Of a DNA stretch of 64,000 bases, positions 1-64,000 are shown piece after piece. Below the pieces are notes generated by a model. It ran no database searches and had not been told where the DNA came from. It was given only the letters and a program-made list of their open reading frames with translations. Source of the DNA: Eledone cirrhosa (Eukaryota). The stretch is taken from NCBI GenBank assembly GCA_964016885.1, contig OZ024745.1:93806001-93870000 (forward strand), written 5' to 3'. Numbering within the stretch: the first letter of the stretch is position 1; each line of letters starts with the position of its first letter. The translations under genes were made by a program, and so were the position numbers.

Positions 1-166
1 AAGTGAATCAATAAAATGATATACTATATTAGGAGATACAACTACATCAATAAAAATATAACAGCGTTATCACATTAAAAAAGCAGTAGTAGTAGTATAC
101 GAGTAGAATTTATATATGGGTGTTATACACCAGTCTAAAGATTAGCAGATGATCTAAGATCACTGT

Positions 167-366
167 TTAACCCTTTAGCATTTACATTACTCTATATTTG
201 CTATTATATTTTCATGGTAAACACTTTACCTCACATAATATCGAATCTATGGGATTTTGATATTATCTATTTTGAGAACAATACTTTAACATCAGTATAA
301 GTGGCTAGTTAGAGCCAGTTTGAACAGAAAGAGGTGAGAGAATTTTGGCCAGATACAGCTGGTTAA
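167..366 (+). mobile_element. ~200-bp piggyBac-type MITE; other copies ~2871-3070, 8157-8330, 23027-23236, 34807-35035, 36885-37099, 51149-51375, 61625-61820
   Basis: Recurrent sequence with terminal inverted repeats CCCTTTAGCATTTA...TAAATGCTAAAGGG, flanked by TTAA in the best copies (e.g. 23027-23236, 34807-35035). This first copy lacks most of its right TIR. Confidence 0.8.
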
Positions 367-1686
367 CAGCCATTTTCCACGCTTGCATGGATTAAACAGG
401 TTGTGTTATGAGATAAGTCAGATCAGAAGACCAGGCCCTGATCATACGGATCTATATATTGGCTGGATTTCTACAGCTGAATGCCCTTCCTAACACCAAC
501 CACTTTACAGTGTGGACTGGGTGCTTTTTTATCATGGCATCAAAATGACCATTTAACAGGGTGGACTGGGTGGTTTTTGTTGTGTCACCAGCACAACCAC
601 CTTACTAGGTGGGCTAAGCACTTTTTAACATGCACCAAAACGCCCATCTAACAAGGTGAACTAGGTGGTTTTTATTGTCACCAGCACAACCACCTTACAG
701 GGTAGACAGGGTGCTGCATGACTCAAATTTGTTTATGACTTAAGATATTTTACACTTGGAAATTTGCCAAAAATAAGTTTTCAATAAATTATTTTGGCAT
801 ATACCCTAATATAAAATATCTTAGACAAATGGTGAATACTCTAGTATAAATATCTGATAAGATATCCTTTGTAAAATATCCTACAATTCATAAACAAATT
901 TGGGTCATGCAGCATCGTTCTCCATAATAGATAGGGCCTCGCAAAGCTTCCTAATGGTGAAGCTGGTGACTAATCAGGAGTGTTATTCAGTTAATGATGT
1001 ACAAAGATCATTATGCAGAAAGTTTGACATCAGAAGAGTCAGAAAGTAAAGATTTCATGATGGAGTAACAAATATTCCTTTTAAGTAAATCTGCTAACCA
1101 TCCTACTGTCATAAGGATAATTCATATTTATCTACATGATGCACATATGAAGGGCACTGTCCATAACTCTTTGTAGAGGCCTGCAAGACTAGTGGGAGTG
1201 AAGAAAGTATCCTCAAACTGGACATCAGGCTCAAATGTTTGCAATAGAGTAGATTCCAATAAAAGCACCCAAGTGGCCAGAGAGAGGTATTAAACAGCGC
1301 AACGGATTAAGACAAGCTTCCAAGTTGACCACAGTGGGAATTGAAATCAAAACCTAAGGAATCAGAATAAATACCACAAGGCATTGATGATATTGACTAC
1401 GAAAATCATCACCATCGTCATTATCATTTAACATCCATTTGCCCTATCAAGGGTTGGAAAATCTGGTATTTATTTAAAAAATCTATATAAACTGAGCCAC
1501 ACAAACAGTTACAGTGGATTTAAAATCATAATACTTGAAGTCTATTAAACAGGTCAATACTGTTACAATGTTACAAGAACAATAAATTTACTCCGTCAAG
1601 ACTATAATTCTTGAATTAAACAAAAACAAGGGGGATAACTAAAAAGAAACTTAAAAAAAAATATTGACACATCAAAGCTATAAAAA

Positions 1687-1874
1687 CCGTATATACTCGA
1701 ATATAAGCTAGGAATATGTTACCCCCCACCGCAAAATCGATGGTGGTGGTGGGGGCTTATATTTGGGGGTCAATATTTTGACGATTTTCATCATCTTCAA
1801 ATCCTAAGTAAATAAGGTTTGCCCATTTCTCAGACATAAAATTATGGGGTAGACTTATATTCAAGTATATAGGG
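1687..1874. mobile_element. Tigger/pogo-type MITE
   Basis: Imperfect TIRs CCGTATATACTCGAATATAAG ... CTTATATTCAAGTATATAGGG followed by TA. Confidence 0.6.
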
Positions 1875-2337
1875 TAGTTAAAACTGGAAATAACTGTGAT
1901 GAGTAAAAGAATAAGCTGATATTTTCCTCTATATGTTATCAAGTAAAGTTACAGAAGGAGGAAAGAGGAAAGTACATCAAAACTGAATTTCTTAATGTGT
2001 TCCCAGAAGCTAAATCTAGCTGGTTAAACAATTGTCATTTATAGCCCTTTCTCCTACTTTCCTATGCAGTCAGATCTGCCCTTCTTTACCCCCATCCCCA
2101 CCCTGTTCATTGTTTGATTTCGTTTTTATCCCTTTTTTTTCTTTTCATCAATATTTGCAACATTATTTATACAACTGTCAATTTATTTACTGCCTGTAGT
2201 TCTAATTATAAAATAAAACGTGTAGTGAAAACAAAAATGTTTACGTAAACTTTAAAGAGATTAACAAAAATGAAATTTCCCAAAACATTGTTTTATAAAG
2301 TTGATGAGAATATAAATAAAAACAAAAATGTACCTAC

Positions 2338-2474
2338 CAAGATGCAATATATCATGGCAACTTTTGCTAACTGTTTAAGGCTAAGCTTGCTTAGAGCTCG
2401 TAATTTGGCCTCTTCAGCTCGTATGGAAGCATTGTATGATAGCCGTGCTATCACAGACTCCTCAGCATATATAT
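2338..2474 (-). CDS. SLC35F5: SLC35F5-like coding exon 6 (DIYAEESVIARLSYNASIRAEEAKLRALSKLSLKQLAKVAMIYCIL); gene continues beyond the left edge
   Basis: tttacag acceptor, GTAGGT donor, 137 nt, phase 1-0. ARLSY...KLxxxQxAK...C motif precedes the next TM helix. Confidence 0.9.
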
Positions 2475-4002
2475 CTGTAAAGAACGGTGAAAAAGAAAGA
2501 ATTTAGAGCCACATAAAGTCAATTAAAAAATAGATATATGCAAGAATGATATTGTTACAGGATACGTCTTACAGTCCCCTCCCTCCCTTTCAGTAGTTGT
2601 AATCCTGTTCTCTATCTTCCTACTTCCATAGTCATGTAACCAGTCTAGAATCATTGACAAGACATTTTATGTTGCAAGAGACATTGATTAAGTAGATCTT
2701 TAGATATACCAGAGGACAGCTATCTTCCAGAATACTGAGTTAGGTTTATGACATTCATGCTCAATAGAGGACTAAACCAAAGGTATTATTGATTATGGCC
2801 AGTTTGAACAGAAAGAGAATTCTGGCCGGATATGACTGGTTTAAATGCTAAAGGGTTAATACTCCATATTCCCTTTAGCATTTAAACCAGTCATATCCGG
2901 CCAGAATTCTCTTTCTGTTCAAACTGGCCAAAACTGGCTGTTCATACTGATATGAAGGTAATTGTTCTCAAAATAAATATCAAAATCTTATAGATTTGAT
3001 GTTATGTGAGATAAAGCATTACCACGAAAATATAGTAGTACACATAGAGTAATGTAAATGCTAAAGAGTGAAGTAGATCTTTAGATATAGCAGAGGACAG
3101 CTATCTTCCAGAATACTGAGTAAGGTTTAAGAAACTCATGCTCAATGGATGACTAAACGAATAATCTCAGTATTTATTCTAATTAGAGTTTTTGATTTAA
3201 TAATGTAATTTTGATCCAACATATTGACACCATCATTTTGAGTGAGAAACACAAACACAACCATATGACTGACTGCAGGTATATCTGTATGGTTAAGCAA
3301 CTTAGTTTTCAATCATAAAAGCCACAGGATGGTACCTCAGTTAAACTTGAAGGCAGTTGAGCCAATCTGAGTAGTTGAAAAATGAGTAGCAGCCTGTTGG
3401 ATAGACTATTACACCATGCTTGCACCATGTGTATGTGTATATATATATATATACACTGGATCGAGACCTTTGGCGTCATGCAGTTGTACAGAAAACCCGA
3501 CTACCATTGCATACAAACCTACAGTCAGTAGGCACCTCTTAACTCAATGTACACCCCACTGCCACACCCTACCCCATCCTCCCTCTCCCGTTCCGTCCAC
3601 TGTGTTGATGACACAACAGTCCACACTGTAAGGTGGCCGTGTAGGAGACACGGTGAAAAGGCTCCCAGTCCATACTGTAAATGTAGTTAGTGTTAGGAAA
3701 GGCATCCAGCTGTAAAAAAAACCTGCGAGAGACGCTTCCATGCAAGCGAGACATGGTCTCCCGACCATTCCTGCATCAAAAGGAACAAAACCGTCTAACC
3801 CATGCTAGCGTGGAAGATGGATGTTAAACGATGATGATGATGATGTATGTATAGTGTATGTGATTCAGTGAATTACTGGTGATGGTACCAAAACATACAC
3901 AGGCAGCGTGTATAGACAGGGCTACTCGTGTTAAATCTGACAAATAAGAGTATACCGTTGTGAAAGTAATCTAGTGTGGAGATCAAATATTAAAGAACTT
4001 AC

Positions 4003-4065
4003 CAGAAAGCTGACGTATTTCTAAAAGATTATTAAATCGCACTATAGTTGTGTTTTCCTGATCTG
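4003..4065 (-). CDS. SLC35F5: SLC35F5-like coding exon 5 (ADQENTTIVRFNNLLEIRQLS)
   Basis: Polypyrimidine + CAGCAG acceptor, GTAAGT donor, 63 nt, phase 1-1. Matches the VRFSNIMEIRQLP motif of SLC35F5. Confidence 0.9.
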
Positions 4066-4239
4066 CTGAGGAATAAAAAAAAGAAGAAGAAATAGATTAA
4101 AAAAACAGCATTAGTTGGAAGATGTGTAGATTTATTACAAAAATAATACCAGCTGACCAGCCAACTACCACCAAAACAACAATAAAAAGAAGAAAAAAAT
4201 AGAATGAGAAAATATATTGATAATGAAATAAAATCTTAC

Positions 4240-4309
4240 CTGATAAGTCATCTGATTCTGTAGAATTGCATTTATCATCTGACTTGAGTGGCACAAAAAC
4301 GGAATCACC
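4240..4309 (-). CDS. SLC35F5: SLC35F5-like coding exon 4 (GDSVFVPLKSDDKCNSTESDDLS)
   Basis: ccag acceptor, GTAAGA donor, 70 nt, phase 0-1. VFVPLK resembles the SLC35F5 YVPVK motif. Confidence 0.85.
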
Positions 4310-4484
4310 CTGGATTAAACAAGAAATAACTTAATAGGTTTTACATTGAATTAACAAGATCAGGTTTACTAGGGGCTAGTGAAAAGAGAATATTTAAATA
4401 ATGTATCAAATTAGTAAATCCTTCCAAATTTTTCATTAATTAATTCAAATACAGTGTACCTCATTAGACTTTCATGTGTCTAAC

Positions 4485-4803
4485 AGAAAACAGTTCAGCT
4501 ATCATGACTTTCGGAAGCATTTTTTCAAGCTCAGAGTTGCTTAAGCATGGAACAAATTACCTGCATCAGTTGTTAACTGTCGGGACACTGTATCCTTCAA
4601 AACTTCCACGCTTCCCAAAATTCGCTAACACTACACCTGATATTCCCCCTTCATACACATGCACACATGTGTGTGTATATCATGACTTATACACTGTTCA
4701 CTTTCCTGACATCTGTACATTATTCTATGTACTATACATGCACCTTTGATGAGTTGTAGTGTACCTGAGCACTGTACACAATAATTTTCATTATTATTAT
4801 TAT
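4485..4803 (+). mobile_element. CR1/L2-like LINE 3' end (shorter copy 5260-5358)
   Basis: Same sequence as the 3' part of 13820-14290; ends in (TTA)n tail. Confidence 0.8.
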
Positions 4804-4951
4804 ATCAACTCAGTATTTATATTATAACACAGAGAAAAAAGGAGATGTTGTTCAGAGGTGAGCACCAGATGAGCCATGCTATTGATCCGATTTCACCTCT
4901 CAGCTACAGTCAATTCACTTTAGTAATACAGAATTCCTTGGATATACAAAA

Positions 4952-5129
4952 GCAGACCTGTCAACTCTCCTCATTTGACAGGGAGATCTCCCACCCACTT
5001 TAGGGTAGGTGAGAGATGTCTTCTCTTATGAAAATGGGTAGAGCTTTCATTACGTAAAATCTCCCTGTTTTGGGGCACTTTTTTTTTCATGGTACTCCCC
5101 ATTTGGGATTTTAGGGATTGGCAGGTCTA
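4952..5129. mobile_element. Small MITE-like element
   Basis: Ends CAGACCTGTCAA ... TTGGCAGGTCTA, with CAAAAG repeated on both sides. Confidence 0.5.
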
Positions 5130-5959
5130 CAAAAGAATTAAATCTCCCATTTCTATTGGCTTTGAAATCTTTGCCTGCATGTGTAATTGGAGAAACCCAG
5201 AGGAAAATATACCACATTTCTAGCTCAAGAGATACTATGACATCATATCATGTTTATTTTCCTGACATTTGTACATTATTCTATGTACTATACATGCACC
5301 TTTGATGAGTTGTAGTGCACCTGAGCACTGTACACAATAATTTCATTATTATTATTATCATCTATTTGACAGGGTGAGGTGGTGGTAATAAATGTTGAAG
5401 TGCTGCTGTTAGTTCATTAGAGTAAATATGATGAATCAGGGTGTTTGTTTGTAAGCACATCATATGACATGGACACTGTAAGCTGTCTAAGGCCAATCTA
5501 TGGTTCAACAATTCTTGTACTACATAGAAAGAGGAAAGTATTGATCTTTGTCTATTGCAATTCACACATATTTTAACAGTGTTTTAAGCGATAACACATC
5601 ATTAAAATGGTTCCTTCGTTGTTTAATGTCAAAACATTAGTTGGCTTCATCTCTAAAAAGGTTAAGGCAGATTGATTGGGCAGCTGATTTGCAGAGACAC
5701 TCTTCTTTCATTTTTAAGATGTGTTTGTGTGTGTGTGTGTGTGTTTGTATGTTTGTATCTGTCTGTTTTTATGAATGTTTGAGTGTGTGTTTGAATGTTT
5801 GAGTGCGTTTGTGTGTGAGTGCTTGTTTGAGTGTTTGCTTGAGTGTGTGATTGTGTTTGAGTGTGTGTGAGTGTGTATGAGTGTGTGTGTGTTTGAGTGT
5901 GTGTATTTGAGTGTGTGTTTGTATGTGCATGTGTGCACGTGTTTGTGTTTGTGTGTTTA

Positions 5960-6396
5960 TGTTTATGCGAGCGAGACCTGGAAGAGTATGGCAAAAATAG
6001 AGAGACGGCTGAACGCTTTCCACCAGCGGTGCCTGCGAAAGATCCTTCGTGTGCCCTGACGCGACCAAGTGCGAAACGAGGAGATCCTGCGGAGAGCCGA
6101 GTCGTGGACGCTACAGAGAGTGGTCACGGAGCGTCGGTGCCGTCTGGCTGGCCGCCATATTCCGCGTCTGCCAAATGAACGGCATTCGAAAACAGCGATG
6201 AACTGGACTCCGCCTGGCGGTAAACAGAGGCGGGGTTGCCCAAGGATCACCTGGTGACGAACGTTCCGGAAGGACCTGATGGCAGCCAACAGCACCTGGC
6301 ACGGTCTTGAAAAAGTTGCCGCTGATCGTGACCGTCGGCGAGAACTTACTGCTCGATGCGCCGAACGGCGCGGAAGAATCTAAGACTAAGACTAAG
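5960..6396 (+). mobile_element. 5'-truncated GC-rich RTE-clade LINE
   Basis: ASETW...LNAFHQRCLRKIL...RNEEILRRA...WTPPGGK.RRG.P..TW with internal stops; tail of CTAAGA repeats; preceded by a degenerate (GT)-rich microsatellite at 5720-5965. Confidence 0.85.
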
Positions 6397-6550
6397 TGTA
6401 TATGCACCAAAGTATACATACATGTAGACATGCTAGAAAACATGGAGGGAGATAGGAGATGGAGAAGAAGGTAAAAAATGAGGTAGGTAGGAGAGGAATA
6501 TACAGAGAGATTAGAAGTAGGAGGACTTAGAGAATATTGGAAAGGCTTAC

Positions 6551-6607
6551 CAACAATTTGTCTACTTCAATGGGATGATCTTCAACGGGCTCAAATCTAG
6601 GAAGACT
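6551..6607 (-). CDS. SLC35F5: SLC35F5-like coding exon 3 (SLPRFEPVEDHPIEVDKLL)
   Basis: tttcag acceptor, GTAAGC donor, 57 nt open, phase 0-0, fits between exons 2 and 4. Poorly conserved linker, so support is mainly splice signals and phase. Confidence 0.7.
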
Positions 6608-7104
6608 CTGAAATATCAAATAATACTTATTAGTATTGTTTCACTAGGGCAGTGGATTGGCAGTATCGGTAGAGCATCGAACAACACGTTTTTCGGCATA
6701 GAGTTACGGCCCTTTACGTTCTGAGTTCAACTCCCGCCAAGGAAAGGAAGATGAGGGTGGAGAGAGAAATGCTGCCCACGCAGAACATTTTTTAAAAGGT
6801 GGGTGATTGTTGCGAGAATGGACCCTGTGAATGGGTCCACTCTGAGCATGTACCTGTAGGCTGGAAAGATGGAGGGAAAGAAGAGTGCCCTCCTAGGGTG
6901 CTCTTGGAGATGAGGGTGGGTTGGGATTTGTGGGATTCCTAACGTCACCCCTGGGTAGTATCCACCCCACCCCCCATTGATAATTCTGTTGTCGATATTT
7001 TTGTTAATTTTTTTACTTGATTGCATGTAAATCCCCACTGTCCCCATGTTTGTATTGTTCTCTATGTTTGGCCCTTGTGGCCAATAATAAAGAAATCTTA
7101 TTAG

Positions 7105-7318
7105 TTGACGATTAGTAGTATGGGTAGAGTGTCGGACACCATGCTTTGTGGCATAGTTACGACCCTTTAATTCTGAATTTGAATCCTGCCGAGGTTAGCT
7201 TTGCCTTTCATCCTTATGGGGCTGATAAAATAAAGTACCAGTAATGCACTGGAGTTGATAATAAACTTTCCTCCTCCCCTAAAAATGGCTGGCCTTGTGC
7301 CTAAATCAGAAATCATTA
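7105..7318 (+). mobile_element. tRNA-related SINE family A; other copies ~6648-6742, 15645-15780, 23812-24765 (interrupted), 31553-31770, 31800-31925, 34510-34700, 35750-35875, 36515-36726, 39453-39642, 40165-40345, 59068-59250
   Basis: Recurrent core TCTGAGTTCAAATCCCGCCGAGGTTGACTTTGCCTTTCATCCTTACGGGGTCGATAAAATAAAGTACCAG with B-box-like GAGTTCAAATCC. Resembles Meta/MESC-type SINE cores from memory (unverified). Confidence 0.8.
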
Positions 7319-9127
7319 TTCATTTGTACATTGGTGATCTTATTAAGACTGGATCATTTAATTGCCTCCCTGTCAAATTATGTAACCTCAGATAGACACT
7401 AATTTCTACAGGATATTTGCTTTTCCCAAAAGTGTTGTTTTCTGCAATGTCGTAATGCTGGAACTGATTCCAATTCTAACAAGGCTTTTTTGATGGCTTT
7501 TTTCATCACTGACCCAAGTATTCCATTCCAGTCCCAATTGGTGCCACTCTTGCTTTCATATTCCACATTCTATCAACATCTATTCTCAAGTCTACACACT
7601 TTACAATTTTCTTATGTTCTTTACCATTGATGTGTACATAATCTTAACCTATTCACTGCATACTTCAGACTCGTCACTTTAAAAATCCTAATAGTCTAGC
7701 ATAAAAGACATTGGTGTTTATTTTCAAAGCTATCCTAATAGTTTAGCATAAAGGACATTGGTGTTTATTTTTAAAATTATGTGATGTGTACTCATTTGGA
7801 ACAAACTTTTAGGATTTTCTGTTATGGCTTCAAAACTGACTGAAATATGTGATAGAACATAAACTGAAAATATTCTATGCCAATTCCGATTGTTAAAAAT
7901 CATGTGATTTGCCAGCATGAAGAAATAGTAGCTAACATGGAAATATTTTTAAATAAATAACAACCACAAAGAGAAATTTCTCAAAATATTCCTGAATATG
8001 ATACAAAACTGCCAAATTTCAAATATTCATATCTAAATTAAAACCTCCATCATAATTTTATGTAAGAACCTTTTGGTTAAGTTGTTTTAAAAATGAGATG
8101 AATAACAGAGAAATTAATTATTTTAGTAAATCCTTGATTATTTTCAAAATTAATTAGCCCTTTCGCATTTAAACCGGCCAGAATTCTCTCACCTCTTTCT
8201 GTTCAAACAGGCCACTCACACCGACGTTGAAATAAATAGTATCAAAATCTCAGATTCGATATTATGTGAGATAAAGCCTTTCCCGTGAAAATACAATAGT
8301 ATATATAGGCTAATGTAAATAAAGGGTTAAACACATGGTTAGCGTATTTCATTAGAAATATGGTATTAAAAGAATTTCAAAATAGCCAACAATCTCTTCT
8401 TAGAATTGGCTTATTTTTAAATCAAGTGGATACATGGATAGAGACTCAGAACAACTGTCTTTATAATATATGATGATGCTATACTGAAAAATACGCTGGC
8501 TGTATGTAATATACAGCTTTACATAGAATTTTGAACAGGATGGTATGTTACACAGAAAACAAAGACAACATATTAATCATTTAAAAACCTTTTCATGTAA
8601 AGAAATTATTCTAACATATACTGAGAGTGAGATGTACAATAAAATAGCAGCTTATAGTATCAACATCTTTTAAATATTCTATCCACATACCTAAATCACA
8701 TTATTTGCTATCTTTATTCACTAAACAACATCCACCTACATTAGTTATAATTGAGAGATAGGAGGTGAAAAATTAAAACAGAACAAATTGAAATACAAAA
8801 CATTCTTAATGAACTGCAACCATTCTCGGCATTTATGAGCAGTCTAGAATCACTTGTGCTACATTCCAAGTAATATCATCATAATTTTTAAGTCCATTTT
8901 TCCATGAAAACATGGGTTGGCCACAATGTTTTTAGGTTAAATTCTATGGATTTATGCTCTGCTTGATGCCAGTCCCCTCACTGCATTTAAAAACAAAAAA
9001 AAAAAGAAGCTACAAAATTTGCATGCTGAACCACTCAGCAACAGGACATCTATTTATGCAGGACATAAAAAAATACCCCCACCAGCACTAATGACATTAA
9101 ATGTCAAGCAAAATAATAAACAAACAG

Positions 9128-10172
9128 ACATCATCATCATCATTGTTTAACGTCCATGTTCCACGCTTGCATGGGTTTGGACGGGAGTTTTCCCACTTGA
9201 GGCAAGAGTGGTTGTCTTGCTCGCATAGGACTGTCTGGCGGGTTTTCTACAGCTGGATGCCCTTCCTAACACCAACCACATTTACAGTGTGGGACTGGGA
9301 GGTTTTTACCGTGTTGCCTACACGGCCACATTACAGCGTGGACTGTGTGTTTTTTTTTGTCGTGACACCTACACGATCTCATTTGTTTCGGCCTGGATGT
9401 TGTGGCACCAACATGACTTTACATTGAAAGGGGCGGTGTGGATGGGGTGGGGGGGTGTTTTGTTAGAGATGTCTACTGACTGTAGTAGCTTTTACTTTGT
9501 ATTCAGGTAAGGCGGGTCTTCTCTATTACTGAGTACTGCCAAAGATCTCGGTCCAGTGACATTGTCTTGGAGAGGTGTAAGTGTGTGAGGTCGGAATTTA
9601 TCAGGTCGTCCCAGGTTTTTCTGGGTCTGCCTACTCCGTGGCTACCGTCTATCTTTATTGCCCTGCACTTTTTTATACAGCTGTCGTCTTTCATGCGCAT
9701 CACGTGACCATACCAACGTAGCCTTCTCTCGACTAAACAACATCTGATCCCTCTTATTTCTAATTTTTCCCTTAGTTCGTTTATGCTTTGCCGTTCACGT
9801 ATATTACTATTACACATCCAGCGGAGCATGCAAGCTTCGTTCCTCTCTAGTCTGCGTATATCCTCTGCACACAATGCCCAGGTCTCACTGCCATGCAACA
9901 TTGCTGTTCGTATGCAGGCATCATACAGCCTGCCTTTCATTTTTAGGGAGAACCCTTTAGCGGCTAATAGTGGTATAAGCTCTCTGAACTTTTTCCATCC
10001 AGTTCTGACTCTAGCTACTGTACTTTCAGAGCACCCTCCCCCACTGCTGATTTTGTCACCCAGGTAACGGAAGCTGTCCACTATTTCTATAGAACCCTCT
10101 GCGCAATTGAAAGAGCTAGTATTTTGTGGGCACTTGCTGCTATTTATTGCACCAGAGCACCGGCCACACAGG
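9128..10172 (-). mobile_element. 5'-truncated RTE LINE with (ATG)n tail
   Basis: ORF 9503-10081 (FRYLG, LHGSETW, RRLRWYGHVMR, GRPRKTW), then 3' UTR and GAT repeats. Confidence 0.93.
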
Positions 10173-10283
10173 AATAACTAGTGCTCAATGATGATATAGC
10201 TCACACGAGCATCACCAGCAAATGATCATCATGCTAAATACTATATAGACTCTAGACTATTTCATACCATTACGGGTTGAGTG

Positions 10284-10334
10284 AGTGGTACTGATGAAAG
10301 ATTAACGCATCTTGAAACAGAAGTGTATAACATT
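10284..10334 (+). ncRNA. Type-I hammerhead ribozyme motif
   Basis: AGTGGTA-CTGATGA-AAGAT(TAACGC)ATCTT-GAAACA(GAAG)TGTA-TAACATT. Intact core, perfect 5-bp stem II, GUA cleavage triplet, one mismatch in stem I. Confidence 0.8.
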
Positions 10335-11159
10335 GTAAAACGTATTGGTAACTCTGTCATATATTCACAAAGGAAATATATAAAAAAAAATTATTTTCAT
10401 TATGAAAAGATTTTTATTTTCAGCAGCAAGGCTACCCATATGTTTAGTGTATATAAATGTTTTATATATGTCTATATGTTTTCATACATTTTCTCTCTCT
10501 CATATATATACACATATAAGTCTTTCCTGTGTATGTCTGTTTGTTTAGTTATGTGAAAAACAACCTCCCTAGTGCTTGTGCTACAATAACAAATATAAGT
10601 GAGATGTAGGCCCTTGGCCCATCTGAGATCTCAGTAGCTTCACTTGAGTACTGGTTTGGTCTGTGATGACCTGTCTAGCCTTGCTAGCAGGGAAAACGAA
10701 TGTTAAATGATGATAGGTTTCATCAAAGAGCAATGGTCAACCTGAGGCTATAGTAAAAGACACTTAGCCAATGTCTCATACAGTGGGCTAGAACCAGAAA
10801 CCGTCTGGTTGCAAAATGAACTTCAGTTACCTTTTAGTTATCAATCTGGCCAAAACCAGCTCTGGTTCCATGAAATAAAGTCACCTATTTTAAGGTTTTC
10901 AATTTAAATTAAGATCTTTCAACATAATTTTATATAAGGACCTTCCATTAAGTTACTATCTTAGTAATGATATAATTAATAATTTTAGAAAACCTCTCAA
11001 AATTCCTCATTAGAAATGCCTGCACCTAAAATAATGTATGTTCATTCTCACCAGATTTTTATTTTACTCTAGTTAGGCCATATATAATGAAATAAAGATT
11101 TTTTCCCTTTGTCAAGATATAAAACAATGTGAGTGAGAGGTGTCAACTGTTGTGTTTGT

Positions 11160-11440
11160 ATCTAAAGTCTAAAGTTTGTCTCGAGCCAGACAGCTCCTCA
11201 GACAGCTTATCCAGGTTTCCCTGGCATTAAGTGACTGAGAATACAAGACTCTCCCCTGGACAGGATGACAGTCCATCGCAGGGTTAAACCCCCAGTTTCT
11301 GCTGGTACTAATTTACAGCTGAGTATACTGGAGAAATATGTAATGAAGTGCTTTGCTCAAGAACACAACATGCAACCCAGTCAAGGAATCGAACCTATGA
11401 CATCATGATTGTAAATCCAACACCCTTGCCACTAGGCCAT
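11160..11440 (-). mobile_element. tRNA-derived SINE family B; other copies ~24880-25117, 41115-41445, 49270-49395, 49748-50015
   Basis: Head GGCGCATGGCCTAGTGGTAAGG (A-box) ... GGTTCGATTCC (B-box), body GTGTTCTTGAGCAAxxCACTTCATTTCACGTTGCTCCAG, tail GACTTTAGA repeats. Confidence 0.8.
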
Positions 11441-11491
11441 AAGAAAAAATTTAATATCCATAAAACAGAAATGAAAAACTTTTGCACTTAC

Positions 11492-11623
11492 TTTACTATT
11501 CCTATTGCATTGTTGTCTCCAGGGCTTCAGAACCAGGAAACCCAACAGGTATACCATAAACATTGCAGACTTTGCATACGCAATGAAAAATGGCTTGATG
11601 TAATGCTCCTGTTTAAAGATGTA
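11492..11623 (-). CDS. SLC35F5: SLC35F5-like coding exon 2 (YIFKQEHYIKPFFIAYAKSAMFMVYLLGFLVLKPWRQQCNRNSK)
   Basis: tttgcag acceptor, GTAAGT donor, 132 nt, phase 0-0. KPFFxxxAKxxMFxxYLLGF...KPWRQQC is typical of SLC35F5. Confidence 0.93.
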
Positions 11624-11674
11624 CTGCAAAAGAAAGGAAAGAGATATCAAGAGACAGGAATGAATCCATAAAAT

Positions 11675-12935
11675 TATATATGCAGATGATCTAACGTTCA
11701 TAGCTGAATCAATGGCTGAACTAGAGAAGAAATTCCAAACATAGAAGCATGGCCTAGAATCAAAAGGCCTTAAAATTAACCCGTCTAAGACTAAAGTTCT
11801 AGTTTGTAGGAAGGAAAATAGGGCACTGGTCCCATCTGGGAAATGGCCATGCTCAGTGTGTAGGAAAGGAGTAGGCAGAAACTTCATTTTATGTTCCAAA
11901 TGCAAAGTATGGGTGCATAAAAGATGTAGTGGGATCACAGGTAAGCTAACTAAGAATATAGATTTTATATGTGGCCGGTGCTCAGGTGCAATAAGTAGCA
12001 GCAAGTGTCCACAGAATACTAGCTCATTCCATTGCACAGATGGTTCTATAGAAATAGTGGACACCTTCCGTTACCTGGGTGACAAAATCAGCAGTGGTGG
12101 AGGGTGCTCTGAAAGTACAGCAGCTAGAGTCAGAACGGGATGGAAAAAGTTCAGAGAGCTTATACCACTATTGGCCGCTAAAGGGTTCTCTCTAAAAATG
12201 AAAGGCAGGCTGTATGATGCCTGCATACGAACAGCAATGTTACATGGCAGTGAGACTTGGGCATTGTGTGCAGAGGATATACGCAGACTGGAGAGGAACG
12301 AAGCTTGCATGCTCCGCTGGATGTGCAATAGTAATATACGTGAACGTCTAAGCATAAATGAACTAAGGGAGAAATTAGGAATAAGAGGAATCAGATGTTG
12401 TTTACTCGAGAGAAGACTACGTTGGTATGGTCACGTGATGCGCATGAAAGACGACAGCTGTATAAAAAAGCGCAGGGCGATCAAAATAGACGGTAGCCAC
12501 GGAGTAGGCAGACCCAGAAAAACCTGGGATGACTTGATAAATTCCGACCTCACCAAGACAATGTCACTGGACTGAAATCTTTGGCGCTACACAGTAATAC
12601 AGAAGACCCGCTTTGCCTAAGTACAAAGCGAAACCTACAGTCAGTAGGCACCTCTAACAAAAATACACCACCCCTTTTGATTTAAAGTTATGTTGGTACC
12701 ACAACATCCAGGCCGAAATAAATGAGGTCGTGTAGGTGTCACGAAAAAAAAAACACACAGTCCACCCTGTAATGTGGCCGTGTAGATAACACGGTAAAAA
12801 CCTCCCAGCCCACACTGTAAACGTGGTTGGTGTTAGGAAGGGCATCCGGCTGTAGATCTTGCCTCAAGTGGGAAAACTCCCGTCCAAACCCATGCAGGCG
12901 TGGAAGATGGATGTTAAACGATGATGATGATGATG
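11675..12935 (+). mobile_element. 5'-truncated RTE LINE (YADD to 3' end)
   Basis: ORF 11856-12575 plus upstream YADD; near-identical to 9128-10172 and 28298-29812; (GAT)n tail. Confidence 0.95.
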
Positions 12936-13819
12936 ATTTGGTGTGTTCTGATTACAATTTATGAGTAAATTATTAGCCAAAAGCAAAAGGGTGGATGAAC
13001 TCCACAGGGTCATTAGCCATCCATCACAACTATGGGTTAAATAGCCTTACCAAGCTGCACTTGGCCAAGCATGGTCAGTACAGCTACACCCTCTGGAGAG
13101 ATTAAACTCAAAGACAATAACACATGCGATCCTCGTAACTGTCCTGTTATGTTGCTTTGGCTTGTCACTGGACACATAGCTGCAGGGATGGAGTGGGTGC
13201 TATGTGTGTAGTACACAAGCACATAGCATTGCCATCTTTATGTGCAGATATCTCTTCACAAATCCCACAGCAGTGGAGGAGTGGCAACATGTGTAGACTC
13301 AACCGATTAGAAGCTCACAGTCACAAATCTACACATGTGCGGCTTGAGTCCTAACGTCCTAACCATCCTAACGTCGATGCACTGTTAACCTGAACATTAA
13401 CATGCATCGGTGGAGTCTTGAGTGTCTGATTAGCCCTTTTTGGGGATGTACAGCTCACCCACACCATATGGGTATGGTTTAGAAAAGGTGACCTAAATAA
13501 AGCCTGGCCAGCAGCCTGCAGTTGGCAGTGGTTCATAATAACAGGGAATTCGTTGAAGAGATGGCTGTCTTCTGTAAAGAAGTGGTAGTTATCATTAGCC
13601 AAAAGAGAACATGATATAGTACCAAATTCTATACTGAACTGGATGTAAGTCAACAATTCTACACCTCTACTATGGAACAAGAGAGAAGCTGGAAGCTTTC
13701 ACACTACACCCTAAAGCAAAAGAAATTATGTGCAGTAAATTTATACCTGGAACATTTTGGGAGGAAAGGCATTGTTAAGAGTAGTTACAGAAATAGCTAA
13801 GGGAATACAGTTCTTTAGT

Positions 13820-14291
13820 TATCCTTTATACTGAGCGCCTTGCTTCCCTGGGCATGGATACATTGAAGCTCCGACGCCTGGCAACTGACTTGGTAAACAC
13901 CCACAAAATTGTTAACCATGTTGCCAACAACAACCCTGAGTACCTTTTTGATTTCCATGTGTCTAACACACGTGGACATGCCCACAAAGTAAGAAAACAG
14001 CACAGTTCCCATGACTTTCGGAAACATTTTTTCACGCTCAGAGTTGCTGAAGCATGGAACAAACTACCTGCATCAGTTGTTAGCTGTCGAGACACTGCAT
14101 CCTTTAAGGCCTCCATGCTTCCTGAGATCCGCCAACACTACAGCTAATGTTCCCCCTCCATACACATACACACATGTATACCATGACACTATTCACTTCC
14201 CTGACATTTGTGTATTATTCTATGTACTATACATACACCTTTGACGAGTTGTAGTGCACCTGAGCACTTTACACAATAATTTCATTATTAT
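13820..14291 (+). mobile_element. CR1/L2-like LINE 3' end
   Basis: ORF 13854-14147 with TRGH..K...RKHFFTLRVAEAWNKLP motif; (TTA)n tail. Confidence 0.88.
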
Positions 14292-14597
14292 ACCTATCAG
14301 GTGCACATCAGAGATGACTTTCTGACAAGAATTGCTGGAATTCATGTTTGAGGACTCTTCCCCCACAGCCCTTCCAAGAATAAGTGGTGAGAGGAGAATG
14401 AGAAGAAGTTATCCTTTATTTTGCAGCAAGATAATGGAGTAGATATCAATTTTTATAAACAATACTTAAGGATTTTTCTATGTGAAATCCCAGCAAAATA
14501 TACAAAGGCAGCAGAATGAAAATCCCTTATTCACCTAAATAAATATGCAGAAGTATTATTGGAAACCATTTTTCCACACCTACTATCCTTAAAGACC

Positions 14598-15190
14598 ACC
14601 AGATAATAAATCAAGGTACTCTGACAAAGGGGTTTACATTTAGCTAGGAACTTCTCTTGTAGTTGTCCCACTAAAAAGAGGGCACCTATAGTACGCCTCC
14701 CTGGCATGAAACCAAACTGCATTCTCGTTTAATTTTACCATTTCCTTAATTAGTTGTGCCAAAACTTTCTGTCACTTTCAATACCTGGTTCCTTGGTTTT
14801 GTACACCAGTAGTTGCTCCTTTCTAGTGGATCATTTTTTTCACTGGTAGCAATTGATATGAGTATGCTACTACGTCAATCATTGGGTTTGACTCCATCAT
14901 GTACTACCTGACTTATTATGTGGGTAATTAGTTTGACTCCTTCTTCCCCAAAAGATTTCCACATTTCAGTAACTAATTTTCATGGACCAGCAGTCGTGCC
15001 ATTTTTCATCTCCTTGATTGCTTCTGTGACCCTATAAAATCAATTTTGATAGCTGGTTCATCTGTAGGTCAGCTAGGAGTAGTCTCTCTTCAACATTCAT
15101 CAAACTCTTGTAATAACATTTCGAGACCTTTTTCTTTTGGGCATCAGTGATGTACCAATGTCATTTTGAACACACTCTAAGCCTTTGAAG
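14598..15190 (-). mobile_element. Degenerate RTE RT fragment
   Basis: MQFGFMPGR.T..ALFLVGQLQEKFLAK (14531-14722) and decayed similarity to 15783-17354. Confidence 0.75.
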
Positions 15191-15386
15191 GAATTTATTT
15201 CATGATCTAAAGATTAAATCCATAAGCTTCTTCACTTCATATCAACTATGGAAAATAAAGAACTAAAAAAAAAAAAAATTTAAAAAAAGACAAAAAAAAT
15301 TATATATTGAAATAGTTGTGAAGTATGAGGTTTAACAATAAAATATTTTTTATTATAAAGAAACTGAAAAGAGATTCTTTGCTTAC

Positions 15387-15491
15387 CTGAGTGAATTCTG
15401 AGGATGCTACCCATAAGATATTCACAACCAATAGCACAACCACACCTAGGATTAACCTCTGCGGCTTTGACAATCCACTTAGCCTTAACAT
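15387..15491 (-). CDS. SLC35F5: SLC35F5-like transporter, first visible coding exon (MLRLSGLSKPQRLILGVVVLLVVNILWVASSEFTQ)
   Basis: GCCATG start. Upstream acceptor polypyrimidine+TAG (AG at 15528-15527, exon starts 15526). Donor GTAAG at 15386-15382, phase 0. The LGxxxLLxVxxxWVASSExT motif matches the SLC35F5 N-terminal TM helix as I recall it. The frame is open to the acceptor, so coding could start further upstream. Confidence 0.9.
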
Positions 15492-15789
15492 GGCAGGCTT
15501 GAATGGCGCATGCTGGACTGCGTAATCTACAAAAGAGAATAAAAAAAGACCAGTCTTAAAAAAGTTATTAGATTGATCCTAAAGTTCTATAGCACAAAAC
15601 CAAATATCAATGATTCACTCGTATGAGGTACAAAAATTGTGATAAAGGTAGTGGATTAGCAGAAATAGAACAAGAGAAAATACTTTACAAGTATTTAGTT
15701 ACGGCTTTTTACATTTTGAGTGCTAATCTCGCTGAGGCTGATGTCTTTGATCCTTCCAGGGTAGATAAAATAAATACTTTTATCACCTC

Positions 15790-18592
15790 ATCTTGGGTCT
15801 CCCCACTCTGCGGTTTCCATTGACTTCTAGTGCTCTGCACCTTTTAATGCAGCTGTCATCCTTCATACGCATCACATGTCCATACCAATGCAACCGCCTC
15901 TCCTGCACACAGCATTTGATTCCTCTTATGCTCAGTCTCTCTCTCAATTCATTTATGCTTTGTTGTTCGCGTATATTACTATTACACACCCATTGGAGCA
16001 TGCAGGCTTCGTTTCTTTCTAATCTACGTAAGTCTTCCACCTTCAGTGCCCAGGTCTCACTACCATGTAACATTGCTGTTCGGATACACGCATCATACAG
16101 TCTGCCTTTCATTTTGAGGGAGAAGCCTTTTGCAGCTAGCAGTAGTTCCCTGAACTTCTTCCATCCCGTTCTTACCCTAGTTATTGTACTTTCTGAACAC
16201 CCACCTCCGCTGCTAATTCGGTCACTTAGGGAGCAGAAGTTGTCTACTGTTTCTACAGAGCCCTCCCAGAGATTGGTGGTATTTGTTTCCTGTGGCTGTT
16301 TGCTGCTACATGTGAAGCCTACATTCTTAATTAAGCTTCCTGAGATCCCGCTACATCTCTTGTGTACCCATTGTTTGCATTTGGGGCAGAGAATGGAGTT
16401 CCTACCTACACCTTTCCTACATACTGAGCAAGGCCATTTTCCTGAGGGGATCTGGGTTCTGTTTTCTCGTCTACTTACAAGGACCTTAGTCTTTGTCATG
16501 TTGACTTTGAGACCCTTCCTTTCTAGTCCTTGCTTCCAAGTTTGGAATTTCTTCTCTAGTTCTACCATAGATTCAGCTATAAGTGCGAGGTCATCTGCAT
16601 ACAAGAGTTCCCATGAGCATCCGGTCTTAAACTCCTCCGTTATTGCCTGCAGGACTATGATGAACAGGAGAGGGCTAAGAACAGAGCCCTGGTGGACACC
16701 AACCTGTACGCTAAATTCTTCGCTATACTCATTGCTAATCCTAACTTTGCTGACTGCTCCCCTAAACATGGCTTGTACAGTTTTCACAAGCCATTCATCT
16801 ACTCTTAGTTTTGTAAGAGCCCACCAGATTATAGCACGTGGAACTCTGTCAAAGGCTTTCTCGAGATCGACGAATGCCAGGTAGAGTGGCTTACTTTTAG
16901 CTAGGTACTTTTCCTGTAACTGCCTCACAAGGAAGAGGGCATCAGTGGTGCCTCTTCCTGGTACAAACCCAAATTGCATCTCATCTAATTTCACCCGCTC
17001 CCTAATCAACTGTGTTATAATTCTTTCTGTTACTTTCATGACCTGGTCCATCAGCTTTATACCTCTATAGTTTCCTCTATCTAGTGCATCACCTTTACCT
17101 TTGTAGCAGTTGACAATGATGCTACTGCACCAATCTTTTGGTATGACACCTTCTAGTATTACCTGGTTAACAACACGTGTGGTTATAGTGTGACCTACAG
17201 ACCCAGATGCCTTCAGCATCTCGGCAGCTATACCCGATGGACCGGTTGCTTTCCCCATCTTCATATCTTTGATTGCCTTACTTACTACGCTGCTGCTGAC
17301 TTGTACTGCTGGCCCCTCTATAGGGTCTACTTGGGGTAGGGTCTCTTCTTCCAATGCATTCTCCTCATTTAGTAATCTATCATAATGGTTCTTCCATGCA
17401 TCTTTCTACTCAGCACATGTGAGGGCAAGCTCACCTTTATCATTCCAGATACACTTCTCTCCAATGACATCACAATTCTCTCTGACACACTGCCTTGCAA
17501 TCTTGAACACCTCCTGTTTCTGGTCCTGACGTTGCAAAACATGCTTCAATTTTCTATCCTCTGCTTCCCTCCTAGCTAAGTATACTTGTCGCCTAGCTTC
17601 CCTCTTGGTCTCTATGTAATGTACCCTGCTTCCCCCGTTCTTCCATTCTTTCCTTAACTGCCTCATCTACCTTATTGTTCCACCACCAAGTCACTCTCCT
17701 CCTGCTTGTGGTCTTACTCCAGCCACAAATCTCATCTGTCGCCTCTAGTAAGTTATTTTTTAGGAACTCCCAGTGCTCTTCTACATTGAATGTCTCTATC
17801 TGTTCTTCTTTACTGTTGTAGGCGTTGAGTAAAATATCTTTAAATCTGTTACTGGCTGAGGGGTCTTTCAGCTTCCAGATCTTTCTTCTCCAGGTTGGCC
17901 TCTGTTTCCAGGTTCGTCTAGTTCTGACCGTGAGGTCGCTGACAACTAAGCTATGTTGGGAGGTACATTCCTCACTAGGGAAGGCTTTTGTGTTTACGAC
18001 CGTCCATCTGTCACGTCCTCTGATGAGGATAAAATCTATCTGACTAGAATGCTCCCCTGATCTATAGGTGATCAGGTGGTTGTCGGGTTTTTTGAAGTTT
18101 GTGTTACATATCATTGGCATCGCAGAATTCTAGAAGTCTGAATCCTTCTTCATTTCTTGTGCCAACCCCATGGCCTCCATGGACTCTATTGAAGCCGTCA
18201 CAGTGTTTACCTACGTGTCCGTTAAAATCTCCTGCGATGATTAGGAAGTCATTGTTGTTTATTAGAGCAGTAGTGTGCATTAGGGACTCGTAAAACCTAT
18301 CCATAAGTTCGTCTGGCAACCCCGATTGGGGTGCGTAAGCTGATATTATTGTGGTAATTGTTTTATTCAGGACTAGTCTGAGTTTAATGATTGTTGCATT
18401 TACCCTGTACACTGAGATTACTTTATCTACCCACTTGTCAGCTAGTAGTATACCTACACCACCCATCCCATCGTCATTTCCCACCCAGAAAAATTTGTAG
18501 CACTGACTTTTTCCTACAAGGACTCTAGCAGACTCTCCTCTCCATCTAGTCTCTTGCACACAGCATACTTCAATTTCCTTTCGCTCTAGCAT
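15790..18592 (-). mobile_element. Nearly full-ORF RTE LINE (APE endonuclease + RT), frameshifted
   Basis: APE motifs VQETRW, SAYAPQ, GDFNGHVG, QIDFIL, SQHSLV; RT motifs FVDLEKAFD, GVHQGSVLSP, LLYADD; split over four ORFs. Confidence 0.96.
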
Positions 18593-19047
18593 CAATACAA
18601 ATGACTGGTTTCAACATGAATATAAATTCTTAATCATTTTATTGGTCAGTTGTTGTAATAGGAGTAGGAGAGACAGACGAACGAGGAAATAGCAAGTCTG
18701 AACTGTACTGGTGATTGAATCTTTATAAATCAATCAAATGTTGATCATGTGAATGGAGTGCAAGATATTTGTGGGAGTATAGCAACAACAGCAACAATAA
18801 CATCATCCCAGCAATAGGATATTGCCTATGACCTATACAAGCCCCAATATGTAAGCTAAACGACTAATTCTGGTCTTTTAAAAAATCAACAGTCACAACC
18901 AAGAAAAATTACAGATTTTCCAACCCCACCTCCTATTCCAGCCCCCCCCCCCCCCCCCCACACCATTATTTGGGACCCGAGAGTGAGATAAATGTATTGT
19001 TTGGTGCCAGATGGATGCATTATTATAGAACAGAAAAAAGGGTTAAC

Positions 19048-19802
19048 TGTAGCGAAATCTGTCCGTGCCTTGAACTTTGGGTGATACCTAAAGGTTAAAT
19101 TCTAGGTCAACACCCTTTTTGGTGTAGACAGGTTGACGCGTTGGCTATCCCCTCAAGGTGGGGAGACAGGAAGCGATAGCTATATAAAGCCTATATTTTC
19201 CCACTTTAAATACAGAGACATCAGAGCGATAGGATACACAACTAACTATGTAAAGATTACCCGCTAACTTCAGACCCCAGAGGTCTACAGAAAAGCCAGA
19301 GACATCGAAGCATTACGCTAGCAACTAACTATGTAAGGATTCACCACTATCAACAGACCCCATGGGGTCTACAGATACACACAGAGAGATTTGAGCCCTA
19401 CTACTACAGACCATGTACAAGCCACAGTGGTCTACCACCAATTACAGACCATTCAGAGATATACAAACCATATCTCTCTCTCTCTTACTAACTACGGTCT
19501 CACAACTACTACCACGGACTCCAAATTCCAACAACAATTATCTGTCGCTCGCTGTTTTCACACTAACAACAGACTACAACAGCCTCACATCAGCAGCAAT
19601 AACTACATTAACAACTCTTGGTAACTGTTTTATATGTACTTTTTAATTGACTCACGTGAAGTAAACTATATATAACCAAATCATTTATTCCTTATATTTT
19701 CGTTATTACATTTATACTTATTATTTTTGTTATTTCAACTATAACCATGCTAATCCATATAACAATAACTATTACTTAATTCATTTTTAACCCTTCGTTA
19801 AA
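19048..19802 (+). mobile_element. Solo LTR (probably Gypsy-type)
   Basis: Starts TGTAGCGAA, ends TTCGTTAAA (decayed ACA); 4-bp TSD TAAC on both sides; internal TATA box; homologous to 37622-38072. Confidence 0.75.
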
Positions 19803-20029
19803 TAACAGTCTAAAAACAACTATTTCCATATTAATAACTTATCTCGGGCCAACAAGAGAGCCTCTATGTTGTTGATCGACCAGCTAGAAATAGCAACTAA
19901 ATACATGGACCTGTCAATTTCTACAATGAGTATTTTAATTGTCCAATCAATTGAACTAGCTGTTCATATAATTGGTGTGTAAGTGGCTGAGTATTCCAAA
20001 GAGACCTACACATACGTATATATAAACAG

Positions 20030-20261
20030 AATCACTTGGAAAAAATAATTATTACATACACACACATCTATGTGTTGACTAAGGAAGGAGGGGTTGGTGA
20101 GAAACTATAGCGTTGTAAGATTCATCACAGCTATGTGTTTGTATCACTTGTGTGAGTGAGTGCGAAGGAACCAACCAGCCAACCAACAAACATCTGTTTT
20201 TTTATATTATGTATAGATATTACAATTAGTTGTCGTTTTTGACGGTATGGGCCCAACTGGT
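20030..20261 (+). mobile_element. Non-autonomous Helitron-like element; related copy ~21815-22171
   Basis: Shared internal segment (GACTxAGGAAGGAxGGGTTG...GAxAAACTATAG) and 3' hairpin (GCCGTCATTTTTGATGGC in the second copy) followed by a CTAG-like end. Confidence 0.5.
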
Positions 20262-20273
20262 GTATGTATATTT

Positions 20274-20391
<118 letters not shown>

Positions 20392-20422
20392 CAATAATCG
20401 AAGTTCAGTTTAAATAATTTAT

Positions 20423-20471
20423 TTGCTTACAATTGTTTCCTCCAAACCGAGGTTTGGATTCTTCGGAGCAA
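20423..20471 (-). ncRNA. Minimal type-I hammerhead variant (CCGAAGA core)
   Basis: Exact reverse complement of 20750-20798. Confidence 0.62.
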
Positions 20472-20749
20472 CTATTTAGTGATCTATAACATACTTGACC
20501 TCCTTTTCAACACAAGAGACATAAAACATATGCACATATTGATCCACAGTGGGATGACATCCATCAAAATGATATAGCTTTATCTTCATAGACTGCCAAT
20601 GCTTCATTTTTATTTTTATCCTTTATATGTAAATTGCCATGCTATATCATTTTGATGGATGTCATCCCACTGTGGATCAATATGTGCATATGTTTTATAT
20701 GTCTCTTGTGTTGAAAAGGAGGTCAAGTATGTTATAGATCACTAAATAG

Positions 20750-20798
20750 TTGCTCCGAAGAATCCAAACCTCGGTTTGGAGGAAACAATTGTAAGCAA
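20750..20798 (+). ncRNA. Minimal type-I hammerhead variant (CCGAAGA core)
   Basis: TTGCT-CCGAAGA-ATCCAAACC(TC)GGTTTGGAG-GAAAC(AATT)GTA-AGCAA. Perfect stem I, 8-bp stem II, palindromic stem III; U4>C and an A.G mismatch at the base of stem II. Confidence 0.62.
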
Positions 20799-21014
20799 AT
20801 AAATGATTTAAACTGAACTTTGATTATTGTAATCTCTATATAACTGCTCTGTAAAACAACCGATGTTATTACATTGAGCTATTTATCTTACTGGTAATAA
20901 GATAGTAATTAATGACTATCTTTCACTATTTAAGGTTTGTATAAAAAATATATTACCATAAAAGGTTTTATTACATACATAACCATAAATAGTATCCTTA
21001 ATACTATATATATA

Positions 21015-21774
21015 TATAGAGAATTAGTACATCTACCAACATATGCGTACAGATGTACACTCATGCGAGCAAATATATAAGTTATGTCTTAGTACCTATG
21101 TGGTTCTATGCAGGTGAATGCAGAACAATTATATGAAAGACGTAAAATAAGAAAATAAAAAAAATTAAAAATCAACTTACTTACTAAAATTTTAGTAAGT
21201 TGATTTTTAATTTTTAAAATTTTCTTATTTTATGTCTTTCATATAATTGTTCTGCATTCACCTGCATAGAACCACATAGGTACTAAGACATAACTTATAT
21301 ATTTGCTAGCATGAGTGTACATCTGTACACATATGTTGGTAGATATACTAATTCTCTATATTCATCTCCAAATTATTTGTTGAGCAAAACTGGCCAAAAT
21401 TTACTGCTGTTTCATGGTAGTAGTAGGCTCTTGTCATAATACCACCCCGCTCCTAACTGATTAACCTCGGTGTCACGTGATTGATTCTTTAGAATCTGCC
21501 ACTGACCAGAGGCAGTGAAATTTTTTCAGTGCTCCGGAATTTAGTTCACGCTAGCTTCATTCCATCTACTGAATTATTATTTTTATATGGGTTCCTAGTG
21601 TCCGCGCATTGCCTGGGAACTTAGCTGAGAATAGACTCCCTGATGACGCAATGAATTCTCTATAGTTATATATATTATGTAACTATATTTATCCCATTAC
21701 AGAAACTAATTAGTTGGAGTGAAAATTTTAGTAAGTAAGTTGATTTTTAATTTTTAAAATTTTCTTATTTTACG

Positions 21775-21785
<11 letters not shown>
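21015..21785 (+). mobile_element. Non-coding Penelope/retrozyme-like element: inverted arm + 536-nt unit + partial second unit
   Basis: Palindrome 21015-21189/21190-21360; direct repeat 21186-21245 about equal to 21722-21785; hammerhead at 21635-21720; flanked by (TA)n. Confidence 0.75.
21635..21720 (+). ncRNA. Type-I hammerhead motif with extended stem II
   Basis: ACTCC-CTGATGA-CGCAATG...CATTACA-GAAAC(TAATTA)GTT-GGAGT. Perfect stem I, palindromic stem III AACTAATTAGTT, two mismatches in basal stem II. Confidence 0.75.
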
Positions 21786-21820
<35 letters not shown>

Positions 21821-24413
21821 CCATCACTCACTGAAAGGAAGATGACTGAGGAAGGAAGGGGTTGAGGTGACAAACTATAGAAAACAGCAACCAGCGTTCT
21901 AAAATGTGTTACACTAATGTGAGTATATGTGTGGTGAATTGGCTTTTTTATTATTGTGAATCTTTGTGAGTTTATATTTATATACTCATACATATGTGTA
22001 CATAAGCACACCAAGATATTATCTTGATTATATATGTTAGTTGCAGATAGTCTTTTCACAAAAAAAATTTGTAATAAAAGAATTATTAAACTAAAAACTT
22101 GGTTTTGTACTCTTTTTATATATAAAATACTAGAATTAGCCGTCATTTTTGATGGCACGGGACCAGTTAGTCCTCTAAATACTTTAGTAGAAAATATGTC
22201 AAAGCAGGTTTGTAAGATGAAATAAAGAAAATTCTAACATAGGAAATATAATAAAATCAATTTCAGCTATGTTACTAATCTTTATTTCAGTATTTGGTAT
22301 TTCTAAAACAATGAGGGACAACTGACAATCTTTCATGTGCTTTACAATTACTAGCAGAAAAACCACCCTTCCGGTGGTTTTCTGTTAGCATGTGTAGTGT
22401 GTATATTGATACTATACACAAATATATATATACATGTAGATATGATACATCAAATAAAATCGTAATTGACAATATCATCATCATCATATAATACACAGAA
22501 ATTGAATGAAGACTGTTACACTGTCCTAATCAGTAACGTAATCCATGATACATTAAAAAAGACGATATTATACATAAACTGCATTAGGAGAAAATTAGCG
22601 ATGGAAAATTAGTATGTTTATTTAAGCGATCATCACCAGAAGTGTTGACATTTCAGAAATTTTAAAGAAGTGAATCTTTAAATAAACAAAATATATTTAA
22701 TGAACAGCCACGAAATTTAGTAGATAAATTATGTAATATTCATTCACTATTTATTCAAAATAATCCAACTTATTTTACAAACAGGGTAAAAAAAAAATAA
22801 ACTGTACGCAATCCCGCAGACCTTCCTTTATTATAGTTTAGATTTCATCAAAACTTCCTCTCTCTATTTCTCTCAAGTATGAAAAATATAAAACACTTGT
22901 AAGAATGACCATTGGAAAACTTGTTCAATAACAGCAGTCAAGCACTTACATGCAATATTATACACTACCTAATTTTATTTTATCAACTCTCTCTAAAGAA
23001 TTAAAATAAGCCTATTCTATATCATTTAACCCTTTAGTATTTACACTACTCTATATATATTGTATTTTCATGGTAAAGGTTTTACCTCACATAATTATCT
23101 CACATAATATCGAATCTATGAGATTTTGAGAACAATACCTTAACATCAGTACGAGTGGCTAGTTAAGGCCGGTCTGAACAGAAAGAGGCGAGAGAATTCT
23201 GGCCGGATACGGCCGGTTCAAATGCTAAAGGGTTAAAATCTGCACACATAAAACCAAAAATATGTTTTCAAACCCTACCAAAGTCAGCGTTCCTCTCATT
23301 CTTCCAAGGACATTAAATACCAGTAATACACTTCTATATCTCTCACTGCAGCAAATACAGACCAGTTTTCTTTAGAATACTCTTGAGAAGAAGAAAAAAC
23401 AAAAAAACTTACCAAAAATATTGCAAAAGATTTAGAGAAATTCAAATATCACTAGCCTAGAAGGAAGTAACTCTTATCCATTGCTCTAAGTGCATTGACA
23501 AGAAATCTTATTAATTTATAAACATCTTTAAAATCAACCAAGATACTTATGTGACTGAACACTACTTTCCACAGGATATTCTGTTCAGGTTTCTGCTGCA
23601 GTCTTTCAGTATATTTATTAAGATGGAAAAAATATTAGCAGATTGCCACTTGAAAGTAAAAAAAAAAAAAAAAAAAAAAGAGAAACAAAACATTTTTCTT
23701 TGTAACTTTAATAAAATCTCAACCATACTGTTAAATTAATTCAATGAGATGCTGTTGAAGCTAATAGCAACAATGATGATAATGTTAGTTACAGTATTAG
23801 CAAGACTAATGATGGTTTCTGATTTAGGCACAAGGCCAACAATTTAGAGGGAGGGGTGTGGGGAAGGTCGATTAAATCAACCCCAGTGCATTACTGGTAC
23901 TTTATCGACCCCCCCATATGGATGAAAGGCAAAGCTAACCTCAGCAATTGAACTCAGAATGTCAATCAATCAATCAATATTTATTATTTCAAATGAAATA
24001 ATAGAACACAGAGAAATATGTGCACATACATAAACCAACTTCAAAGACCAACCCTCACCTCAATGTGGTGCAGTTGGTAGAAACACTGGGTCACCTTCCT
24101 AGTAGGCCAACGAGGGCTCTAGTGAAGATGGTAGGGCTAATAACCCACCATTGGATTTCTACTGATTACGGAAAACATTCAGAATGTACAATTAAGTCAA
24201 AGATGTACATCCATATATGTATACTGAAATACTAGTATGTATATGAATACACACACGTATACATATGTAGATGTACCAAGTTTTTTTTCACTGATCACTT
24301 TACTGTGAGTGGCCAGCTATTCTGTATGTAAACACACAGACAAACCGGTTTTTAGAGTCATACTGGTTTTTGAGGAAACACCTTTCCTCTATTCTCCAGA
24401 AAGCCAGACAAGG

Positions 24414-24458
24414 AATATTGAACTAGTTTCGTTGTTGTTACAACTCATCAGCAATATT
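24414..24458 (-). ncRNA. Minimal type-I hammerhead ribozyme motif, intact
   Basis: Minus strand AATATTG-CTGATGA-GTTGT(AACA)ACAAC-GAAAC(TA)GTT-CAATATT. Perfect 7-bp stem I, 5-bp stem II with G10.1-C11.1, palindromic AACTAGTT stem III. Confidence 0.88.
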
Positions 24459-26244
24459 TACCTATCTTCCGGCCTCTCTAGAGAATCGTAAAAGCACATA
24501 TCGCTATATGCTTTTTCTATGAAAATTAGTAGTGGGCAGACCAACTTGCATAGAGTGTGAGTAAGTACCGGTTCAACGGAGACGATAAAAACAAATAACG
24601 AAACGAAATTAAATTTCGTTTCGTTTGTAACTCACTTTTGTATGACTGACGCTCAAACAATTAAGTCAAATTATTTGTTTTTATTCAGAATGTAAAGAGA
24701 CATAATTACATGCTGTAAAGCATGTTGTCTGATGCTTTACCGATATTTCCAATCAACTGCTCTCAAAATAATGAAATGAATGGTCATTCTCAAAATGGGA
24801 ATATTTATTAATTAAAATAAAATTAAATAAAACAATTTTCTAATTAGTATATTTTCAATGACTATACACCATCAATGTAGAGGCGCATGGCCTAGTGGTA
24901 AGGGTGTTGGACTTACAATCATAATATCGTGGATTCGATTCCTGGGCTGGGTTGCTCCAGTATACTCAGCTGAAAATGAGTACCAGTAGGGGTTTAACCC
25001 TGCTTTGAACTGGTGTCCTGTCCAGTAGGGGAGCCTTGTACTCTCAGTCACTCCATGCCATGAAACCAAGATAAGCACCAGCCTAACAAGCCTCCTGACT
25101 TAAGACAGACTTTAGATACACTACCAATACCACAATTTAACTTTCAATTGATTACAAATGCAACATATTGATAATTTCTATAAGGTAGTGTGACATTTTG
25201 AAAGGTGACCAATAAACCAATGACTTAATACATTGATATTAATATTTAATACACTTTCTCTATTCACACACATTTATATTTATACATCATAATTATTTAT
25301 ATATGGACATCATTTTAGAACAAGCTTCCATGTCAACATGGTTTGGCTGAGTCATTATGGTCTGAATCACTTCTGATTTGGAGCTAATGCCTGCTTAGGT
25401 GTTCCACGTTTGACATGGTTTCTATGACTGAATGCTATTCCTAACAATTACTTGACATATATAGAGAGAGAGAGTGGGGGGGGGGGGGACTCGATTTTTG
25501 TGGGGTTTGTGGATATACATGTGTGCATCTGTGTACTTATTTACCCTTTAGATACCACCCCTGCCCAAAACTACTTGTTTCTATGAAACAAAGCCACCCA
25601 TTTTAAAGAGTTCTTAATTATATAAAATTATGTTGGATGGTTTTAATTTAAGAATATTTTATTGTTACAAATTTTAGTATATACTTCACAAATTCTTCAG
25701 TAATTAATTAAAATACAAAGTATTTCATTAGAAATACAGTAATGAAAGGGTTAATATACAAAGGATTAATATACGAAGTAAGACTTAATACAGAAGCCTT
25801 TATAGTTAGAGTTGTCACAGAGAGCATCAGACTAAATCCCTATTTTTAGTTTCACCCTTCAATAGTGAAAACCAGTTTAAAAAATTAGCCATTCCTTTAT
25901 CTGGTATTAATACAATTAGTATCACTAATAGATAATAAGTTTATTCAATTAGCAATATCTCTGTTGGAAATGTTTACTTATTCTTGGAAAAAAGAAATCA
26001 ATAGTTATACATAATTGATCTAAACCATCAACCATCAAGTGACTTAAGATTATAGAGAATATTTCACAGAACATGGTCTTTCTTATTTTACTAGTTTCAA
26101 TTCTTTGGAATGTGGCTTTGTTGCATCAATACTTTCAATGGGGTATATACTTTCAACTTTAATATTTGAGTTGTGTTTATTTATCCACAAAATGATGAAA
26201 GGAAAAGTTGACCACCAAAACAAGGTTTTAAAAAATATATTACA

Positions 26245-26610
26245 CAGTAATACAGAAGACCGACCTTCCCTTACGTATGAAGTTAAACCTACAGTCAGTA
26301 GGCACCTCTTAACCAAATATACACCCCGCCCCACTACCCCTACTTCCACCTACACCACCCTTTCTCTGTAAAATTATGTTGGTACCACAGAACATCCAGT
26401 CCACACTGTAAAGTGGTTGTGTAGGAGACATGGCAAAAAGGCTCCCAGTGCACAAAATAAATGTGGTTTGTGTTGGGAAGGGCATCCAGCCATAGAAAAC
26501 CTGCCAGAAACAGTTCTATACAAGCGAGACACGGTCACCTGACAAATCTTGCCTCAAATGGGACAGTCCCATCTAACTCATGAATGTTAAACGATGATGA
26601 TGATGATGAT
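26245..26610 (+). mobile_element. RTE 3'-UTR fragment; similar fragments ~365-715, 3515-3845, 26815-27070, 47355-47560, 48575-49245, 55695-56190, 61120-61218
   Basis: Match the 3' UTR of the RTE copies (GGATGCCCTTCCTAACACCAACCAC..., GATGAT tail). Confidence 0.8.
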
Positions 26611-28297
26611 TATTATCAGGTGTGGTTAAGAAGTTTACTTCTCTACCACAAAGGTTCAGGGACAGTCCCACTGTGCAGCACTTTGACCAATGCCTTGTGA
26701 GTGAAATTTGGCAAATAAAAAAACTCTCCCATCATACATATAGGGAATTTACTGATTGCTTTGCGTTTGCTCTTGGTGTACATGCATTCAGATATGTGTT
26801 TGACGGTACTACTTGCTTCATCATCATCATCGATTAACATCTATCTTCCATGCTAGCATGGGTTAGACAAGTTTGTCCCATTTAGGGGCAAGTTGGGTCG
26901 GTGATCGTGTCTTGCTCATATAGGAGAGTTTCTGGCTACTTTACAGCTGAATGCCCTTCCTAATGCCAACCACATTGACAATGTAGGCTGAGTGTTTTGG
27001 GGCTGGTTTTCTATGTCTGGATGCCCTTCCTAACGTCAACCACATTTACAGTGTGTGTTGGGTGCTTTTTGCTTGTTTATATATATATATAGTGTATATA
27101 TGTATAATGTATGTGTGTGTATATTTAAGTAGTTATTGATGGCAAGTAGACTGGTTGGAGCAGTAATAGTCTTTGACAACTGTGTATCCAGTTGAGAATA
27201 GGTACTCGATATCCCTGCATGCCATAAGGGGTGAGTAAAATCCAGTCATGGAGCCACCGTGACTAACCTTTACTTTAGCAGAAAAAATATCCCTGCATCT
27301 GTGTTTATGTCTAACCCATGCAAGCATGGAAAATGGATGTTAAACGGTGATGATGATGATGATGATAACGACTGCTTAATAACTGGTGCTGTTTGTTTAT
27401 GTCGGGTAGCTTTGTAATTTAACAAATAGAAATCGATAAAATAAAGTACTGGGTTGGTATAAACTCTTGAAGATGGTGCCTCTAGCATGGCAGCCGTCCA
27501 ATGATTGAAACCAGTGGGGGGAAAAATCCAAAGAAAAACAAAGAAAATCACCTTCAAATCACACCCTGCTTAAAACAAAAAGTAGGAAGGAAACATTAAA
27601 TAATGCAGTTGTAATTATATTTTATCTGACTAGATGGGATTTTCACAACTGGAATACTTTAAAACAGGGATCACCTTGATCAAAGCTGACCAGTTATGAA
27701 CATGTGGGATAATAACAATTTGTGATTTCTAGGGACATGACTAGGGTATACATATCACCACATCCCATTTCTTTTCTCATTAAAAGTACAGGGCATTGTG
27801 CTCAGTTTAAAAGGAAGCAATACTTAGTTGTTCTCATGTTTAGAGAAGGGGTTAAGCTAAGATTATAGAAACCATGTAAAAACAAATTTAAAACAAATTC
27901 CTAAAAAATCTAAATCTAAACAAAGACAAAGTATATTTTAGCTTTAATAATATACATTACATCATATTACTTAGACAGTAAAATTACATGTGTATTCAAG
28001 ACAGGAACGAGACATTCAGGATTTTCTTCAACAGGACATCAATGAGGGTAAAGACATAATAATGAACCACACAGACTTTACAGAAATTTACTTTGATAAT
28101 TCAAGGCTCTGACAGTAGCAACAGCTTTTTATTTAAACACCATATATAGCCAGAAGGATACTGTCAATAATTTGTCATAAGATAAACTTTTTACAAGTAC
28201 AGCATGTTATCTCCCTTGTATATTTATAGCTCTTAAGATTTAAAATCAAAAATATTATCAATATTGTGAATGTGAAAAGCAATAGACAAATAACATA

Positions 28298-29812
28298 TCA
28301 TCATCATCATCATCATCGTCATCGTTTAACGTCCATCTTTCACACTAGCATGGGTTTGGACGGGAATTTTCCCACTTGAGGCAAGATTGGTTGTCTTGCT
28401 CGTATAGGACTGTCTGGCGGGTTTTCTACGGCTGGATGCCCTTCCTAACACCAACCACGTTTACAGTGTGGATTGGGAGGTTTTTACCGTGTTACCTACA
28501 CGGCCACATTACAGCGTGGACTGTGTGTTTTTTTGTCGTGACACCTACACGCCATCATTTGTTTCGGACTGGATGCTGTGGTACCAACATAACTTTACAT
28601 TGGAAGGGGTGGTGTGGATGGGGTGGGGGTAGTGGGGCCGGGTGTATTTTGTTAGAGGTGCCTACTGACTGTAGGTTTCGCTTTGTACTTAGGCAAGGCG
28701 GGTCTTCTGTATTACTGTGTATCGCCAAAGATCCCGGTCCAGTGACATTGTCTTGGAGAGGTGTAAGTGTGTGAGGTCAGAATTTAGCAAGTCGTCCCAG
28801 GTTTTTCTGGGTCTGCCTACTCCGTGGCTACCGTCTATTTTTATCGCCCTGCACTTTTTTTATACAGCTGTCGTCTTTCATGCGCATCACGTGACCGTAC
28901 CAACGTAGTCTTCTCTCGAGTAAACAGCATCTGATCCCTCTTATTCCTAATTTCTCCCTTAGTTCGTTTATGCTTTGCCGTTCACGTATATTACTATTAC
29001 ACATCCAGCGGAGCATGCAAGCTTCATTCCTCTCCAGTCTGCGTATATCCTCTGCACACAATGCCCAGGTCTCACTGCCATGCAACATTGCTGTTCGTAT
29101 GCAGGCATCATACAGCCTGCCTTTCATTTTTAGAGAGAACCCTTTAGTGGCCAATAGTGGTATAAGCTCTCTGAACTTTTTCCATCCCGTTCTAACTCTA
29201 GCTACTGTACTTTCGGAGCACCCTCCACCACTGCTGATTTTGTCACCCAGGTAACGGAAGGTGTCCACTATTTCTATAGAACCATCTGTGCAATGGAATG
29301 AGCTAGTATTCTGTGGGCACTTGCTGCTACTTATTGCACCAGAGCACCGGCCACATATAAAATCTATATTCTTAGTTAACTTACCTGTGATCCCACTACA
29401 TCTTTTATGCACCCATACTTTGTATTTGGGACATAAAATGGAGTTTCTGCCTACTCCTTTCCTACACACTGAGCATGGCCATTTCCCAGATGGGACTGGT
29501 GCCCTATTTTCCTTCCTACAAACTAGAACTTTAGTCTTAGACAGGTTAATTTTAAGTCCTTTTGATTCTAGGCCATGCTTCCATATTTGGAATTTCTTCT
29601 CTAGTTTGGCCATTGATTCAGCTACGAGCGTTAGATCATCTGCGTATAGGAGTTCCCATGGGCAGCCGGTCTTGAACTCCTCTGTTATAGCCTGAAGGGC
29701 AATAATAAATAGGAGGGGGCTAAGGACGGAGCCCTGATGAACACCAACCTTTATGCTAAACTCTTCACTATATTCGTTGTTAATTCTAACCTTGCCGACT
29801 GTTTCTTTATAC
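28298..29812 (-). mobile_element. 5'-truncated RTE LINE
   Basis: ORF 28828-29814 with GVHQGSVLSP, LLYADD, C4HC3-like Cys cluster and RRLRWYGH; (GAT)n tail. Confidence 0.96.
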
Positions 29813-31372
29813 ATAATTTAACATATATAATAACATGTAGTATTTACAATGTTTGGTTTCATATCTCTTCATTACGAATTCAGAATCTTGTGTGGTTCAA
29901 GAGTAATGGAAGTTGCCAAGATAATATTTCAACTTTGCCTTCTATATTATGGGTTAATATCTAGACTGCGTACAAGCATTAGACTAAATGTTTGACAACA
30001 TAGATTGTAGAGAGGGCAAAACTATGAGTTTAACATTTGTAAAGCTGAGAAGTGTTTGAAAGTTTTGATTTATTATTGGTTTTTATCATATACATTTATT
30101 CCAACCAATATTCAACTTCCATTAATGTTTGTCAGTGGCCCAGCTCCCCCAAAAGTCTCAATGGATATTCCAGTGCCTTAGTCTTGCTATCACCTGCAGT
30201 AATATTGAAAGTGCAAGTGTGTTGGCTTACCTCAAAACTTTTTAGAGAGCGACTCCACTTCCCCTTGTTGTGGTGTGTGATTGAGTGTGGGGTCTTCCCC
30301 CCGCCCTTTTTCTTCATTTGACAATCATTGTTTTCTCCCTTATATATTTAAAAAAATATATATTACATTTTACAAATCAAAATAAAGATAATTAACTGTG
30401 TCACTTTTGTTTGCAGGAGTTAGATCATAAATAAAATTATGAAGAATAGTAAAAAAAAAACAAAAAAAAAACATTCCATTAGACTCGTAGGAGACATTAA
30501 TTACCCTCACCATCACCCATATTTTCATATCCATCATTCACACCCAACTAAGAGTCTCATCAAGGAAAGATGGAGAGGTAATGATAGGGAAGTATGAGAG
30601 CAAGGAGAGAGGCAGACATTTAAACTGATAAAGTATCATGCTAACAGCTATCATCAGGTGGAATGATTTTTCTTTTTTTATCTTTAACTAGGGTTTTTGC
30701 ATTATATGGTCTTTGCTTGTTGTCTCTGACCGATGTCCTTATGTGCTTGCAAAGTATATTGCTGCTGCTAAATTTTGATAAGTTAATGTGATTAAAAGAA
30801 TCCTTTACTAATATTTCAAATGACTGGAATGAATGGAAACAATGAAGGAAAAATGGGGCTTTCATTACTTTTGCCAGGGACAAGATAATTTATCTAGTGA
30901 TGGTAACATGATAAAATGCATCTGACCATAAAAACCATAGAAAACTGGAACATACAAGTAGGATGTAGTCCACAATCCACCATGGTAGTAAGTAAATTCA
31001 AATAAGAATTAATGCAAACCATGATGACTTGTCTAAACCAAGCCAGAATGGGAAAGCTGTCATATAGTGATGATGATGACATATACATTTAGTTAGGTCA
31101 GTAGATACAGAAAAATAATTTAACTTGATGCTGTAATTGTCACTATGAAGCTGTAGTAATCATTATGAAAATGTCAATAATTACACAACAGCCTAACCTA
31201 CACCAGTACAGAAAATCAATACATAATCCTTTAACCCTTTGATAAGAAACCATCTGAAACTGCTCATTTAAAAATATTTATCCTACTAATAAAATCTTTC
31301 AACATAACTTTATTTTAGTAATTTTTGTTAAGTAATGTTCTAAATATCAGCTAAATAATGAAACACTTAAGC

Positions 31373-31487
31373 CAGGCGTTGGCACCTTTCTTTGAGCAGT
31401 GGGCCGCACTACTAAAACATGCAAGGCAATTTTGAAATTAGGTGTGTCATTCAGAAATTAAACCAGGCCACAGTTTGCTCATGACTG
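31373..31487. mobile_element. hAT-type MITE
   Basis: CAGG...CTG ends, 8-bp TSD ACTTAAGC/ACTCAAGC, internal GGGCCG-type subterminal motifs. Confidence 0.7.
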
Positions 31488-31990
31488 ACTCAAGCAGTGC
31501 ATTTCATTTGAAATACAGTAATGAATAGGCTGAAAGAAAATTACAACAATAATAATTGTTTCTACTTTAGGCAGAAGGCCAGCAATTTGAAGGGAAGGGG
31601 AAAGTTGATGAAATCAACCCCAGTGCATTACTGGTGCTTTATTTTATTGACCCCGTAAGGATGAAAGGCAAAGATAACCTCGGTGGAATTTGAAATCAGA
31701 ATGTAAAGGGCTGTTACTCTATGCTGCGAAGCATGTTGTCCGATGTTCTACTGACATTGCCAATCCACCACCCTAAAATCATTATTAATTACAATAATAA
31801 TAATTGTTTCTACTTTTGGCACAAGGCCACCAATTACCCAGTACATTACTGGTACTTTATTTTATCGACCCCCGTAAGGATGAAAGGCAAAGTTAACCTC
31901 GGCGGGATTTGAACTCAGACCGTAAAATAATAATGATTTTTAGAAGTAGTAGAAAGCCATAAATTTGATGTTAAGTAAGGCATGTAAGTG

Positions 31991-34233
31991 ATGTAATAAA
32001 CCGTGGTATATGTCTGGTATTCAACATTATGTAATAAACCACAGTATATGTCTGGTATTCAATATTATGTAATAAACCACAGTATATGTCTGGTATACAG
32101 CATTATGTAATAAACCACGGTATATATCTGGTATACAACATTATGTAATAAGCCACGTTATATGTCTGGTATTCAACATTATGTAATAAACCACTGTATA
32201 TGTCTGGTATACAACATTATGTAATAAACCATGGTATATGTCTGGTATTCAACATTATGTAATAAACCACAGTATATGTCTGGTACACAACATTATGTAA
32301 TAAAACAGTATATGTCTGGTATACAACATTATGTAATAAACCATGGTATATGTCTGGTATTCAACATTATGTAATAAACTACAGTATATGTCTGGTACAC
32401 AACATTATGTAATAAGCCACGTTATATGTCTGGTATTCAACATTATGTAATAAACCACAGTATATGTCTGGTACACAACATTATGTAATAAACCACAGTA
32501 TATGTCTGGTACACAACATTATGTAATAAACCACAGTATATGTCTGGTACTCAACATTATGTAATAAACCACAGTATATGTCTGGTACACAACATTATGT
32601 AATAAACCACAGTATATGTCTGGTACACAACATTATGTAATAAACCACAGTATATGTCTGGTACACAACATTATGTAATAAATCACAGTATATGTCTGGT
32701 ATACAACATTATGTAATAAACCACAGTATATATCTGGTACACAACATTATGTAATAAACTACAGTATATGTCTGGTATTCAACATTATGTAATAAACCAC
32801 GGTATATGTCTGGTACACAACATTATGTAATAAACCACAGTATATGTCTGGTACACAACATTATGTAATAAACCACAGTATATGTCTGGTACACAGCATT
32901 ATGTAATAAACCACAGTATATGTCTGGTACACAACATTATGTAATAAACCACGGTATATGTCTGGTATTCAACATTATGTAATAAACCAAGTTATATATC
33001 TGGTACACAACATTATGTAATAAACTACAGTATATGTCTGGTATTCAACATTATGTAATAAACTACAGTATATGTCGGGTACACAACATTATGTAATAAA
33101 CCACGGTATATGTCTGGTACACAACATTATGTAATAAACCAAAGTATATGTCTGGTACACAACATTATGTAATAAACCACAGTATATGTCTAGTATACAA
33201 CATTATGTAATAAACTACAGTATATGTCTGGTACACAACATTATGTAATAAACCACAGTATATGTCTAGTATACAACATTATGTAATAAACCACAGTATA
33301 TGTCTAGTATACAACATTATGTAATAAACCAAAGTATATATCTGGTACACAACATTATGTAATAAACCACAGTATATGTCTAGTACACAACATTATGTAA
33401 TAAACCAAAGTATATGTCTGGTACACAACATTATGTAATAAACCACAGTATATGTCTGGTACACAACATTATGTAATAAACCACAGTATATGTCTAGTAC
33501 ACAACATTATGTAATAAACCACAGTATATGTCTGGTACACAACATTATGTAATAAACCACAGTATATGTCTAGTACACAACATTATGTAATAAACCACAG
33601 TATATGTCTGGTATACAACATTATGTAATAAACCACAGTATATGTCTGGTATACAACATTATGTAATAAGCCACGTTATATGTCTGGTATACAACATTAT
33701 GTAATAAGCCACGTTATATGTCTGGTATACAACATTATGTAATAAGCCACGTTATATGTCTAGTACACAACATTATGTAATAAACCACAGTATATGTCTG
33801 GTACACAACATTATGTAATAAACCACGGTATATGTCTGGTATACAACATTATGTAATAAGCCACATTATATGTCTGGTATACAACATTATGTAATAAGCC
33901 ACATTATATGTCTGGTACACAACATTATGTAATAAACCAAAGTATATGTCTGGTACACAACATTATGTAATAAATCAAAGTATATGTCTGGTACACAACA
34001 TTATGTAATAAATCAAAGTATATGTCTGGTACACAACATTATGTAATAAACCACAGTATATGTCTGGTACACAACATTATGTAATAAGCCACAGTATATG
34101 TCTGGTACACAACATTATGTAATAAACCAAGTTATATATCTGGTACACACATTATGTAATAAGCCACAGTATATATCTGGTGTTCAATGTTATGTAATAA
34201 ACCACAGTTATATGTCTGGTATTCAATATTATG
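31991..34233. repeat. 38-bp minisatellite, about 59 copies
   Basis: Consensus CATTATGTAATAAACCACAGTATATGTCTGGTACACAA, head-to-tail, no unique spacers. Confidence 0.97.
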
Positions 34234-37200
34234 CACAGTTTGAAATCAAAAAGATACAATTAATAAGATGGAGGGGGGGGGGGAACAAAAGCAAATAAAA
34301 CAAAACATACTAAAGTTATAAAGAAAGATCAAAGGATTGCTGACTCAAAGGGTTAATTAGAAGTAGATCACCTTTACTCTACAACTTAGATCTACTTTAG
34401 TTATACATAGTAAATATAGTACTGATATAAGACTTATGGATGAACCCCAGTTTATACACCATCTATATCAAGATAATCACATTAATTTGCATTATAATGA
34501 TTTTACTAAGGGTGGTGGATTGGCAGTGTTGGTAGAGGGTTGGACGCCATGCTTTGATGTATAGAGTTATGACCCTTGCCATTCTGAGTTCAAATCCCGC
34601 CGAGGTTAACTTTGCCTTTCATCTTTATGGGGTCAATAAAATAAAGTACCAGTAATGTACTGGGTAATTACTGGCCTTGTGCCAAAAGTAGAAACAATTA
34701 TAATGATTTTATTAACCCTTTTAATACCAACCTAGCCAAAACCACACCAATCTTATGATGACAAACTTCTTGTTTTAAATGAAAAATAATATGGAAGAAT
34801 ATTTTTGTTAACCCTTTAGTATTTCCATTACTCTATATTTACTATTGTATTTTCATGGTAAAGGCTTTATCTTAAATAGTATCTCACATAATATCGAATC
34901 TATGAGATTTTGATATTATTTATTTTGAAAACAACACCTTAACATCAGTATCAGTGGCCAGCTACAGTCTGTTTGAACCGAAAGAGGCGAGAGAATTCTG
35001 GCCAGATACAACCAGTTTAAATGCTAAAGGGTTAAGCCATGTACTAAACAATAACTTAATAATATGGTTAGTCATTTTACTACATTCCTTCAAATTGTTA
35101 TTTCCAAAATTAACTGAAAATTATAGGCAGTGTCTTTCATTGCAAATATGTTTATGAATGGGTTAAATAGCATTTACATCTTTAGTTATAGCTTCTTATG
35201 TATGTCCCTTGCCATAAATTAGTAAGTATGGTACACTACTTTCTCAGAACCTAGTCCAGGAATCTACCAACTATATCCCTCCATTGTTTTATATGCTTGG
35301 TAAACACAGATCAGTGCTGAGGGTACTTTTGTACACCGTCTTCAAATGTTCAAGCTGGTGTCTCATCAGGTGGCAAAGTAACTATTGTGTAGGTGTTTTG
35401 GTCCCTTCCTTCACAACACCATAAAAATGTAAGCCTTAATTCCTGATACATGAAAACACAAAACTATGAACCAGGTAAATGATACTGCTTTGTACACAAA
35501 GGTCCTAAAATCATGCTAGATGAACAGAACAGCTGCAGCAGAGAAAAGATGACAAACCAAAAGAAGAGAGCTAGCAGTCTTCAAAATGACCCTGTTCTCC
35601 TCACTTTATCTCAACTGCTGTCAGCATAGCTTGCATGCCCATAGCCTTATCAGTGTACTTATCCTGACTGTAATATATTCTTAGGTCACATATGAGGTCA
35701 TTGTCAAAGTACCAAACCTCATTAGTAATATAAATAACAGACACACAATGTTTCAAATTTGGGAAAGGTGTTAGTTGATTAAATCAACCCCAGTACTTAA
35801 CTGGTATTTTATTTTCCCAGGTAAAAGACAAATTTAACCCCAATGGGAGTTGAACTCAGAATATAAAGAGCTGTAAATTAGTAATACGAATAATGTAATG
35901 ATGTAATGTTTAAATTGAATTTTATTATAGCCAAAGAAACAATTATAAATGAAATTACAGTGTTATATTCTGACTTCAAAAAATAATAGTGTTTAAAGCA
36001 GAACAGCCTTGAAACCACAGAGGAAAATAGAATTTGTCACCAAGAAATGTATAAAGTATCAAGCAGTTATTTAATTTTAGTACAAACTGATTATCTGTGA
36101 TGACAAAATTAACCTAAAACTTAAAACATTGATGCAAATATAAATTGTTTATTCAGATAAAATGAGAGTATTGTGTTGTTTATGTATCTCATCTTCAAAG
36201 TAGGAGGAGCAACAGTAAAGCTTACCCCCTCCCCCAACCTCAGTTTGTTTAGCATAATCAAGATATATACCTTCTGTAATTAGATACTAAATTGACATAA
36301 TAAGGAAGTACAGAAATAGAAGCAAGCAGTACAACAACAACTTCAAAAACAACATCAACTTGTCAAGACGTACTGGCTGCTGCTTACACATGAAAAAATA
36401 CAAAAATTGAAATGTTTGAATCATTTCAATTCTACCAATATTTTGTTTTTAATAGAAATAGAAGCTTTCGAAGTATTTTTGACTAAAGAAATTTTGGCAT
36501 TTATCACCATAACAGTTTCTGATTTAGGTACAAGGCCAACCATTTTTGAGAAGAGGAAAGTCAAATCGATCGCCAGTGCATTACAGGTACTTTATTTTAT
36601 TGACCCCATAAGGATAAAAGGCAAAGTTAACCTCAGCGGGATTTGAACTCAGAAAGAAAAGGGACGTAACTATATGTCACAAAGTATGTTATTCAACACT
36701 CTACTGATATTGCCAAACCACTGCCTTTATCACCACTATAATCATATTTCTAATGAAGGACAATGCCTATGATTTTCAATTAATTTGGAAAATAATGAAG
36801 AATTTGAAGGAACTTAGTATTAAATAACCAACTTTTGCTTTATTAAGCTGATGTCTGTAACATGGCCCGCTGTTATCATTGCTTTAACCCTTTAGCATTT
36901 AAACCAGCTGTATCCGGCCGGAATTCTCTCACTCTTTTCTGTTCAAACTGGCTGTAACAGGGCACTCATACTGATGTTAAGGTACTGTTCTCAAAATAAA
37001 TAATATCAAAATCTCATAGATTCGATATTATGTGAGGTAAAGCCTTTACCATGAAAATACAATAGTATATATAGAGTAATGTAAATGCTAAAAGGTTAAA
37101 AGCAAAGTAGTGTGATTTAGAGATTGCTTGCTTCCTGAAAGTTGCATGGTCGTTTGTTGTCAAAGTTTGCAAAAATCTACAAGCCACTGATGGGGATTCT

Positions 37201-37380
37201 ACAGCAGCAGCCAAATGTAAAATGCCTGCTGATGGTCCTAAAATCATCAGAGTACCAAAATATGTATGAAAGGTGCAGAAATGCATAGATAAAAACCCCA
37301 GAAAGTTAATTAGCGCCACACACACACACACATATATTAAAAACAAAGCAAGGTTTCACATTATGGTCTTTATTGATTAT

Positions 37381-37472
37381 ACACAGTTACGACCATTTCA
37401 CAAATGGGTGGTTCAGGAGATCTTTAAATGATGAAGACCAGACTCCAGCTCGATCTGCTCATCAGACTTGTA
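37381..37472 (-). ncRNA. Degenerate type-I hammerhead motif with long stem II
   Basis: Minus strand TACAAGT-CTGATGA-GCAGAT...ATTTGT-GAAAT(GGTC)GTA-ACTGTGT. Stem II has G.U pairs, GAAAC>GAAAT is consistent with CpG decay, stem I has one bulge. Confidence 0.55.
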
Positions 37473-37621
37473 AACCAAGCAAAACCAAATATATATGTAT
37501 ACATACACATATATAGATATATATACACACACACACACATATATATACATATATACACATACACACATATATATACATATATACACATACACACACATAT
37601 ATACATATATACACATACATA

Positions 37622-38072
37622 TGTAGTGAAATCTGTCCATGCCTTGAACCCTGGGTGATACCTAAAAGTCAAATTCTAGGTCACCATCCTTTTCGGTGTG
37701 GACGGGTTCATGCGTGGGCGATCCCTCGAGGTGGGAGACAAAGCTACAGGTATAAAAAGCCTGTATCATCCCACATCTGACACACAGAGATCGGAGCAGT
37801 ACGCTATAGAATAGCTATGTAAAGATTCACCACTACCTACAGGCCGCTGAGGTCTACAGACAACCACAGACCATTACTCTCTCCCTCTCCTGGTCTCAGA
37901 CTACACCGACCTCATGAACCTACAATAAAATAACATCGTCAACCTTTGCGACTCGTGGTAACTTGTTTATTGTTCCTTTTGACCTGAAGTGAAGTAAACC
38001 ATTTTATATATAAAGTAAATCAGCTTTTCATGTTATTTCATCTAACAACCACTACTTTTACCCTTCGTTACA
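37622..38072 (+). mobile_element. Solo LTR (probably Gypsy-type)
   Basis: TGTAGTGAA...TTCGTTACA termini, TATAAAA and AATAAA inside, inserted in a TA/CA microsatellite; homologous to 19048-19802. Confidence 0.8.
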
Positions 38073-38509
38073 TATATATATATATATATACACACATATA
38101 TATATACACAGACACACATATACATACAGAGAGAGATAACAGTTGGCAGAGAATGCTGATTTCTGGCATAAATGAAAGCATTTTAGAATATGCCCGATTG
38201 TTATATTTTTAATTGTGTTTCATGCATTCTAAATAAAATTCTAGAACCATTTTGTATGCAAATATCTTTTCAATCTAAATCTAGAAAAATATTTTAAAGT
38301 TTATAGGTCCTCTGTCAAATCCATTGATGAGTGTTCCAGTTGTAACAACAGAACAGTTTGCTTATGAAATTAATCCTTTAGTTACCAACCCAGCCAAAAC
38401 CAGCTCTGGTACTGTGAAACAAAATCACCCATTTGAAACGCTTCCAATTCAAATTACAATCTTCCAACATAATTTTATATAAGAACTATACTTTAAGTTA
38501 CAAGCTCTG

Positions 38510-38772
38510 ATACTATGGGCATGTGGTTAGAATGTCTCAGGAAAGAATTGGTGGACAGATTTTACGGGCAAAACCAACAGGTAGGAGACCCAGAGTTAGA
38601 CCCTGAATAAGCTGGTTGGATAACATCAATGAGTATGGCTGGTCGCGCTTGAGAATCCAGCCGAATCAGTTGGAGACGGTTGCTTTTGATAGGACCCGCT
38701 GGAGGGAGTGTTTGAGGACTCTACCCCCACGACCCTCTAAGGAATAAGTGGACAAAGAAGAGAAGAAGAAGA
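38510..38772 (+). mobile_element. RTE-clade LINE 3' fragment; related pieces ~41775-42020 (-) and 14340-14410
   Basis: YYGHVVRMSQERIGGQILRAKPTGRRPRVRP*ISWLDNI followed by a GAAGA-rich tail. Confidence 0.75.
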
Positions 38773-39260
38773 AATAATTGATCATTTTAGCAAATCCCTC
38801 AGAATTCTTCATTAACTAATTGAAATAGATTGTATATCATTAGAAATATGGTAATGAAAGGGTTAAATATACAAGTGGCTGAACATGCCATAGATAAATG
38901 TACCGTTGTAGTTTTTAGAAAGATTTGGTGTGATACAGTGTATGGCAGGGTTGGCCCTTTTATTTATAGTTACAAAGCATGAGTGGACTGGAACAGCATT
39001 AAAATAAAGTGTCTTGCTCAAGTATATAATGCAGCACCAAAAATCCTACCAATACCCTTACAATCATGAGTCAGACATACAAACCACTAAGTTCTTAAAT
39101 ATACAAAAATAAATTAAAAGTGATATTTCCTGAATTCCTTTGCCATAATTAGACAAGCAAAACAGAAAGAGAGAGGGAAGGATGTGTATGTGTGTGTTCA
39201 ACCAATGCTAGCAGGGAAAGCGGACATTTAATGATAAAGGTAATATATAAATGATAATGA

Positions 39261-39303
<43 letters not shown>

Positions 39304-42300
39304 ATAACTATTGGAGTACACTAACTTCTGATACCTTATATCAAGTTCACTAAATACAGATATAGTATCACAAATAGCTTCTATGGTTAAAATTATAAAA
39401 AAGGTGGTTCTTGAAATAATTGAAATTGGCTAGCAGATTCTTAAATAATTAATTCTACATTTGGCACAAGGCCAGCAATTTGAAGGACAGGGGAAAATTG
39501 ATAAAATCAACCACAGTTCAATACTGGTGCTTTATCGACCCCGTAATGATTAAAAGCAAAGCTAACCTCAGTAGGATTTGAACTCAGAATGTAACTATAT
39601 GCCGCAAAGCATGTTGTCCGAAACTCTACCAATCCACTGCCTAGCTTCTTAAATAATGAGTTTATATATCTCAACAAAATTTCCTGAACTAGACAGCTGT
39701 ACATTGTTCCAGTTTATTGAGTGGAAAATAATACTAGGTCTTTTGTCTTTGATGGACTAACATTCTATACAGCATCACTTTTCTTTCTTTATGCTTTAGA
39801 ATCTTTTTTTCTTTTACAAAATTGAAAGGATTAACATGTTTACCAAAAATTAGAATGAGATTTTAAATGTGAAATGTAGTTGTTCCAATACAAATGACCA
39901 CACCAATAGTCAATCACTATAATAGTTATTTACACTTCTAGCTGCAGGCTAAATCTATAAAAAAAAAAAAGAAAAAAAAAAAAAAAAAAGAATTAATGGC
40001 CAGCAGCTCTTTAGTGTAGTGGTTAACACACTTGTCTGGAATCCAAAAAAATGTGGAGTTCGATTCCTTCAGGGAACCTCTGTCCACTTTTTTTAATTTT
40101 CTTTTATTTCATGGTTATTTTACCCGGTTTTCTCAACTATTATTTATAATGATCAATGGTATTATTGGCAGTATTGGTAGAGGGTCGGACGCCATGCTTT
40201 CCAGCATAGTTACGTCCCTTTACAATCTGAGTTCAAATCCCGCCGAGGTTGACTTTGCCTTTCATCCTTACGGGGGTCGATAAAATAAAGTACCAGTAAT
40301 GCACTGGGTAATTGCTGGCCTTGTGCCTAAAGTAGAAACAATTATTTATAATGATCAACTTATGGTCATTTGCATTGAAACAGCTACATTTTAAATCTCA
40401 AATTTTTCTAATGCTTTTTAAGTTTAAATCAAGCAGTTGAGATTTTAAATGATTAAATGCTTTGATTTACATAAATATTTATAGATATTTACAAATAGAT
40501 ATGTATATAAAAATATATCATTAAGTTGATCATGGTATGATTGGAGTATATATCGAAATAGAGTCTTGATTAACTCATTTCATGCTATATAACCTTTTTT
40601 CACTATATAGCAAAAAACACTATAGGTTAACTGTCAAAGACAATAGAACATTAAATTGTTAGGCTGATATACTACATGTATATACAATATGTAGTTTTTT
40701 GGCAACATTACTGAATCCAATATATCGGTCTCGCAGTTCTATAAACGTTAAATAGAATACAACTTTCCAATGCTGTCTATTCCCATGTGTTACCTTATTA
40801 TAGAATATTTGCTTCAACATTTGTGAAAATTCTGAATGTCCATAATTCATTCAAAATGGCATGAAAATCTGTAGGGAGGTGAGACATTAACAAACAAGCA
40901 AACAAAAATAATATTACAAAGTTTTAATGTTATTACAGCATTTCCATTTATATTTTAAATGAATATATCAGTTGCTGAAGATATCAACATTGAAAAGTAA
41001 TGAAATTATAACCTAACTCCAAGAGAAATCACTAAAGTATGCACTGATGTTTTTTTAGAGGCAAGTGAAGGCCTATTTTGGAATGTTCAAAAGAATGTTA
41101 TATATGTAGTATAGTGAAGGCATGTGGCTTTGTGGTTAGGGTATTCAGCTCACAATCGTAAGGCCATGAGTTTGATTCTCGGTGGTGCATTGTGTCCTTG
41201 AGCAAGACACTTTATTTCACGTTGCTCCAGTCCACTTAGTTGGGGAAAAAATGAGTTCTACCTGCAATTCACAGAGCCAGCCTTGTCACATGCTATGTCA
41301 CACTGAATCTCCATGAGAACTACATTAAAGGTACACGTGTCTGTGGAATGCTCAGCCACTTTCACGTTAATTTCTCGATCAGGCTGTTCCATTGATCAGA
41401 TCAACTGGAACACTCGTCCTCGTCGTCATAGCCGACGGAATGTTAGTTTTTTTGGATTTTTTTTTTAATAGATGAAAAACTTTGATCAAGTAAGATTATA
41501 CAAGCAATTATTAGACTAAATATCTCTCACAGGTTATTTAGAAAAAAAAAAAAAAAAATTATTGTGATGGTGTGAGACCTAGTATTATGATAAGATCGTC
41601 AGTTCAAATTCCCACTGCATACAGTATTATGTCCTTGAGCAAGGCACTTCATTTCATGTTGCTCCAGACAAATCAGCTGGAAATGGATACCAGCAGCAGC
41701 TAGGGTCACTTTGTGATAGAATGGCACCATAACTGTATTTAACACCACATGAAATTGAGATAAGTGATTCTTTGATTCTTTCCTGAGACATTCTAACCAC
41801 ATGCCCATAGTATCGGAGCTGTGATCTCTCAGTTCAGAGAAGTAACGGCTCTACCTGGAGTGACTCCCTGATCTCTAAGCTACTCACTCTATCGAGTAAC
41901 GTTATTCTGAAGATCCTTCAGAGAAATCACATTTCAGCCATTTGTATTCGCGATCGCATTCTCTCGGTCATTAGCCAAGATTCATGACCATAGATAAGGG
42001 TTGGCACAAATGCCGAATTGAAGATAGTAAAAAATATAAAGATTAAAATGTATTTTGTATAGTGTATTTTGTAATTTACATTGTTAAAATCATTGATTAG
42101 AAGATTAAAATATAATCTGTATTATTTTGTAATTTACGTTGTTAAAATACTAAGTGAAAATGTATCACTTCAAGAAGCATTTTCTGATTTTTGATATTAA
42201 CGCTTCTTGGCGTGTGTATGTTCGACATTATTTCAAATAACTTTCTAGTTATCTCACTTTTCTTTTCTTCACATTTTCCCCTTATGTTTATTTTGGGTGA

Positions 42301-43916
42301 CAATTCTTTTTGCTGATTCAAATAAAGTTAGAAATTGAAATAGGATTTCGCTTCAAGCATAGCTTTATACAATATGTATAAATATTTTGTATCTCCAAAG
42401 TTAGAAATTGTTTTACAATCCTTCACTACTATGGGAACAGAGTGATGGAGTGGAACGTAATGAAACAAACTCCTATCGTATATTTCATAGTGATTGGTTT
42501 GAACGGTTTGTTGGTTAGCCACAGGCGAACCTTCATCGAATAGATCTATATTCAAGGATATTCCAGTTGTACCAATCCAATTTTTTAAAAGGTATCTAGG
42601 ACTATATGATCTGTATTTCTCTTTAACAACAATAGGATGTGAATTGAGAGATCCAGCTGCTATTTCTATGATCAAAACATATTTCAGAAAGAAATTCGGA
42701 AAAAGGGTATTAAAAAATTTACAGAAGAAAAAAGAAAATCGAAAATGTTTTGGGTTAAAATAAGTTATGGAGGTGGAATGCTTATTTCGAAAACCGGTCT
42801 TGGTTTGGTTTCATTAAATAAAAGGTCGGACACTCCTTTCATTGAATTTGATAATTTTAGACAAGGTGTGATCACAAATGAAATTGAAAAAAATGCGCAG
42901 TTTCTAATCTAACCTTTCTTCATTTCTTTCAACGTTTCCTTTAATAAGCAAGTTTATTTCACGCGAAACAAGTTAAAACGTAAGATAAAATGTCCCAGCC
43001 TACTTAAAATTCAACGCTAGTTTCTCATTTAAACCTACAACAGCAATTAAACGAGATTTAAAAGAAAAAAAAAAACAAGACAAAAATAAAACCTAATTCG
43101 AATAATTTGTTCAAGATTCCCACCTAAGAGCAAATTTTCATGTACAGAAACCAACGGTATCTATTTAAATCTCTACAAACGTTTTGAAGAGCCCAGGAGA
43201 GATAGAAGCAAGAAGATCCCTAAAAGTCCAGATCTTGAGCCAATTTCAATCCACTTCACATATGTTGTTCCGGAAACAATGTAAACATTACGAAATCTCA
43301 TCCTTAATAAAATGAATACTATAACACTACTTCGGTATTGAGCACTCCTTTCTCTAAGCCGTCAACCACATACGGATACATACATACACACACATATGTA
43401 TTTAACTCAAAGTTATAAATGTGGGTAAGATGAATGATTATTCGTTCGATTGAAATTAGAAAGTATGTGTAACTTTTAAAAAATACACACACGCCGATTA
43501 AGAAAGGGGAGATAATTCTAAATGATAATTCTATGTCTGTTAAAATAGCTGACCGAGAAAATCAATTTCATTTTAGGTAAAATTTTAAAAAAATGAAATT
43601 TACAAAAAAATATTAATAAACTTCAGATACTCACAACAACATAATATAGTATCATGTAAAAAATAAATCCGCATTGGTAATAAATACTATTCCCTCCCCC
43701 TTTTTTCCTACTTTAATTTACTTTCTTTCTGTTGACTTGATGTATAAATCCATTTATACATGTCACTTAAAAAACTACAAGCTATTTTACAGCTTGTTAT
43801 CTGTCTAGACACATTAGGATGAATGATGATTTTCTTACAGGAATTACGTTGTTGATGTTTCTTTCTTGGACATAGTGAAAAGTCACGAGAAAGAATATTT
43901 GTGTATGCGTGATTTG

Positions 43917-43952
<36 letters not shown>

Positions 43953-44261
43953 GTGTGTGTGTATGTGAATGTAATTGCTTTTTGTACTCAAGTCTAATCA
44001 GTCAGGGTCACCAAGACACTATCAACGACCATAATACAACTTTAATAAACGACTGACACACGTTAAAAAAAAACACACACACACACACAACACCCACCTA
44101 TTATCATGAAGTGTAGGTGGAGAAGAATATGTGAACTATTAACAAAAGATCGTGGGCTCAAACCATTACGTTGTCATGGACAAAGAAATACCAACTACGA
44201 AAAGTCGATGAATTGTCTATTGAAAGAGATAGAAAGAAAGAAAAACCATTAACCTCGACCA

Positions 44262-46190
44262 ATCATACACCGCCTTCTGAGTGCAATTGTGGTGCTCACC
44301 AATAGGCTCATCCATGGCACTCTGGACCCTCAGGCACGAGGCCTCTTTTTTTCGACTAGCCTCACCGCTCTCAGGAAGAAAGAGGGTGGCATACGCCCCA
44401 TCGCCGTGGGCAATGTCTTCCGGAGGCTGGCTGCCAAGGTGGTCTGCAGGTCCATAACACCCGAACTGGGTGAGGACTTCAGTCCGGTGCAACTGGGTGT
44501 CGGCGTGTCCGGTGGCTGTGAGGGGCCGCACCAAGCAGTTCTTCAACAGCTGCCCACCGGAACCGGCATCCAGGCACCTCATTGTCAAGCTTGACAAGAG
44601 GAATGCCTTCAACTGTTTACGCCGGGACCATCTGCTCGATGCCTGCCTCAGCCGAGCCCCCTCTGCCTACTCGCTGGCCTACCTATCGTATGGAGCCCCG
44701 AGCATGCTCCTTGCTGCTGATACGGTCATACCTTCGACCACCGGGGTCCAACAGGGCGACCCTTTGGGATCCCTCCCGTTTTCCCTTGGTATAGACCACA
44801 TCGCCCGGAGTATCACGGCCCCTCTCAATGTTTGGTGTCTGGATGATGCTACGTTGGGCGGGTCCGTACAGACTGTCTGCCATGACCCACAATCGGTGGT
44901 ACCTGCCCTGGCAGGAATCGGTCTCCAGGTCAACTCGGCCAAGTCGGAGGTGGTGAATGTCAGCCACGATGCTGAGAGCTTTGCAGCCTCCGTCTCGGAT
45001 GTGCGGTCCATTCTCCACCAGGTACAGGTGACCCCCAAAGTCTTGTATCCGAGAAGCAGCCGAGGAGATATGCAACGTCAAGTTTGACGACATTGGATGG
45101 CAACAGGCCACTTTACCTGTCAGGTATGGCATCCTTGGCTTCTGGTCCCCGATCTCACTGGCTTTGCCGGCGTATCTTTCGTTGGAAACCTCATGCCGCG
45201 TCTTTGTTAGCAGGGTTCTTCTAAACACAATAGAACCCTCTGTGTTCAGAGAACGTGAGGCCGCCTGTGACTTAACCCAGTAGACGTCCCTCCTCCTTCT
45301 CCCCCCGTTGACGTCCAGTCCCCTCAAAGCACTTGGGATGCCATCCAGTGTAGCCTGACCTCAGTCAGGGTCACACGCCAGCTTGACCAGCTTGTTTTCG
45401 TGTGGCCTCCAAACCCCACAGTGGTGCCTGGCTCCATGCCCTGCCCTCCTTCTCCACTGGCACGCAGCTAGACAACAATAGCCTGCGCATCGGCGTTTCT
45501 CTGAGGCTCGGCCTCCGGATCTGCAAGCCACACCAATGTCGCTGCGGTTCCATCGTGGACTCTTTCGACTTCCACCCACTTTCCTGTCGCCACAGTGCCG
45601 GCCGCCTTCCACGCCATGCTGCCCTCAGCGAGGTCATAAAGCATGGCTTGGATGCTGCAGGCTTCCCTTCCCAGCTCGGTGGGGCTGGACCGAGGGGACA
45701 GCAAAAGGCCAGATGGCATGACCATCTTCCCGTTCCGCGGCGGCAAACCCCTCGTCTGGGATGCCACTTGCACCGACACTTTCTGCAGCCACAACCTGGT
45801 GCAATCTGCAACTAACCCAGGTTCTGCTGCACGTCAGGCTGAGGAGGCTAAGCTCCTCAAATACCGGCCACTCTCCAACAGGTTTGCGGTTGTACCCCTG
45901 GTAGTGGAGACTTCTGGTGTCATCGGCCCTAGGACTACCTCCCTACTCACCCCCATAGGTGAGCTGGCCAGCCACAGGTGTGAGCCCCGCGAGTTGGAGT
46001 GGCTTTTCCAGCACGTCTCCCTTGCCGCCCTCTGGGGAAACGCCTTCTCCATTCTGACCACCAGGGCTGTGGGTGGGGGGCATCGCGTATCATTCCATAT
46101 TTAATTATGGTCGGTATGTGTGATGTTTTGGATGTTGACGAAGACGCAATTGAGTTAACTATATAACAATCTAAAAAATAATAAATAAAT
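44262..46190 (+). mobile_element. CRE-like non-LTR retrotransposon (RT + restriction-like endonuclease), frameshifted
   Basis: GGIRPIAVGNVFRRLAAK, QLGVG, KLD.RNAFN, GVQQGDPLG, CLDD; LRLG...CRCG...H.LSC...RH; KRPDGMT...LVWDATC; VETSG; AT-rich tail with AATAAA. Confidence 0.9.
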
Positions 46191-46974
46191 GTTATCCGGG
46201 TCCTGGTGTGTCTCTTGGTGAAAGTTAAATTTCTCCTTTGATAGAACGCCCCGTCAATCTAGTTCTTGTTTCTGGCAGTTCACTGAGCTAACATAATGGA
46301 GTGTCTCTGCCTTAAAACACAAAACACCAGCAGCAAATCTCAACTAATACTTATTTATCTTTTCGAGGTCGATAGAAAAGTACCAGTCCAGTACTGGGTC
46401 GATTCTCTCTCTCGAAGAAGAAGAAATTGGCTGTGTTCAGACCTGAAGAGGGATGGGCTCCGCCAGGTTTAAAGTATTCAAGACACGCTGTATGTCATAA
46501 CGGTAACTCTATTCCCGGAATTATGGGACCATACTATACCATACAATGTAGTTCAATACTTTATCCACACGACCATTTCATTTCCTTGCTTCAATCTAAA
46601 AAGAAAATAGAGGCGGGGACCTATAGGTGCTAACTTTTAACAAATTCAGAAAGAACGCGATTTCGAAAAGATAAATTGAAGTCATATTTTCTGTTTGAGG
46701 AGGTAATATATGACTTCAGTTCACCCGTGGAAAAAACGGATTTGAGCTTGGGATATATGCTAATAGGTTCTGGCCAGAGGTTAAGTGGGTAGGGCACTCA
46801 TGGATTTACCACATCTAAATAAGATCAACAACATAGAATGATGATGATGATGATATATGAGAGAGAGGGGGTGAATAAGAAAACAAATGTTATTGAAGAA
46901 AAATATTTTTTCTTAAAAAAATGTTATTCTCTATTTTCCTCTGAATATATCACGGAGTTGTCAATACGTTTTAA

Positions 46975-47027
46975 GAATGTCATACAGCACCGTTTCAAGA
47001 TTTGTTAATCTTTCATCAGTGAAACTC
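46975..47027 (-). ncRNA. Type-I hammerhead ribozyme motif, same family as 10284-10334
   Basis: Minus strand GAGTTTCA-CTGATGA-AAGAT(TAACAA)ATCTT-GAAACG(GTGC)TGTA-TGACATTC; flanks ~46915-47100 homologous to ~10210-10395. Confidence 0.8.
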
Positions 47028-47148
47028 ATTCAACCCATGCTGGCATGAAATAGTCTAGAGTCTATATAGTATTTAGCATCATGATCATTTGCTGGTGATG
47101 TTCATTTCCATATAGCAAATTTAGCTGTTTATATCTAATTATCTCTCT

Positions 47149-47191
<43 letters not shown>

Positions 47192-47684
47192 TACTTGGGT
47201 GGGGAGGGTCATATTGTTATAATATTGCCAGAAATAATAACAGAACACACTCACTGTTTGGTTTGGGTTGATTTTCGCTTCTGTATCTTATATATCTCCA
47301 TAGTTAATTTATTTGGCAATCAATGTTTATCATTGATTGACCAGTGGTTAAAAATCATCATTTTACGTTCGCTTTTTCCCTGCTTGCAAGGGTGGGACGG
47401 GAACTGATTCTGGCTTGATTTCTACAGCTGGATGCCCTTCCTAACACCAACCTCATTTACAGTGAGTGCTGGGTACTTTTTTTTCGGCGTTGGTCAGTGT
47501 GGGCTGGGTGTTTTTTTTTTTTTTGCCGTGGCACCTCCACGACCACTTTGCAGTGGAATGATAGGGACCCTAGTCCTATCATCTCATTTCTACAGCTGAG
47601 TAAACTGGAGCAATGTGAAATAAAGTGTCTTGCTCAAGGAAACAACACATCACCCGGTCTGAGAATACAGATATAAATATATAT

Positions 47685-48150
47685 AGTCTATCAAAGTTCT
47701 TTCATCGCACATCTGCGACATCATCAGTGGTACTATTATGTTTCCTCCCATTGTATTGTAAAGTTTACGCCATTTTATTTTATCTATTTATTTCTTCTTG
47801 TCCGTCTCTGCGCATGCGTATAACGTTTGGTGTGTGTTCGCGTTCGAGTATGTCTTTTTGTATTCTATCTTTGTTCACTTTGTGTTTATATGTGTTTGTT
47901 ATTATTGTATTTGTGTATATATTTATTTATTTATTTATATTTCCCTTAAGTCAGTATTGTTTGTTTGAGTATGGTTGTTATTCCATTCATTCTTTCTGTT
48001 CAACTTCGGTCTTAGTTCCATCTCTGATTTGCCTACCTGTTGAGTCATTTCTATGCTTAGATATTATTTCAATTTCTATGTCGTCTATACTACCGTCATG
48101 TCTTTGTCTGGCGTGTTCATATCAACACGCCAGACAAAGTACTGAACCGT
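47685..48150 (-). mobile_element. Penelope-like element 3' fragment (GIY-YIG C-terminus, 3' UTR, hammerhead)
   Basis: Minus strand from 48121: YEHARQRHDGSIDDIEIEIISKHRNDSTGRQIR, frameshift, ELRPKLNRKNEW; 16-bp foldback at the 5' junction (48102-48117/48124-48139); TA-rich flanks. Confidence 0.7.
47689..47732 (-). ncRNA. Degenerate minimal hammerhead motif
   Basis: Minus strand TACCA-CTGATGA-TGTCGCA(GATG)TGCGAT-GAAAG(AA)CTT-TGATA; one stem I mismatch and an extra base before stem II. Confidence 0.55.
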
Positions 48151-50030
48151 TTTATATATAGTGTGCGTGTCCATATCTACATTTTTATTTGCATCTATGT
48201 CCCAATAAAATAATTACCAAATTTGAAAGAACACTGGGGTCAATGTTACTAACTAAATCAAAGTGGTGCTCCAGCATGGCCACAGCATAATGATTGAAAT
48301 AAGTAAAACAAAAAAATATATACACATAGAATAACTACTAAAGTTTCAGAGGTCTAATTAATAAAAATTATCTAAAAAAAAAAAAAGCAAAAAAAAAAAA
48401 ACCCTGAAGGTTTAGTAGAGGCACGAGAAATGACTACATAGACACAGAGGTTTATAAGTAACAGGTAAGGCTGTTTGGTTAAAGTTACTTCATGTTGTTC
48501 TGGATTTAGTCATGCTGCATAACTAATGCCTTATGATAGATATACATACATATATATATATCTCACAGGGCATTATCATCATCACCGTTTTACATCCATT
48601 CTTCCATGCAAGCATTGGTCAGACGAGTTGTCCTGTTGAGGGCAATGCCAAGTCAGGTGACAATGTCTTGCTCATACAGAACTGATTCTGGCTTGATTTC
48701 TATGGCTGGATGCCCTTTCTAACACCAACCCCATGTACAAGTCATTATATATATATATATATATATATATATAACAAAAAGCACCCAGCCCACACTGTAA
48801 AGTGGTCGTGTAGGTGTTATGACAAAAAGCACCCAGTATACACTGTAAATGTGGTTGGCATTAGGAAGAGCATCCAGCTGTAGAAATCTGACCAGAAACA
48901 GTTCTATATGAGCAAGACACGGTCACCTGACCTGGCATTGTTCACAACAGGACAACCCGTCTAACCCATGCTAGCATGGAAAATGGACATTGAATTATGA
49001 TGATGATATATATATATATATATATATATATATCTATCATCATCAGTCTGCTTTTCCCTCCTTGCAAGGGTGGGACGGGAACCGATTCTGGCTTGATTTC
49101 TACAGCTGGATGCCCTTCCTAACAACAACCTCATTTACAGTGAGTGCTGGGTGCTTTTTTTTTCATGGTGCCTACACGTCCACTTTACAGTGTGGGCTGG
49201 GTGCTTTTTTGCCGTGGCACCTCCACGATTACTTTGCAGTGGAATGATAGAGACCCCAGTCCCTATTGTCTTATTTCTACAGCTGAGTAATGTGAAATAA
49301 AGTGCCTTGCTTAAGGACACAACACATCACCCAGTCTGAGAATTGAACTCACAACCTTTCGATTGCAAGGCCAATGCTCTAACCACTAAGCCATGTATAT
49401 ATATATACATATATATGAGAATTCTGGTAAAATTTATGTACATTTTTTCTTCAAACCTCGATTTTGTACCTAATTCCGTGTAGTTAACTATTTGTCTAGT
49501 CAATTTCTACAGGCTAGAAGAAATAATTAGGTAAGTGTCATATGGCTGTACATCGCAGAAAAGAATATATATCATTTCTCTATTATTTCTTCATAAGTAC
49601 ATTTTAAACTTATAGCCTCGTTTAAATGATTTTTTATGTGGTTGATTTATACTGATTAGGAGAGGAAATACTGTATATATTTTATCTAATGATTCTTTGG
49701 ACTTACATTTTTATATATATATATATACATATATAGATAGATATGTGGAGGCATGTGGCCTAGTGGTAAGGGTGTTGGACTTACGATCATAATGTCGTGG
49801 GCTCGATTCCTGGGTTGCGTGTTGTGTTCTTGAACAAAACACTTCATTTCACGTTGCTCCAGTATACTCAGCTGAAAATGAGTACCAATAGCTGGAGGTT
49901 TAACCCTGCGATGGACTGGAGTCCTGTCCAGTCTTGTACTCTCAGTCGCTTCACGCCATGAAACCGGGATAAGCACCGGCCAAATGAGCCTTCTGGCTTA
50001 AGACAGACTTTAGACTATATATAGATATAG

Positions 50031-50073
<43 letters not shown>

Positions 50074-52499
50074 CATATGTATACACACAGACCTTTTAAT
50101 AAAACAAAGTAGTTTGAAGTTTGTTGCAGGAACTGACATATTTTCAAATGACAGGAAATTGCGAGATACATTTGAAAATATTATAATTTACTACATTCCA
50201 AGAACTTCCTGGGATCCTAAAAGGAAAGCCATTTCATCCAAAAATCCTGGGATAAGCCAATTTGTTCCATATGAGAAACCTTAATGCTGATATGTAAACT
50301 TGTAAAGCAAGCTAGTTGCCATAGAGCTTGACTAATATTCAAAATCAATTGGCAATTTTATATATATTATTCCTTGGCTGGCTTCTATTTGTTGCTGCTG
50401 TTCCTTTAGTCAATGACTAGCAGCTGGTAGTAATTGGCATTGTTAAAATATAAGCATGATCTGGATGGCAAGTTTCATTTTAGCTCTCTTTTGTCCTGAC
50501 AGTTACAGCATTTAGAACTTAACATACATTTGTATTTCCTTAGTTTACAACAGTACTCATCATTTTTTTCACATTGGAAAAAAACTTCTTAAGCCTCTTA
50601 CTTCAACATTAACAAGATAAAGTCTTTTTAGCCTTGTGCAAACCATGAGTGCATCTAAGACTTTGCCAAAGCTTTCAACAAACTTGACCGCAAACCAACA
50701 ATAGATCCTCTAAGCAGTTACTTAACCTGCTAGCAAAAATAGTTAAATCACCCTCAAATTCTACACAATCGTGAAAAAAAAGCAAAACAAGTAGGATACA
50801 TTAGACAGTTTAGTCCTAGATATTGAAAAGATAGGATGGTTATGACCATGATGCCATTCATCATTCTGTTTGATGCAGGCAGACCTAGAGCAAATGATCA
50901 AACTAGACATTGGAATGTTATGCCACAAACAGTGAGCTTGCATTTCACAATAAGTGTTTGAATTCCGAGCTTCCTGAACAAAAAAAAAACCAAATGGTTA
51001 CAAACTAATGGAATACTATCAACAAAATCTGTAACAGTACCATCTGTAACAGTACTGTTCTTGGACTTCCCATATATTATCATGTTTAATCTGCTAGTCC
51101 TGTGTTGTGCAGATAACACTAAAGTGCCACTTAAATTCCTCATAATTGTTTAACCCTTTAGCATTTACATTACTCTATATTTACTATTGTATTTTCACAG
51201 TAAAGGCTCTACATCATATAATTATCTCACATAATATCGAATCTATGAGATTTTGATGTTATTTATTTTGAGAACAATATCTTAACATCAATATGAGTGG
51301 CCAGTTACAGACAGTTTGAACAGAAATAGTGGAGAGAATACTGGCTGGATATGGCCGATTTAAACTCTAAAGAATTTACATCCATTTTCCCTGCAAGCAA
51401 AAGTTGGACAGGTTTACATAGACGAAACTACCGAGGTCATACATTCTATCGAGTGCACAGGAGTTGTCATATCTTTGACACAAACTGAAGCATCCTCCTA
51501 ACTCCTTGTTTGGTAAGCTATCTATGGTTGGATGCCCTTTCTATCAGCAACCACTTTACAGCATATACTAGATGCTTTTAAAGGTGAGAAATTGTATTCA
51601 AAGACTACAAGAAATGTTTTCACATCTACCTTTGTACCTGTCTTGTTTTATGTATTGAGTTTTCTCCATATTTATCTTTTTTTTTTTTACACGCATTTAA
51701 AAAAAAATCTTTATAAAACATCACTGAAACCTCCAGTTATTATTGTATAACTGTCATGTACATCCCTACACATTTTTATATGTGATTGTATGTGTGACTA
51801 ACAATGCATGTAATTGTTTGTCGTGGCTAAATAAAGGAAATCATTATTATTCTGCATCAAGGCAAATATAAAGTTCTGTGCTCCATAATATGGGAAGGAA
51901 ATATTCAATTGAGCAAACCTGCTGCACCTAAACAAAGAACCACTTTCAAACTTGGATAAAGACACCATAGGACAACAACAGTGTTGTGTTTAACCTTTTT
52001 GATGCCATATTTTTATGTTTTTCAATTGATTTTGTAAATAATCAACAATTTGAAGAAATTTACTAAAATAACTGACCATATTATTAAGAGGGTGTTTAAT
52101 ACATAGCTGAAGAAAGATATGCTTCTATAACATTATTTCTTATTTAAATATAAATACTTTAAAACAAGAAGTTTGTTATAAAAGTATTGGGGCAGTCTTA
52201 GACAAGTTGGTATCAAAGGGACCCTAAACTATTTAGTTAACTAGCTAATGTGATGATGACTAATCTCCTTTGTTAAATCTCCTCTGTTATGATTATAGCC
52301 CATGTCTGAAACTAGCCATCTTCAGTAGTTATATATTCAGTGTATAGAGCAGTCTCTAGCAACTCACTGATTCACCACTACAAACAAACATTGTAAAACC
52401 TAAAATACAATGCTGGAGGACAAAATACAGTGTGTAGAGTAATGTTCCAGCATAAACGAAACTTAGTGATTTGAAACTAACTAAAGAAAAAAAATATCA

Positions 52500-53721
52500 T
52501 CTCTATCTCTATATATATAAAACAGAAGATGTCTGTCTGTGTGTGTATGATTTTTATGCATTTCCACATTTCTCAATGTGCTCCAAATTTACCAACGATG
52601 ATCAACGCGTAATAAACTTTGCCAAAAATTTCCTGCTTCTATGGAAAAAAATCGATAAAACTAAATACATGCTGTAACCCTCTCTTTTACATGCTTATTC
52701 ACTCTCTCTACTACCCAACAGCGACAAAACTTCGTTCATGAACGCGACAAACTTTGAAAATTAAGCAACACATTTTATACAACAACAAACAGTCATAACG
52801 CTCTCTCTGTCGCTCTTCCCGCTCTCTATAATTTAACTGCTTTACTCTCTTCATGCTTTGAGGTTTAACATACCTCCCTATAGTTTCTTAGCTTTACTCT
52901 CTCCGTCGCTCTTCCCTCTCTCTATAATAGATTATTCCCCCTCTCTATAATTTAACTGCTGGGGGAGTCATTGGAGTTCCGTATTGACATACGGCTTTTC
53001 TGGGGTATTTTAAATTGGCTTATTGCAAATAACACTTCATATAACAGATTAATGCTATAGACATATGAATCGGAATGTTTAAATTATTTATTTTTTTACG
53101 ACTTTCATTGGTTAAATATTAATATGACAACACCCATAGCGTTGTACGTCTGGCAATTCTGCCGAATACACTGCCAAGGATGAACCTTTTCCCCTCGGCG
53201 TCAGATATCCCGTTCGATTTCCGGCGATCCCATGTTTTGCCATGTTCATTAACAAGTCACAAGGGCAAACATTGTTGGTGGCGGGCATCCATTTGGGGGA
53301 GCCATGCTTCTCCCATGGCCAACTTTATGTTGCCTGTTCCCGTGTAGGGAGTAGGAATGGACTTTTTGCTTACACTCCTCAAGGGATGACACGCAATATC
53401 GTCTACAAAGGTGCTATAGATGTTGAAGCTATGCCGTCTGGAAAACTATTTCCTGGTAGGGTCACCCATGGCAGACAGATCTGGCACCCAGCGGCATCAG
53501 GACTACCATCTTGCAACTTTGGTCTGCTAAATTCGCTATTGGAAGATTATTAACCCATCATTGATTGTCCAAAATGCTAATTGGTTTGTAACTTTTAATA
53601 ACCGGTTCAACTGCTTTATGCACATAATTGATAAGCTTATTCGCTTTCAAGCCACGTTTACCTGTACGTAACTTTTCATAGCAAATGAACAAACCCGAGC
53701 AACGCCGGGCTAAACTGCTAG
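52500..53721 (+). mobile_element. Non-autonomous Helitron with PIF1-type helicase fragment
   Basis: 5' TC after A, 3' hairpin CCCGAGCAACGCCGGG then CTAG|T; ORF 53242-53553 has INKSQGQTL...CFSHGQLYVACSRV. Confidence 0.9.
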
Positions 53722-53848
53722 TTTAATATGAATTTATTGGGAATAAATTGTCATACAATTCTTTAAAAAATAGGAAGTGGGGGGCAAAAGAAACTGGTAA
53801 CTACTAAAGAAGAAATAATAGGTCAAATTATTTTGCATTTATTTAACA

Positions 53849-55585
53849 CTAGCAGAATGGCCCGGAGTTGCTCAGGCTTCTGAACATAGATTGCCATGTT
53901 TATCCTTCCTTTCTGAAACAGTACAGAGAAGTACGGAATACCTCGGCCTCGGGATGATGTCTACATTTTGTGCTTAGGCAAATAATTTTCCATTAAGATT
54001 TTTCAAAAGCATGTAATTGCGTTCCCTCTCTTTTTTTTGTTGTTGTTTTTGCTGCTGTTGGTGTAATAGCAGCCGTTGGTCGTACTACTAACACAGTCTC
54101 GTCCTTCTTCAGCCAATCGTGTATATCCCCTTCTGTCTCGTCTACCTAAAAAATGATTGTAGCACCTCCTTGTACACAATGTTCCTTGTTCTTCCGTGTC
54201 GGACATATGCAAAGAGATTTGTCTTGCTTCCCACTCTTGAACAGCCAACGTATAGTGGCCTGTGTCTAATTTATTCCTAGTTGGTAATTGGTAAAGAAAA
54301 TAAAAATGTTTCCGCTTAACGTCAGCATACGGGAATTTTTCATAGGTATGGGGATATTTTGGCAGGGGTTTTCTAAAAAGATCCACTATTTCTATCTACT
54401 GGGGTTAGTGGAAATGTCTCAAAAAATTAGTAACCGACACTTACCGATTGAAAAATAATCCGATCGTTGGAATGGTAATCTCAACTGTAATTGGTAACCT
54501 GGGCTGGCTTTCCTCGCTTATGTACCAAGATAGATAGAAATTACCGCTTAATTCAAGCGTATGTGATTTTTAACATAGGCATGGGGGTATTTTTTGGCGA
54601 GGGCTTTCTAAAAAGATCCACTATTTCTATCTATGTACGTGATGGGGCATATGGCTTGGTACTAACACTAATAATAATGTGTGCAACGAGGGTAAGTGAT
54701 TATGTCTCAGGAAGTATTGCAAAAAAATATTAAAGCAACTGGGGTAAGTGGGAATGTTTCAGGATTGTTAGCCAAAAAATTAGTAAATGACACTTACTGA
54801 TTAAAATATAAGCCGACCGTCGGAAAGGTATTCTCAAGTGTAATTGTTAACCCGGGCTGGCTTGCCCCGCTTATATTATATATTAAAATAACAGATTAAA
54901 GTTTAAGCAAAGAATCGCTGCTTTCACCCTTAACGGGATCTTCTGAAATAAAAAAAAAAATCAATCTGTGAACGCAGAAGTAAATATTCTTTGCTCAAAA
55001 CACTCACAGGACCATAAGTATTACATGTGTAAAGTTTGAAAACAATCGGTTGGGTGGTTCTCGAGTTTTAGGGAGTCAGACAGACATTCTCTGTTTTAGA
55101 TATAGATATTAAAATAACAGATTAAAGTTTAAGCAAAGAATCACTGCTTTCACCCTTAACGGGATCTTCTGAAACTAAAAAAAAAAAAAATCAATCTGTG
55201 AACGCAGAAGTAAATATTTCAAAAAAACGTTGCAACCGAAGGAAAACAGGAAGACGATACTTTGGTTCATGAAGACGTTCCCTGACAATGAACGGAAAAT
55301 AGTGAAGATAATACGTCAGTAATGTTTGTCATAATGTCGTAATGCAGACAGCCAGACATACAGACATATTATAAGGGCGCAACGGAGATCGATAACCGCC
55401 GCCTAACACCCCTTTAACAACAGAAAATTGAAAAATAAAAGCTGCAATTCATATCTTTAGACCGCAAGGAATATATAAATGCAAGTTTGAAGTCACTCGT
55501 AGTAGAAATGTGGATTTGTATAGACTTTGCAACAATTAGGACACACATACACACCGACCATTTGACTTTTATATATATGTATAGA
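53849..55585 (-). mobile_element. Non-autonomous Helitron (composite, internal duplications)
   Basis: Minus strand 5' TCTATACATATATATAAAAG..., 3' GCCTGAGCAACTCCGGGC hairpin + CTAG|T; second 5'-end-like motif near 55080-55106. Confidence 0.75.
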
Positions 55586-56286
55586 TACGTCAAATTTTTC
55601 AAGCAGTTTTGTATACATTAGAGCAGAATTATTTACTCAGTCCCATCACTAGCATCACTCTCAGATGGTGCTAGTGATGGGACTGTATGTGTGTATCATC
55701 ATCATTTAATGTCTATTTTCCATGCTAACATGGGTTAGTCAGGTTGTGGCTTGTCAGGTCATGTGACTGTGTTTTGCTCATACAGACCTTTTTCTGGGTC
55801 AGTTTCTATGGCTGGATGCCCTTCCTAATGCCAACCACATTTACAGTGTGTGTGCTGAGTGCTTTTTGTTGTGACACCTACATGACCACTTTACAGTGTG
55901 TGCTGGGTGCTTTTTGTCGTGACACCTACACAACCACTTGACAGTGTGGGTTGGGTGCTTTTTGTCGTGACACCTACACAACTTTACAGTGTGGGCTGGT
56001 AGCTTTTTGTTGTGACACCTACACGATCACTTTACAGTGTGGGCCGGGTGCTTTTTGTCGTGACACATACATGACCACGTTACAGTATAGGCTGGGTGCT
56101 TTTTGTCGTGACCTACATGACCACGTTACAGTATAGGCTGGGTGCTTTTTGTCGTGATACCAACATAACCACTTTACAGTGTAGACTGAGGATTAGGGGA
56201 AGGGTGTAACGGCATAGGAGAAGTTTGTGTAATCAGATATGGGTGGGGTGTTAGGGCATGGGGAGGGAGGATAGTGTGTATGTATT

Positions 56287-56338
<52 letters not shown>

Positions 56339-56924
56339 TATAATTGATCGAGATTAACTTGTCTCTAGTGCAACTATTATATATGTAATCAACAAAGTAA
56401 GTTATGAAGATAAGCTCTGAATTGCTGATAAAGAAGTCTCTAATTCAACTAATATGCATTAACTGTAAATTTATAAACAACAAAAGAGTTGTTAGTCTTG
56501 TTTGCCATTAACCAACTAATTATTTATAACGAGACAACATAGATAGAGAAAGCAGTAATGAAATAAGACACTGACTTGCTCACATGATTACAATAATGAT
56601 GTCAACATGAATAATCTAACACTATAGAAATAAATAAAAAATGGCTTAAACAATCTTTTACTGCTTGCAATGTATACTGAAGCAGTCTATATATTGACTA
56701 TCATTTGATAAATGAAATATCGTGTCTATAAATTAGATAACACGTGCGTGTGTGCGTGTGTGTGTGTGTGCATCATCATTTTTTTTTACATAGAGTTTCT
56801 AAACTGGTATGAAAACAAAACAAAGAATATGTTTGTGAGCGATATATACAGGGTGTATATATATAAATATATATATAAAATTGTCTAGTGACATCCTCTG
56901 TGTGCACGCGTGCGCATACATACA

Positions 56925-57531
56925 TACATAATATGAAAGAGTACTGGTGGAATGTTCTAGTAAAAACTTCAATAAAATGCAGGCATAACAGACCAGATAT
57001 TATGATATGGGACAGGGAAAAGAAAGCATGCACAGTAGTGGAAGTTAGCTGCCCAGCAGATGCCAATATAATATTAAAGATTAGCGAAAAGGAGAATATC
57101 TATGCAGAACTAATGAGAAATCTACAGATACTCCACCCTGACTATACCTTCAGATTTATGCCTGTGATTATTGGGGCACTGGGTATGTTAGTAACTGCCT
57201 CAGTACAAATCTTGAGAAGCTGGACTTCAAACAGAAAGAACACGACTAGTTAGGAAATTACAAGTACAGTCCATTAATGGAACAGTAAAAATATGTAAAA
57301 CATTCCAAAAATTCTGCATCTCATAACTGCATATACACTTGTACAGATACAAAACATATGCACATGCACACATACAACTCAAAACATTCACATCCAAATA
57401 TACAATAACATCCATACCTGCACACACATATCTACCAGTTGATGTGTAAATTCCAATGAGAAAGTCTTGTATCTATGTTAGAAACCGACTCTCTAATGGC
57501 ACAAATTTGTGAAATTATAAAACCAGAAGAA
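56925..57531 (+). mobile_element. R4/Dong-like non-LTR retrotransposon, short 5'-truncated copy
   Basis: RPDIMIWDREKKACTVVEVSCP...K..IY restriction-like endonuclease motif; 3' UTR shared with the adjacent copy. Confidence 0.85.
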
Positions 57532-57571
57532 CGGACGAATGTATGTATGTACATACATACATACATACATA

Positions 57572-58984
57572 CATACACCAACGTTTGGAATACTCAATTG
57601 GACGATAGAGGAAATCCGAGCAGTTGATGTTGGAACTCAAAAAATACTGAACAACACTGGAAACTTCTACATCAACAGTGACATAGACCACCTTTACTTG
57701 AAACGTAAGCAGGGAGGCAGAGGCCTAACATCAGTCCAGACAGCATTTGAATGTCGCATCATATCCCTCCCACAACATCTACGAACCTGGAAGCGTAGGA
57801 GCCCGTCTCTCGAGCAAGTCTATCTGCATGAAACAGATAAGATCATGAGAGTTGGGAAGGAACTCCTCGAGAGATATTCCCTGTGTGATAATCAAAAACT
57901 CACACCCAGGTAAGTTGCTCAGCAGTATCGCAGTGAATCCATGGATGAAAAACTGCATGCTTATCAGCAAAAAATCATGCATGGATATGTTGCCAGGAAG
58001 CTCCAGAGTGAGAGTAGTATAGATACGGAAAGTAGTCTATCTTGGACCAACAACCGCTATATTGGCTCCCACTTTGAAGGATACGCTTTTGCAATCCAAG
58101 AACAGGAAATTAACATGAAATACCCGATTCACAAAAGAGATAGGGATGCAGGCAAAACACCTAGATATGATAAGTGCAGACTCTGCAGAACTAACATCAA
58201 AGATATCACCCATGTCATCAGCAGCTGTCCAAAGATGTCATCGCGGTACTATCTACCTATGAGGCATGATGTAGTGGCCAAAACACTGTACAATGCAAAA
58301 AAGATAGCACCGATAATAAACACATTAAAAGCTACAGCAATGTGGAAGACATCCATGTACATAATATGAAAGAGTTCTGGTGGAATGTTCCAGTAAAAAC
58401 CCAATAAAATGCAGGCATAACAGACCAGATATTATGATATGGGACAGGGAGAAGAAAGCATGCACAGTAGTGGAAATTAGCTGCCCAGCAGATGCCAATA
58501 TAATATCAAAGATTGGTGAAAAGGAGAATATTTATGCAGAACTGATGAGAAATCTTCAGATACTCCACCCTGATTACACCTTCAGATATATGCCTGTGAT
58601 TATTGGGGCACTGGGGTATGTTAGTAATTGCCTCAATACAAATCTTGTGAAGCTAGGCTTCACAGCAACAGAAAGAACACAACTAGTTAGGAAATTACAA
58701 GTACAATCCATTAATGGAACAGTAAGAATATGTAAAACATTCCAAAAATGTTGCATCTAATAACTGCATATACACATGTACAGATACAAAGCATATATAC
58801 ACATGCACACATACAACTCAAAACATACACATCCACACATACAATAACAACCATATCTACACATGCATGCATAGATATCTACCTAGTTGATGTTGTGTAA
58901 ATTCCAATGAGAGAGTCTTGTGTATGTTAGAAACCGACTCTCTCTATTGGGAAAAAAATTGGGAAATTATAAAACCATAAGAAC
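57572..58984 (+). mobile_element. R4/Dong-like non-LTR retrotransposon, longer 5'-truncated copy
   Basis: LYLKRKQGGRGL, FAIQEQEI, CRLC..(x8)H..SSC zinc knuckle, RHDVVAK, RPDI...EISCP; flanked by (CATA)n. Confidence 0.9.
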
Positions 58985-59878
58985 ATACATACATACATGA
59001 TGGCTGCCCCCTCGTTATTAAGTATGGCCATTGCACGATATAACATTATTAATAATTATTAATTAATGTGGATTGGCAGTATCGGTGGAGGGTCGGACGC
59101 CATGCTTTGCAGCACAGTTATGTCCCTTTAGGATCTGAGTTCAAATCCCGCCAAGGTTGACTTTGCCTTTCACCCTTATGGGGTCGATAAAATAAAGTAC
59201 CAGTAATGTACTGGGTGATTGCTGGCCTTGTGCCTAAAGTAGAAACAATTAATTAATTCTATCGTGCAATGTCTGTGCGTAAAGATATTTTTTAAAACGA
59301 GGAAAGACTGTGCACTGAGCCAATCCCACTCTCTGAGTGACAGTAGCCATTACCCGAAAAGAAGAAAAGATCCACATCATCGGTAACTACTGAGCCGCAG
59401 GTTTTATATCAGAGCTATCCCAGTTTCCTGAGTTGCCTTCTACTAGACGAATGCCCTGACAAAGGCTAGGAGTCCTTCACTCACAGTGGTTTAACCGCGC
59501 GATCGGGTGTCCAGCCTGACTATTTCTATGTCCTCGCGCATATACATACACATGCACCCATGCATATACACACATACATACATATGTACATGTGTATATA
59601 CATATTTACACACTTGTGGATGGCCGTTGACTCTTGAGTTCTTCCGCCCTTTGTCAGGTTTTGTTTTTTGTCCTGCAGGGTGTCCAAAATCACCCTCCTC
59701 ACCAAGTAAACTTGGTGGGGTTGCCGGTTTAGTCGCCGACGACCCGACCATGCGACAGGTTGTACTGGGTTACATGTTACCAGTAGCACTCAAGAGCGAC
59801 CCGACATAACAAAACATACATACATAACCTAGGCTAGCATGGAAAAATGGATGTTATATGGTGATGATTATATACATA

Positions 59879-61094
59879 CGAGGAGCAACGGAAAAGGTTT
59901 AAGCCTCACACAAAAAAAATAAATAAATATGCAAATGAAATTTTGTCTGTGAAATCTCTGACATGTTCTTACAGTGTTAGCCAGGTTTCATGGTTTAAGC
60001 ACTTTTTCATTTCTTTTTTTAGATTCTTAAAGTTGATGTACTAGGAGTTTTACGAAAAATAGAAAAACTTGAGTATCGAGCAGTGATCAAATATCTGCAG
60101 TTGAAAAGAATGACCCCCAGCTGAGATCCATAAGGACATGCAAGACACATTAGGGGAAGATGCCCCATCATATGCTACAGTCACATGCTGGATCAATGAA
60201 TTCAAGCATGGCATGGAAGGTGTGGAAGATGACCTGACATCTGGGAGGCCATCAACAGTGACCACACCAGAGAACACTGACCTTGTCTTTGGTTTAGTTA
60301 TGGAGGATCGATGACTGTCATCTCGTCAGATAGCAAACATGTTAGGCATCTCCCGGGAGTGAGCCAATGATATTCTGACAAATGAGCTGGGTTTGAGAAA
60401 GGTGTCTGCATGCTGGGTTCCACGTCTTTTGAGTGAAGAACAGAAGGACACTTGTCACAACAATTTGGAACTTTTTGAAGTTGATCCAGAAGATTTCCTA
60501 GCACAAGACCTAGGTCCATCTTTACTAACCTTAAACAAAAGAGCAGTCTAAACAATGGAAGCACCCATCCTCACCCACCCTAAAGAAGATCAAGGTCACA
60601 CCATCAGCAGTAAAAGGACATGGTTACCATTTTCTGGGATGCACAAGGAGTGTTGTTGGTGGACTATCTCCAAAAGGGCTGCACCATCACCAGACAATAC
60701 TATGCCAACCTGCTTAAACATCTGCATGAGAACATCAATAAGAAGAGGTCCGGATTGCTGATGAAAAGGGTCTTGTTCCATCATGACAATGTTCCTGCCT
60801 TCACCTCCGTGGTGCCAATAGCAACAATCTGTTACAGTGCGTTCCAATTTGTCCCTGTTCCCAAACATGAAAAAGGATATGACACTACGCCACAGATGAT
60901 GACAACATAGATGTTGTGGACATCTACCTGGAGGATCAAAATAAGGAGTTGAACTTCAGCTGGATGCAATCAGTTCAGCACCAGTGGAAGAAATGTGTGG
61001 ACTCAAAGGGAGACTATGTTGAAAAATAAAACAAGAAAATATTTGTATATGCTACCGTTTCTTGGAGGCTTAAAACTTTTTCAGCCGCCCCTTA
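59879..61094 (+). mobile_element. Degenerate mariner DNA transposon
   Basis: ~30-bp imperfect TIRs (CGAGGAGCAACGGAAAAGGTTTAAGCCTC / GAGGCTTAAAACTTTTTCAGCCGCCCCTTA), TA TSD; fragments EYRAVIKYL, SGRPST, WVPR.L, IFWDAQGVLLVDYL, FHHDN. Confidence 0.92.
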
Positions 61095-61217
61095 TAAATA
61101 GAGAGGGAGAGAGAGATAGAATTAGGAAGGGCATCCAGCCGTAGAAACCTAGCCCCAAACAGTTCTATATGGGCAAGACACGGTCACCTGACCCAAGTTG
61201 CCTCTAATGGGACAACT

Positions 61218-61465
<248 letters not shown>

Positions 61466-63130
61466 TACCAGGGGCTCAGTGTATCCCGGTTTAGAGTAGG
61501 TATTCTGTATCCTCACATGTAAGAAACAACTTAAAGGGTTGGTTAGTGTTAGAAAGAGCATCTGGATGTAAAACACTGCCTCAAAATCTCCTGTTCAAGT
61601 CGTGCTAGTATGGAAAAGTCAACTTAATCCTTTAACATTTAGATAACTCTATATTTACTATTATATTTTCACTGTAAACACCATATCTCATAATACGCGA
61701 TTTTGATATTATTCATTTTGAGAACAATACCTTAACAAGTATGAGCAACCGGTTTGAACCGAAAAAGGTGAAAGAATTCTGACCACCAGATACGGCCAGT
61801 TTAAATGCTAAAGGATTAAAAACAGTGTGTGTGTGCATGCATGCGTGTGTGCATTCATGTGCGTGCGTGCGTGCGTGCGTGCTATCCTCTGGGGTAACAC
61901 TTTCCCTATTCTGTCTGTTAGCACCATGTTGTAAAGCTAAGCTGCTTTATAGAGCAGTTAATATATACCACATAGGGCTAATTAATCATAGAGCTAATTA
62001 ATCACAAGTATAGATGGTGATAATAATTCACTGAGACAGAAACTTCAGATATGAAACAATACATCATAAATGTTGACACTTGCTCAATAAAAACAATGCA
62101 GCAGATGGATGAGTGTGTGTATGACATATGACATAGCTTAGATATACTTTCAGTTCTTTCCTACTGGTTACTTTATTAGAAGCAGGGGGGGGGGGGTAGT
62201 GGGATGTGTGTGTATGTTGGGGGGGGGGGGGTAGTGGTGTGTGTGTGTAGCACAAATAGAAACAGCCTATACCATTGCTGCCTCAATGATATATACCTGA
62301 AGAATGGTATGCAGAATCCCAGGAGGGGAAGGGAGTCAAGCCACCTCATGGTCCCAGAGGGCAGAATAGGGAAAGTGTTATTCCAGAGGATAGTAAGAGT
62401 GATGCATTGAAACAGCCATTGCAACTGATGGGGCTCACTGCTGTGGGTGGCCAAGTCCACCTTGACAGTAGTGAGCAGGAATGTGGTTTGGAAACCAAGA
62501 ATCTCCAGAAGTCTCTAATATGATTTCATGTGGTACAGAATGTTAAGAATTAACAGTGAAATCAAAAACATTATCCTCAACAAGCAAAATTTTTATGTGC
62601 AAGTTAATCACTTAATTCTATTCAAAATTCAAAGGTACCTAGAATGAGAAATAAATCTGCCCTTTGAAAAGGACACCAGCCTGTTACAAACAACTTTCCC
62701 CAGAAAACCAGGCACTTATTACCCACAACAAGAACTGACAGAAAATAGCAATTATCCATGTATATTCTAGTTTTTGAATAGGTATATCATATCTCTGCAT
62801 GTCATACAAGACAATTTAAAAGGTTGGTCATAAACACTGCTTCAAAAAGTCCCATCCAACATATGTGAGCATGGAAAAAATGGACATAAAAACCATGATC
62901 ATTAATGATCACAAGCAAAAAGAAAAGAAAAAAAAACAACCACTAACAGCATATCTGAACTTGCAATATATGGTGTAACTACATGTTATCCACCCAGCTG
63001 TATCACACTACAAAAGGTAAAAAAAGCTTTAATGTTTTACTAGGGGAGTGGGGTTAAGTATCCCCCACATGTAAGAGGTAATTACAAGAATTGGTTCAAG
63101 GGTAGCCAGCTATAAAACAATGCTTCAAAA

Positions 63131-64000
63131 ATGGCCACCAACTCCTATATTGACGACATCCTAGTGGACGAGTCTGTGGTGTCGGCGGCGGAGGTCACGA
63201 GCCATTTACAGGGGTATGGACTGGCTGCGAAGCCGTCAGAAGCGTTGGAGGGAGGAGCCGCGCTGGGACTTAGGCTACGGCGAGACAGGACGGGCGTCAT
63301 GAAGTTCCAGAACTGGGCCCAAGTATGAGTAGGCGGGAGCTTTTCTCGGTGTGTGGAAAGTTGGTGGGTCACTACCCGATAGCTGCATGCCGTCCTGAGC
63401 AACCCAGCAATGTCAAGAGACGAGCGGGAGGAGTGACTTGGAGTGACAGAGTGGGAGAGAGGACGGTGGCCATGATGCAGGAGATCGTGGGGAGGGTTAA
63501 AGCCGATGACCCAGTGTGAGGACGCTGGTATGTTCCCAAATCACAGAGCGGGACCCTATAGTGCGATGCATAGCGCTGGGTGTCACGTTGGAGATAGGAG
63601 GTGTTGAGGTCGAGGATGCATCCTGGCTTAGGAAGAAGGACTACAACCACATCAATGTGGCCGAACTGGACGCAGTGTTGAGAGGGGTGAACCTCGCCCT
63701 GAAGTGGGGACTGCGCACCATTGAGATGCGCACCGACTCGGCTACTGTACTCGGATGGGTGAGATCAGTGCTCACCAGTGAGAAGAGAGTGCGAACGAGA
63801 GGGGCGGCAGAGATGCTGATAAAATGCCGCCTGGGAACTTTAGGAGAGCTGGCCACCGAGTTCGACCTGAGGCTGAGCGTAGTTTTCGTGCCCTCGGAGA
63901 AAAATAGGGCGGACGTCTTAATTAGGGTGAAGAAAGCCTGGATGGAAGCGCTGGAGGAGGTAGAAGATGAGATAGCTGCCGTGTGTCGGCTGACCAAGTC
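63131..64000 (+). mobile_element. LTR-type (Gypsy-like) retroelement pol fragment: RT end + RNase H, runs off the window
   Basis: SYIDDILV; RRELFSVCGKLVGHYP; HINVAELDAVLRGVNLALKW...RTDSATV...NRADVL; stops and frameshifts; GC-rich. Confidence 0.8.

Follow-up and report, generated by a model that had tools for sequence, protein, structure and literature searches.

Asymmetric pairing of short and long ends in head-to-head insertions of a non-coding hammerhead retrozyme in Eledone cirrhosa

We analyzed a two-armed repeat in a 64,000-nt stretch of the Eledone cirrhosa genome (the window; contig OZ024745.1, positions 93,806,001 to 93,870,000). Its two head-to-head arms were likely produced by a borrowed Penelope-like reverse transcriptase (RT) that primed on both sides of a break in (TA)n, probably on a circular RNA, a reading to which we give a probability of about 0.7. 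By its sequence, the unit is a high-copy, dispersed, non-coding non-LTR retrozyme with a hammerhead motif. A strict pairing of one short-ended with one long-ended arm holds, to judge from the insertions compared, across four families in this genome.

The window element and its family

Self-comparison of the window gave direct repeats at 21186 and 21722, spaced 536 nt apart with a restart that runs for ~60 nt, and an inverted repeat of 168 nt and 96% identity (21014-21181 against 21194-21361). The whole palindrome spans 21014-21361 and is centered on a self-complementary octamer at 21186-21193. The original prediction had described a 536-nt unit that starts at 21186 and restarts at 21722 for ~60 nt, with its first ~170 nt mirrored as a palindrome, and both repeats agree with it. 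The element reads as two arms overlapping by the 8-nt palindrome, which is the head-to-head junction common to both. The long-ended arm (21014-21193, minus strand) covers unit positions 1-172 and has its 3' end at ~21018, running into (TA)7; the short-ended arm (21186-21785, plus strand) consists of a full lap of 536 nt plus 60 nt, and its 3' end merges into (TA)20. Between the two end sites lies a 112-nt "tail" (21245-21357, plus strand) with two predicted hairpins, the longer showing compensatory changes. A lap in the window is 536 nt, compared with 540 nt in most family monomers, one 4-nt GTAA unit being missing. The (TA)n that had been noted on both sides is there: the (TA)7 (21005-21017) on the left flank separates the element from a neighboring, separate two-armed insertion of another family, family B (20277-21004, with (GA)56 at its upstream-type end), and the (TA)20 (21780-21820) lies on the right flank, at the short end. 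Within the element there is no stop-to-stop frame of at least 120 aa, in keeping with the original claim of no ORF; one low-complexity frame of 159 aa overlaps its final 30 nt. The GC content of 20001-22000 is 0.32, below the 50% criterion for retrozymes.

A predicted type I hammerhead motif of the Penelope type lies at 21635-21720 on the plus strand, with a cut predicted after GUU at 21715, coordinates that had been given exactly from the letters alone. Stem I comprises 21635-39 and 21716-20, the core 21640-46, stem II 21648-53 and 21695-700, the GAAA 21702-05, the palindromic helix III 21706-13 and the GUU 21713-15, all on the plus strand. The motif has an extra base after A9, a 6-bp stem II and a palindromic helix III. 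An extra base after A9, G10.1-C11.1 and a palindromic helix III are traits of Penelope hammerheads, and those with such traits are thought to work as dimers (PMC4209133). It departs from the canonical core in the C-A facing at the base of stem II and in the GUU triplet, and an Rfam scan of the window did not call it at the gathering threshold. The window copy itself has a C-A mismatch in stem II, absent from 23 other core-intact units (best-matching loci L002-L030). With this mismatch and a predicted fold worse than that of locus L004, the copy may be dead. Of 67 near-full units across the family, 53 keep an intact core and 14 have point changes or are cut short; stem II occurs in four compensating versions.

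We recovered 59 cut-to-cut monomers (508-571 nt, mostly 540 nt) and aligned 29 of them, picked for diversity. Within this alignment 98.1% of cells were paired over 41 named pairs; stem II was 100% paired, with double changes at 2 of its 6 pairs, and in the long tail hairpin double changes affected two pairs. Because this same 29-monomer alignment served to derive the structure, the controls favor it. As predicted circles, 8 of 8 monomers had an MFE z of -4.1 to -6.1 (25 shuffles each).

The assembly of 3.0 Gb that we searched with the unit yielded 152 matches from the 40 scored of 2,205 candidates, the best copies being 95-98% identical. Exact patterns of an end next to a microsatellite gave 450 matches for the long end and 2,412 for the short end, with 0 for each reversed control; both counts are lower bounds, and exact end patterns cover the subfamilies, which diverge by up to ~20%, unequally. 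Tandem arrays exceed 5 units. The unit is not single-copy, and its copy number, tandem arrays, covarying type I hammerhead and lack of coding sequence bear out the original claim of a retrozyme-like element.

The copies might instead be 5'-truncated debris of an unseen coding Penelope-like element whose pseudo-LTR is the unit. Its hammerhead and tail are of the Penelope type, the neighboring family B is contiguous with a coding element, and the DNA search scored only those 40 of 2,205 candidates. Against this, the sequence upstream of the hammerhead was the unit again in 130 end-anchored loci and 30 best-match loci, and no same-strand reading frame adjoined the unit in the frames listed or the coding families tested. 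A relaxed hammerhead pattern gave 23 matches that read, from the sequence of the hits rather than their flanks, as internal-deletion or subfamily variants of the retrozyme family. The original prediction had named the terminal repeat of a coding Penelope element as its refutation; within the three coding Penelope-like families tested the unit aligned with none, and we regard this explanation as very improbable. The unit has no open reading frame with the RT and GIY-YIG domains of an autonomous Penelope-like element and shares no pseudo-LTR sequence with an autonomous partner among those three families, the one physical connection being the chimera in L106 (below). It does show the partial tandem with an inverted, 5'-truncated copy, the tail at one end and the microsatellite target that mark the Penelope-mobilized class.

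Two fixed ends that pair short with long

The arms of the family end at two sites 112 nt apart, a short end at unit position 60 and a long end at 172. To follow their pairing we used 140 loci anchored on one end pattern, taken in chromosome order from contig C1 with some already sampled loci passed over; removal of 6 duplicates and 4 near-identical neighbors left 130. An inverted arm was present in 94 of these, and 80 paired short with long, none paired like with like and 14 were unclassified. Among loci anchored on the short end (n=82), the inverted arm was long in 48, short in 0 and elsewhere or unresolved in 8, and 26 had one arm; among those anchored on the long end (n=48), it was short in 32, long in 0 and other in 6, with 10 having one arm. 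On inspection, several of the "other" and "one-arm" loci look like further or very small long arms. A lenient alignment had suggested three long/long pairs; these alignments ran into TA tracts, and stricter alignment turned all three into short ends. Two fixed 3' ends paired in this way indicate that the foldback is a 3'-anchored copy in its own right, a further reverse transcript whose fixed 3' end lies 112 nt past that of its partner. The Penelope-type inverted insertion of the original prediction thus stands, while its view of the foldback as a 5' arm does not.

The same rule appeared in a very young sister retrozyme with a 469-nt unit, a one-arm copy of which, with its own type I hammerhead, lies in the window at 24188-24670 (minus strand). 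All 18 of its two-armed loci with both ends readable, out of 23 examined, had one end at 226-235 and the partner end at 305; of the rest, 1 had a masked end and 4 had one arm. A coding Penelope-like element followed the rule in all 8 two-armed loci where both ends could be seen. The tails measure 112 nt in the retrozyme, 74 in the sister, 168 in family B and 38 in the coding family. Each of the two retrozymes has an end at the 3' foot of a long hairpin, whose GUACAUC stem is similar between them, and a second end that follows a U-rich tract; the order of these ends along the RNA is opposite, and the likeness is short and may be due to chance. An older, 76% relative of the sister retrozyme was seen in L180, and in the sister insertion L249 both flanks read alike outward, as if the target were an inverted duplication.

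A single priming event could also yield an inverted arm, by fold-back or self-priming of the cDNA at palindromes, with endonuclease resolution leaving the longer end; endonuclease resolution and antisense self-priming have both been proposed for Penelope elements (PMC3846280, PMC8557442). The junctions occupy scattered positions, and many show an overlap of 1-10 nt or a short duplicated filler. Several of them are symmetric or palindromic, as single priming would have it, that of the window element among them, and its octamer is also the junction in L030, L058, L154 and L162. The two arms also share a subfamily nearly always, only L197 of 31 clearly differing. Most junctions, however, are asymmetric, with 5' positions that are unrelated between the arms, and in short insertions, L037 and L058 among them, 112 nt of the long arm are absent from the short arm. 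Moreover, L106 and L197 join two different RNAs while their pairing is still short with long, and we find single priming quite improbable. Since L197 pairs arms from two subfamilies, short and long, the asymmetry is not simply one RNA with two sites.

L106 (G000:C4:27551000-27560900) is a chimera of three templates, in which a short-ended retrozyme arm stands head-to-head, with no TA between, with an RT fragment from a different Penelope-like family, followed by the 3' half of a young coding element, which ends at that element's own long site. It was the only coding-element chimera among 314 loci. The coding family involved gave 25,868 first-look candidates, and its scored copies were 93-98% identical in protein. 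Its copy L137 holds an open frame of 923 aa with RVT_1 and a weak C-terminal GIY-YIG match. We found no alignable sequence between the retrozyme and this coding family of L106 and L137, and at least 2 further RT families occur. The mobilizing enzyme may come from the family of L137, which is young and has a C-terminal GIY-YIG, an assignment we make only tentatively and would not bet on at even odds. Coding copies in L107-L142 belong to a very abundant, young family that has a hammerhead-like motif with a non-canonical core and a cysteine cluster upstream of the GIY-YIG.

Family B is likewise young (98-100% identical, 3,051 candidates). Its two ends lie 168 nt apart, and in at least 8 of 25 loci an inverted arm stops at the upstream one. 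In L313 family B is contiguous with a coding element that has a C-terminal GIY-YIG, and no canonical hammerhead was seen in the family.

Template, 5' ends and terminal repeats

The original prediction had placed the 5' boundary of the unit only ~6 nt downstream of the predicted cleavage site; the junction is the 8-nt palindrome, and we observed no significant excess of arm 5' ends at the cut, with 5 found against 2.2 expected from per-base stop rates over 205 arms (P=0.07; L042 and L215, cut by locus ends, and four near-duplicates excluded) and 8 against 6.0 over positions 528-538. The 5' ends thus lend no support to the predicted cleavage in vivo. Their 2-3-fold enrichment fell on unit positions 1-30, which closely follow the cut and are AT-rich and palindromic, and where alignment ends are imprecise. 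A cleaved end may also have given run-off that was then trimmed back to the nearest palindrome. The predicted cut site was read through by 157 of the 205 arms, and more than once by 41, which upholds the claim that reverse transcription passed the monomer junction.

Traces of the template were sought in variants private to one locus. Among 25 young loci, 17 such variants were shared by all pieces of the insertion that cover the position, in 4 cases over both arms, and the same loci held 150 private singletons. Laps within one array differed by 0.2-3.6% and were no closer to each other than to the nearest copies elsewhere in the young subfamily; the partner arm ranked first in similarity in only 25 of 64 insertions and fell within the top 10% in 52. 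Most lap-to-lap differences in the 540-nt family were singletons, and L006 and L011 had neighboring laps in near-identical pairs (0.2-0.9%).

Because the 540-nt family has aged, we turned to the sister retrozyme (loci L293-L312, chosen as best matches with long arrays). Its copies are 99-100% identical, which makes it apparently still active, its arms reach 13.5 units, and 89 of 164 monomers are identical. Private variants of L304, L305 and L306 occurred in 7/7, 11/11 and 9/9 laps, respectively, in both arms, and a deletion in L311 in 8/8 laps. Variants alternated with a period of 2 in L300 and recurred with a period of 4 in L298, possibly from dimeric and tetrameric circles. L295 had a variant lap once per arm without periodicity, a pattern that fits a long linear multimer. 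This pattern, and the difference between the two arms of L300, fit a circular template less well, and later tandem duplication can mimic both the sharing within an arm and the periodic variants. As a whole the lap patterns are as expected from rolling on monomeric or small multimeric circles, and the template RNA was, to judge from the DNA, probably circular. Target-site duplications of non-LTR retrozymes, where present, exceed 4 bp; insertion L295 is flanked by a direct repeat of ~10 bp, and in the 540-nt family the (TA)n hides any duplication.

Double priming could also have used an uncleaved linear multimeric transcript. In that case template jumps or unequal crossing-over would build the arrays, while the hammerhead would be mostly silent. 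The missing excess of 5' ends at the cut site, the L295 variant and the near-identical neighboring laps of L006 and L011 would suit such a template. So would two reports: uncleaved RNA was the main substrate of a Penelope-like protein in vitro, ribozyme cleavage being dispensable (PMC11167929), and local tandem expansion is favored for animal retrozymes (bioRxiv 10.64898/2026.07.22.740005), for which 8 of 9 Xenopus dimers are reported without cleavage. Set against it are the dispersed arrays of the sister, which at 99-100% identity reach 13.5 units and have fresh TA-flanked ends, the private variants present in all laps of both inverted arms, and a hammerhead core and stem II kept through compensatory changes in subfamilies ~20% apart. 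We consider the linear transcript an unlikely template and favor circles.

The long ends carry up to 35 CT units. Runs of (CT)n with at least 4 units were found at long ends in 9 of 19 loci of the CTCT or other type, 3 of 14 of the ATCT type and 0 of 16 of the CTTT type, counted in short-anchored loci and so unbiased for the long end. More than 2 CT units were found internally in 0 of 29 aligned monomers; one internal copy in L197 has three. Longer motifs were reiterated at an end in L155 and L205. Three host paralogues, 75-86% identical, have a short TA tract only and no GA run at the place where the window has the (GA)56, two insertions and the (TA)20. These patterns suggest that the terminal repeats likely come from reiterative copying at initiation; later slippage may lengthen the runs. 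A search with the joined flanks found no empty-site pattern for the window insertion, because its left flank is another insertion, that of family B.

The hosts of the nested insertions are presumably Helitron-like, to judge by their end motifs. Helitron-like non-autonomous repeats with a terminal hairpin and a CTAG-like end (510 candidates) lie at ~20000-20275 and 21815-22172. Elsewhere the window holds a MITE-like short element with 18-nt inverted repeats starting TTAA (23025-23237), a 38-bp minisatellite of 59 copies with 92% matches (31991-34233), LINE-type fragments with RVT_1 and a PHD finger (15783-17405 and 28828-29817, both minus strand) or a PHD finger only (11745-12575, plus strand), and a weak tRNA match of 29.9 bits that is the only Rfam hit in the window and probably a SINE head (49332-49395, minus strand).

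Known systems, mechanism and significance

Retrozymes and their circular RNAs are known (PMC7229834, PMC7761336). The unit resembles the non-LTR retrozymes of animals (PMC7229834; bioRxiv 10.64898/2026.07.22.740005) in its non-coding head-to-tail repeats of low GC, each unit with a single type I hammerhead, in its monomers, dimers and multimers, in its stable predicted circular fold and in its co-occurrence with Penelope-like elements, and its 540 nt fall within the 51-972 bp range of the latter study. Two-armed inverted insertions with complementary ends and (TA)n or (CT)n flanks, as seen here, are not described for retrozymes in the available parts of these two papers. An alignable coding pseudo-LTR is given for 24 of 57 Xenopus retrozyme families (bioRxiv 10.64898/2026.07.22.740005), whereas we found none among the three coding families tested here.

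Compared with EN+ Penelope-like elements (PMC8557442, PMC3846280, PMC11167929), the unit lacks a frame with RT and GIY-YIG, and its tail of 112 nt is strictly complementary between arms, while theirs, of 30-40 nt, is optional. Inverted copies, (TA)n targets and a tail that is often one-ended are known from Penelope elements (PMC8557442, PMC3846280). Non-autonomous elements of Chlamys such as MRC1 (PMC8557442) are likewise non-coding, Penelope-mobilized, multicopy head-to-tail insertions, but they share 3' sequence with autonomous partners and belong to a clade without canonical hammerheads, whereas the retrozyme has a hammerhead and no alignable partner among the coding families tested. The element type is already known; the pairing rule, the long tail, the traces of a rolling template and the terminal repeat addition were not found described, and by their sequences the insertions carry a stricter Penelope signature than we found in print. 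The literature searched, mostly outside subscription journals, held no report of obligate complementary pairing, two-armed retrozyme insertions or terminal (CT)n addition.

A purified Penelope-like protein nicks both strands and extends them, starts at two internal sites of its RNA and is predicted to form a dimer (PMC11167929). In the available part of that paper the two start sites are not tied to two arms, and no difference in start site was seen between the strands. Taken with our data, we propose the following course. Multi-lap loci would be transcribed, and the hammerhead, likely acting as a dimer, would free monomers and small multimers that are ligated into circles, which we think probable. 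A GIY-YIG endonuclease would nick both strands of TA-rich DNA. The two 3'-OH ends would then prime at different sites inside the RNA, short for one and long for the other, mostly sharing a single molecule but sometimes using two; we hold this step a little more firmly than the circles. At initiation the enzyme would stutter, adding (CT)n where the template has CT beside the priming TA, to which we lean somewhat less firmly than to the circles. Each cDNA would travel round the template over a variable length, and the two would join via a few complementary bases, in the window element the 8-nt palindrome.

A wider proposal, to which we give slightly less than even odds, is that Penelope-like RTs act in asymmetric pairs, obliged to prime on either side of a break at two different kinds of internal RNA site, even across two RNAs; that ribozyme circles take advantage of this and are rolled into arrays of more than 10 units; and that a telomerase-like stutter at initiation seeds (CT)n and (TA)n microsatellites genome-wide. 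PMC8557442 and PMC11167929 list the origin of tandem and inverted Penelope insertions and of one-sided tails among their open questions, and bioRxiv 10.64898/2026.07.22.740005 treats the integration of animal retrozymes as unresolved. The one-short-one-long rule across four families makes Penelope insertion directly testable, as two protomers, two sites and one break, and the sister family, with copies 99-100% identical, and the 923-aa open RT frame in the same genome provide ready substrates and a candidate enzyme. The terminal (CT)n runs would link these relatives of telomerase to repeat addition and to the birth of microsatellites.
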